Numbered from the whole stretch's first letter, positions 1 through 63,451 are shown. The stretch is DNA of 63,451 nt, filler included, from Salisapilia sapeloensis CBS 127946 (GCA_023334545.1; 16 parts of 16 records of this genome joined end to end with filler, not necessarily neighbours in it); one strand, 5' to 3'. Numbers and translations: made by a program. The notes: a model not told the origin generated them from the letters alone.

Positions 1-3000
1 AAGCTTGCCAACTAGACAACATTAATAGAGAGATAGAGCGATTTGCGTAGTTGTAAACTTCATTGGAGTTGGGGCCATCGATTCGAAGCAAAACTGGAAG
101 TGAAGATGTATGCTGTTCGACATAATAAAAGAAAATCAAGTCGCAATCGGTAGGTCATTTAAAGGCAGTTTCGCTTTATTGATAAGATATCAGCGGATTA
201 CATTTTCTAGCTGCATATTATCGTATTGAAGCTGCGACGATGGCATTCCCGCGAGTTGTTAAGCATATAACAGACAATTACAATTGGATTGTTATGTAGA
301 TGCACCTTCTTAAGTTCTCTCTCTACTGAGTGATATTAATGACTTACTTTAAAACAATACTTTTACAAAATACAAGGATGACATATCGGCGATTTAGCAC
401 TGCTTTCAAGTCATATACTCGGAATAGGTCATGCATTGTTATGGCTAAAAAATGTCTCATTTGATATCGAAAGTAGTTCGATGCCAACGCACCGTACTTA
501 TTTACAAGCAAGTAAACTTCAATTACTGGGAAATTGTGTCTGCACATGATATGCGAACATGCACGAAGCGATCCCTTAACTTTTACAAGGGAGTATTTTG
601 TTTGCTGTAATGCTTTGCATTCACTGAAATCAATATGACAAACTAATACCGTTGCGCTGATGTACAAATGTGAAGCACAGCAATAGGAGCATATTGAACA
701 GTTTGTGTATTTGATATTTATCTCATCATCAAAGATGGCACAAAGAACGAAGCCTCTGAAAGTTGGCCTGCTGGCAGTTTTTCTTATGAAGTACAGCTTC
801 AAGTCTAACTAAAGTTTACGTAAAATGGACTTTAGGAATCTACTTGGGAAGCAGTCGCGGATCAGCACACATTTCAAAAAGAAAAAAGCATGATATATGA
901 AAGCTTTGACTGTATTATACAGTCTAATATGTGAGATTCGCCAGCGGGAAGTGTAAAAGCATAAAAGCATTGCGGCTTTGTCCAATGCAAATTTTGTGCG
1001 AGTGTTTAGGCAGCAGAAATCGATGGTGTCAGTATAATGGCCAAAAAACCCAGTCGTGGTTGTTCAGTAGATACTCTTTAAATTGGATGCTATTGCGTCA
1101 TGGGAGAGCAAATGTGAACTGCTATCAATACCCATTGTTGGTTGAAGGGTATATATCACGTATCTTCTTTTGATTAAGAAGTAGTTGATAAAATGTTGCT
1201 GAAATAAAGTGAGTGATAAATTATGTAGGAGAAATTTTAAGCGGTCTGAGTTAGGTGGATGAGAGATAAGAAATTTATCGGCACCGCTATAATTGCTTGG
1301 ATCTTGAGCTAGAATGGCGATGTGTGAAAACTTTTCATAGATCACATTGTTCATGTATCAAATCTATAGATTAGACACCTTTTGATCCACTGCAGCGATC
1401 GATGTGATATCAGTCGTAAAGTTACGTAAAAGTGCATCTACAAAAGTAAGAATCTATACGATTATACATCAAAGTAATGATTTAATAGGTGAACGATGTC
1501 GCTGCCTCACTGTGCTATTTATAACCAATAGCGGTATATAGGCGCTTAACAAGGCTTTAAAATTTTCTTCTTGGACTTCCATTAGATGAAATTCATTAGA
1601 AGGGGTGGAATTACCTTATATCGTGTTATCGATTTTGGCTCGATAATATCACAAAATGTCATCGTAAACTCTGAGACGGTTCCATATGCGTAATATTTTA
1701 CGATCGACAGTCTATATTGGTTTTAATCATCCATGCTATTTTTTCGTGTACGAGCGCTCGCTCCAAATCGAGAAAAAGGATACATATGAGTGTAAATGAT
1801 GCACAATAAAAGGACTATAGTAGCAATTTTTTGCATGGGGTATCAAGCAGCATACTGCTCTAATTATAAGCAAGTTTGGGCAACAATTATTAGTCCGTTC
1901 AAAGCTACAAATGCGCAAATTCTATTGCTTACTTTTCATTATTAAGTTAAATTATTAAGTGAGTTGCATTTTGAAGAGTCGCTTCTCTGCTTAAATTTAT
2001 TCTAAGTCATCTCCGAAGGTGGCTTGGAATATTTTTAAAATAAACAAGATTTGTGCGTACAAGTAAGCACAAGTACAGTCTCAATTTAAGCAGGACTTTA
2101 CGTAACTTTGACCCCATGTTAAAATGCTTTATTCAGCATCATTACAGTTTTGTTCTGCAATCCACATGGGGAAATTTCTCCCTTCGAGAACGGGCCTCAA
2201 GATCATTAAAGAAAACCTTTGGAGTTCTTGCGCTTGGCATGAAAGCTTTGGAAATACGAGCGAGACTACAACGTCTTCGTGATATATAAAAAGACTAGTA
2301 CTTTTAAAGTCCATGTGACGGGAGAAAGAAGTACCAAGTGTATGGATCAATATAGGCTATAAATAAAGTGCAAATACCATTGGTTTTTCGTTATGCCTCT
2401 CTTCATCGCGTGGTCGAAAGTAACAAGCTGCCATAGTCTAGCGGTAGCATTATTCACCAATGATGCGGCCAAAGGGGCGATTGTCTCCAGAAATGTTTTG
2501 GCCAGAATTTTTCATAAGCTCACTGGGTAGCAATGGCCAGTGAAGAACTGTCTTTCATTGTAGTATCGATACTGGAACTGCATAGATGTCACAGCTTTAA
2601 CCGAAACTGGCCATGAGCCTTCGTTGATGACCTGCTCTTGAAGTCCGGTCATTTCCAATTTCTGGGGCAAGTCCCCCGAGTCGTCCGCACACGCAGCCGA
2701 GGCGAAGGCAGCCAATCCGATAAAAAACAGCGAGCGAGACAGTACTGTACTGGAATTGTTAGGACCGTCTTTTGTAGTAGGCAGCAAAATCCTTAATGTG
2801 CAGGAGAAATCTCTTGGTATCAAATTTGGGAATTGTCTAGAACGCAGGCATTTCCAAGAAATACTTGGGATGGTTTCTGGTGACATTGGCTTCGTATAAC
2901 TTCTTACTCAAATTCGTTTCCCACTCGTATTTCGATGTTCAAAGCTTGCTCCAATACATCGTTTCCCACCAGTCAACGCACTTAATACCACCCAGCTACT

Positions 3001-3371
3001 TCTAAAGAGTTGTTACCACGATTCTCGCTATAATATCTATACGGAATATACACTTGGATCTTGCTCAATTACTGCATAAGGTACGTGCCACCGAGAACAA
3101 ATTCTTGTAAGTGTTTCCACTGGTCTCAAAATGAAGTAAAAAGTGAGGTAAGTTGAGATCGATTACTACGATATCTACATTCCGTTTCGTTACGCTTAAG
3201 GTGCGTGCCACCTTGCCGGCTACACCGTTTTCTTCATTTGTGAGTCCTTCCAAAGCTTTACTCCCCCATAAACCATAAACTCTTCTAGTGAAAAAAAACT
3301 TGGTGTTGTTTTAATATTGCAGATAGACTAGACTAGTAGTTGACTGACATACGGATGAGAACATAGACAGA

Positions 3372-4082
3372 TTAAGCGTAGGCCGGTAAAGTGTCGGGCG
3401 GGCCAAAGTCGCAACTACCAGGTTTGTAGCTTTTGACATGCGTTGCAATCTGAGCTATGGTACATAGGGAGCACCAGTAGCTAGCACAGCAATCGCCAAG
3501 CCAGTCCCCTGGAAGCTCGAATTGCTTGCGTGTTGTATGACGGAGGTACCAAATGATGGTGAAACAAATAATAGTGAAGAGAGAGGCCAAGACTTGCAAG
3601 ATACGGATAGCAGTGTAGTCACGGACGGTCCACTTGAAAAATACCCCAGGACCTTTGGTGGCATAATCGGGATCATTGCTCATCACACCTCCAAAGTCGC
3701 TTGGGTTGGTGTTAATGCTACCAGAGTCTTGAAGGTCAGACTCGTTGCTCGATGGTTTATACCAAAATGTTGAAGTGCGATAAGTAGTGACATTGAAATC
3801 AGAGAAAGATAAGGCTATGCTGACGATCCACATAGTAATGAAACTCACAATAAGGATGGCATTTATGCCCAATGCTTTCCAGTAGTTCATTACCCCCAGT
3901 CGTGCAGCGATTTGTGAGATGGAGACACACGGGCACAACCAGCTCATGAGACAATTTGGCATACAATGACTGAAACAATCACATAGTCCAGCTTCCCATT
4001 CTCCCCTCGCAGGAGTGTCCACGGCGGACGCATCTATTGTCGCGTAAGGAGTTTCCGTTGGGGTCATGTTGTTCTCCGACAT
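3372..4082 (-). CDS. PLAC8-family cysteine-rich membrane protein
   Basis: W-x-x-GLCDCF...CLMSWLCPC N-terminal motif and DCC...WCSLCTIAQ C-terminal motif; ends SYKPGSCDFGPPDTLPAYA as in oomycete PLAC8 proteins. ATG at 4082 (MSENN) preferred over the track's upstream start. Confidence 0.88.
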   Translation of the reverse strand: MSENNMTPTETPYATIDASAVDTPARGEWEAGLCDCFSHCMPNCLMSWLCPCVSISQIAARLGVMNYWKALGINAILIVSFITMWIVSIALSFSDFNVTTYRTSTFWYKPSSNESDLQDSGSINTNPSDFGGVMSNDPDYATKGPGVFFKWTVRDYTAIRILQVLASLFTIICFTIIWYLRHTTRKQFELPGDWLGDCCASYWCSLCTIAQIATHVKSYKPGSCDFGPPDTLPAYA

Positions 4083-5193
4083 AGTTACTATCGCTCCTCT
4101 TAGTTTTTCTTCGGGCTTGATCAAGGCCGATTACTTGATCTTGTTCGTTAATGCTACTCAAAAGAGAGATCTCGATAGCACTTGCTTACTGGAAGGCGAA
4201 AAGGATAATGAATCGAATATGCTTCTTACCACGTGCAACTCCCTCACTGTTGTCCCTTGTACATGTATTGTGTACTCGCTTGATGGCATAAGTGTCACAC
4301 GGGCACATTAAGTGGACCATATGAGCCAATTGAGACCCAGCAGCTGCAGCGAATTCTTGTCTGAGTACTATCACAGATATGTCTAGTCAAGAAGAGCTGT
4401 GAACCTCACAATTCAACTACACTCAATACTGTTCAGGAGTACGTAGGTTTTGCATCGGTAGTGGACATGCTAGACTTAATATGGTTCAAGCATGAAACTT
4501 GATACGATGTTTCATTTCTTGCGTAGTATAATCTTTGCTGTATATCTACTTTAGTTTGATCAATAAAGCGTACAGGGTCTGTGGGCTTACCGGTGTGTTT
4601 ACTTCAAAAGAGATCATATGTGGGGATTCACTCCTTTCTGCCATTTGACAAGTTGAGTGTGTGTTGCAAACAGATTTGTGTGGTTTCGCTTGGCCCATGT
4701 GTTTTTTAGATGTTCCATTCTTGTGGACAAATTGCTACTAGCCACAGAATATGGTGAGAATAGCTTATGGAAGCCAAATGGAGACTTTAGAAATCAACGA
4801 CGTTTCAACTTCACTTTTCTAACTATCCGGATGTTAAGTAAAATGCGTTGAAGGATTAATGAGGGATCAGTTGCTAGAAAACTTTTTGTTACCAGTGCAT
4901 CTATGTGTGAACTTGAAACGTGAGGATGGCATAATAAGCTCATTTCCCGTGCTATATTGGCAACTATTGCTTACCGATTGATCGCTTTGAGCCCCTATAG
5001 CATACGAAACAGTAGACATTGTGTGGAAGACAAGCTCAGTAGTGGATGCATGCCAAGAGTGGATTTTCTGGTCTAAACGATGCGAAATGATATGGGTAGA
5101 GTAATGGAATCTCTTGTACTAGTAGTAAGGACTGGCACAATGCGCATTTTATTTATAAACCCATCCATTTTATGAAATAAAGTACGATCGCTT

Positions 5194-5221
5194 CCAGTTA
5201 CCAGTTACCAGTTACCAGTAA
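5194..5221 (+). repeat. 7-bp microsatellite (CCAGTTA)x3 plus a partial copy
   Basis: ccagttaccagttaccagttaccagta, read directly downstream of the VASt gene. Confidence 0.85.
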
Positions 5222-5377
5222 CCTAGATAAAACCGCCAAACTAAAGGAGTCTCCGAAATGAAGTCCTAGTTCGAATATCAACATCCGAAACAATGATATG
5301 AACCTACAAGCGTATAAAAAGCGACAAGCATAAACATCAACTTGTGACTTGTAAATGTACTTGCTAGCAATTAATGC

Positions 5378-8323
5378 TCACTCGTCGTCCTGCTCTTCCA
5401 CCGGCACGTACGCCATCATACGAATCCACCGTCGTCGTCGGACGCTCGCACCAAGACGCTTGCTACTAGACTTGCCTCTTTCCAAGTGGGTCTTGAACCT
5501 CGGAAAGTCGGAAGCGTAGCTCCACCCGTCTTCATCGCAGTCCGTGTAGTTCCGATCCACCTTCCACGGCGTCGTCCACATCCACCCAGGCGGTGGTTGC
5601 ATCTACATCTCATCCTCAGTCCATCGTACATTACAATAATACAAACACCTCCTTACCTTATCAAAGCTGAGTTGCGCATCTCCAAATCGATTGGTGAAAC
5701 GTCCTCGATCCGTCGGCAAGAGATGGTTGGGTCCCCACTTACCAAACAGATTCACTCGCTGGTTCTCAAAGATCTCTTCCAACGCAACGCTGCCATCCAA
5801 TGTCGAGTCAAAGCGCGTCAGTCTTCTCTTCTGCCCATTCGACGCAGTAGACGCTCGGTCCTTATCTTCCTGGAAACGCACACTATGTCCTTCATTCGGC
5901 GTCTCGACGTCGTCTAACGTATCGAGCATCTTGCCAATCTCTTCAAAGATCACTCGAGTCGACTTCATCGTCCCATCTCTCGTGGCCGCTAGAATCTTAC
6001 TCTTCCACATAGTCGATTTTGTAAAAACGACTGCTAGATACACTTTCACATGAACGACTTCTTCTACTGCTCTAACAATATACATCGTTTCGACGTGGAA
6101 GTGGTCTCCATACGGAATATCTTGTAGATGGAGCTTCGTCTCTAGCTTCAGGACACTCTCCTCTTCTTCAAAGACAGCATGCTGGTCCTGAATGACGTTC
6201 GTACTGGATGGACCAATGGCGGCGTTCGTCTGTTGCTTGAAGGTGTTCCGACGGACCAATCCGCCGTAATCGTCCGACTTCTCCCACGACCCGAGATGAT
6301 GGTCGCTATCCCCTGTCACTCGATACACGCCCTGCCAAACCCGATCGCTCTTCTCACTATTGTACAAGACGTCAAAGAACTGTGTTGCGCTCGTCAGTTT
6401 CGTGCTGGGTTGGAAGTCTCCGACGACGTAGAACTCATCCATATCCGTCGTCATAAGGAACGGCTGGACACTACTCGGTGCTTCCCCTTCTTCCTCCTCA
6501 TCCGTCCGGTTTAACAAATCCATGAACAAGGTGGCACTCGACGTCGTGCCTTCTTTACTCGCCGGAATGATCTTGGACTTGAACATGCATCCTTTTGAGA
6601 ACGGGACGCCGACATAGACTTTCGCAGTCAAGTGTCCACTCAAGGCGTTCGTGCCGTCCGGGGTGTTACTCACCTCCCACACCTCTTCCACGTGGAAACA
6701 GTCGCCGTAGGGAATATCATGAAGCTGCGTTTTTTTCTCCAACACAAAGCGCTCTGGGTCGGCATCGGCCACCGACTTGAAGTGTACATGTTGCTCCGTC
6801 GTGGCCATGGTACTAGCTGGACCAATAGATGCGTTTGTCATTGACCTAAAGCGAATCTCTCTCGTCATGCCACCGTGCTCGGCCGATACTTTCCACTCGC
6901 CGACTTCCATTTCTGAGTCCTCTCGAATGCGGTAGAACTCATCCCATTTCTCATGGGACCCGTCGGCAAAGCAGAGGGTGAAAAACTCTAAGCAATCGGC
7001 AACGTGTGGACCAATCGGGAACTCGCCCATGAGCTCTCGTTCGTCTGCAGACGTCACCAAGAACGGCTGGACAGTTGCCGTTGCCTCTGAAGCCAAAGCA
7101 TAGTCCAAGCCGAGACTCATGTGGCCAATCGGTGCATGGGATAACATGTTGAAGATCGGGAACTTGCCTTTGCGACTGAATTGCGACACGCCGCCGTAGG
7201 GTTCCAACAAGTCGCGAAGCGACAGCGTCAACTCGCCTACCTTTGTACTTATGCAACGAAGTTTGAGTTCATGCAAGTGAATGACCATGCGTTCTGGGAC
7301 ACCGGAGAAAGCACCAGAAGTTGCGCCTGCCGATTGACAGTCAGTGCAGTCGTGACACGGATGATCATGGAAATGCCAGGTCAACGTTTCATCCCAAAAC
7401 ACACCTCTCGAAGGTTTCTTTGCCAATGACTTGGCAATTGTTTGTCCTACTGGGATTGTTGCTTCATACGAATGTGTTTCCGATTCGAAACTGATGACAG
7501 CATAAAACTGGCGACGACTCGTCTCTCCCTTGAAGTCACTTAGATTTTCAATGGTGACATTCAAGGTATGTGACTGCAACTCTGGCGTCATCGGGGTGTC
7601 GGTTGCCTCCGAATTGGGTGCATCTACTTCTGTCAATCCGGAATGACTGGAATTACTTGCTTCGGTGCGATCTGGTACAAAGGTGGATCTCCGACCGTGG
7701 ATCTGTCGTTCGGATGCTCTTTTTGTCAATAGACAGAGCCATAGACGACATGCTGCGTCGTCATCGGCTTTTAGCAAGTAGTTGACACCAGCAGAGCTTT
7801 TGACTAGGAGTGCGCGTGGTCCGAAGGAATGGGGATCCGCTGGTTTCACGGCATGGACGAAGAACTCACTCTTGATATCGATTTTACGTCTCGCAGCTTC
7901 AGCAGAGGAGTATAAACGTAATTGGGCATCGTAGGATAGACTTGCGAAATACTTTTTCCATCGATGTTTTCCACTCGCTCGAGTCTTTTGGACGAGGATC
8001 CAATCTTCCATGGGAATACCCCCCATGGTAGTCAAAATATCGAGAAAGTCAGATTTCGACACGATCGAGTCGGCGAAAAATGGGGAGACATAGTACGTGG
8101 AGTTCGTCGGCACGAGTGAATCGGTCAAGGATGGTGAAGGGCGTACTGAAATCTCCTTATCGACGGATGAAGACTCTGGAAGAGACGCCGAAAAACGTGA
8201 CTTGGAGGTATAAAGATGATAAAAGGAGTATATCAGGGCAGCTACAAGAGCAAAGGTAGACAGGAGGTCAGTTGCCGCCGTTAAACGTGCAGCAGCAGTG
8301 TCTTCATACCGACACGCCTCCAT
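5378..8323 (-). CDS. Membrane-anchored lipid-transfer protein: TM - PH - C2 - VASt - VASt - dysferlin/peroxin domain (2 exons)
   Basis: Hydrophobic N-terminal helix; PH-like segment (WKKYFASL...CRLWLCLL); C2-like segment (FWDETLTW...KVGELTLSL); two VASt repeats (LHDIPYGDCFHVE, LQDIPYGDHFHVE); in-frame 54-bp GT-AG intron 5656-5603 joining the DysF exon (WMWTTPWKVD...GWSYASDF...VRRRRWIR). Confidence 0.85.
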
Positions 8324-8538
8324 GAGACTGAAAATCACCGAATGTTGTGTCGTGGTACGAGTCACATAAAGTGGACCAACCTTGGTCGTAGAATCAGTTT
8401 GATTGGAAGAATGTATGAAAAAAGCTCTATTATCCAAGACACGTTGAAGCTGTCGACACGAAAAATCCGCTTCAGCAAAATAGAAGATCGATCAGCGTCG
8501 ATTTAGCTCTGCGTCATCGATTACGAACACGAGTGAAA

Positions 8539-10286
8539 ATGGCGAACAACACGCTAGGAATCGACCTTGGCTCTACTGCTGTGAAGTGTGCTATTGTAGA
8601 TAGCAGTACTGGACGCACGGTGGAAGAAGCGAGTAGTCCACTACAACGTGGGAAGGATGTGGCGACTAATGTAGGGGAAGAGTCGGTTGAGACGATCCTC
8701 CGATCCTTTCAGACTGCGTTGCAAAAGATTTCCAATAGTACGAGGGAGTGCCTCGATATGATCGTCATCTGCGGTCAAGTAGGACTATATGGCTTAAAGT
8801 ATGTTTCCAGATGTACCCATTCCTTTGTTTCTTTTCCATAGATGCATGGCATCGTCTGGTGGAATTGTGCTGCTGTGTATGAACTATTCAATCATCCAGC
8901 TTCCATCGATCTCACATCTTCATCTACGTCAGCATGGAGTCACTTGATCACGTGGCAAGACCAACGATGCACACCAGAGTTTCTAGTCAATTGCCGATCT
9001 AGCATCTCCCTAGACCAGACAGACTACTCTCCTTTAGCATCAGGTTATGGCATTGCTTCTTACGCACATGAAACGCAAGTACGACCAGATCAGTTCGACA
9101 AGTATGATACCTGTGGTACAATCATGGATCTCTTGCGTTTCATTCTATCTGGCGGCAAAACACCGGAAGACAACGTCATGGACGTTACCAATGCATTCAG
9201 TTGGGGTGGACTCCAGCCTTCGACCTATACTTGGCATCCGCAAGTGTAAGCAGCCAATCTTTATCTTGATCGAAGGCTCATCTAAACGACTTACAGAATG
9301 AAAGCATTGGATATTCCAATCGCCAAGTTACCACAAGTTGGTCGATTCGGTACCATCTGCCGTCCAGTGACCACCTCTGCCTCCTTCTTCCAACTACCCT
9401 CGGATAACGTCCACATCCACTTGACACTAGGTGATCACCCGTGCTCCGTGTTAGCTGCACTATCGCATGTCTCTACCTCTATCGATACCAACTACTCATG
9501 TATGTTCTTCTACTACATCCACCTTCAGCAAGCCACTCACCTGCTCATAGTAATCAACATCGGGACGTCTGCTCAGCTAGCCATGATCATACCAACAGCT
9601 CAGGCCCAAGACATCAATATGAAGGAGAATCCGTCACTTGAAGTACGACCCTTCCTGTCACCTGACCAGTCCATTGGTGTCGCTGCATCCTTGTCCGGGT
9701 AAATTTCTGCTCGAATAGTTGTCGGTAGAAACGTGTGCTTAGTGCATGTGCTAGTGGTAACGTAATGGCGTGGTTCGTCAAGCACTGGCTGGCTGTGCTA
9801 CAAGATCTAAAGGGTCCGACGGCGAACCTTGATGAGGACGAAGCTTACGAAAGAATCATTAATGCAGGAGTGCAGCATTCCGATACGACGCTATCGTTCT
9901 CACCTCGTATCTATGGAGAACGATCCGATCCGTCCAGCAAGGCGATTATCCAAGCTATCACCAGTGAAAACTTTAGTCTAGGTGACCAGACCGCAGCATT
10001 ATGTCGTGGTATCGTTTATAATCTGCTGAACATGGTACCAAGCGCGCTGCGACCTCAGCTGAAACAGAATCCGTATGCATCTTACCGTAACTGATCCAAC
10101 CATGCACTGATGGTTTTGTTTAGAATGATCGGGACTGGGAATGCCATGGTCAAGAATACCTTGCTTCAACTGTATACGAAAGAGTTTCTGGATGATGACT
10201 CAAGATTGATACTCCTGACTGCTGCAGACGCTGCTATTGGAGCAGCTCAAGCACCTGGTTACATTGCAAGAAACAAGACTAGTTGA
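8539..10286 (+). CDS. SHPK: Sedoheptulokinase-like FGGY carbohydrate kinase (6 exons)
   Basis: LGIDLGSTAVK, GQMHG across intron 8779-8841, LITWQDQRC, GYGIAS, GDHPCSV, INIGTSAQL, GGNVMAWFV, PRIYGER, GTGNA motifs. GT-AG introns reconstruct one frame ending at TGA 10284-10286. Confidence 0.85.
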
Positions 10287-10309
10287 AACTAGTTGCTTTA
10301 CATTGATTC

Positions 10310-12384
10310 TTACATTCGTAGCGATCTACATGAACGAAGTGGATTGTTGATTCGGGCTAGAACCGCCAAAGATGCTGCTAAAGTACCGTTGCTCTGCTTT
10401 TTGAATCCGATCGGAACGTGCTTGTCTTTGGATCGCTTTCGTCTTTCGTTCTTCTTCTGCCAGAGTTGGATGAACCGGTCGTACTTCTTCTGTCTTCTCA
10501 TGTCCACGTGATGAAGCGAAGCCTCCGTAGTGTTGAGACTCGGTAGCGAACCAACAGAAGTTGGCATCATTAGAATTACTTTATACACCCATATTAGCTT
10601 GGAGCAAGATGGAAACGATAGATAAGGATACCTGATCAAATCTTTTGTACTCTTTCGAGGCACATTCCCTCTCCTCGTCGGTACTTCCATCTTCCTGCAG
10701 TCGACAATTAGATCTGCTTATGAGGCAAAAAGGAAGAAATCGATACCGCTGAAGTTGTGAAAAGTCGAAACCTCGTGGAATGAGATGAATGGGAGGAACC
10801 TGCGGCTGGACTGGAGGTGTACCTTGTCTAGCACGACTGTCCGTGTATAATTGGACAAACTCATTAAAACTAATGGCTCGATTTCCGTCAGTGTCCACCA
10901 CTGACATTAAATGATGAAACTCTGGAGACGTTAGGTTCAATCCTAGAGTTTGTAGCTACAATGTACACGGAGCTATTAACCGAGTCGTTGGCAAAATTAG
11001 GCAAGATTAGACGTACCCCAGTTCGAAACTCTTGGTATGACAAGCTACCACTTCGATCCGTATCAAACGTAGCGTAAATATCATTTAATCGAGCTCCCCA
11101 ACTCCGAAGTTTACTGTGGACACTTGAGCGCAGCTTCTCGTCCTACATATCGGATAATTTGATAAGATTCTATTTACTTTACCATGCTGAACAAACAATG
11201 TATACGTTTAGCACTCGTTTTGGATCGACTGCAATCGGGTTTCGAAGCATGGACAGAGCATCGCCTAACTTCTCCTTCTTCCTTATCTGGTACTGCTTCA
11301 GCAGCTTGCGCTGTCCTTCTGCCTTTTTAGTTTGTGGATTAGCAAGCGTATTCTCACATAACATCGAGTTTAGTTCTGAGTACTGAAGCACTCCATCATT
11401 GTCTGTGTCGTAGGTATCCAGCAGCTTTTTCACGTCTTCGGATGATAGGAGTAAACCCTGGGAGCGAAGTTTCTCATCCATTTCTTGGACTGTAACTCCT
11501 CCGTCTTTGTTTTCATCCCAACTTCGAAAGACAGATCGAAGCTTGCGTGATGCATACTTTTCTTTCAGTAAATGTTCGACTTCCTCTCGACTGAAAACAC
11601 GTTCGTGCAAAGGACGTGTCCGACGCTCAAAATCTGATTGTTTTTCTTGGTCAAGCGGCAAGGTCACGTTTTCATCCCCTTCATCATCTCCACGAGCACA
11701 TCGCACGAATGCATCATATTCCCATCCTCTAACAGAAGACAGAAACAGATTATCGCTACATATTCCATTCAATAATAAGATTGCTCGTTACCCTGTAGGA
11801 GTAGACGAAATCTCATCGATCAAGTTATCCACAGCAGGTTCACCACCTAAGGCCTCAGTAAAGTTAAGGCTATCGATTATCTGTCGTATTTCTACCGGTT
11901 CTAGCTTTCCATCTTTATCTCGGTCCCATGACAGAAAAGCTCTTCGCAGACTTCGTTTTCCAACATAGTACTCTTGTAACAATGACGAAAGCAATTCCAT
12001 TCTAGTTGGGCAATCTTTCTCTTTAGTGTTTGTAGAGTTTCTTCTAGAGAATGTTGAAAAAGTAGACATCTTTCTTTGTGATAATATAGATGGGATGACT
12101 GGTTTTAAATCGATAGGTGGAGCGGACGATGCACGTCTGCCTGTCCCGGCCACTTGCTCTGAGAAACCTTTAGATCTAGTGCTTCGTGACGCTTCGTTCT
12201 GGTCGCTTGTCTCTATATTCAACAAAATTCGACGAGGAGTACTACCTCGACGCTTCGCCTCACGAGGAGGTTGGAATGGTAATGGAGTAGCAGTTCTAGA
12301 TGATGTGGAAGCTAGACATTCGAGCCGAGGGGTATTACTGTTCCCACTCGTGTGGCGTCTCTGCCTCGTTCTCATGATTTGCAT
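10310..12384 (-). CDS. Multi-EF-hand calcium-binding protein (multi-exon)
   Basis: EF-hand loops WDRDKDGKLEPVE, WDENKDGGVTVQE, YDTDNDGVLQYSE and VDTDGNRAISFNE spread over spliced ORFs; exact exon boundaries only partly resolved. Confidence 0.78.
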
Positions 12385-12954
12385 CAATAAGCAGAAGATA
12401 AATTAAAAGAGTAAGATAAGTGTTGAAGCATGTCCTGTAGGAAACCGATATAAATAGATTCCACGATGTGCATTTGCTTTGAAGAATAAAATCTGCTATG
12501 CATATATGTATGTTCGCGCTTGCAAATGAGGTATAAACGCATTGTCCGTTATTGTTTGCAAGACTTTAAATTTGTTTTTATGTGCGATGGAAAAGAAAGA
12601 AATTGAGATGCAATAGTCCGCACTAAAGATTTAAAATGAAACACGTAGTAGTACCGGTTTTCTATTTGTCAAAAGCCTCAATTAATTTGTACGAGTACTA
12701 TGCATGCGATTAAATGCATGCTAGACATGTGCAAGAACTTTACTATGCGGCATTGTCAACGGACAATCGTTCACCATCCAAAGTCTTCTCATAGAAAAAC
12801 AGCCATGGTCCAGTCGGTTCATTTTAGTACGTTAATAACCAGTGGTACTCTACTGATAGTCCATCTTTCCTCTGCCTTCACACACTGCATTACCAAAGTG
12901 CACACAGCATTCGAAGTATGATCCAAACAAGAAGCGAATACTAATTTCCACGTT

Positions 12955-13461
12955 CTATTTTTCTTTATCAGAGGAGGAACTACTCGGTACAAGTCCATGG
13001 AGGAACATGCTGGACGTACCACATATCGCTGCTGCTGCAAGCATATACCTAGGATTCCTCACTTCACTCCCGAACACTACTAATCCGGCACTAAATCCTC
13101 CTGCAAACGGATTAAACAGATCTTTTTTCCCTCGAGCTTTCTCAAACGCACAGCTGACACCACTAAAAATGCCGAGGAATCCAGTAAAGAGCATTACATT
13201 CCGCTTCAACGAATACTTGAATACATTTGCAGCAGCTCTTCTCGGTGTCATGCTCGGGTTGGCTTCAATCCAAGCAGTGGACGGTACTTGGAGCAATGCA
13301 TAGGCGTCGAATGCCAACGTCCAGGCGATGCCTGCACCTACACCACGAGCAATAAGGACAGCAGCAGAGGACACACAGTCATCTGAAGTGGATTTATTAG
13401 ATTTCGAGGGCACAGGAACGACTGAAGACGAACGCTCGGTCACGTCCCCCTCCAAACTCAT
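12955..13461 (-). CDS. Tim17/Tim22/Tim23-family membrane protein
   Basis: Glycine-zipper helices and FSGVSCAFEKARGKKDLFNPFAGGFSAG motif; start at MSLEG (13461). Confidence 0.85.
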   Translation of the reverse strand: MSLEGDVTERSSSVVPVPSKSNKSTSDDCVSSAAVLIARGVGAGIAWTLAFDAYALLQVPSTAWIEANPSMTPRRAAANVFKYSLKRNVMLFTGFLGIFSGVSCAFEKARGKKDLFNPFAGGFSAGLVVFGSEVRNPRYMLAAAAICGTSSMFLHGLVPSSSSSDKEK

Positions 13462-13559
13462 CGCTTGGCGGTTTTGTGTTTTGATTTCGTGTTTGGTACT
13501 ACTGCAGTACAATAGTGGTACATGAATACACATGAAATCACGCGCTAAAGTTGGTGGAA

Positions 13560-14603
13560 ATGGAAACAGGGATGCCAACTTCTACTGCTCGTAGTGCTGA
13601 AGAAACTTTATTGACGGTGAAAAAGGAAGATGCAACGCAAAGTATAGTCTCGGAAAAAGAGAATGATGGTGAAACTACTGCTAGCACAGGCCGTAAACGT
13701 ACACATGACCAAGTTGAATCATCCTATGATTCCGATCGAAAGTATACAGAAGCAGAGTTACAAGCAAAGCTATCGGAAGCTATACTTCAGACTCGACAGG
13801 AACTGGAGCAAAAGGTTCAATCCAGTCTCCAGCAAGCTACGAAAGCTGAGACTGACCTCGAGTTCATATCACGAGAGCATCAATCCTCTAAAAACGAGAT
13901 TGCAACACTCCAGCATCAAGTCGAGGCAATCAAGAAGTTTCATTCGGAAATCTGCTCTCATTTCCAACTCGATGCCACTTCCAGTGACAGTCAGCAAGCA
14001 TTTGCACAAGCCCATGCGAATCTTGTCGCTCAGGTTGCTACCTGCCAAGAAACGAAATCTCAATTGGAAGAAAAGTATACGTCCCAAACCAAAGACCTTA
14101 TGGAAGCACGTGCTCGTATTGAGTCATTAGAACAACAAAACGTCAAATACCAACACACAGAGACCATCCTCGCGCAGAATATGGCCTACTTTCGACAGGG
14201 TGAGACTACCACTTCCGGTGATCGACCCGAGGCGCTTTTACAGGAGAAAGATAACCAGTTGTCGACATTGAAAAAGGAACTTGGACGGATGGAGAAAGAG
14301 ATGAAGGACATCACAAAGTATCGAGAGGAGCTAGCAAGACGAAACGCTGAGCTGGAAGCAAAAAAGCAGGAGCTGGAGGAGTCGCTAGTGAAAGTACAAG
14401 AGTCCGTCGACACGAAAGAAAAAGAAAGACTGCAAATGAAAGAACAGAACGACCGACTAAAGGATGAAAACCACGAATTATCTCGCATCGCGAGTGAAGT
14501 TCTAGATACGATGGAAGCTCAAAAGTCACAACAGGACGACAGTACCATCACATCGGATGAAATGCAGCAGAAACGGCAAAAAGTTGCGGACGCCACCGAC
14601 TAA
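13560..14603 (+). CDS. Coiled-coil protein, C-terminus resembling a TACC domain
   Basis: Intronless ORF of ~347 aa with heptad-rich E/K/Q/L composition; KDENHELSRIASEVL resembles the TACC C-terminal ENEELTxIxDEL pattern (weak). Divergent from the Tim17 gene, ATGs 99 bp apart. Confidence 0.6.
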   Translation: METGMPTSTARSAEETLLTVKKEDATQSIVSEKENDGETTASTGRKRTHDQVESSYDSDRKYTEAELQAKLSEAILQTRQELEQKVQSSLQQATKAETDLEFISREHQSSKNEIATLQHQVEAIKKFHSEICSHFQLDATSSDSQQAFAQAHANLVAQVATCQETKSQLEEKYTSQTKDLMEARARIESLEQQNVKYQHTETILAQNMAYFRQGETTTSGDRPEALLQEKDNQLSTLKKELGRMEKEMKDITKYREELARRNAELEAKKQELEESLVKVQESVDTKEKERLQMKEQNDRLKDENHELSRIASEVLDTMEAQKSQQDDSTITSDEMQQKRQKVADATD

Positions 14604-14752
14604 GAAAAGATTTTTAATGCAATTTCCTTTACGAAAGTATCTCTCCTGCTAAACGCACGCCAGTCTCTCCTACAGCAATCTTTCCCAACCTCACTTCGTA
14701 TACTAGCATGACAATGTAAGAGACTACTTATTGTATAATTTTCTATACGATA

Positions 14753-15416
14753 TCAATATACCTTTTTGTGCTTTTTACGCCGCTTCTTCTCGCCATCGTC
14801 CTTGACATAGGCAAAGCTGACGAAATTATCCGCTTCTAAATTACTTGAAGTCGACGTTTCAACTTCTTCCGATGCCACCGGTAACGTTTTACTTGGTGAT
14901 TCCACTTGTGGATCGGACATCGAGATGGGCTCAAATGCAGATGATATTGAAAACGGGTCAGGTGATGTCCCGGGTGAAGGTTCCGTCATCGCCTGCACCG
15001 TATTGACCGACGAGGCGGATTCGTTGAAATCGTGCTTGGCTATTTTCCTCGGACTCGCACTCTCCAAGTCGTCTCTATCTTGGTCGGAATCAACGTCCGA
15101 CGTGTGCTTTTCCACAGCAGGCTCATGATGCCGTTTTCGAGGGGAAGTGCTTGGCTTCTCAATCGGTTCTGGCTCATGCGTCGATGCATTCGAATCAGAC
15201 GTTCCTGTCGCCTCTGACTTGGCTAGCTTTACAGGCTTCAAAGGATTGATGTCGCTCGGTTTACTGCTATGCAAAGCGTGAAGCAAGTAGACAAATTAGA
15301 CGGGAAAGGATGAGCTTTTGAGTATTCTTGTCGGAATCAGACGAGCCGATGTAGACGTACATGGAGTAATCTCTGTTGAACAGAGGTTCTTCTTCGCGCG
15401 ATTCACAGCAGCCCAT
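14753..15416 (-). CDS. Low-complexity acidic protein with N-terminal MGCC acylation motif (2 exons)
   Basis: Exon 1 MGCCESREEEPLFNRDYS from ATG 15416; GT at 15362 splices to catag|c, continuing in frame into ORF 14753-15286; basic KKRRKKHKK tail. Confidence 0.6.
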
Positions 15417-16284
15417 GTTACTCGAGTATCTGTCAAAGCAGTGTGTATCGATAGAATAACTTGTGCGACTGGCAGGAGCTGCTGTGGAGCTCGTCGTCAC
15501 CTCCTGTCTATTGGATTTTCCACGTTTTGTCTTTGAAGCATGCCTCGACCTTAGTATAGCCAAGTGAAGCTTTTCTACCAATCCAAAAGCTTTCTTACGT
15601 TATATACCAATCGCCTTTCTTTCAAATAGCGTACGCAGCTAGAGGGACAGACCATAGCTTGAGTTCGCAATCGGCTTCTAGGATATCATGCATGGCGATT
15701 TGGATGTGTTTTATAGTGACTGTTAAGCCTTGGTTCTACCTGATATTTCAAACGATAAATTATAGTGTTCATTTTGATCTACTAGTCGTGTGAGTGATTT
15801 CGCTGTAGGGTCAACTATCTCAAGCCTCAAGCTTTTTATAGCTGCATTATTGTCCCAGGCGTTGGAAACTCCTCTATAATCGGATCTGCGAGCACAGAGC
15901 ATGCCATGCATCAGAATTTGCGACGTAGATGTATTTAAAAAATGTATGGAAGACAAACGCTTTCAAGTTTTTAATGAGAGGTATTAGCGCTACATCCTAT
16001 TTCTCTTATGTCGTCTAGTACAGCTGAAATCTTTTCCTATAGCTTTCATGTATCATACAAAAAGCAAGTTTGCAAGCCATAGCAACTTCTATCTAAAAGC
16101 AGACATTATGGGTTAAGGAAATAAGTACGAAGGCTAATTGAACACTAGCAAAGATCTAATATTTTATCTAAACTGTAGATGTAGTCATGGTCTCTATTCG
16201 TACATAAGGCAGATTACCTGTAGCGTACTTTGCCAGCGAAAAGTTTCGCCAGTATCTTCGAGTATGCTTGAATGCACCTACAAA

Positions 16285-16384
16285 NNNNNNNNNNNNNNNN
16301 NNNNNNNNNNNNNNNNNNNNNNNNNNNNTTAATTAATTAANNNNNNNNNNNNNNNNNNNNNNNNNNNNNNNNNNNNNNNNNNNN
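16285..16384. other. Artificial contig spacer (44 N + TTAATTAATTAA + 44 N), first of 15
   Basis: Identical 100-bp linker at 16285-16384, 20248-20347, 22092-22191, 25117-25216, 28014-28113, 40888-40987, 42914-43013, 46671-46770, 48217-48316, 53396-53495, 56460-56559, 58139-58238, 59240-59339, 60432-60531 and 62323-62422. TTAATTAATTAA places stops in all six frames. Confidence 0.99.
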
Positions 16385-16856
16385 AGATCGCTATCAGTGT
16401 TCAACACGGACAATCACGCATACAATGCTTCTGAAGGGTCTCGAGAAGCGGAATGTCGGTGGCGTCAGTCAATACTCTATCTCTAGGTACGGGTACAGTT
16501 CATGTACTATCAGATCGTACATCGCTTGCTTTCTCCAGCTCCTGGATGGCACTCAAGAAGCATTCACCATACTTTCACTCGTATCGACTTCCTGCGCGAC
16601 ACCCTAGACTACTGCCGTGCATGGAACCAACAAGCGAAGAGTTGTGCCCACAAGACCGTCAGCACTCTTGCCGGTTGAGTGATGGTAGTTCTCTGTATCC
16701 ACCTCGGCTGAGGCGGCACTGGATCATCTTCCATTCCCGTCTTTGCTACGTCCACCCCACACTCTCTGCTTCCTCCGCTGCCCAGTCTGCAGCGTATCTG
16801 GTCGCCCCGGAGTGCCACCCACCACCACTTTGTCGTCTACTTGACCACGCTCCAGA

Positions 16857-17443
16857 ATGCCCTTCTCGGAAGAAATGCGCCGACAGCTCTACGCGAGCAA
16901 GGAGGACGGAGAATGGTCCAGAGTCATCCGCATCCCGCAGGTCCGATCTCCCGGTCCGCACGCCGCCACGGCCTCGCTGTGGTCCAAGGCGGAGCACGAT
17001 CGCTTCTTGGCGGCTCTCGAGCTGTATCCGCAAGGTCCGTGGAAGTCAATCGCGGACCACGTCGGCAGCAAGACCGTTCGGCAGTCCATCGCGCATGCGC
17101 AGAAGGTGAGTTTCGTTGTCGTGTATGATGTATGGATGGCTGTACTGAGTGGACGCGCTCGACCTAGTACCGCCAGAAGATAGCGAGGTGGAAGCGATTC
17201 GGAGAGGATGACGGTGACAGGGTGGAAAGGTACTCGATTCCGACCGACGTTCGGCAGGGTGTACGAATACATCCGCCTGGGGCGGAGGGCATGGAAGAAG
17301 AAGAGGACGAGGAGCAGTTCCAGACCGGACTCCGAGTGGCGCTAGCGCTGACGGATCAGATCGGTGACCTCCAGCAGGATCTCGGCTTCAGCATGCCTGA
17401 ATTCAAAGCGAACGGAACTAACTGCCACAACACCGACCCTTGA
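16857..17443 (+). CDS. SHAQKYF-class single-repeat Myb transcription factor (2 exons)
   Basis: WSKAEHDRFLAALELYPQGPWKSIADHVGSKTVRQSIAHAQK, intron from gtgag 17106 to ctag, then YRQKIARWKR. Confidence 0.85.
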
Positions 17444-17557
17444 CCACTCTCCCGGCCTCCTGTATCACCCTCCTGAACGCCCACAGACAAATTCATATCA
17501 CGAGTAAATAAAATATACTTTGGACACGGACACTCCTACGCACTTGCCCCGCCGTGC

Positions 17558-18783
17558 TCATATCTGCACCAGGTGAACCGCCTCCTCGTCGCACACAGCC
17601 ACGCACCGGTGCGTCTTGGACCAGTCCACCTGCACGATGCCGCTCGGAGACGCGAACCGAGTGGCCTTGGTCCAGCCGTTCGGACTGTCGGCCGAGCACC
17701 CGGAAATGTCCGACAGAGCCATCGTGCCGTCCGCACTGCCGCTGCACAGCATGTTCGGCGCCTGCGTCGACCACGACAGCGCGTTCACGTACGACGAGTG
17801 CGGCGTGAGGCGACACAGAGGCACGCCGCCCGCCCGGATGTCCAGCACGATGATCTCGTTGCTGCCGAACACGAACGTGGCCACGTACTGGGGGTTCTCC
17901 AGGTTCCACGCCAGGCGCGGCATCGGCGCAGCTCCGTCCGAGTCGTACAAGATGGTGCTGTCGATGGCAACTGTGAGACGCACTGGAGATCATAGAAAAC
18001 AACCTGGTGGACGTACCTCGACGTCAGGTCTCGCAGGTCGAAGCGACGCAGCGTGCCGTCCTCGCTCACGGACGCGAACACGTTGGCGTCGCTCGAGAAG
18101 GCCACGTCGTACACCTCCTTGTCGTGCGCCATGATCTGCCGAAAGACCGACTTGTTCCTCTGTCGAGACGGATAGGACCATTTATACATACTGTCAGATG
18201 ATATCCAAATTCAAAAATACGTTAATGTCCCAGACGCGCAGCGTGTAGTCGACGCTCGAGGCCACGAGAAAGTTGGGCGAGTGCTGGCTCCAGTCAAAGC
18301 TCGTCAGCGGCTCCGGCGAGCTCTGGTGGTCCACCTGCGCATCGCGTCCGAGTGAGTTCCACACATTCGCCCATACAACCTGACAGCACGCACCTCCCGC
18401 AGCGTCGCGTGCAGACGGATGCCCGAGTCCGTGACGGAGAAGAGTCGGATGTAGTCGACCGAGGTGGCAATGTACTGCTCCGACGCGCTGATGGACGGAG
18501 GGCTCCACATGACGTTGCTCGCGGGGTACGCGTGCTCAATGTCCAGGACGCACTGGAGTGCCGACCCGTCTCGCTTCGGCTGCAACACCTACGTCCATAC
18601 ACGCCGAGTCAGTCGAGCCGTCTCCCATCCGCAGCGTATCTTGGCATCTACCTGCAGTCGCTGCAGATACTCGCCCTTGACGTTGGTGCATGCCGCCAGC
18701 CGAAAGTCCTTCGGGTGGAGACCGAGTGCAAAGTAGTGATGGCTGCCGTGGTGGCTGATGAAGTTGTGCGACGCCGTGGCCAT
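17558..18783 (-). CDS. DCAF7: WD40 protein, DCAF7/WDR68/AN11-like (multi-exon)
   Basis: EHAYPASNVMWSP, EPLTSFDWS, SSVDYTLRVWD, AHDKEVYDVAF, FASVSEDGTLRRFDLR, PRLAWNLENPQYVATF, HSSYVNALSWS. Confidence 0.82.
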
Positions 18784-18850
18784 GTCGGGCGGTGATTTTG
18801 TGTATTTTGGTTGTCGGGGAAAGACTTGTGTGTCCTCGGAAGGTTTGAGC

Positions 18851-18898
18851 AGAGCATCAGAGCATCAGAGCATCAGAGCATCAGAGCATCAGAGCATC
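18851..18898 (+). repeat. Perfect 8-bp microsatellite (AGAGCATC)x6 in a bidirectional promoter
   Basis: Six exact copies between divergent ATGs at 18783 (-) and 18913 (+). Confidence 0.95.
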
Positions 18899-18912
18899 GA
18901 ATCAGACGCAGG

Positions 18913-20247
18913 ATGGAGCTGCGGAGACGAAGGAGCGTGCTGGGAGGTCTTGCGGTGGTGCTGGCTGCGGCGGTGATGCTGGCAGCGGTGTGCATGCCGT
19001 CTGCAATGGCGGAGGACGAGCAGGCGCTGGAGTATGCCGTGTACGAGGTGGAGCTGGCCGAGGACGACGAGCTCATTCGGTGTCGTATCTGCGGCGAGCC
19101 TGTGGGTCTGAAGAGGTATGTTTTGCTTGGCCGTGTTGATTGGATGTGATGCATAAAACTGATGTGCTTGGCAGCGAGTACATGCATGCGCACGACACGT
19201 CGAAAGCGGTGGAGTCTCGGTCCGAGCCGCTGCTGGGCGACGACGGCGAGACGCTTACGTTTCTCAACCTGAACGACGTAGGCAGGAGCATGTCTTTATG
19301 AGTTGTACGTGTGGACTGACTCGATGTCCCCTGGCAGGTGGAGGTGGAAGTCGCGACGTTCTACGCCGCGGCGGGGATCGAAGACGAGAAGCAGTCGACG
19401 GAGCACTCGTTCTTTGCCGACTACAGCTGGAGAGGCCTCCGGTGTGCCGGTTGCAAGCGTCACTTGGGGTATGTCGTAGACGTGCTCTTGATTGCAGCTC
19501 GAGTCCTAATCTTCCGGCGATAGGTGGAAGTTCATGCACCACGAGCACCAGGAGTGCATCGACGATAAGATAAAGCTCGGCGGTCGCGACCAGGCCGTTC
19601 GGGACAAGAGTCGTACGCAGCAGTCCGAGGTGGAGGAGGCGCACAGACGACGGGAAGAGACCGTTCGGAAGCAGCTGCAGGATAAGTGTCTCTATGCGTC
19701 CGGAGGTTGGTGGAAGTACTCTGTGTGCTTCGAGCAGGAGGTGCGGCAGTACCACGAAGAGGCGGACGGGAAGCGCACGAGCGACTGGAGTATGGGCAAG
19801 TTTGACGCGGAGGCGACAGCTGAGGCGAACGCGATGCCTCCGCAAGACGTTGTGGACGCACTGGCGTGGACTGATCCACCGGCCGAGGTTATCCAGCACT
19901 ACAGCGGCGGTCAAAAGTGTGATGAGAACGGCGCCGAGCGGAGCAGCAAGGTGGTGTTCAAGTGCTGCGCGTCTCGACCGAAGGAGCCGATGCTGGACGC
20001 GATCGACGAGCCTTCGTTGTGTTCGTACGAGATCTCGGTGTGCGTAACGGAGCTGTGCGATGCGAGTCCAAAGACGGCTGCGACGGACGAGGAGCGTGTG
20101 CAGGCGGAGGAGGCGTGCGAGGCCGAGTTCGAAGCAAAGCACTCGGAAGACGACGTCCAGCCGTCGTTTGTTGGTCTGCTGTGGAAGAAGGTGATTTCGG
20201 ACGAAAGCAGCGAACTTGACTTTGCTAGAAAACTCAAACTGGAAGCA
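18913..20247 (+). CDS. Signal peptide + cereblon-type CULT domain + MRH (OS9/PRKCSH-like) lectin domain; 3'-truncated
   Basis: Hydrophobic signal sequence; CRIC ... HSFFADYSWRGLRCAGCKRHLG|WKF (CULT); CLYASGGWWKYSVCFEQEVRQYH ... YSGGQKCD ... IDEPSLCSYEISVCVTELC (MRH); introns inferred at GT-AG sites. Confidence 0.8.
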
Positions 20248-20386
20248 NNNNNNNNNNNNNNNNNNNNNNNNNNNNNNNNNNNNNNNNNNNNTTAATTAAT
20301 TAANNNNNNNNNNNNNNNNNNNNNNNNNNNNNNNNNNNNNNNNNNNNACGTCGCCGAATGAAGACGCGCAGGCCGTCAAAAACATC

Positions 20387-21229
20387 ATGGTCGAGTCGCT
20401 GAATCGATACCCGTATCGGCCACTGCCTCTGAATGTCCAGCTCACATCAAGCTCGACGAAAGCGAATCACACGGTCTATCACTGTGTTACCACGAGTAGC
20501 ATTTCCCATCGGACGTATGAGAAGGACTACCGGTACTCGGAGTTCCGAGCGTTTATCGAATCGGTCGTCTCGGAATGTACTTGCCACGAAGCCGGATGTG
20601 GAGGCGCCTGCGGTCCGTTTCAGGACGCATTGGAAATGTGCTTTCCACGACGTCGTATTCTGTCCTCGAACTCCAAGTCCGCCATTAAAGACCGTATGGG
20701 CAAAGTTACGCAAGTTTTCCGGCATCTCCTCCGTACCATCTTGCTTCCAGGATCCGTCATGCGATGTGAGACTGCGAGAGATCTCCTCCCACCTGCGATT
20801 TTCCGCTTTTTGGGCGTCGATGATTTGCTCGATCAACGTACACTGCTTGAAATCTACGTCGACACAATCCAATGCGAGAAGAATGTAAAACCCTCTCCGT
20901 CCTCCACCGAAACGAGTCTTATGGAGCAAGGTGCGCAATGCGTCATCTGTCTAGATGAAATGGAATCTACCTACTTCAAAAGCGAGACGGATCGCCATGA
21001 TGCCAACGAGATGCTTTGTGTGTCCTTGGCCTGTCGCCACACCTTCCATCGAAAGTGTTTATTCGAGTGGCTGCAGTATGAGAGTCACTGCCCAGTATGC
21101 AAGCATCGCGTGGGCCCTCCTTCGGTTGCTATCTGTTGCTTCACCACGCGAGGTATCCAGTGGTGGCTGGACCTATTCCAAGAATGCCCGGGGAAGATCA
21201 AGCCTGAGTCGTCGGAGAAAATCAATTAG
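20387..21229 (+). CDS. PX-like + RING-H2 E3 ligase (oomycete family); may extend 5' of the contig start
   Basis: EKDYRYSEFRAF...FPRRR PX-like segment; CVIC...LACRHTFHRKCLFEWLQYESHCPVCK RING-H2; frame is open back to 20348. Confidence 0.85.
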   Translation: MVESLNRYPYRPLPLNVQLTSSSTKANHTVYHCVTTSSISHRTYEKDYRYSEFRAFIESVVSECTCHEAGCGGACGPFQDALEMCFPRRRILSSNSKSAIKDRMGKVTQVFRHLLRTILLPGSVMRCETARDLLPPAIFRFLGVDDLLDQRTLLEIYVDTIQCEKNVKPSPSSTETSLMEQGAQCVICLDEMESTYFKSETDRHDANEMLCVSLACRHTFHRKCLFEWLQYESHCPVCKHRVGPPSVAICCFTTRGIQWWLDLFQECPGKIKPESSEKIN

Positions 21230-21821
21230 AGTATTGCACTGTTTATCTCTGTTCGTGGCATGCAAAGATGCGAAACGAGTTACGGGTTGCGAGCTTATCC
21301 GCCGCCCGATGCCTAGACACAGCATAAATCTCCATTTCTGCTAAAGACGCCACGCGGAATCGTGAGAGGATATTCGACTCGACCGAACTATGGTCTTCAC
21401 CGGTGGTACAGTGCTCATCGGTTGTCTACTAGCACTATGCTTAGTCTCATTTAGAGTGATTGAGCATGTCTGGGTGCGAATAATGGAACCATCTTCCTCT
21501 TCATGAGCCAGAGGCGAAATGTGTTCTGGTGGGCTTGTTGGAGGATGAGACGAGAGGTAGCGAACAGGATTCGATCGGTGGTAATCAAGCGGTAACCCAG
21601 ACCGGTCATCAGCGTATTGGTCACTTGGCTATACGAGTCTTCAATCGGAGCCATTCGGAAGGAACAGACGAAACACCTGACACACTAAGCTGGAATACAC
21701 AGCAGAAGCAACCCGGACGAAAGTATTGCAATAAACAGTTATTAGCGACACAGCCTGCTGTCAATGAGTGAAAGCGTTTGTCGGATTCAATCTCTTCACA
21801 TATAAGCAGCATGTTTTCCTT

Positions 21822-22091
21822 TCACTTGGACCCTACACTGGTCGATTCATCTTGTCGGAGCCGCATCTCAGTCATCTTTAGCCACGATAGCTGCCGGTCA
21901 CGTTCGCGCTCTTTTAGATCAAGTTCCATGGAGCTACTTCTCCATATCTGCTCAATCATCATATCCCACTCTTCAGAATCGGTGGAAGCGCCTCGCATGA
22001 GAGACCCTTCGTCTGAGGATCTCCGAGACTCAATTATTGGAGTATCATCACTCCATGATGTTAGCTGGGCAAAGGCACTGAGTGAGCCTTC
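21822..22091 (-). pseudogene. 3' end of the START-FYVE (pseudo)gene whose body lies at 26608-28013
   Basis: 21951-22091 is the exact reverse complement of 27873-28013; the frame continues IEQIWRSSSMELDLKERE...SVGSK to TGA at 21824-21822. Confidence 0.8.
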
Positions 22092-22191
22092 NNNNNNNNN
22101 NNNNNNNNNNNNNNNNNNNNNNNNNNNNNNNNNNNTTAATTAATTAANNNNNNNNNNNNNNNNNNNNNNNNNNNNNNNNNNNNNNNNNNNN

Positions 22192-22300
22192 ACACGTACC
22201 TACATGAACACGTACCTACATGAACACGTACCTACATGAACACGTACCTACACGAACACGTACCTACATGAAGATCGTACCTTCACGAAAACGTACTTCA
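22192..22300 (+). repeat. 16-bp minisatellite (ACACGTACCTACATGA), 5 near-perfect + 2 degenerate copies, cut by contig start
   Basis: Units at 22192, 22208, 22224, 22240 and 22256, then degenerate units at 22272 and 22289. Confidence 0.95.
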
Positions 22301-22567
22301 TTGCGGGCGTACTTAGACGAAGCTTTTTAGTACTCCCTTGCACATTTTCTTCTTTTGCACACTGCGTGTATCCTTATACTATCAAATGGTCTATCCTTAT
22401 CACATAGTCTATGATTCTACTTCCGTTTCTTCAACTTACTAGAACCTCTTATACATAAACATATCAACTTTGGTCGTACTAGTACTTCCTTCAACACAAT
22501 ATAAACCATTCGGAACAAGATTTCTTTACATTAGTCGTTACTCGACTCCAATTTCTCCCTCAAAACA

Positions 22568-24274
22568 ATGGTAAAGTGCTGCTATTTCCCCGTCTGTGGG
22601 GAGACATTTGACAGAAAGCGGTCTATGGAACGTCATGCGATGCATGTTCATGGACATATCAACAGAATCTTCTGCAAGGAGTGCTCTGACTTGCATACCT
22701 TTGCTAGTCAACGGAGCTACAGGAAGCATCTCAAGAATCATCAACCGGCTACATGTCCGAAATGTAGCCTGCTTCTCTCCCGGAATAACGTCCGCAGACA
22801 CATGGCTACATGTACCGAGGAAGTGCCAGGTGAAGATGAACTAGAGGAGAAGAGTGCCGAACCGGAAGATTCTATCGATCCGGAACCTGTTCCTCGATTT
22901 GAGAATGCCGGTCAACCACAAAGGTCCCATCGCGGTGCGCCTCCTGAGGATGCTGCGATCAAGATTTTCAAGGACTTTTGGATCAATCTTGGTTCAATGA
23001 GTGGAGTCGGAGCTGGATCTGGTACAGAAGCCAAGAGGAGTCGGAAGTTTCAGAAGTTTCGGACATGTATCGGGATTATGTCTCGAGTTTATGATATGGA
23101 TGTGATCCAGATGTCCAAGAGATTGGTTACAGATGAAGGTCTCCGTGACTTATTTGCCGTACGCAAATTTGCAAAGGTCCAAGCTGCATTGTCTTATAGT
23201 GACAATGGTCGGGAACTTCAGGCTACAACGGTGTATAACTACATCAGAGGCTTCGTTTATTACCTGGAATATCGGATTACTGCCCACCAGAACAAGTTCT
23301 TAAAGCCTACTCTGGAGCTACTTCAGAATACAGGCAAAAGAGTGTCCAAGTTGCGGAATCAGACCGACCATATCACCCAGAAAGCTCAACGATTGGCTGA
23401 ATTGCCACAGGTCGATGACTTTTTAGCTTGGATTCATGGCGATTTAAAGTCCGCAATGTATGCCGCCAGAAGTGACATGAATGTTATGGAGGTTTCCAGA
23501 GAACATATTATCGCGGCACGAAATTATTTACTCGTTGCCATCATGTTCGCTGTACCTCCACAACGACTTCAATTTCTTATGCTTATTGAAGAGAAGGATG
23601 TCGAGCATACGCAGGATGGTTTCCGGATGAAAATCCGCCATCATAAGACGTCGAACAAGTATGGCACGGCTTTCATACATTTTTCAAGACGTTATGCCGA
23701 TTCGATCCAGACTTATATGGATATCCGGAAGAAATACCTGCAACGATTGGGTAAAAATACCCCTCAATTGTTCATCGATGTGAAGGGAAACCCGGAGCGA
23801 TATTTGAGCAAAAGGTTCAAGAAGTTAGTACTGGATCGCTTCAATAAGGATGTTAATATCCGGGACTGCAGAAGCCTCTACATTACGTATGCTAGTCAAA
23901 ACTTTACAATGAAGGAATTGTATGAGCTGTCTCGGTTGATGTACCATTCCTTCCAGACTCAGCAGCAAATGTACCGGGCGGATACCGTTGTGCAGCAGGA
24001 AAGAATTTCGGCTCGTATTACAACTAGAATTGAAAACCAGCGACAGAGTATGCCAATGGAAGAGGAGGAAGCAGCTCCGTTACCTGTCTTAGTGACATCG
24101 AGTGAGCAAGATCCGTTCCATAGTGAAGACCAGTTACAAGACGAGCCCGTTTTAGAAGAACTAGCTATTCCTACCCAGGAGGATTATGTGACGGAAGATC
24201 ACTATGGGGACCTTCCGGACGATGTTCTAGCTGCTGCGTTGGATAGCGTCGAGCAAGGCCTCGATCGCAATTAG
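22568..24274 (+). mobile_element. C2H2-zinc-finger tyrosine recombinase, 568 aa (Crypton-like or virus-type element)
   Basis: Three zinc-finger-like units (CPVC..H..H, CKEC..H..H, CPKC..H..C); YR catalytic set R (AVPPQR), K (HHKTSNKYG), RxxR (IRDCR) for HxxR, H (MYHS) and Y (QQQMY); intronless, with AT-rich flanks. Confidence 0.78.
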
Positions 24275-24934
24275 GACATTCAGTCTTAATTCGGGTGGGT
24301 TTTTTATTCGATGATAGGTTCTTTAGTGACTTTGAGATTTTCCTGCTCATAAAAATAAAAATGTTCTTCTCTTTCAGACAAGTTTTCATTTTTGGTCTTC
24401 AAAATGGAATGCAAAAGCTACCTATGTAGTATGGAAGTACTTTGGTAGAGATCTGAATAAGTACGAAGTGCTAATTTGCAAAGGTAGGAAGTACACTAAA
24501 GTGCTATATGTATAAGGTATACAAAGGTAGTATGTTGTATAGTAAGAGATAAAAGTACTGTGTAGAATAGTAAGCTTAATTGAAAAGAGAAGGTTTTTAG
24601 GATGTTTGCAAATAGAATTCTTGAAGTTAATAAGAACAAGCACAGTTTATTGAAGGTACAGCAGGTAGTGAATGATATGCCTCCGTACATCTAGGATCTG
24701 AATGCTTTCGCTATAGGATAGCTAGGCAGGTCAGGATCCCCGTGGTCTAAAAGACAACGTACAAAGCGACACATCTAAACACTACAGACACACCAGGTGA
24801 TTAGACTGAGAAATCTCGAGAGAAAACGTTAAGCGCCCATCGGTAGGTGACTGTACAAACAACAAACTGTGAAGTTCGTATTTTTTACTATTATATATAC
24901 CCCAAGCTTCCACTATATACAGCAGCATTGTTCC

Positions 24935-25116
24935 AACAGGTCAACACTGAGTTTTGTGACTTGAAAACTGTATGTCCATCAAGGTGACTGAGATAATATA
25001 TGCCCCACATCCGTGACTCCAAGTTTGTATGTCTACATATATCACTAGGATAATCTATGCCCCACATCCGTGACTCCAAGTTTGTATGCCTACGTATATC
25101 ACTAGGATAATCTATG
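24935..25116 (+). repeat. 57-bp tandem repeat, cut by contig end
   Basis: Units start at 24992, 25049 and 25106 (GATAAT[AC]TATGCCCCACATCCGTGACTCCAAGTTTGTATG..TAC.TATATCACTAG); degenerate copy upstream at about 24935-24991. Confidence 0.93.
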
Positions 25117-25216
25117 NNNNNNNNNNNNNNNNNNNNNNNNNNNNNNNNNNNNNNNNNNNNTTAATTAATTAANNNNNNNNNNNNNNNNNNNNNNNNNNNN
25201 NNNNNNNNNNNNNNNN

Positions 25217-25357
25217 ACGTCGCCGAATGAAGACGCGCAGGCCGTCAAAAACATCATGGTCGAGTCGCTGAATCGATACCCGTATCGGCCACTGCCTCTG
25301 AATGTCCAGCTCACATCAAGCTCGACGAAAGCGAATCACACGGTCTATCACTGTGTT
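25217..25357 (+). repeat. Exact 141-bp copy of 20348-20488 (5' end of the PX-RING gene), then unrelated sequence
   Basis: Base-for-base identity up to ...cactgtgtt, followed by ac (20489) versus gg (25358). Confidence 0.95.
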
Positions 25358-26607
25358 GGCTTTAGATAACGAGCAAACGACATCCCATCATGGCGGTCAC
25401 TCGATGCTCTTTTTAATTACATCTATTTGCAGCTCTCAAGGAAATAAGGTCAAGTCTCACCCTTCGTAGAGTCCAATTAGGGGAGTCAAAGTTTGAAGAT
25501 CGCGCATAAATTATCCGTATTCTGTGCCCATGATTACTTTTACTGGCCTGAAGAATTACCAGAGTTTTTAAAATATCAACATCCGATATTCTCATATCAG
25601 CTACCTCCGCAGGTAGCTGATTTGAATCATAAAACGAACAAATTTAATAAACGTACGACCAAAACAATAATGGTCAAGGCATGAACTTATAAGACGATTT
25701 TCGACAACTTTGAATCCCTATTAGTATGTGTCGGCTGCATTGGCCTTTCCAGCCTACGCTAGAACAATTACCTAGCAACAATCTCTATGTCTCTCCGTGA
25801 TGGACAGTTAATACAGTAGTTTCAATTTGCAATACTATAACTGCTAGAACCATCTGAGGTTCAGACTCAGAGTCTGAACGGTCTGGATTACCAGTAACTG
25901 GATGGAATATACTACTATTTACTTGTTTTTTGTCATTTTCATTTATTCCCCTCAGAAGTTACATAGACGATTGCAGTTGTACATCAGGAGAGCACAAAGT
26001 GACCGGGGTGGCATAAATCATTTGCTCGTTATCTGGGTCAACCACCTCTAGCAGCTACTCCAAACAAGATAACTTGTTTTGGTACCCTCGAGGCGTACAA
26101 AGATGCCCGCGATCTAAGCAGAGGAGAGCATCGAGTGACCGGTGCGGTGGAAAGTAGTTTGTTCGTCATTTGGAGTCATCGTCTATTGTACCTTGTACCT
26201 TGTATCCTGCTATTCCTGCATTTCTCCGCATCCGTTTTCATGCTTTTTCAAGCGATTGAGCTCAATTTTGGTAGGTCTCAAAGGAAGATGGCATATTGGA
26301 TCGTCAATTCAAACACCGCTATCTTGATCTGAACAAGATCAGATAACGTTTGCCGATGCACTCATATAGCAGATACAGATTGAGATTGCGATTAAACCTT
26401 CACAAGCCTACGAATTTTAGCTACATTGACCGCTTTTCTGTTCAAGCTATGTTACAGTACCCGACACAAGTCAAGCTAAATCTGACAGAAGGGATGTTGC
26501 ATAAAATACGCCGGACATATTTCCCGCCGTATCGTCTCCAAATGAAGAACTGACAGTGAATTTACATATCATTCCTAGATTTGTAAGCTGTCATATACTT
26601 CGGACTC

Positions 26608-28013
26608 ATGACGACGCATTGGACAGCAGACGCATACCAAAGTTTTCACCTCTGAGAGGAAAAGAAGGCTGACTGCATGCGCATTGCAATGATACTCGTC
26701 CATGAAGCATTCCGGCATTTTCAAAATTTTGATCGTTCTGTACCTCGAAAAATGGACGATGAACGTTGGAAACCTATCAAGTCGTCCAACAATGTGACCA
26801 TGTACCGTGAGCGACATCCATCCCGGCGCGTGGTGAAAGATTCTTACACAGACAGTGCCGGTTGGTAAATGCCTCGTGTCATTGTCGGTACTGGAACGAT
26901 CTCACATAATATTGACGACCTCTTGTATGGTCTCGCGTACGGCGACGAGGCAGCAGGCTTCTAAGCTGCGTCCTACTCTGGATCACCACTGGTAAATGCC
27001 CAATTTCTCTCGACGATCGACAAACCGACTCTGGAGCATCCATATCGCTGCACTGTTCTGCAATGGCATGCTGGTAGTCCAACTCTAGCACTCCGAGGGG
27101 TTATCAGAGATCGAGACGCTGTTTGCATTCGAGCGACAGGAGTTCTTCAAGTCGGTAAAGACGAGCGAATTGGGTACAGTCTCATGCATTCGATCGACTT
27201 ACCATCTACTCCTCCGCTTGAAAGACAAGGCACCGTACGTACTCGAATTTCCACTTGTAACCTTTTCAAGCCGATTGGAGATCAGTCAGTCGAAGTGTTC
27301 ATTAAAGGTATTATGAAGTAATGGGAAACACACTTCTCGACTCCATTGCTGTCGTCACTTTGGCCAGTGGACTCATGGATACTCGGACATCCGGCCAGTG
27401 TGCGAAACTGAAGAAATTTTCATGGCTTTTGCAGAGAAAGGATGTGAACAAGAATGATGTCATGAGCTTTATTGGCAACGAGGAAGGTGAAAACAAATCG
27501 GAATGTCGGTCCTGCAAGAAGCGATTTGGTCCATTACGCAAAGCCTACCCTTGCACTTTGTGTGATTCATCAATTTGCCGGAAATGCGCTTTTTTCCACG
27601 GAGCTAATCGAGGTCATTCCCAAATTAAAACGATGCCCAAGAAGATCCGCCTCTGCCTCACTTGCGACCAATTCGCGAACAAAGTCAATTCGTATAAAGT
27701 TTCTCGACAATAAATTCTCGCTGGAAGATATGATAGAGGAGACACCGGATCTACTGTCGTTGAGCCATCTAGGATCTCCCAGATGGCAGAAGAACCAGGC
27801 GCTTGATCTGGTAGGGAGTCCTACTCTGGTGAAATCTACGATTTCGGTTCGGGTGACGTGAGCTTTTTGACGGAAGGCTCACTCAGTGCCTTTGCCCAGC
27901 TAACATCATGGAGTGATGATACTCCAATAATTGAGTCTCGGAGATCCTCAGACGAAGGGTCTCTCATGCGAGGCGCTTCCACCGATTCTGAAGAGTGGGA
28001 TATGATGATTGAG
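26608..28013 (+). pseudogene. START-like + degenerate FYVE gene, pseudogenised
   Basis: Colinear with the intact paralogue at 62423-63451; in-frame stops (HL*EE, GW*MP at 26866-26868, GF*AA, RQ*IL) and frameshifts, including a 1-nt deletion near 27310. Confidence 0.85.
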
Positions 28014-28966
28014 NNNNNNNNNNNNNNNNNNNNNNNNNNNNNNNNNNNNNNNNNNNNTTAATTAATTAANNNNNNNNNNNNNNNNNNNNNNNNNNNNNNN
28101 NNNNNNNNNNNNNACTTTAATGGATAGAATTACAAAACTTGAATCCCATTTTTGCTGGACCGTTATGCAGCACAAACATGACCAAACTTTTCGTATCCGG
28201 AGTGGAAGAATGCCATTGGTCTAGTACTGAAGAATCTTACCTCAATCAACTAGAGCTAAGTGAAAGCTGACAACTTCACCTTTGGAAAGCTGTAGGATGT
28301 GATATAACTATGTGTCAAGATGAATTTATGCCATGGGCACAACTCGGCCAAGTTACTTTATAGGAACCACTATCAATGTACAATGGTACTAATACGGATG
28401 GAGTCGAACAAACAAGCATCCATCCATTCTACACGACTATTTTCCAAACCCCGGTAAGCGCAGCGATAGTGGCGTAGACTATGACTACATTTTTGAATCT
28501 CGGATTGAAGAAATAGCATAGCACAACAGCAAGCAATAGTTACCGACGAAAGCTAGAGCGTTTTTTGCGGAAACACTGATCAAGGCGGATTGTTGTGAAG
28601 GCAATCAAATTATTTGAAAGCATGACACTTGAAGCTGTCTGCGTTTTTAAGCAAAGGGCATGATGGATGAGAGTAAACAAGGACTAAACTACTTAAAAAT
28701 ATAATTTCTTTCATCTCATGTGTATCCAGTGATGTGGACTGTGACTCAAGCGCTTAATCATCGCAGCAACTTGAGCGAAAGGGTATCACCTCTTATACGC
28801 CTACCATACACTAAATAGTGCGTATCTATAGCTTACATAAATAGCGAAAGGTGTTTTTATATAGTGAAGCCATGTGCCACTATAACCATCACGACTGGCC
28901 TAGAAATGGCTTCATTTTATCGCTTGGCCGCAAGAGCTCTCGACGTTACGGAGTTCCTTAGCAACC

Positions 28967-31900
28967 ATGGACGCCGCTAACTTACACAACATCCTCTTGC
29001 ACACCTTCAGCAATGACAACGCTGCTCGTAATGCTGCTGAAGAAGCCATCAAGCAGCTTCACTTGACACCAGGCAGCCTGCAGCTGCTCGTGCAGGTCGC
29101 GATGGAAGACAATGTCAGCCGTGAAGTCCGCCAGGCTGCTGCCGTGCAGCTCAAGAACATCGTGCAGCGCTACTGGGAAGGAATGGATGATAAGCAGGGC
29201 AACCTGACCCCAGCCTTCTCGGATGCGGACAAAGCTGGGTGTCGCCAGAACGTACTCGAGGTACCCATCCATCTATCCGTCCGTACTATGCGATTTATAT
29301 TCATAACGATCTATTTCAGGCACTCTTTGTATCGGAAGACAGCTCTGTGCGTGCTCTGCTTGCTGAGACCGTTGCTTCAATCGCTCGTCTCGACTTCCCC
29401 GTACGAATAGCTATTCTCCTTTTATCTTCTTTTCATTTATTAAAAGTCATGTGACTACAGGACCACTGGCCGAACCTCATTGATGAGATCTGCAAGAACG
29501 TGCAAAGCAACCATGCTACACGTATTATCAACGTACAGTCTTCACATTGGTGTCGTAGAATTTTTTCGCTTACTCATCCCATTCATAGGCTCTTCTCGCC
29601 CTCCGTCGTGTCGTCAAGAACTTTGAGTACCGCGCAGATGAGGTACAGCACGACACTTTATCTTGTATAAAGTCTATACTAATCAACTATCTCTCGACAG
29701 CGTCTCGGTCCACTCTTTGCGCTCGTGGAAAGCGTCTTCCCGATGCTCCATCAGATGCTAACGCAGCTCCAGCAAAATTACTCGCTTGAGTCGGCCCACA
29801 TGATCCACCTCATCCTCAAGTCCTACTGGTCGTGCGTAAAGTGCACTCTACCTCCGTTCCTGGCGCAAACGCCACAGGTCCTCACGTGGATGCACTCGCT
29901 ACGTGACATCGTCGCACAGCCGCTGCCTGAAGCCAGTGAAGGTGGCTTGCCTGCTGGTCAGCCGACGGATGAAGAAGAGCGTGAGAACTGGCCTTGGTGG
30001 AAGCTCAAGAAGTGGGCGCTCCAGATCCTCGTGCGCTTTTACTCTCGCTACGGGAACCCGAAGAAGGCAGAGGACCAGTACGCTGAAATGAGCACTGTCT
30101 TCCGCAACCAGGTGGCCCCGGAGCTCGTGCCTACGATCTTGGACACGCTCGCTTTGCGCAAGAATGGCCGCTTCTGCACCGACCGAGTCGTGCAGCTCAG
30201 TCTCGTCTTCATGCAAGAAGCTGTCGACTCGAGCGTCACGTACAAGGTGCTGAAGCCGCACCTCGGGTTCCTCATCTTCGAAGTCATCCACCCCGTGCTC
30301 TGTCTGACGCAAAAGGATCTGCAGCTATGGGCAGAAGATCCGCATGAGTTTGTCCGTCGCACGAACGACGTCTTTGAAGACTTCTTGGACCCTGTTTTCG
30401 CTGCCTCGAACCTCTTGGCAGACCTGTGCACGAAGCGTGGGAAGGACTGCTTGCCGCAGGTGCTCCAGTTCTACAATGACATCTTGACCAAGTACGCCAA
30501 CACGCCGGAAGCCGAGCGTGACTACATCCAGAAGGACGCTGCGTTACATGCACTCTTTTCACTCGACACGGTGCTCACCAAGAGCTCAGCGCATAAAGCT
30601 CAGGTGGAGCCCATGATTGTGAACCACATCCTGCCAGAGTTTAAGAACCAGCATGGGTTCTTGCGACTTCGTGCCTGTCGTGTCTTCTCACGTAAGTACA
30701 TTGAAGGCATCCGGTTCGAAAATGAGCAGACGCTTGTGAGCATCGTCGAAGGTGTTCTCGACTGTATGTTCGACCCGGAGCTGCCTGTACGTATTGAAGC
30801 AGCTAAAACCATTCGTTTTGTCGTTATGTACCCGCACTCGGACACGGTTGTCGATGTGCTGCGTCCGCGATTGCCGCAGATCCTCGAACAGTTCTTTAGT
30901 CTGATGGACGAGATTGGAAACGACGAAGTTGTGGTTGCGCTTGAGCACATTATCGACCGCTTTTCGGACGAAATCGCACCTTTTGCACTGCAGCTCGTGT
31001 CCAAGTTCGTCGAGTTCTTCCAGCAGTTCACCGCTGCGTCGGAGGATGATGAAGATGCTTCCTTAGCTGCTGTCTCTTGCCTCGATGCGATCAACACGAT
31101 CTTGATGAGTGTCCACAACCAGCCAGAGCTCTATGCGCTCATGGTACCGACGTTGGCGCCTGTTGTCCAGCGCATTCTGACGGACTTTGACTACGTCGAG
31201 TACATGGAGAGTGGCATCGACATCCTCGGCTCGCTTGCATTCTACAGCCACAAGATCACGCCGGCGCTGTGGGAGCTTTTCCCACTGCTCTTCTCTTCCT
31301 TCCAGGGATGGGCAGCTGACTACTTGACCAACTTTGTGCCAGTGATCGATAACTTTGTCGGTCGAGACGTAGATGGCTTCTTGGCTGGTGCTGCCACGGA
31401 CCCTCAGACGGGTGCCCAGATCCGGTACTTGGAGCTCGTGTTCAACATGGGCAAGAGTGTGTTCGATGGTGACTACTCTCAGGAAGTAGACGTCTGTGCT
31501 GCCTGCCGTCTGTGGTACTCTCTCCTCCACAACTGCTTTGGCAAAGTGGATGAGTGCGTGCCTCCGATCGTTCACATGGTCTGCGCGCGTCTGTTGAAGC
31601 CTGTGCAGGAGAACGAGAGCGAGGACTCGACAATCCGCAGTCTCTTGGGTGTCGTCGGCAGCCTCTTCCACTACAACCCGGCGCTGACGATGGCGGCGCT
31701 CGAGAATTTGAACGCTGTCGATGGTGTGTTCAAGATCTGGCTCATGGACCCCGCTCGCTTCGACTCGTTCCTTGACCGCAAGCTCTTTGTTCTTGGTATC
31801 ACGTCGCTGCTCAAGCTACCGGTCGAGAAGATCCCTGCATCGTTGCGTCCGCACATGAAGCAGATTGTCCAAGCCGACATGAGTGTGCTCGCGCATTCGA

Positions 31901-32319
31901 TCAAGAACCCTCGTCCGGGTATTCAGCCAGAGGAAGAGGAAGGCGAAGACCTTGGCGCCGGACCGGAGAACTTTGAACAGTTGCTTGATGCCGGTGGATA
32001 TGACTCTGGAGAGGACGCCGAAGATGTCATGGATGACCAGTACTATGAGATCTTGAAGCAGTTGAGAGAGGAAGCTTCTCTGGACACGCAGTTCATGTAC
32101 GACGACGATGGTGACGACGACTATGCGAGTTTGTTGGATGAAGTGGATGAAGTTGAGTTCTTCCTGTCGACGCTGCACAACTTTGCACAGGCTCATCAGG
32201 GTGAGTACCAGAGCTTGCAGTTGGAAGCCGATCCGGAGTGCCAGCAGATGCTAGCGTTCTTCCAGGAAGAGCACGCGAAGCGACAGAAGCGAAAGGCTGA
32301 AGGAGAGCAGGCTCAGTAA
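28967..32319 (+). CDS. IPO7: Importin-7/8 (SAD2/Nmd5-like karyopherin beta), multi-exon
   Basis: IBN_N (RQAAAVQLKN), WPWWKLKKWA, LWAEDPHEFVR, GFLRLRAC, ELPVRIEAA, acidic C-terminal region; introns near 29259-29320, 29400-29460, 29533-29588 and 29642-29700. Confidence 0.92.
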
Positions 32320-32426
32320 GGGTCTAGGGAATTTATGCCAGAAGTGTACGGAGAAAGTGTGCCGATGGCAGTACGAGAGTAGGAGTAGAAGAGAAGAAAA
32401 CACGATTTGGTTTACAAGTACTTGTC

Positions 32427-33798
32427 CTAGTTCGTTCCGTCGTACGTCGCTGCTGGATCGAACTTGGCATTCCGGTGCTTCCGGAGGCATTTCGTGCCAC
32501 AGTAGACGAACTCGAATTTCGAAAAGTACTCGCCTTCGATCGGCTCAAAGTCCTTGTTGCAGACACTGCACTTGATCCAGTGCTTGGGGACTTCAGCAAG
32601 AGCTGGTGGGGTGTACCACGCTAGCAAGTCGACTGGGTTTCTACGTACGATTTGGTCCCACAGTATCGGGAAATCGGATACTTGAAGCTGTGCTTCGAGT
32701 CGACGTTTAAACCAAGTGGACAGGTATGCGTATCCACCTCCGCCAAAGCGCCGGTACTGGACTCGTTGCGTGATGTTTGTAGAAAGCAAGAGCTTGTCTG
32801 CGCAGTCATGTTGGATGAGTTTAGCAATGCATTTTGCTATGGATGCATCGGATGGAGGTGGTATTTCATTCGGAAGGAAGGAGGAGCGGGAAGCTAGAGC
32901 AGTAGGGACTAGGAGAGGATTGATAAAGGTCATGTCGGAGACCGCGTAGTGCCCGATAAAGTTAAAAGCTAGTCGAACTCCACTGCTGCACAAGTCTTTT
33001 AGAAAATCGACGCGGTCAGACCATCGGTCGGCATGACAAATGACTAGTTGTCCAGCTGAAGCTCCGACGGTGATGAGCTCTTGGATCCAGGTCTTGATTG
33101 CGATCTCAAACAGAGATGGAGTCATCAAACCATTATCGCCATTTGAAAAGGACAGAAATACTGGCGCATTCGTTCGTGACTGAGCCTACAGGTTGCATAC
33201 TGTCAGTGGTGATTGGTAGAAGTATGTGTATCAAGCCTACCGATGCTATAATCTGAATAAGCGTTCGATCGGTCGGAGAGAGGTCTACATTCAAGATGTG
33301 GATCTGTTGATAGATAGCACCAGCTCCGCCATCCTCCTTTGACGATGAACGAAAGCCAAAATTAAGTTCGTTCTCTAATTGAGCAGCAAGCTCTGAGATA
33401 GTCTGATCATTCGCTTTGCCAGTCTCATGCAGCTTGGCTTTATCCACCGTGGTGACACTGACGATCGGCACGTCGAGTCGCTTTGACAAGGATTGGAGCG
33501 ATCCGTGCAGCTCATTCCTACCCTCTTGCGGCAAGGTGACGTCAATGATTAGAGGTGATGACTCGATATCTTGCAAAGCTTGTAATTCACGATACGCAGG
33601 GTCCTCTCGATCCATGATAAGGTTCCGACCGTCATTGTGCATTGGCTGCTGACGATATGCAATGCGCTCTTCTACGTCCAAATCCGACCCATTCATCCTC
33701 CCACCAATTCGATGCAATACATGTTCATGCGGTAGTACGAAACGCACTTGAGTTGGCGCTACACTACCATTCACAGTCCTAATGAGCTTATCCATCAT
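32427..33798 (-). CDS. Phosphotriesterase-related (PTER-like) fold protein with a C-terminal zinc finger (2 exons)
   Basis: IRTVNG..VLPHEH, IIDVT, CHADR, YRRFGGGGYAYL, NPVDLL; 54-bp intron 33240-33187 gives ...IIAS|AQSRTNAPVFLS; C-terminal CSVC-x19-YCGTKC. Confidence 0.82.
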
Positions 33799-33921
33799 TT
33801 CAGAATGTACAGAAATGGTTCAGCTGACATGATGACCCTCTAATTATCTATTGACACCATCTTAGTCTTGATGACGCGACGCCATTTAACACTTTTGAAT
33901 TCGCCTGATTACGCTTAGATC

Positions 33922-36267
33922 ATGCTGCTCCGTCAGACACGCGTGGCATCGCTACGACGATCTGCATTGTCTAGTGCCTCTGTGCAACATTTCCATGGCG
34001 GCTTTAACCGTGCGCCTTCCCAAGCTGCGACGAAGCAGGTGGAAACACTGCGACCTGTGGGTGGTGTCCAGCCACTGAGCCTCCGGTCGCCAGTCTTCCA
34101 GATCTATGGTGCCAACACTGACGTTGGCAAGACGGTGGTGTCTGCTGGTCTATGCCGTAGTGCTGTCAATGCCTTCGACAGTGTCGAGTACATTAAGCCA
34201 CTGCAGACGGGCACAGCTGATGAAGCTGGAGACGCTCCGTTCATTCGCAACCATTGCCAGAGCAATGCACTTAATACGTCCACGCTGCATACGTGGAGGA
34301 CGGCTGTGTCTCCTCATTTAGCAGCAGACAAAGAGGGTCACGCCTTAACGGATGAAGATCTGCTCGCTTCCTTGCAAAAGAAGCTGCAAGAGGTCCAAGG
34401 CGCCGGACTGACGTTCGTCGAGACGGCTGGTGGCGTCTTGAGTCCATCAGCATCGATGCGTCCACAAGCAGACGCATACAGGTCGCTTCGACTACCTGTG
34501 GTTCTAGTCGGCGATGGCAAACTCGGTGGCATTTCCACCACGCTGTCGGCTGTCGAGAGTCTTGTGCTGCGTGGATACGACATAGCCGCCGTGTGCTTGA
34601 TCGAGCAGGACGGACTGGACAACATGGAAGCCATGCAGTCACGTCTGGAAGAGCTAGGCGTGCAGGCGTTTACGATGGACGCCCTGCCTCCTCAGCCTGA
34701 GCCATTGGACCAGTGGTTCAAGTCGCACGAAGCTTCGTTTGACAGTGTGATTCGATCTCTCCAAGACTTCCACTCGAACCGTCTCGACCGACTCCGTAAC
34801 ATGCAGGAGAATGCCGAGAAAGTGTACTGGTGGCCATTCACTCAGCATAAGACGTACGGATCGCTGTCCATCATTGACTCAGCTCATGGAGATGACTTTA
34901 GCATCTACCGACCAGAGTCCCAGCAACTCGAGCCTTCCTTTGACGCTTGTGCGAGTTGGTGGACGCAAGGTATTGGCCATGGCAACAGCAAGCTGGCGAC
35001 ATCTATTGCGTACGCTGCTGGTCGCTACGGCCACGTCATGTTCCCTGAGAACGCACATGAGCCTGCGATGCAGCTGAGTCAGAAGCTCGTGGAGACCGTC
35101 GGGAAGGATTGGGCGACGCGTGTCTACTTTTCCGACGACGGCTCTACGGCCGTGGAAGTAGCGCTGAAGATCGCTTTCCGAAAGTTCTTACGTGACCAAA
35201 AGCTCCAGTACGAGACTTTTGATACCAACGCACCAAAGCTAGTGGTGCTTGGACAGACGAACTGCTACCATGGTGATACGCTCGGTACGATGAATGTAGG
35301 CGAGCCGAGTGTCTTTAATATGCAGCAGCATCCGTGGTACCGGGCGGAAGCATGCTTCGTCGATCCGCCATCTGTGGCGTTGCGAGATGGCAAGTACAGT
35401 ATCTCGGTTGCGCCGGAGCTAGGGGTGCCAGAGCACTTGACACAACAGACGTACGATACGTTAGAAGAAGTATTTGATGCCGCACGGAACGATCCGGAGT
35501 TGATGACAGCTTATCGAGCATACATCTCTGGCATGATTGAGTCGACGGAGGCCAAGTCTGGGGATGGAAATGGCGTGCGAGTAGGAGCGACGGTGCTGGA
35601 ACCAGTGCTGATTGGCGCGGGTGGTATGATCATGCTAGACCCAGTGTTCCAACGAGCAGTGGTGGAGGAGAGTCGTAGTCGAGGCATTCCTGTAGTCTTC
35701 GATGAAGTCTTCTCTGGCTGGTGGCGCCTCGGTGTCCAGAGCGGACGCGACTTGCTTGGTGTGAACCCGGATATTGCATGCTATGCAAAACTCTTGACGG
35801 GTGGTGTGGTACCGATGGCTGTGACGTTGGCATCGGAAGAAGTGTTTGAAAGCTTTTTAGACGATGAAACGCTCCAGGCTTTGCTCCATGGTCACTCGTT
35901 CACGGCGAATCCGATCGGATGCGCTGCTTCCATCGCGTCGTTGGACGCGTACGATTTGCTGACGGACGCTCAAGGCGAGACGACGACGCCGAGACACTAT
36001 TGGGACCCAGCTATCCTCAAGGAACTGTCCGAGATGGACAATGTCGAACGGACGTTTGGTATCGGTACGGTCATGGCCGTGGAGCTCAAGTCGTCGGACC
36101 CGGGATACACATCGAAAGAGGCGAAGCATTTGATTGCGAGCTTAAGACAGACGCAGAACATTTACGCTCGATCTCTAGGCAACGTCGTCTACTTTATGTG
36201 TTCTCCTTTGACGACGCAGCAGGACTGTCAGCGTCATCTCTCTCGCTTGCGACAGGAGCTTGAGTAG
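33922..36267 (+). CDS. BIO3-BIO1: Bifunctional dethiobiotin synthetase / DAPA aminotransferase with mitochondrial-type presequence
   Basis: GANTDVGKT P-loop, KPLQTG, VETAGG, LVGDGKLGGISTT (BioD); WWPFTQH, DACASWWT, SDDGSTAVEVALK, YHGDT, VFDEVFSG, CYAKLLTGG (PLP lysine), LHGHS (BioA); R/S-rich N-terminus; intronless. Confidence 0.96.
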   Translation: MLLRQTRVASLRRSALSSASVQHFHGGFNRAPSQAATKQVETLRPVGGVQPLSLRSPVFQIYGANTDVGKTVVSAGLCRSAVNAFDSVEYIKPLQTGTADEAGDAPFIRNHCQSNALNTSTLHTWRTAVSPHLAADKEGHALTDEDLLASLQKKLQEVQGAGLTFVETAGGVLSPSASMRPQADAYRSLRLPVVLVGDGKLGGISTTLSAVESLVLRGYDIAAVCLIEQDGLDNMEAMQSRLEELGVQAFTMDALPPQPEPLDQWFKSHEASFDSVIRSLQDFHSNRLDRLRNMQENAEKVYWWPFTQHKTYGSLSIIDSAHGDDFSIYRPESQQLEPSFDACASWWTQGIGHGNSKLATSIAYAAGRYGHVMFPENAHEPAMQLSQKLVETVGKDWATRVYFSDDGSTAVEVALKIAFRKFLRDQKLQYETFDTNAPKLVVLGQTNCYHGDTLGTMNVGEPSVFNMQQHPWYRAEACFVDPPSVALRDGKYSISVAPELGVPEHLTQQTYDTLEEVFDAARNDPELMTAYRAYISGMIESTEAKSGDGNGVRVGATVLEPVLIGAGGMIMLDPVFQRAVVEESRSRGIPVVFDEVFSGWWRLGVQSGRDLLGVNPDIACYAKLLTGGVVPMAVTLASEEVFESFLDDETLQALLHGHSFTANPIGCAASIASLDAYDLLTDAQGETTTPRHYWDPAILKELSEMDNVERTFGIGTVMAVELKSSDPGYTSKEAKHLIASLRQTQNIYARSLGNVVYFMCSPLTTQQDCQRHLSRLRQELE

Positions 36268-36336
36268 CTTAAGAAGGAAAGTAAACGACATTGAAAAGTC
36301 TTGTGTATATTGGCAGTTGAGAATATAGGAAAGTTG

Positions 36337-36699
36337 TTAAGAAATGATACAAGCTGGAGGCTGGGCTTGAGTAGGCTGACGGTTACGCTCGGATGTGACG
36401 CGCTCGAGCTCTTTCATCGAGACGGTGTAGCATCGGATGAAGGCTTCGCGGTTATCCAAGGCGTGGACGGTACGATCATGGATGAGCCGATTACGACAAC
36501 TTGCGAGGTACCGGAGAGACTTGACGGTCGTCGACGGAAGGTCTCCCTCGATATCTGAGACCTTTTCATGCAAGCCTTTGCCACCAGCGTGGAAATTTTC
36601 TTCGAGGTAGCTTTCCGCTTCTTTCGTAAGGACGATTGCTAGCTCGTAGTCATTGCTAGAGTATTCCACTTGAGGTTCGCGGGACTGTGCTGCTCCCAT
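36337..36699 (-). CDS. Small HEPN-superfamily (DUF4145-like) protein with N-myristoylation and CaaX motifs, 120 aa
   Basis: MGAAQS (G2, S6); core EAESYLEENFHAGGKGLHEKV...LRYLASCRNRLIHD with R-x4-H; ends CIIS-stop; intronless. Confidence 0.8.
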   Translation of the reverse strand: MGAAQSREPQVEYSSNDYELAIVLTKEAESYLEENFHAGGKGLHEKVSDIEGDLPSTTVKSLRYLASCRNRLIHDRTVHALDNREAFIRCYTVSMKELERVTSERNRQPTQAQPPACIIS

Positions 36700-37933
36700 G
36701 CTTAGCTCCCTCGCGTCTTGGAGTACTATGGGAGGCGTTTAACGTCGATGTGCAAGAACAAATTAGCTTGAAGGTATATATGTGGAGGCAGGAATTGAGA
36801 AAGAGAACCTTGTGGTGTTAAGAGGAAAGGATGAGTCGTTGTGGAGTGTGAAGTAGCCGAGGCCTCAAGCATTCGCTTACGAACGAGGTGTCCGATTCGA
36901 GGTAGAAATGCTCACTAGTGCTGTTTTTGATAACCATATGGAATTGCTGGCTACTTTGATTTGTAGGAAGTATGCTTGTGCTACATGTAGAGACGACGAA
37001 GGGATCTGATGTTGGAATGATATATTAGTAGAGGAAGTAAAACTGTCGAGGTTTGTCATGCATAGATCGAGATAAGAGCCATCTTGTCATTCTTATCGTT
37101 GCTGTAGAGATGCATTCTCGTCAAACTGTTTCTTTCTTCTGTACATGTAAATTTGTAGCTGTAGGAGATGTCAATCCGGGTACACGATGAGCTAGTGGAG
37201 CGATGGAGATACCCTGCTAGTCGTACATTTCCGAGTCTCCGTTTATCCACATCAAGTGAACTGATGACTACGCTAAGATCAATGGACTCTTCCTTACACT
37301 CCACCTTGCTTCATTCAGTATTCAAACACAATATATCTCCATTTAAACTGCTAGACAATGCTCTATCCTGTAGTAGATTCTAGAGCTTACAAGACTGGAT
37401 GCATGCTCCAGCACCTTTCGATGATCTTCTCACGCATGAAATTCGAACAAGCCAGTTTGAAATTCAATCGAACAAGTTTTTTATCCGTCTGCGGATTGAC
37501 GGAATTCAAGTCTGTCACACTTGTGATTGGTGAACGTTTCAAAAATTTTGGCGCGAGATCGTAGTCATCGAAAAAGGGCACTTCGAACCGGCGACGGATC
37601 GGCTGCAAGGTCCATCAACGCCATCACCAGCGCAACCTCTTCTCCAAGAACATCACGTCCTTCGGTTCCTACGTGTATCCTGTGCAATTGACAAGCACGA
37701 TATCACGTACTCTTGCCGGTATTGCCGTTTTCGCATTTCGATTCTCCCGCGAATTCACACATTGAAGAAGACGTCCCATCTTTATCTACTTGATCGCTCG
37801 TTTTATCCAGACTAGTACATACAGACGTAAGGATATATGTAAGCAATACGGTGGTCCCCTCCATGTAGCACCACGTTGTACCACACGCCGTTATCAGATA
37901 CACAGACACTTATTCTATCTTGGACAGACAAGC

Positions 37934-39874
37934 ATGCCAGGTGATGACGAGAGCTCGTTCATGAGCCCTACAAAGGTGCAATCAGCTTCCGCGATAAACC
38001 CAGCAACACCAGCAACAGTAAGTAGAATCCTATTGCTCCAACTTCTTCTAAACACACTTTCTGACTCTTCATCTCCTAGTCGCGCACTATTCGCGTAGCA
38101 GATCCAAGTCCGAATCGAACGGAAGCTGCTGCTGCTATGTTAAACCTACTGGCAGCTCCCCCAGCATCACAAGATCTTGTGGCACATACGGTAGAAACCT
38201 CTTTACATCGATGTATGCAAGGAAGTACTCATCCGTATGCACAGCCAGCGCAACCACAAGAGACAAAGGCAGCTTCTACGCCCGTAAAGAAGCGCGGGAG
38301 CTCAGCGAAACGCAAGTTAGCCAAACCTCCGGTGAAGAAACCCAAGGCACAGAGCAAGAAGACGAGTAAAAAAGTAGCTGGCTCTGGCAAAGACGAAGTG
38401 AACGGACTGAACGACTCGATGGAGCATTGTGTTATGAGCGGAAACGAATCTGAGACATCTGCGAAGAAGACTAAGAAGAAATGGACGACCGGTCAAGGTG
38501 TCCAATGCGTTCCTTATCGCGAGTACAGTCGCAAGGACAAGTCTCTCGGTCTACTCGTCGAAAAGTACGTTTCGTATCGATGTTTATTGAAGGTACGCTC
38601 TAAGTCGTCATAGCTTTTTGAAATTATACGAAGCGAGTGGCGTATCGGAGATCTGTTTAGATCACGCCGCGCAGGAGCTTGGTACGTTCTTCTCGCTCTT
38701 GTAGGAGTACGCGTAGCTTATACATGAGCTAGATGTTGGACGACGGAGAATTTATGATATTGTGAACATTCTTGAGAGCATCCATCTCGTCAGTCGACGG
38801 AGTAAGAGTTGGTACAATTGGCATGGACTTGAGGCACTACCGACGTCAACTAGTGCCATGAAGGTATATTCTTATAGCATCCTGTAATCGAGAGGTGAGA
38901 GTAACATGGAGGATGGTAGGAATTATTTGCCGAGATGAAGAGAGGTGACGCTTACTTGCGCAAGTAGATCGACACGATATCTAACGTCTTCGTTTTCCTT
39001 GATACAGCATCAAATAGTCTACTGGTAGAAAATGGTCGGAGGAGGGAGCGTGGCTCCTTGTGTAAGCTCAGTCGCATGTTCGTCGAACTCTTTCTTGAGG
39101 AGGTGCGATGTCTTCTACATTCTCAAGCGACTACATCTGATTGTATACCATAGGAGAATTGTATCATCCCGTTAGATGATGCTGCAAAGCAACTAGTCGA
39201 AGAAGATGACGATACGATTGAAGACCGCGCTTTAAAAAGTAATTCTTGTAGTGAAGACGATGACGACGGTAGCTGACGTTGTACTAGCCAAGACACGTCG
39301 ACTATACGACGTCGCTAATGTCCTCGTGAGCGTTGGTTTGATTGAAAAAGTCCGCATGCCACACACGCGCAAGCCAAGCTTTCGATGGAAACATCGATCT
39401 GGCGCTCCTGTACTTGCAGAGGAGCGTCTGACGCAGCCGGAAGAAGAGATGGAGACGGCGGATGATGTCGAGATGAAGAGTCACGCCGTGGAACCAGACG
39501 CTGCTGTTGTTACCTCCCAGTCGTGCGGAAGTGATATCGTAGACGACGCGAAGGAGACGGAAGCTCGGAAGAGGCCGCTGACGAGTGAGACGCATGCGAC
39601 TGACGCTTCACCTCAGGTAGAAGCGTGGAAAAGAGTGAAAGTTGATCATGATGGTGTCGCGCCACAGATGCTGCGCTTTAATCCTGCTACGCACTCGCCA
39701 GTGCACCCGAATGTAGTGCTGGAAGAAGAGCAGACGCGTGTGAGTCGATACTTGGAGAATTATATTCGCGAATATGTCGATTATACTGGCCGAGGTCAAG
39801 TGCGAGAGGGCGAGCCGTCGACACAACTGGCCGAGTGGGCAGCGAATATGGCGAGAGACCACGACCGTGCCTAG
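37934..39874 (+). CDS. Atypical E2F (E2F7/8 / DEL-like) with two DNA-binding domains, multi-exon
   Basis: [71 protein letters not shown], assembled across short GT-AG introns. Confidence 0.85.
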
Positions 39875-40330
39875 CTTTGTTTTTCGTCTTGCTGTTATTT
39901 CCGCTCTCGTTGTCGTGTATGTGCCACGAAAATAGCATTGAATTGTTTCTTGGAAGGCATCTTGTATCGGTACTTGTCGAAGTAGTGTTGGGGTTTTGTT
40001 GAGTAAGAGGTAGGAGGTGCCTTGCTGTGCATATGAATGACAGAAGTATCTATCGGCAACGCGATGGCTATGAGTAGAATGTGCTTCATGCTACACGCTG
40101 TAGTTAATAAATATGCGATGGGGGAAGCTCTTGGGGTTTGTCTATCTAAACAAGTCAATTAGAAAGTTTTGATCATCCATTTAGGCTTTGTTCGTTGAGC
40201 AGATAATCAGGTAGTATACAAGGCATTGAAGGCATTATGTGATCAAACACATGGATGAATTAATTGTAATAGGAATCAATACCCAAGTCTTTGGCGGCCC
40301 ATCCTACTCTTACGTCGCTATTTACCTTTC

Positions 40331-40887
40331 CGCTCCTATCCATGCGTATCGTTCGATCCTCTGCCATACATTGGCAGGGAATAGCGTCGAGTGTATCGTG
40401 GTAGATCGCCAAAAGCCATTCAGGTTGAAGTGTCATTCGATTTGCTTGCAACATTGAGCTCTTCGCCATTTCAGTGGAACGAGTACAGTGCGAGTCGCAA
40501 ATATCGTCCAGTTATTCCATCCATCACTGTACTCTGTCTGTTCCGAAAGAATAGCGAAGGGCTCAATAGCGCAAGTAAAGCGAAGAGCTCACCAAGTCGA
40601 GCGACTGTTTCGCGCGCTTTGTCAAATTTGCACATTTCGAGCACCAGGCGTGCCTTAAAGTCTTCTCCAGGATGGTTTCCTCCTGATTGCATCAAATACG
40701 AAAGATCACTTGCTTTTGTACTCCTCGTCTGGCGGGAAAGCTATATTAGAGTGTTACGTTGGGTTTCCATTAGCCAGTGGCAAAGCTATATCGTCTATTC
40801 TCAATGAACGCAGAGGTGTCCGATTCGACTTTAATGGATAGAATTACAAAACTTGAATCCCATTTTTGCTGGACCGTTATGCAGCAC
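40331..40887 (+). repeat. Unclassified dispersed repeat, copy 1 (continues at 28114)
   Basis: Colinear with 53844-54390, roughly three-quarters identical by eye (e.g. GTTGAAGTGTCATTCGATTT.CTTGCAACA.TGAGCTCTTCGC); the last 60 bp are identical to 28114-28173. Confidence 0.85.
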
Positions 40888-41538
40888 NNNNNNNNNNNNN
40901 NNNNNNNNNNNNNNNNNNNNNNNNNNNNNNNTTAATTAATTAANNNNNNNNNNNNNNNNNNNNNNNNNNNNNNNNNNNNNNNNNNNNGAAACTTCGTGTG
41001 CCCAAGTTTCTACCGGAAGTCCGAGCTCTAAGAAAGAATCCTTTCATAAATTTTCTTACTTCTCTTTTCCTGGATGGCTCTGAGGATCTTTCGCCCTCGA
41101 TCACGCGAGTGTGTACGTAACTGGCTCTCTATGCTTGGATCCTCCATTCGTTGAAGAAGGTGCTGCATGGATGCCGCTGAAATCATAGCGAAGGTCATTT
41201 CGCTTGAGTGTCAGCTTCAACGTCGACCCGACGCAAGGCCCAGATCCATTTCGAAGAAGAAAGTGGCGTGCGAGAGAGGAAGAGGAATGCGTGGTGGCGG
41301 AGCCACACCAGCGAGGCAGTGGCTGGGACGGGCAGGCAGCAACGTCTGTCCTGAAATTAGGCGTCCCACGTCTCGAATATATAGACCAACATTAAGAGTT
41401 TGACGACATAAAAAACACAAGTGGAATCACAAACGGGCTCCAAAAATGGCTTTTGCATACTGAGTTCAAGTCAAGGACGACACCCCCACACACGAGGTCG
41501 AAAAAATCAAACCGCTGAGCCGTTCAAGCCAGAGTTTT

Positions 41539-41554
41539 GCTCATTCGCCGATTT
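41539..41554 (+). promoter_or_regulatory. Oomycete Inr+FPR core promoter element
   Basis: GCTCATTCGCCGATTT is a perfect match to GCTCATTYBNNNWTTY, about 90 bp upstream of the H3 ATG. Confidence 0.8.
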
Positions 41555-41636
41555 TCTCCGCCAGGGACCAAGACCAGCAGAGCTCCGACCAAAGCAGAAG
41601 AAAGAAATTTAAACCGTTTTTCGCGCCGACATTTGA

Positions 41637-42053
<417 letters not shown>

Positions 42054-42245
42054 GCCACTCTGGAGTAAGAAGAGAGGAATAACAAGCGTTCTATTTTGCC
42101 TTTACTATATTTGCTGTGTTTTTCATTGAGTTGCATTGTGGGCGCTGCTCGGCGTGTCTCTCAGTCCTTTATCCATCGTTGGATCGGTGGTTTGCAAGTC
42201 TTTCGCATCCGTCCAGCGGCTGGTACAACTTGTAGCTCATGGTAA

Positions 42246-42857
42246 CTAGGCTTCGTTGTTGCCGAGTTTGTCGATGAGAAGCTGTTGCTCGTCTGCAATT
42301 TTGGCCAAAGACTGATACTGGAGACTGAACCTATGCGTTTGCGTTAGGACGTGGGTGACGAGTGCATCTACATGCGCGACGTTGGTGAGCAAGGACCTAC
42401 CGTTCTAGCTCCGTCTGCTTCTCCTTTATGCGGAGTTCCAGCATCTGCTTCTGCCGATTGCGGTTCTCCACCTCGTTCTCCACTCGATTCCGCTGCCCGA
42501 TGGCCTGCACGCACATACCAAACACCGAATAACACCTTAGCAACAGACAATTTATTGATCGATCGTCTCGTGAAAGTAGAAACCTTGAGTTTCTCTCGCT
42601 CGATGCGCCGAGACTGGCTCTCCATCACGTCCAGCACGCCTTTCACCACGCCATGGAACTCGTCCAGCTCTAGTCAAACAATCGTCGTACGTCCGGTTAC
42701 TATTCTTTTCGTCGTTCGATTACAACGTACTGGTGGAGAACTGGTTGCTCTCTTCCTCCAGCTCCTGCGTGTGCGTGATCTTCTCCTTCTCCAGTAGGCG
42801 AATACGGTACTCGTCATCGAACGAGATCTGCGGCATCGAAGACTCGCCTCGACTCAT
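42246..42857 (-). CDS. IFT20: Intraflagellar transport protein 20 (4 exons)
   Basis: Manual splicing gives MSRGESSMPQISFDDEYRIRLLEKEK...QFSTK|LDEFHGVVKGVLDVMESQSRRIEREKLK|AIGQRNRVENEVENR...KEKQTELER|FSLQYQSLAKIADEQQLLIDKLGNNEA*; not visible as one ORF in the track. Confidence 0.88.
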
Positions 42858-43013
42858 TCTCCTCCACTTGCACGACCTTTCACACCACCGACCTTTCTCT
42901 TGATGTTTGTATANNNNNNNNNNNNNNNNNNNNNNNNNNNNNNNNNNNNNNNNNNNNTTAATTAATTAANNNNNNNNNNNNNNNNNNNNNNNNNNNNNNN
43001 NNNNNNNNNNNNN

Positions 43014-46000
43014 GCCACCACGAGGTCCGTCACGGTCGCCGAAGCCACCACGAGGTCCATCACGGTCGCCGAAGCCGCCACGAGGTCCATCGCGGTCACC
43101 GAAGGGACGACGCGGAGGTCCATCGAGATCGCCGAGGCCGCGACGAGGTCCATCACGGTCACCAAGGCCACGGCGAGGAGGTGCGTCACGATCACCGAAC
43201 GCATCTCGGACACCACCTTCACGGTCACGGTCAATACGCGAGCGCAGAGAGCCAGGTCCTCGGGCAGGAGCACCATCTTCATCTCCGCGCACAGGTCCAC
43301 GTCGTTCCCAGCGGCCTTCAGGAGCCGCAGCTGCCTTTGGTGCTGCACCGTTGCGCACATCCGTCCAGCCGCCCTCGTCTCCTCCGGCACGACGTCCAGG
43401 AGCCTTGTACGAACCGCCGGAGCCAAAGCCGAATCGGTTGCTCGCCTCCTTCTCGCGACGCTCTTCCTCCTTCCGTTTCTCTTCCTCCAGTCTCTTCTGC
43501 TCAGCCTCTTCTTCCTCTTGACGACGCAGCTCTTCCTCGACTTCTCTCTGGCGCTGACGTTCCTTCTCCTCCTCTTCCTCACGTCGACGACGCTCCTCTT
43601 CCTCCTGCTCGCGACGGATCTCCTCCTGTTCAGCCTGGTACCTCTCTCTCGCATGCAGAACACGCTCCTCAAGTCGTTCGAGCATCTTCTTCTTCTTCTG
43701 CTCCTCTGACGCCTTCTTGTAAGCTTCCTTCTGACGCTCGTGGTGAGCCGTGGCAAAGTCCGTAGCAAGATCATTCGCAGGCGACAGACGCTCTTTCTCC
43801 TGCAGGGCGTGCTCGTGGTCCTTTTTGGCCTGCTCGAACTTGTCCTTCTGCTCCTGCTCGAATGTCTTCTTGGCATCCACTCGCTTCTGCTCTAGACGCT
43901 GCTGCAGGATTGGTTGCTCCGTCTCTCTCGTCGCGCGGATGATATGGTCAATGCGACGAGCACTCTCCTTGAGCTTACGCTGAGCCTCTTCCTTCTCCTT
44001 CTGCGCCTTCTCCTTGGCCTCGTTCAGGATCTTCTCCCGATCGACGTTCTGGAGGTCTTCGTTCGCAAGATCCGTGCGGCCGAGCTTGGACAGCATCTGC
44101 TTAGTCTCCTTGAGCGTGATCTCGTCCTTGATCTTCTGCTTCTTCTCCGCCTCACGACGACGTGCCTCTTGCTCCAGACGCTCGCGCTCCATCTTTTGCC
44201 TGGCTTCGTCGTACTCGGCACGCTTGCGCGCCAGCGTTTTCCTCTTCTCTTCCTGGAGAGATGTCAGCTCACTACGCTTGCGCTCGATCAGTTCACGACG
44301 CTCCACCATCTTCTGGCGTTGCTCGGATAGAGTCGTTTTAATCTTCTGGACACGCTCCTTCCTCTCAGAAGCTTGCTCCTGGTGCTTGGACACAGACGTT
44401 GGCAGCTGACGCACCACGCGGTGCAAGCGCTCGCCCAACAGAGTAAGTTGAGCAGGGCTGGCCTCTAACTCGGTAGCGTCGCTGAATCGAACGCACTGCT
44501 GAACGTGGTCGACGCGAATCTTGGTTCGTCTCGACTCGACACGAGAAGAAGACTTGTTGCCTCGGAGGTACATTCCCGACAGAGACGGCGCACTCGAGTG
44601 AGCAACGGTGGAGAGCGATCTGGAACGGACGATGAGCTGCTCAATGTCCTCGTAGGTGACGTCCAGTCCCTTAAAGATGTCCTTCAAGTGCTGCAGCGTG
44701 ACGCTCGAGTAGGCTCTCGTGAGCTGGAAGAGCACGCGGCGGATCAAAAGACGCTGCAGACTCTCCTGGTACTGAGCGACACGCATGTCCTCGCTCTTCT
44801 GGATGGCCGAGAGCAGTGGTTGCACCTCTTCCACGACGGAAAGAGGGTCCACGTCCTGTTGCTCCATCAGATTGAAGAGCTTGGCAGCTTCTTCGCTGGC
44901 GTGAGACAAGAGACCGCCGCTGACGATCTTCTGGAGCAGCTCCTGACGAGTGGGAGGAGCGGCAAGCCCTAGCAAAGTGGCCATGTGAGATGACTTGTCT
45001 GTGGAAGAAGTGAGAGCCGAGGCTGAGTCGTCCTCGAGAACGCTGGACTCGCCAGTGTCTGCTTCAAAGTCCAATAGAGGGATGGACATGGCTGCCAGAA
45101 CGACCCTCGTGGCCATCTCCTGCTGCTTCTCCTTCTTTACCTGCGTAGAGGAAGCACTAGAAAGCTGCAACATACCGCCAGCTTCCAGCGCAGCCGGTCC
45201 GAGTACACAGAGTCCATACGATTTGTGGAGCGCAAAGGCATGGAAAAGGTAGTTCTTGGACATGAGGAAGATCTGAGCGAGACGGTCGTAGTAGGTGACC
45301 ATGAGGTCGAAGCGAGGGGCTTGCTCCAGCAAGTTCATGACCGTGCTGATGTCTTCGACGGTTCGGAAGGCCTCACTGTACTGCTCCAGCTCAATCGCCA
45401 CCTGCAGTTGCCTGTAGCGCATTTCGAGCAGCATCTCCACACTCTCCGGTGTAAATCCTTCCCATGCTCGCATCTGACGAGAAGACAGGGTCGTCGGCAT
45501 GGAGGCGTGGCGCTGCATGGCGCTCAAGTGGGAACGCAGCATCTCGCAGACGCGACGCATCTCGAGCTTTCGGTTGTTTTCGAGACAAAAGTCAAACGCA
45601 CGCAACGCAATGGACTTATAGAGACCCTCCAGCTTGGAGTTGCTCTTGAGAATGTCGAGCACTGTACGGTATGCCTCCCATGAGAAGCGCAACCACGGGA
45701 CCACGACTTCACGGTCAGTTCGGTCACGAGAGCCGTCAAAGGTAGTAGAGGAGAGCATGACTGCTTCAGGAGACTGTGCGGCCTCCAAGTCCTCCGCAGC
45801 AGCAGCCTCTTGCAGGGCTCTGGCATCACTCTCTGCCTTGGCCTTGTTCAGTCGCACTTCGATCTGCGAGACGAAGTGGTTGATAACGGTGGCAAGCGAC
45901 TGTGGATTGTGTGCTAGGGCCAAGTTTCGGTATTGGTGAAGTCCATCTTTCGCGACACGACCGAGCTGTAAGTCAAGACAGATATCCAAGTATTGGATCA

Positions 46001-46178
46001 TGAGCGCCTCATGGGTCGGCTGCCATGTTCTGTTCTTCTTCGCAACGAGAGCGTCACGAAGGATCTCAAGGGCTGATAATTTGGTTCGGCGCAGAACACC
46101 CTCGTCGACGTTAGGAATCGACAGGAGCTCTTGAGCCCGCTTCAACACATTCTCCGGCTTGTGAAAGAACGTCGCCAT
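43014..46178 (-). CDS. EIF3A: Eukaryotic translation initiation factor 3 subunit A, 3'-truncated within its C-terminal repeats
   Basis: KPENVLKRAQEL, AKDGLHQYRN, VVPWLRFSWEAYRTVLDIL, PCI region, long charged coiled coil, 10-aa (G)DRDGPRGGF repeats at 43014-43200. Confidence 0.95.
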
Positions 46179-46519
46179 GATGCCAGGCTATCGAGAGAGA
46201 AAGTGGATTCGTCCTAGCCATCGGATTGACGACTACAGTGCCTTATTTCACACTACAGACAACTTTCTGATAATTTCTTCAATCTGTCACTTGTTGGACT
46301 AATGCTCAGGACTTCCTCGATCCCTGCCTACACGACTTACAGAATTACAACAGAGCTCTGTCATATTGACCGATCATCACAATATTTCAGCAGCAAGAAC
46401 AAGATTCATCGTCACTCGCATAATCTACCCCCACCAAAGCCATTTCCAACCTTCACGACTATATTATCAACCTCATTAAGCTAAAAATTGCTGCTTTACT
46501 ATTCTCGATTATGCATGTT

Positions 46520-46669
46520 TTAGGTGTAGGCAGGCAGCGTGTCCACGGGCCCAAAGTCGCAGTGGCCTGGGCGGTAGCTCTTCACGTGCGTCGCCATCTG
46601 CGCGATCACGCACACTTGGCAACAAAAGCTGCTCCACATGTCAAAGCAGCAGTTGCCGGGGATTGAGAA
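46520..46669 (-). CDS. C-terminal fragment of a second PLAC8-family gene
   Basis: FSIPGNCCFDMWSSFCCQVCVIAQMATHVKSYRPGHCDFGPVDTLPAYT*, paralogous to 3372-4082. Confidence 0.88.
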   Translation of the reverse strand, partial: FSIPGNCCFDMWSSFCCQVCVIAQMATHVKSYRPGHCDFGPVDTLPAYT

Positions 46670-47158
46670 CNNNNNNNNNNNNNNNNNNNNNNNNNNNNNN
46701 NNNNNNNNNNNNNNTTAATTAATTAANNNNNNNNNNNNNNNNNNNNNNNNNNNNNNNNNNNNNNNNNNNNGACAACACTCATACCGACAAGGTGTGAGCA
46801 TAGCGAGCTCTTCCCCAATGTCAGCTTATAGGCCCTTAGGAGTCGTCCCAAGTGTCTTTAGATCATCCTCGAGGACGTAGACTTCATAGCGATTACGATG
46901 CCATCCGATGCAATTAGGCTGGTGATTTGCTTCCAAGATGGAAAGTGGAGGAATGAGAGATAGGAGAGCCTCCCAAATCCTAATGAGTCATTTCCTACCA
47001 CGTCATTACGATCAAATGACTCATTACAAGCCCTGGTAAACCCTATACCCTTAAGCCTTTCATGATCTCTTCTCTCAAGCTCCACGAATTGCCATGCAAC
47101 GGATCGCGTCTCATCGTACGATTAGACTGAGAGCTAAACGTAACACCTGACGTTGAAC

Positions 47159-48216
47159 ATGGGCTATTCTCTCCCCCATCACACGGATCTTCAATACACA
47201 AACATGAAGAATGACAGTGAAGTAGACGAAGAACGTGGTAGTAGCGTCTTATCGGCGATGTTAGCCTTCCTCTGTCTCTCCACCGTCTTTGCGCTCGTAG
47301 CTGTCTCTGACACACATATGCCAATTGCCCAGGCGGGTATCGTGAACGAGTACGCGCCGCCCGGTACTTGAATCTCCATTCTTTTTTAATCCCGAGCTAA
47401 TCATTTCGGTAGATTCTGTACAAGTAGCTGCGATGGAGCCTGTGTTGATGCAACCTTATAACGAGACTCTGGCTGTGTACCTAGCCTATGTGACGTCTGT
47501 GTCCTATTGTGAACAGCAGCACATCCAAGCCTGGAATTGCTCTCCATGCGCTGTCATTCCGCCTCTCCACGATCCGATAGTTGTCGACGACCCGAAAGAT
47601 AGTTTCCAAGGGCTTGTAGGATATAGTTCTGCCATAGATGCAGTGATCGTTGCGTTTCGAGGGAGTATGGACATTTCGAATTGGCTAGATAACTTTACGT
47701 TTTACAAGACTCGGCCGTTTACCCAGTTCCCCGATGTGCTCGTGCACATGGGTTTCTACTGGGTCTACCAGTCTGTCCAGAAAGAGATTTCCAATGCAGT
47801 CACAAAGCTCATGGAAAAGCATAAAGGAGCGAAATTGATGGTCACAGGGCATTCACTCGGCGCTGCCGTCGCCAGTATCTGCGCCTTTCACCTCCAATTG
47901 ATCGAGAACAGAACTGTCCATACGTCCTATACGTTTGGAGAACCTCGAGTGGGGAACCAGGAGTTTAGCCAACAGTATAATAAAGCCATTCCGAATCGAT
48001 ATCGACTAACGCATGCGAGAGACGTCGTACCGCATTTACCTCCGGCATGGACTGGTTTCTACCACACGACACGAGAAATCTTTTACAATGAGTTCTCGGA
48101 CCAGTATCAAGAATGTAATGACGATGCAGGAGAAGATATTAATTGTTCGAACGCATGCTCTCCATTCGGCTGCAACAGTATCGTCGACCATTTGACGTAC
48201 TTGAATGTTACCATGA
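47159..48216 (+). CDS. Class-3 (fungal-type) lipase with N-terminal membrane anchor, 3'-truncated (2 exons)
   Basis: IVAFRGS, VHMGFY, TGHSLGAA nucleophile elbow, TFGEPRVGN, DVVPHLPP, DHLTY; intron from about 47365 to 47413. Confidence 0.9.
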
Positions 48217-48368
48217 NNNNNNNNNNNNNNNNNNNNNNNNNNNNNNNNNNNNNNNNNNNNTTAATTAATTAANNNNNNNNNNNNNNNNNNNNNNNNNNNN
48301 NNNNNNNNNNNNNNNNATGATGCTCTATGCAGTTTTGCTAAAGTGGATCTCGTGGTGATACCGAACAG

Positions 48369-49831
48369 GAACTGAAAAAGCACCGGCATGAACGCCAGCA
48401 GCAGAAGAAGGCCAAACTGGAGACGCTAGACACAGAGACACTCCAAGAACAATTGGCCAAGTTAGAACGTCAAGTACAGCTCAACCCGGCAGATGGACCT
48501 ACTCGCAAGCGAAAGGAAGAGGTTTGTTTCACATCAAAACTTTTAAGAAGAGTATGACTCTGATTGTTGTGGGGCTCTTGACACTATAGCTGGAGCATAC
48601 GCTCAAGGCAATGGCAAAGAAGAAGCAAGAGGTAGATTTATTTTCAAATCATAATCGTATGACCAGGTATTCATAGAGATTCTTCTTCACGTAGGAAAAG
48701 GAAGAGCAGCAGCAGCAAAGCTTAGAGGCAGCTCCAAAGGTACAAGAACAACACATCAATCCTTCATGCTTTCATCGTTGACTACTAACGTTGTGGTATA
48801 TCAATCATAGTCACTTAAAGAGATCAATGCATCGAATCGAGAAAAGTTCCAGAACCCAGAGGTACCACACAGACACTAACAACTTCATGTCATTCTCCTC
48901 ACATCTCTTATCATGACAGGACTCGATCTACTACCATCCAACTCTAAATCCTTTCGGCGCACCACCTCCAGGTCGTCCTCAGATGTTTCGTGGAGCTCCA
49001 CCACAAGCACCGCCTGCTCCTCCACAAGCACCGCCTGCTCCTCCACAAGCACCGCCTGCTCCTCCACGCGGAGGTCTAGAGCTACCTGCTCGAGGTCCTT
49101 CTATTCCACCTCCACCTCGCCATCCTCCTCCACCACCATCACATCCTCCACCAAGTATGGCTGAACAGGATATCCCGATGCAGCCACCTAAAAGACCAGG
49201 TAAACGCCCCCCACTTCCTCCGACACCTCCTCCTCCAGATACGATCAAGGTTCCATTCCAGCCACCACTTCCTTCCGGTCCCGTGCCTTCTCGTCCTCCG
49301 CCTCCACCCAGTCAAATCGCTGATGAGTATGGTGCATCCAAGGTCGCTGTACCTTCCGCCCCACCTATGACCACAGCATTGCCTCTTCCATCGGGAGAAG
49401 AGCAGGAGGAACCAGTAGTTGCACCATACCCAACCAAATCAGAGGAAACGCAGGATGTAGGATACGCCCAACCAACATCTATGGCTTCGATGGATGGAGA
49501 GGACGAGATGGAGAGAGAAGAGAAGCAGGAGCAGCTGCGGTCTCTTGTTCCCACTTCACTCCGAGTGCAGCGAAAGAACGCGGCGGGAGGATCTAGTTCT
49601 ACTAGGCACAGAACTTCAGTGCCATTAGCTCCAAGAGCTATCCAGCCGAAGAAGGCTGCAAGCATGGCACCTGGTCCTTCAGCCATGACTGCAAGTGCTC
49701 CTGGTCCTCAACTTCCTTCCGCTGCTGTACCTAGCAAATCTGGATCTGAGGCAGACAAGAAAGAGGACGGCTCCACTTCGAAAGAGTATGAGGCGTTCAT
49801 GGAAGAAATGAAGAAGCTTGGTGCAATGTAG
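48369..49831 (+). CDS. WBP11: WW-domain-binding protein 11-like splicing factor, 5'-truncated, multi-exon
   Basis: ELKKHRHERQQQKK N-terminal region, proline-rich middle with three 21-bp repeats (49001-49063), LVPTSLRVQR, and C-terminal YEAFMEEMKKLGAM. Confidence 0.75.
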
Positions 49832-50382
49832 CATGGTCAAGGTTTTGACCTTTAGATGGGTAAGACATATGAATGAGATGACTTTTGACATTGAACATAC
49901 GGAGGGATATAGCTTATTGCGTTGCGACAGTAAAATTAAAAAGTCGATCACTAGCTCCCAAGAACTAAAAGAGTGGAGGTTCAAATTGCGGTAAATAGTG
50001 AAAGGAAATGCCAGGTTACTCTATAAGATGGTTACCATGCTCGGAGAGGTAGATAAAGTAAAAAAGTATTTGCCGGAACAAATGAGCTCGTCTGAACCGA
50101 TAACCTCGTCCACCTAACCGTATATAGCTACTCATTCGGCTTTGAGTGCTCGCGAGCATAATGGCCAGAAGCTGAGGTCTAACATGCATTTAAAACTGTA
50201 GACAATACGAGGCAACTGCATGCGATGGCAATGGCACTGCTGGATTACGCATAAGCCAAAAGCACAAACTCCATCTCCCGTGACTAATTACAAAATAGAA
50301 ACACCCGACTGCACGCAAATCTTTCAATTCATTGTTGCGACTCGATCGCCAATCTCAATCGTATGCATTTAGAGAAAGAAAC

Positions 50383-52096
50383 TTAGGTTTTGCTCACAGT
50401 GCAATTGAGATCTCCAGAAAGCAATAGCGTCATGGCCATTTCATACATGGCATCCTTCGGCTCATCCACCATCTTGACGTCAAAGTTGCCGAGGATTGTA
50501 GCCAACGTGATTTTCATCTCCATGTACGCAAAGCGCTCTCCAAGGCAGCGATGATTTCCAGCAGCTATATGTACACAATGAGAACAAGATATACGATGCT
50601 TGCTTTTTACAGAATAGGATACATACCAAAGACTGGGAACTTGGCAGGAGAAACGACCGTAAGCTCTCCGCTAGTGGTCAACCAACGCTCCGGCTTAAAC
50701 TCCTCCACATCGTCACCCCACACACACTTGAGGTGACCTGCAGCGTACAGACCGATTCCTAACACTACATTCGCTGGAATGAAGGTACCATCGCTCAAGG
50801 TCGTGTCGATAGAAGCGGAACGTGAGTCGTTCGGAGCAGCAGCGTGCAGACGCAGGTTCTCTCGGATGCAAGCCTCCAGATACGTGAGTTTCGATAGCTC
50901 TTCCATCTCCAAGATCTCTCCCTTGTTAAAGATGTGCGGCACTTTTTCATGCAATTCGGCTCGAATTTTGTAGACGATGTGAGGATTCTTGTTCATCTCA
51001 ATGATGAACCACGACATGCTCACAGCTGTCGTGTCTTTGCCAGCAAAGATAAAGTTGATGACCAAGTCTCGAATGGCTTCGTGATCCGCTTGGAGCGCTT
51101 GCCCCTTCTGAAGACCTTTGGTCTCCTTATCAAGGAACATGGAAATGAGATCTTTCGGTGGTGGGACTCTATCGCCACCTCCAAGCAGTGCTTCATTGCG
51201 TTGACGAACTGACCGGTCAATGACGTTGTAACAAAAGTCATCTACTATCTTTTTGTGCTTTGCAAGCTCGCCCTCGGCACCGAGTCCAAAGTAGCGTTTG
51301 GTCTTCCACAGCCATTGTGGTTGAGACATATGACCTCGAATTAAGGTTGATAGCTGCGAGAAAGCATCAATAAAGTCGTTGGAATCATTCCCTTCTAGCC
51401 CATTTTCAATACACTTCAGATCGACACCAAACGCAATCTTGATAAAGACGTCCGCAGAGTAGTGCGCCAATAGCGCTCGGATACTACAGACCTCCTTTCG
51501 ATCAGCATAGGTGTTAAGCGCGTCAAGTAGCACCGCCGATTTCTCACGGATCACTTCATGCATGACGTCTTTCATCATCTGAAGCGAAAAAAGATGGCTA
51601 GCTGTCTTCCGCTGTACATACCACTCATCCCCGTCGACATTGAAAATGCCTACAGACAGTCATTAGCAACTATCGTCCTAATAATGCATGATAGAAATGA
51701 GGTACCATTTCCCCAGAAGTCTCGATGGTTGGATCGAGTGAGTGGCCCTCGCTCGAAGATACCGTCCTGTTTGTTAAACACATCGTCCATGTGCTCCGGA
51801 GACGTGATGATTAGCAATGGTGGACGACCGATAATGTCCACGAGAAAAGGTTTGCCATTAAGACGCTGGGCGTTTTCCAGCATGTAGTCGTATAGTCGAT
51901 GGCGATTCTTCGCTGCGGTCATCGTGTGGCCCCATAACGCACTATACCCTTCTGCTTTCGGGACGGGCTTACCATCCGAACCCAGTGGCTCTTTCTTCGA
52001 TCGCAAGAGGTAGTAACTTGAGAGAAGAACGACCAAAGTCGGTACACTCGCGATGACGAGGTTAGATTTCGGTTGTCCGCTCACGACGTTCCCCAT
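50383..52096 (-). CDS. Cytochrome P450 (CYP86-clan-like, oomycete type; 3 exons)
   Basis: GIFNVDGDEW..QRK, IFAGKDTT I-helix, ENLRL ExxR, FKPERW, heme motif FAAGNHRCLG across intron 2. Confidence 0.92.
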
Positions 52097-53495
52097 CGTA
52101 CTCCGAGTAGAAATTGGCTTATGCTGACGTGCTTTGGATCCTATACCGAGTGTACCTACGTACTGTCAAGCGAAGCAGTAGTCTTGTCGTGGCGCAGACG
52201 AGACGGTCTCGTTTTGTATCTTTCGCTCAAAGTTTCCAAAGAGTACTCCCATGCTTGTCACGAGAAACCCCTTTGAACAAGATTAAATCTACTTTCAACC
52301 AGCACACCTTCCTCGTCTATTATCCTCCTTATAACTAAAAGTATCTGTATGTAAAACGGAACGGTTTATTGACATACGGAACCGATCGAAGATTGCTTAC
52401 CGAGTAGAAACGTTGTGACGAAGGCAGGTACTGATAGATTAACAGGATGTCAGGAGACTTTGGCGCTGTAAAAGTGTCATTTGCGCCGATGGAGCTTCCA
52501 TCCAATCCTTGAGTAAATCGACCTGGAATAGCTCTAATAGCTGCAGTGTTCGTATTTCCATTATCGTCCTAAGATGAGGCTGATCTAGTGGACTCGGGCC
52601 TGTCTGATTTTGATGGTACAGCAGAGCATTCTGCAACTGACGTGCTCGATCGCTCGATCGCCCATATCATTCGTTCCATTCTTCGCGAACGCATGCGAAA
52701 CGCGGTTCGCCCTTTAGACTTACAAAGCCAATGTGAAGAACGTTAAATGGAAATGAAATACGGGTTAATCTCTTGATGTGCTTCACGACGAAATAGATAG
52801 CTGCAAGTACGTTACACTTAAAGCTCAAGACACCTGTACTCATGACAGTCGGTCACCTCGATGTACAAAAGAGTAGCGAAGGTTAGATTTAGAACGGATG
52901 ATTGCAGGTCAAACAAAGGTAGTCGTGTTTTCAATAATAAAAGTACTCGGCTCCCTTCGACCTGCAAAGGTCGGGGATCCTCTCGTGAAGCAAGACGGCA
53001 GTCGTCGTCCACATGAATATCACTAAGGCGCATGCCATGTAGGTAGATGATGTCACAAGCTGCTCGACGGAGACCGTACAGACGACAAAGATTTGAAGTG
53101 CATTTCGGAACTAGTCCGATATAGCAAGGCCCAAGTATCGAATTGCTGTGTGTTGTCTTGGTCCCGCACCAAGATTGCAGGAGACGTTCCGAGACCACCA
53201 TCTGTGTATGTGGAGCGTGAACAGACAGCACTATTTGAGTTCCAGTATCATTTAAAGTTGCTGTTGGCTGCCTTGAACGCTCCACGGCGAAGGCCCATCC
53301 AGTCTTTTTGCTTCCCATTCCGACAAACAACTAGAGGTAGACGGCGTTGCCGGTATGTTAAATCTTCCAGTTGATTGCTGCGAGTTGTTTTTGGANNNNN
53401 NNNNNNNNNNNNNNNNNNNNNNNNNNNNNNNNNNNNNNNTTAATTAATTAANNNNNNNNNNNNNNNNNNNNNNNNNNNNNNNNNNNNNNNNNNNN

Positions 53496-53636
53496 TGTCC
53501 GCACTAATGATGAAGAGGACTTTGGGCGGGAAACTGGGATGTACGACTAGCAGGCACCTCGCAACGGAAGACGACGGTGTGCCATTAGCAAGGCGGATAG
53601 GAACGAGATCTTCGACGGATGTAGGTCTGAATGGAC
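53496..53636 (+). repeat. 141-bp terminal inverted repeat of contig 53496-56459 (partner 56319-56459)
   Basis: TGTCCGCACTAATG...GGTCTGAATGGAC is the exact reverse complement of 56319-56459. Confidence 0.95.
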
Positions 53637-53843
53637 AAAGTAGGATCGAAGAAATGATTGCACTAGAAATAGAAAGTAGAGTCTCCTAGATGAAGTCGAC
53701 ACGTCGAGAGTCATTCCGTGACTAGATGCTAGAAGCATAATGAACAAGATGATTGGAATTTTACTACATTACAAGTAGCTTTTCGTTTATGATGTTTGAA
53801 TTGTGTATTTAAACGATGGAGTCATCTTCAAAGATGGAGTGAG

Positions 53844-54390
53844 CTTCCTATCCGCGTGTATCGTCCGTTCCTCTGTCGTGTTTTGGCGGACATAGTGTCA
53901 AGTGCATCGTGGTGTATCGCCGAAAGCCCTCCGGGTTGAAGTGTCATTCGATTTACTTGCAACACTGAGCTCTTCGCTGCTTTACTGGGACGGATACAGT
54001 GCGCGTTGAAAATGTCGCTCAATTATTCCATCCACCACTGTACGGTGTTTGCTCCGAAATAATAGCGAAGAGCTCAATAGTGCAAGTAAAGCGAAGAGCT
54101 CACCAAGTCTTTCGCGCCTTTTGAATGTGCACATTTCGAGCACTAGGCATGACTTGAAGTCTTCTCGAAGATGATTCCTTCCTGGTTGCATTAGAGATGA
54201 ACGATGTCTTGCTTTTGTACTAGCTTGACGGGAAAGTTGTATTGAAGTGTTACATCAGGTTTCCAATGGCAAATAGTAAAACACAATCGGCTATTCTCAA
54301 CGAACGTGGAATTGCCTTATTCGATTATCATGAATAAAGTACAAAATGCGAGCCCCCAATTCTGTCGAATCGGTATTCAGCACGAACACG
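53844..54390 (+). repeat. Unclassified dispersed repeat, copy 2
   Basis: Colinear with 40331-40887 and its continuation at 28174 onward. Confidence 0.82.
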
Positions 54391-55441
54391 GCCTTCATAC
54401 TTGGAGACGAATAGAGACATCTTTTGTCAGAGTAGCTGCGAGATATGAACCATATTAGTCTTGAGAGATCCAGGTGAATGCTACCAACCCCCGATTAGCA
54501 TTCGTAAAGATGCAAGAGCCTTGTCGTAGTTTCCACCGATGTATGATAGCAAAATAATGAGTGCAGAGTAAGAGGAGATGAACGGAACAAGTACAGTTAT
54601 AAAGGGTGAGCCCAATCGAATTGCTTTGACCGTTCGAAGGACCCATAAGACATTCGGTCATTTATACTCGAGCAATAGAGATATAAATTGAGACTACTAA
54701 TGCTGTGTTTAAGCGCGATGTGTTTCGTACAGTCAGTAGCCGCTTCATGGAGCAGATCATGGTCGGACACTACGTGCTGAGTGAAAGCTTCAGTGTGCTA
54801 CGATGTAGTGTAAGGGGTCCTGTGAAGCTTATGGAAAGTCTGGCTGGATAGGAATTAGATCTTGTGATCATGCACTGTCCAACGGATGAGTTTTGGCATT
54901 AAAAATATTCTCTTTCGGGTATCCACACCTCGGTTTATAGCCACACGCACAAGTATTCTCATGCTCTTGGAAACCTAAAGATCTTCTCTTATGCTGGTCG
55001 GCGAATGCATCCAAAAGACAATCTATCGTGGATAGACACTAGTAAATGCAACTGATTAGAAGACTGCAAAGACACCGAGTACTTACATTGGAAACTCATC
55101 TCTCAAAGCTAGATCGAAACAACAGTTTTTTCCATTTCATTTCCACTTTCGATTCTATCCAAAACTATCCATATCCAGTCTCGACGTCGCATTTGCACTC
55201 TTCCGGATCCCCAAATTTGTACCTCGAGAGCGCTTCGATGATGTTTCTACAGCCATGACGTCTGTCTGAGAAATGCCGCTAAAATTTATCTGCTAGAAAT
55301 GACTGGACGCTTCTCCCCTTCCAATCCGTTTCCAACGTCCGTCGGATCTTCCACACATGCATACTTCAAGCCATCTTCACCATTACGCCACTCGTCTCCT
55401 CATAAACCCACTTGTGGATCTCCAGTAGCTCTTTGAATAAG

Positions 55442-56164
55442 ATGAGCAATCAGACCAAGTCCAAAGCATCTAAAGTGGATCGTTTAAAGGGCAAGACGAA
55501 ACGATTGAAAGAGAAAATCAAAGGCCATCACCCATCCGAACAAGAGTCAACGCCATCAAGTACGACGGAGCAAGTCAAGGCGACTGCTGAAGATGCTGCA
55601 AACACGGTATTGCCATCGAATATGCAAATCACAGAAAAGGAAGAGTCCGGTACGATGGGACACCTGAAAGCCAAGGCCGAAGGTGTCAAGAACAAACTGA
55701 AGCCGAATGTCACTACTTCAAGTGATCCGACGAAACCGACTACGAAAGAGAAGGCCAAGGTCAAGGCGGAAGATGCCAAAGAGAGGTTCGTACCTGATAA
55801 CATGTCAGTGGACAACCCGGCTCCTCCGACGTGGACGGAGCGAGCCAAGGTCCGTACAGATGAAACAAAACGCAAAATCTATTACGAGACGCCCAATCCA
55901 GTCGAACCGACGTGGACGGAGCGTCTGAAAGTCAAGACAGAGGACGCGAAGAATTTCTTCGCTCCGAGTACAGAGAATCCATATGAGCCGAGTAAGAAAG
56001 AGAAGAAGAAAGTGAGAGGACAGGATAAACTAGCCAAAGCACTGACGGGGGAGATACCAGAGGTGAAAGTCGTAGACAAGGTAGAAGAGAAGACACAGGA
56101 GTGGACGAACTGGGCACTCGGGTACGAACAGACTGACGGCCAGAGTTCGAGTGGAGAGGAATAG
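55442..56164 (+). CDS. Hydrophilic K/E/T-rich repeat protein (LEA/hydrophilin-like)
   Basis: 240-aa ORF with no Cys and little hydrophobic core; recurring motif TWTERxKVxT(D/E)xxK / TTKEKAKVKAEDAK. Confidence 0.65.
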   Translation: MSNQTKSKASKVDRLKGKTKRLKEKIKGHHPSEQESTPSSTTEQVKATAEDAANTVLPSNMQITEKEESGTMGHLKAKAEGVKNKLKPNVTTSSDPTKPTTKEKAKVKAEDAKERFVPDNMSVDNPAPPTWTERAKVRTDETKRKIYYETPNPVEPTWTERLKVKTEDAKNFFAPSTENPYEPSKKEKKKVRGQDKLAKALTGEIPEVKVVDKVEEKTQEWTNWALGYEQTDGQSSSGEE

Positions 56165-56559
56165 AGTATCGATGGAAGTTGAGAAGACGATATCTTATCA
56201 TTTTGCCATAATAAAGCATACCAGTATACCCACTACTCCATCCTGTCGTTCATAAGCACAGCCGAGTATTCAGTAGGCATTTAGCTTAGTACAATTCCAC
56301 TTGCTTCGTGTATGCTTCGTCCATTCAGACCTACATCCGTCGAAGATCTCGTTCCTATCCGCCTTGCTAATGGCACACCGTCGTCTTCCGTTGCGAGGTG
56401 CCTGCTAGTCGTACATCCCAGTTTCCCGCCCAAAGTCCTCTTCATCATTAGTGCGGACANNNNNNNNNNNNNNNNNNNNNNNNNNNNNNNNNNNNNNNNN
56501 NNNTTAATTAATTAANNNNNNNNNNNNNNNNNNNNNNNNNNNNNNNNNNNNNNNNNNNN

Positions 56560-58137
56560 ATCCACCTGCTCACAGTACCCCGTCGACCGCTGGATAGACA
56601 GTCGATCCGCTTCATGTCCATTGAGCAGGATCTTTCCTTGGATAGTGCCCTGCGTCTTTCGACAGGCAATGACGTCCATCAGCGTCGTCTTCCCTGCACC
56701 GGTGGATCCCATCAACGCCGTCATGGAGTAAGGAGCTGCGTATCCAGTAATGCCTTTAAGCAGATCAATCGTAGTACTTCCTTTCTCCTGTTGTTGCTTC
56801 TTGGGGAGAGGCACCGTGTACCATAGATCGTCAAAGGCAACCGTGACAGCACTAAACATCTTTTGATGCTTGCTTGTGACATCCACAACGGTATCATCTT
56901 CCTCTTTGAGTGTCTTATGCGGTGTCTCTAGTCTCCTGTAATCCTGTGTAAGGCCACCATTTCCACCTTCATCAAGCACTTCGACACCTTGGAGCGATAC
57001 ATGCTCTGGTTGTTCATAGCGATAGTATTCGAGCAAGATCCAGCTCAAGAAACAGAACAAGAGGTAGACACCAGCCATGAAGACAATGCCCCACCATATC
57101 CACATTTCATCATCCGGTACGTCGTACAAGGAGAGGAAGTGTTCGCCCATCTTCTTGCCGTACTTTTCGAAGTAGTTTGTTGAATCGACTACGTACTGAT
57201 CATACTCCTCCGTTCGGTACTGACTCACGAGAATACTGCGTGTCGTCCAAGCAAGCGGATCGATCCAGTAGATCCAGATGAAGTAGTCTGGAATGTCCGC
57301 TCTAGCGATGATGAAACCGCCGTACAAGATGAGGAAGAGGAGCATCAGCATCGAGAGAGGCTTTGCAACGTTGTAGTTCGGAGTGGCAGCAGCGAGGAAG
57401 AAGCACAGCGATAGGAAGACGAGGACGGTGAGGAGCATGTTCAGCTCGAACAACAGAAACGCTTTCGTCGTCGACACTAAACCTGCCATCCAGTAAAGCA
57501 TGGAACCAAAGACTCCTGTCTCGATAATGGCTGTAGGTAGTAGACTGAGACTGGAGGCTAGTACGTACGAAGAGGTTCGATAGAAATTGGCAGCACGCTG
57601 CTTGTAGAAAATAGCGCGGTTGTCGAAGAACATGGGAATAATCGTCACTTGGCCGAGTCCCATGAAAACGATGTTGGCAAAGACGACACCGATCGACACT
57701 TGCATGTCCGTCATGTCAACTTGCCAGAACAAACTGGCATAGATGAGTCCGACGATGATGACCATGAACGCTCGTCCAGCTAGAAACTCCTTGTTGCGAA
57801 GGATCAGCTTCATTTGGCACGCAGTCAATGCCCATGTACCAGCAAGGAAGGACTGCTGGAATTCTGGTAGTGGCTCAATGTGATCCTTGGCAGTTCGTTC
57901 GAGCTCCTTTGAGATCGGAGTATCGAAGACTTCTACCTGACGCTGATGGGCGTCGGAGCGAAGGTAAAGGGACGCGAACTCGTTGGCACTGCGAGGCTGT
58001 TGATTCGTACCGGCAGGGAACCTTCCTGTCTCGTACTGATACTGCTGCTTCGTGCCAAGGTCACAGAGGAAGTCGGCTAGATCACGGTGCGGCGGACGCT
58101 CGAAGCCAAGAGAGTTGAAGTGCTCTTCTGCCTTGCT
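56560..58137 (-). CDS. Full-size ABCG (PDR-type) transporter, internal fragment (TMD1 to start of NBD2)
   Basis: Open across the whole contig; RDLADFL, FYKQRAANFY, WIYWIDPLAW, FDDLWYTVP, Walker A MGSTGAGKTTLMDVIA, GYCEQ. Confidence 0.95.
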
Positions 58138-58613
58138 GNNNNNNNNNNNNNNNNNNNNNNNNNNNNNNNNNNNNNNNNNNNNTTAATTAATTAANNNNNN
58201 NNNNNNNNNNNNNNNNNNNNNNNNNNNNNNNNNNNNNNAACCCTTCTACCCTCTCCTTGAAGATCATATATTTAGCTTCACCCTGTACCTATCCTTTCAT
58301 CATTATGCTCTATCTTTGTGATTCACACAACTTTTGTATTCTACTTGGCCTCATGAACGAAGAAGCTTAGGAACCTCTTCCGACTAAACATGCATTCTAC
58401 ATCTACAACCCAGCTATCTCACCAAGCCGATACTAAACCTACATCCTAAACATATTCACTCAAGTGCGATCAACCCAGCATGCGTTCAATTGTAGCTTCG
58501 CCGTAGAAAAGATACGATCCGGAGGGAGAACTCTGCTTCAACGACACTCCCATGTTTCCCATTTTCCAAAAACTCATCTACCTAGACAAACCAAAGAGAA
58601 CATCCTACATGTT

Positions 58614-59239
58614 ATGGATGTGAAAGCTTCTGATACGGATGGACGGACTCCCCTCATTCTAGCCGCTTTTAACGGTCAGTTGGATGTAATTCGTCTCCTA
58701 CTGGATGCGGGTGTGGATGCGAATGCTTCTAATACGGATGGATGGACTCCCCTCTTTGTAGCAGCTCAGGAAGGTCACTTGGATGTGGTTCGTTTCCTAG
58801 TCGATAACGGTGCCGATGTGAATGCTTCTGGAATTAATGGACGGACTCCCCTCTTTGTAGCAGCTCAGAACGGTCACTTGGATGTGGTTCGTTTCCTACT
58901 GGATGCGGATGTGAATGTGAATGTGAATGCTTCTGATACGAATGGATGGACTCCCCTCCTTCTAGCAGCTTTTAATGATTACTTGGATGTGGTTCGCTTC
59001 CTAGTAGAAGCTAGTGCGGATGTGAATGCTTCTGATACGGATGGATGGACTCCCCTCATTCTAGCACCTTTGAACGGTCGCTTGGATGTGGTTCGTTTCC
59101 TAGTGGAAAAGGGTGCGGATGTGAATGCTTCTACAAATAATGGAGGGACTCCCCTCATTGTAGCAACTCAGGAAGGTCAGTTGGATGTAGTTCGTTTCCT
59201 AGTAGAAGCTGGTGCGAATGCAAATGCTTCTGATGCGGA
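58614..59239 (+). CDS. Ankyrin-repeat protein fragment (about 6 near-identical 33-aa repeats), 3'-truncated
   Basis: Repeated GxTPLxxAxxxGxLDVVRFLVxxGADVNAS; DNA units of about 99 bp with high identity. Confidence 0.85.
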
Positions 59240-59339
59240 NNNNNNNNNNNNNNNNNNNNNNNNNNNNNNNNNNNNNNNNNNNNTTAATTAATTAANNNNN
59301 NNNNNNNNNNNNNNNNNNNNNNNNNNNNNNNNNNNNNNN

Positions 59340-60431
59340 AGAGCAACGTCCCGCGCCGAAGCATCATATGAGGAATCGATGGGTCGCTCGACGGCCGTAT
59401 CGTCCTCACTGTGGGAGCTGAAGGCGCTTAGTGCGAGCGGCACGAACGACACGAACGACACGAACGACACGAACGACACGAACGACACGTCTTCGCTGGA
59501 GTCGGTCGGTCTGTGGTCGAAGCGTGCGGCGGATGCTTCGTGGCGGTTCTTGTCGACGGGTGCGAGTGGTATTCGGTCGTCGTGGTTGTCGGAAGCCGAC
59601 TTGCGACTGGTTCGGTCTTCGCGGACGAGCGGGCGCGTGTCGGTGAAATTGACGGTGGAGTTCCTGGCGGACGTGAACGATCCTTCGGTGGCGGTGTGGT
59701 CGACCTGGGTATCTGTCGTACAGGAGGTGGTGTTTGCGATGGACCCCCGGTCTCCGTCGCTGTCGAGTGCGCTGACGAGTCCGGTGCGTGTGAGTGCTGG
59801 CGCGGGCGAAGTGGTTTCCGTCTCGGTGGGCGACGCTTCATTGAGCGGGTCGTGGTGGTCAGACGCGTGGGCGCTGGACGTCTGGGTGTCTCGTCCGACC
59901 GGTACGCTGTCGAGCGTGGTGGAGAGCTATCGTTACTTGGAGGATGAACAGAGCGACAAGACGTCAGAGTCTATCGCGACGTCGAGTATCCGTGATGAAG
60001 TTGCGACGAATGTTGCTTCGATGGACGGGTTGGTGGAGTTGGTACCGACGGAGCACGTGAGCGCGGTCGGCGGCGAGCTTCGCGGACACGTCCACTATGT
60101 ATTCCGGTCGCTATTGGATCCCTCGCTCCAGGTGGATATATCACGCCCGTTGTCTGTGACTTGGGCTCGTGGCAAGCTGGTAATGGCGAGCTCGCTTGTG
60201 TCGCTGCCGACGGAAGTGGTGCTGTCGAGGCCGTTGGAGGAAGGCAAGACACACGAGTGGATGGACGTTCATGTGCGGGATATGATGTCGAGAGCAACGT
60301 CCCGCGCCGAAGCATCATATGAGGAATCGATGGGTCGCTCGACGGCCGTATCGTCCTCACTGTGGGAGCTGAAGGCGCTTAGTGCGAGCGGCACGAACGA
60401 CACGAACGACACGAACGACACGAACGACACG
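59340..60431 (+). CDS. Collapsed 951-bp tandem unit encoding a 317-aa repeat of a probable giant glycoprotein
   Basis: 59340-59480 equals 60291-60431 (141 bp); 951 is divisible by 3 and the frame has no stop; (ACGAACGAC)x5 encodes (TND)x5 at 59442-59489. Confidence 0.75.
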
Positions 60432-60531
60432 NNNNNNNNNNNNNNNNNNNNNNNNNNNNNNNNNNNNNNNNNNNNTTAATTAATTAANNNNNNNNNNNNN
60501 NNNNNNNNNNNNNNNNNNNNNNNNNNNNNNN

Positions 60532-61995
60532 AGTGTCTTGGCCCGAGATTATTGGTGGCCAAAGATGTACAAATCTGTCTCGAACTACGTTCGATGCTGT
60601 GAGCATTGTCAACGGACAAAGCCAGCAGCAAATGCGGCTGCGCCTTTGGCAAGTCTGCCAGTGCCAACGGACTACTGGCGGTCCATCAGTATGGACTTTG
60701 TATTTGGTCTTCCTAAAGACAAGTCGGGTCACACTGGAATACTTGTATTCGTGTGCCGGCTAAGTAAGATGGTACATCTAGTACCAGTACACGCTAGTGT
60801 AGGCGCCAAGACGACGGCACGTTTGTTCCTGGATACGGTATTCCGTTTACACGGTCTACCCGACACGATTGTGTCTGATCGCGATCCACGCTTTACCTCA
60901 GCGTTTTGGAAGGAACTTTTCCGTCTGTTGGGAACAGAGTTGACCATGTCAACAGCGGATCATCCGCAGACGGATGGACAGACCGAACGCGTGAACCGCG
61001 TGATGGAGGATATTCTCCGAAGTGCATGTGCCGAATAACCGCAAGAGTGGAGCAATATGCTCCCAATGGCTGAATTTGCCATGAACAATGCAGTACACGC
61101 ATCTATTGGAGTGTCTCCATTCTTTGCCAACACTGGTAAGAACCCCCGACTTCCGATGAGTACCCTGTACTCGAGTCTAAGTGGGGGAGGGGATCGGCAA
61201 ACGTTTGCCTCCCGAGTTTCGGAGCTTGGCTCGAAACGGCTCCGTAAAGAGCTTACGGTATTCCTGGAGAACCGACTGAGTTTGCTAACTCGCGTCCGAG
61301 ACGCTATGGCTGAGAGCCAAGATCAGCAGAAGGAAAAGGCTGACAATTCTGGGAGAAAGAATGTAAACGTGTTTACGGAAGGCGATTATGTGTTACTAAG
61401 CACTAAGAACCTACCTACGGATGCAATTTCTCATCTTGAATCAAGCAAACTCTTGCCACGATTCGTTGGTCCTTACCGAGTAATCGGAAGGAAGGGTAAT
61501 GCATACACCCTGGACTTACCAAAGTCTATGTCCACCACCCATCCAACGTTTTACGTGGGGCTTCTTAAGCCGTATGTCAATCCCGACGGGATGGATCTTG
61601 ATGACCCTGACCCGGGGAATCAGACGTCGAAGAGTTCGACGGACGCAGCTGTGCGGTCACAGCACGGATCGCAGGATTGCTCTCGCCAAGCTGAGCAAGG
61701 ATCCGAATCGTCGCACGGAGTTCCCCGATCTCCTGATGGAGCAAGGAGTTCTCCTGACGTGCCTTCACAAGGTCGGCCTTCAAGGCCTCCACCTGCTCTC
61801 CTTGACCGGAAAGGTCAGCATCATTACCATGTAGATGGTGTGGTTGCGGAACGACATCGTCGCGGGCAGACGGAGCTGCTGGTACGTTGGAAGGGGTACC
61901 CGGACTCTCAGAACACATGGGAGCCGATTGAGTCGTTGTTGGAGGACTGCCCGGACGTCGTGTCCGCTTGGCAGGAGGCTCCTCCTCGCTCTTAG
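60532..61995 (+). mobile_element. Ty3/Gypsy chromovirus pol fragment (integrase + chromodomain) with one in-frame stop
   Basis: YWWPKM..YVRCCEHCQRTK zinc domain; SMDF, VSDRDPRF, QTDGQTERVN (DDE); RFVGPY; chromodomain VRWKGYPDSQNTWEP; TAA at 61036-61038 with the same frame resuming. Confidence 0.95.
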
Positions 61996-62322
61996 AGCGG
62001 CGCTTCGGCGCTGTTGACGGAGGGTTCGCCGAAACGGCAGGAGCTATTGGTGAGGGTTTTACATAGCCCCGAGCGTGTCCACGCTGTGTACCATTTGCCT
62101 GACCTCTAAGCCGGTCTAACTCCTTCGTGAGGCGGTACTTGCCTCGGAGTTTTGCGTACTCGAAACGCAGACGACGTTCTTCGCGAATGTCAACGTCACA
62201 GCTTCGACGAAGCAGTCGATCAACATCGACGTTAGAGAGTCGTGCCCACTCTTGGAAGGCACTCTCATAGCTCTTCCTGTCTTCACTCTTGAAGAGCACA
62301 ACAGGAACGAGACGCTGCTGAG
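61577..62322 (-). CDS. Antisense ORF of the Gypsy element (at least 247 aa, 5'-truncated), with a C-terminal coiled coil
   Basis: Open from the contig end to TGA at 61579-61577; overlaps pol by 419 bp; VEALKADLVKARQENSLLHQEIGELRATIRIL heptads. Confidence 0.55.
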
Positions 62323-62422
62323 NNNNNNNNNNNNNNNNNNNNNNNNNNNNNNNNNNNNNNNNNNNNTTAATTAATTAANNNNNNNNNNNNNNNNNNNNNN
62401 NNNNNNNNNNNNNNNNNNNNNN

Positions 62423-63451
62423 CGCTGGAAGCCGATCAAGACATCCAAAGATATGACCATGTACCGAGAGCGGCATCCATCTCGGCGCGTCGTGAAAGAT
62501 TCGTATACCGGCAGCGCTGGCTGGCAAATGCCTCGTGTCATCGTTGGCACCGGAACGATAGCAAACAATATCGATGACCTTGTATTCGGCCTCGCGTACG
62601 GCGACGAAGCGGGGATGTTGCAAAACGTGGCGTACTCGGGACAACCAGCGGCGAACGGCCAAATCCTGGAGACGATCGAGAAGCCAACGCTGGAGCACCC
62701 GTATCGCTCCACTACGCTCCAATGGCACTCCGGTACGCCCAGTCCAGCACTCCGCGGGATCGTCAAAGACCGAGATATTGTCTACATTCGAGCGACTGGC
62801 ATTCTCCAAGTGGGCAAAGACGAGCGCATTGGGTACAACCTCATCCATTCGATCGACTTACCGTCTACGCCTCCGCTTGACGGACGAGGCATCATACGAA
62901 CCCGTGGCTCGTTCTGTGTCCTGTTCAAGCCGACTTCGGATGAATCGGTCGAAGTGTTCGTCAAAGCGTACTATGAAGTGTTCGGGAACAACCTTCTCGA
63001 CTCCATCGCCGTCGTCAACGTGGCCAGCGGGCTTATGAATAATTGGACGTCCGCCAACTGTGCGAAGCAAAAGAAACTTTCGTGGCTTCTGCAGAGGAAG
63101 AACGCGAACAAGAGTGATGTTACGGCCTTCCTTGGGGCTGGCGGCGTTGAAAGCAGCTCAAGCTGTCGATCGTGCAAGAAACGGTTTGGCCCCTTACGGA
63201 AAGCGCACCCGTGCACTTTGTGTGAGTTATCCGTCTGCGGGAAGTGCGCTATCAACACGGAGTTACTTGAGATCAATCCTCGTTTACAAGTGACGACCAG
63301 GAAGGTTTGTCTCTGCACGGCTTGTGACCACTTGATTGAACAAGTCAACTCGTACAAGGTGGCTGTGGAAGAGATTCGAGCTGGACGATATGAGCACGAC
63401 GGTAGTGGGTCTACCACCGTTGAGCCGGCAAGGATCTCACAACTAACGGAG
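62423..63451 (+). CDS. START-like + degenerate FYVE protein (oomycete-expanded family), internal fragment
   Basis: 343 stop-free codons from RWKPIK; RDIVYIRATG, GYNLIHSIDLP, CRSCKKRFG..RKAHPCTLC..VCGKC..LCTAC; missing from the track because it has no start or stop in the window. Confidence 0.9.

Follow-up and report, generated by a model that had tools for sequence, protein, structure and literature searches.

We found that the small open reading frame at 36337-36699 of the analysed Salisapilia sapeloensis DNA (the window, 63,451 nucleotides at full length, filler included) represents a genuine oomycete gene that is both spliced and expressed, and that its product of 120 residues belongs to a large family with a predicted HEPN-like fold, in which the eukaryotic members carry putative lipidation signals at both ends and the bacterial members a putative transmembrane tail. 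Taken as a whole, the best explanation is probably that of a vertically inherited, membrane-tethered HEPN ribonuclease of DUF4145-like type, acting as a homodimer, whose kind of anchor differs between bacteria and eukaryotes. We rate the large, uncharacterised HEPN family and its anchor architecture as new; what was already known is that some members bear a DUF4145 label in databases (RefSeq and UniRef call them "DUF4145 domain-containing protein").

A Spliced and Expressed Oomycete Gene

The gene lies on the minus strand of the window and comprises the following parts.

36337..36699, minus strand: coding sequence, 120 codons plus stop (36337-36339); full-length relatives are equal in size
36726..36808, minus strand: spliceosomal intron of 83 nt, GT..AG, in the 5' leader; joint seen in contigs X1-X3 and X5
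36809..36908, minus strand: exon 1 of the 5' leader, to the limit of the transcript contigs
36293..36336, minus strand: 3' untranslated region, to the limit of the contigs
36870..36872, minus strand: upstream AUG, in frame after splicing, adding 30 residues

For positions 34500-38500, transcript contigs were mapped from three runs (X1-X3) that belong to a single study. Each of these runs contained a contig of about 530 nt that covered 36293-36725 joined to 36809-36908. The contigs of the adjoining plus-strand gene had three GT..AG joints, and the intergenic stretch 36912-37447 was nearly devoid of contigs. Because of the GT..AG joints in the gene and in its neighbour, and of this nearly empty stretch, the three runs were taken to be transcript assemblies. 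For a second organism, closely related to the source and represented by four studies from 2025 (run X5, mapped to 34500-37821), the transcripts were 95-99% identical and the leader intron was identical in position. The first-pass annotation had described an intronless open reading frame of 120 residues. The length and the intron-free coding sequence were borne out, but the gene as a whole does have an intron, confined to its 5' leader. A chance reading frame or bacterial contamination was rejected on account of the spliced transcript together with the oomycete synteny described below.

Conserved Motifs and Putative Lipid Signals

A profile search of 1.84 billion representative sequences recovered 827 relatives at E <= 1e-10 and, with the threshold relaxed to E <= 1e-3, 1475; named members were added by a word search with a 43-sequence profile. 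The eukaryotic members include oomycetes (Phytophthora palmivora, P. ramorum, Bremia lactucae, and Aphanomyces spp.), diatoms (Nitzschia and Seminavis), green algae (Parachlorella, Micractinium, Ostreobium, and Pyramimonas), the chytrid Globomyces, Nannochloropsis, Chromera, and Rhodomonas, with cryptophytes represented. Conservation was read from a eukaryotic alignment (A2) and a bacterial alignment (A3), and the motifs of the window protein are as follows.

36679..36699, minus strand: N-myristoylation consensus MGAAQSR, residues 1-7; M1 and G2 never vary, and 41 of 48 dual-motif sequences have Ser at position 6
36640..36654, minus strand: NDYEL (residues 16-20), opening helix 1; N16 invariant, D17, E19 and L20 at least 90% conserved; predicted interface
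36613..36615, minus strand: helix-1 glutamate E29; at least 90% conserved in A2, invariant in the bacterial A3; predicted interface residue
36562..36582, minus strand: GKGLHEK loop, residues 40-46, second family signature; G-x-G-L-H conserved in eukaryotes and bacteria, in 155 of 183 CaaX-ending relatives
36478..36495, minus strand: HEPN Rx4H motif RNRLIH, residues 69-74, end of helix 3; R69, N70 and H74 invariant, in 177 of 183 CaaX-ending relatives
36340..36351, minus strand: CaaX box CIIS, residues 117-120, farnesyl type; C117 invariant

M1, G2, N16, K26, R69, N70, H74, and C117 were invariant in A2, where the relatives are only 34-49% identical, and the R, N, and H of RNxxxH were invariant in both A2 and A3. 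The majority of the stored relatives (183 of 270) had a CaaX ending, mostly of the farnesyl type: X was S, M, C, A, or Q in 169 of the 183 and L or F in 10, while the a2 position was I or V in 165. Among the same 183 sequences, 141 started with MG and 133 with MGxxx[ST]. The myristoylation consensus was found at the right distance from the domain in 154, and most of the exceptions were reading frames extended too far 5' of an internal MGxxxS. Positions 7-15 of the dual-motif sequences were free to vary. The earlier reading had placed a myristoylation site and a CaaX box at the two ends of the protein, and an intact R-x4-H with an upstream glutamate in its core. Both ends conform to consensus, MGAAQSR fitting the PROSITE-type pattern G-{EDRKHPFYW}-x(2)-[STAGCN]-{P} with a permissive residue 3, Ser at 6 and no Pro at 7, and both core elements are conserved in A2 and A3, and the counts above also confirm that G2/S6, the CaaX box, and Rx4H are co-conserved among orthologues. 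A CaaX box with X = S is of the farnesyltransferase type, and CIIS is also the C-terminus of yeast Ras2. To our knowledge, an N-myristoyl and a C-terminal farnesyl signal together on one small domain are rare. Judged from the alignments, the motif set of the 120-residue protein is far beyond chance, and the putative lipid motifs are a family hallmark of the eukaryotic members.

Other endings and lengths were also seen. The metagenomic sequences P0085, P0090, P0103, and P0112 are among the relatives in which the protein starts with MGxxxS but ends, in place of a CaaX box, in a hydrophobic helix or a polybasic tail, and the Chlorellales members start with MGQCLS, a possible myristoyl and palmitoyl site. 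The anchor mode of the family seems, from such variants, to have been repeatedly tinkered with. Longer relatives occur as well (P0099 of 800 residues, P0104 of 477, P0036, P0074, P0124, and P0083); some of them carry two RNxxxH-bearing domain copies per chain, and P0083 has an N-terminal CxxC-type start that recalls the zinc-finger-plus-DUF4145 layout of RAZR.

Predicted Fold, Dimer, and Family Assignment

An AlphaFold2 model built from five sequences (pLDDT 83.2, pTM 0.72) had four helices, at residues 17-36, 43-49, 56-74, and 84-107. The model was compared exhaustively with 48,161 PDB representatives. HEPN proteins stood at or near the top of the ranking: the best match was 2hsb, a HEPN domain protein of A. 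fulgidus (Z 9.6, rmsd 2.8, 95 residues aligned), on a scale on which Z scores of 8-10 are possible for generic helical bundles. The other matches included HepS (9oik, Z 8.7), a HEPN toxin (7ae2, Z 8.5), the T. thermophilus protein ttk003001694 (1wwp, Z 8.5), SO_3166-SO_3165 of Shewanella oneidensis, which contains a HEPN toxin (5yep, Z 8.1), TT1696 of T. thermophilus (1ufb, Z 8.1), and the HEPN domain of sacsin (3o10, Z 7.9). The top-ranked Foldseek matches in the PDB were HEPN proteins too, yet every E-value was above 0.1. In the ESM Atlas, TM scores were 0.64 for DUF4145, 0.65 for HEPN, and 0.59 for HepT.

Sequence comparison gave fainter signals. The window protein alone matched nothing in Pfam, NCBIfam, or PADLOC, a scan of bacterial and eukaryotic members against NCBIfam was likewise negative, and an exact look-up of the 120-residue protein in public assemblies returned no match. 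When the PDB was searched by sequence, both with the window protein by itself and with the A2 and A3 profiles, the matches were at chance level only; the lone sensible alignment placed RNRLVHE of the HEPN toxin 7ae9 on RNRLIH, with an E-value of 0.39. In Pfam, DUF4145 was the commonest match, always below threshold; it appeared for 29 of the 83 members scanned (13 of the 43 from eukaryotes and 16 of the 40 from bacteria), and a HepT-like family came next, also below threshold (8 eukaryotic and 9 bacterial members). None of the members scanned reached the gathering cut-off of DUF4145 (PF13643), 23.1 bits, the best being Ostreobium at 22.0. The proposal of a DUF4145-like HEPN protein was thus upheld as to the nearest Pfam family and the HEPN-like fold, but not as to membership proper. 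Our verdict is that the fold is probably HEPN-like and that the family would be placed in the HEPN superfamily, nearest to DUF4145 but not as a formal member of it. The superfamily's Rx4-6H motif, usually R-N/H/D-x-x-x-H and located where helix 3 ends, has its counterpart in RNRLIH, and the acidic residue expected in helix 1 is E29. The family is set apart by two signatures of its own: NDYEL, with which helix 1 opens, and GxGLHEK, in the loop that follows this helix.

A homodimer was predicted with an ipSAE of 0.46, against 0.00 for the best control, with a partner pLDDT of at least 81 and agreement between runs in at least 88% of the contacts, a result that may reflect memory of solved HEPN dimers. 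In the calibration of this dimer test, made mainly on microbes, 21 of 30 solved homodimers but 0 of 23 solved monomers scored at or above the mark. The predicted interface is formed by helix 1 (residues 14-30) and residues 72-79, and includes N16, E19, K26, E29, and H74, in line with what a HEPN composite site would require.

A Putative Tail Anchor in the Bacterial Relatives

A scan of GTDB genomes yielded 193 loci, and the 80 best of them were retained. These 80 were mainly from Planctomycetota (Gemmataceae, Phycisphaeraceae, Pirellulaceae, and Brocadiaceae), with many Vibrio and other Gammaproteobacteria, and their products matched the window protein at 38-42% identity along 82-97 residues. 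In the relatives without a CaaX box, the domain starts at once (MSDIEL...) and a hydrophobic stretch stands at the end. Such a C-terminal stretch was present in 53 of 78 non-CaaX representatives; among the best 80 loci, a hydrophobic 17-mer followed the domain in 75 of 79 complete genomic copies, and the median distance from this stretch to the C-terminus was 8 residues. We regard it as a predicted C-terminal transmembrane tail anchor. The membrane tethering that had been proposed for the window protein thereby gains independent support from its bacterial relatives. Because the bacterial members have a tail anchor where the eukaryotic ones have lipid motifs, membrane attachment would be the constant of the family, and only the device would differ.

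The Gemmata-like copies L014, L018-L021, and L027, from Gemmataceae and other Planctomycetota, share a conserved INKGCFGLVL that opens the tail anchor; its Cys, immediately ahead of the hydrophobic residues, is invariant. The mobilizable E. coli plasmid NZ_CP145633.1 (L090), Col(MG828) of 2,078 bp, encodes only a family member and an HTH protein; this member, at 1065-1499, has 144 residues, the motif RNKAVH, and a C-terminal hydrophobic tail, and may offer a handle on toxicity or on a plasmid-related function.

Phylogeny and Gene Order

In a maximum-likelihood tree of 75 rows and 106 columns, unrooted and of limited resolution, a single branch (97/90*) separated all the lipid-motif (eukaryotic) sequences from the others, and the window protein grouped with Phytophthora and Bremia (96/90*). 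The surroundings of the gene in the window are listed below.

28967-32319, plus strand: importin-beta/Cse1-like gene, split over two open reading frames
32427-33798, minus strand: VATC (Vms1-associated) domain gene; the order bioDA-VATC is common to P. ramorum
33922-36267, plus strand: fused BioD-BioA (dethiobiotin synthetase / DAPA aminotransferase), the convergent neighbour
37563-38500, plus strand: expressed gene; its three introns, short and of the GT..AG type, lie at 37827-37927, 38018-38079, and 38190-38243
39251-39871: E2F/DP winged-helix domain

The reading-frame piece 38137-38610 had no match in Pfam. The BioD-BioA protein of the window was 58-61% identical to those of Phytophthora, Pythium, and Globisporangium, and 50-54% to those of Albugo, Aphanomyces, and Saprolegnia, which places the source among the oomycetes on the peronosporomycete side, at some distance from every genus sampled. 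Its stop codon and that of the HEPN-like gene are 70 nt apart, and the 3' ends of the two convergent transcripts overlap by no more than about 30 nt, the bioDA transcript (plus strand) running to 36295-36321 and the HEPN-like one (minus strand) to 36289-36295. In P. ramorum (L088), the orthologue lies tail-to-tail with bioDA, about 3 kb off, with the VATC-domain gene beyond, as in the window; in Bremia, the orthologue and bioDA are four locus tags apart.

This synteny with bioDA in P. ramorum and Bremia points to vertical inheritance within the oomycetes. Because the eukaryotic sequences form one clade in the tree, which being unrooted gives neither direction nor date, we favour a single origin of the eukaryotic form over an oomycete-specific acquisition. 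The clade covers several eukaryotic supergroups, and the oomycete gene would have a common origin with the algal and chytrid copies. The first-pass annotation had proposed a horizontal acquisition; a recent transfer into oomycetes is countered by both the tree with bacterial homologues and the Phytophthora synteny.

Alternative Readings

A fuller form of that earlier proposal is a toxin-like bacterial ribonuclease, acquired horizontally, lipid-anchored by oomycetes, and deployed in defence, for instance against viruses that replicate on membranes; we consider this quite improbable. The bacterial relatives are indeed 38-42% identical to the window protein, but the lipid-motif sequences of oomycetes, diatoms, green algae, the chytrid, Chromera, and cryptophytes make up one clade, the synteny of the window copy with Phytophthora speaks against an oomycete-specific transfer, the core is slow to evolve, and the transcript was found in ordinary transcript assemblies. 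While a HEPN fold with an intact Rx4H is typical of toxins and abortive-infection nucleases, and the closest characterised DUF4145 domain, that of RAZR, is a phage-defence ribonuclease, no MNT antitoxin, restriction-modification, or defence gene stood beside the bacterial relatives in the few loci read in detail. The neighbours there were MFS, acyltransferase, DUF2500, YhhN, and MarC genes in Vibrio, and UvdE, Pup ligase, glutamine synthetase, and HEAT-repeat genes in Planctomycetota, long antisense reading frames that overlap planctomycete genes having been set aside as high-GC artefacts. One neighbourhood is shared by 25 Vibrio loci, and a partner gene common to several phyla was not found. 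One relative does sit on the 2-kb E. coli Col plasmid, but relatives occurred on only 6 of 72,556 plasmids, mostly megaplasmids, and the phage collection had no match to the family. A toxin-antitoxin module was rejected, as no partner gene was present at the bacterial loci read. The gene behaves like a conserved housekeeping or stress gene and not like a mobile toxin.

Two further alternatives, each unlikely in our estimate, concern the activity of the domain and the start of the protein. The domain might have a HEPN-like fold without being a nuclease, and serve as a membrane-bound adaptor or as a binding module for a small ligand such as a nucleotide, after the model of nucleotidyltransferase substrate-binding domains, sacsin, and MtlR/YggD. 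Structural neighbours of this kind (MtlR/YggD, the DrrA nucleotidyltransferase-associated domain, and the sacsin HEPN domain) were found at Z 7.5-8.2, the missing antitoxin would fit a harmless protein, and we know of no counterpart of the strictly conserved GxGLHEK loop among HEPN catalytic motifs. However, the R, N, and H of RNxxxH remain invariant across bacteria and eukaryotes and lie, in the predicted dimer, at the interface, where active HEPN ribonucleases have them, whereas inactive HEPN families usually drop this motif (Anantharaman 2013, PMC3710099). As for the start, the spliced leader contains the AUG at 36872-36870, 90 nt 5' of the MG codon and in frame with it, with no stop between; according to the scanning model, ribosomes normally initiate at the first AUG that they meet, and the main product in the source organism would then be a protein of 150 residues, farnesylated only, in which MGAAQS is internal and an unused relic. 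Yet the context of the upstream AUG is of the poorest kind (C at both -3 and +4), as compared with A at -3 and G at +4 for the MG codon. Moreover, the 30-residue extension is not conserved: it has no counterpart 5' of the P. ramorum or Bremia orthologues, where in-frame stops and no AUG are found just upstream, while the exact myristoylation consensus has been kept although the relatives are only 42-49% identical. We therefore read the arrangement as probable leaky scanning past the upstream AUG to the MG codon, with a caveat that stands for the source species.

Proposed Mechanism and Implications

Under the preferred reading, that of a membrane-tethered HEPN ribonuclease, the window gene would encode a small four-helix protein of the HEPN superfamily, most likely a homodimer. 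The two Rx4H motifs (R69, N70, and H74) and the helix-1 residues N16, E19, K26, and E29 would come together at the interface in a composite site of the sort found in HEPN ribonucleases. In eukaryotes, the dimer would be held on the membrane by two lipids, a myristoyl group (MGxxxS) some 13 residues N-terminal to the domain and a farnesyl group some 10 residues beyond helix 4; in bacteria, the C-terminal transmembrane tail would hold it there, and the eukaryotic members would have swapped this helix for two lipid signals. Facing the cytosol on the membrane surface, the dimer may cleave RNA nearby, and the anchoring would confine the reach of an otherwise dangerous nuclease. Our analysis shows the gene with its transcript and intron, the co-conserved motifs, the similarity of fold, the bacterial tail anchor, the phylogeny, and the synteny, whereas lipidation itself, dimerisation in vivo, ribonuclease activity, a substrate, and a physiological role are inferred. 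Experimental backing for catalysis comes solely from RAZR, a different DUF4145 protein. We also put forward, tentatively, a broader hypothesis: the family may be an ancient membrane-surface ribonuclease module of bacteria and eukaryotes, for which anchorage is obligatory, and whose transmembrane helix gave way to N-myristoyl and C-farnesyl groups on its entry into, or retention in, eukaryotes.

If this broader hypothesis is true, a dual-lipid domain of 120 residues would be a nuclease architecture so far undescribed, and oomycetes, algae, and chytrids would have a hitherto unrecognised way of degrading RNA, controlling its quality, or restricting viruses at membranes. The stand-alone HEPN domain appears to be regulated merely by its site of tethering, and the anchor would have been exchanged between domains of life while the catalytic core stayed 38-42% identical between the window protein and the bacterial copies. 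The family could serve as a test case for how anchoring controls a potentially toxic ribonuclease, for the evolution of membrane-targeting signals, and for the processing of RNA at membranes in protists, Vibrio, and Planctomycetes, and it offers hundreds of natural sequences for the study of double anchoring.

Comparison with Known Systems

HEPN nucleases are central to CRISPR systems (Cas13 and Csm6), toxin-antitoxin modules, and abortive infection, as well as to Ire1 and RNase L. In the searchable literature, the architecture described here and its conservation are undescribed: no paper there joins HEPN with myristoylation, CaaX, prenylation, or tail anchoring, and the literature searched held no lipidation, localisation, or nuclease assay for any member of the family.

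The nearest relatives in kind are DUF4145 proteins. In RAZR, the DUF4145 domain was shown by experiment to be an R/H-dependent HEPN ribonuclease that cleaves single-stranded RNA in phage defence (PMC13017515). Like DUF4145 (PF13643), the family has a predicted helical HEPN-like core, in which "...R-x-x-RN-x-x-x-H" ends a long helix. Unlike DUF4145 and RAZR, it has no zinc finger and no fusion to a restriction enzyme or helicase, stays below the Pfam cut-off, possesses NDYEL, GxGLHEK, and a predicted membrane anchor, and had no defence context at the loci read. The likeness to the HepT/MNT type VII HEPN toxins (7ae2, 5yep, and 6m6u) lies in size (about 120-150 residues), the four-helix fold, RN-x-x-x-H, and the location of the motifs at the dimer interface, which for the window protein is that of a predicted dimer. 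In contrast to these toxins, its bacterial relatives have no adjacent MNT at the loci read, the protein would be membrane anchored, and its HepT-like Pfam matches are below threshold.

Membrane-associated HEPN proteins of bacteria have been described before. Anantharaman et al. (2013) distinguished three such groups, one of which overlaps DUF4145 and one of which occurs in Planctomycetes, and proposed that they process RNA at the membrane (PMC3710099, section 15). The bacterial members of our family would resemble them in having their HEPN domain in the cytoplasm and fixed to the inner membrane, but their own layout, an N-terminal HEPN domain with a single predicted C-terminal tail anchor, differs from the three architectures of those groups (an N-terminal transmembrane segment with a WP signature; a transmembrane segment after a helical domain; two transmembrane segments with a C-terminal zinc ribbon). 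A lipidated eukaryotic counterpart, or one from algae or oomycetes, is not mentioned in that paper (PMC3710099). For the exchange of anchors, the Rheb GTPases provide an analogy, limited to the anchoring mode since their fold and function are unrelated: between lineages they swap prenylation, N-terminal myristoylation/palmitoylation, and transmembrane segments, and in some protist Rhebs N-terminal acylation was added to the prenylated C-terminus (PMC5869587). The idea of a membrane-held HEPN ribonuclease acting on local RNA is shared with the KEN domains of Ire1 and RNase L and with C6orf70 (PMC3710099, section 9). Whereas those are large, multidomain transmembrane proteins of another HEPN family, the window protein is a stand-alone domain of 120 residues with predicted lipid anchors.
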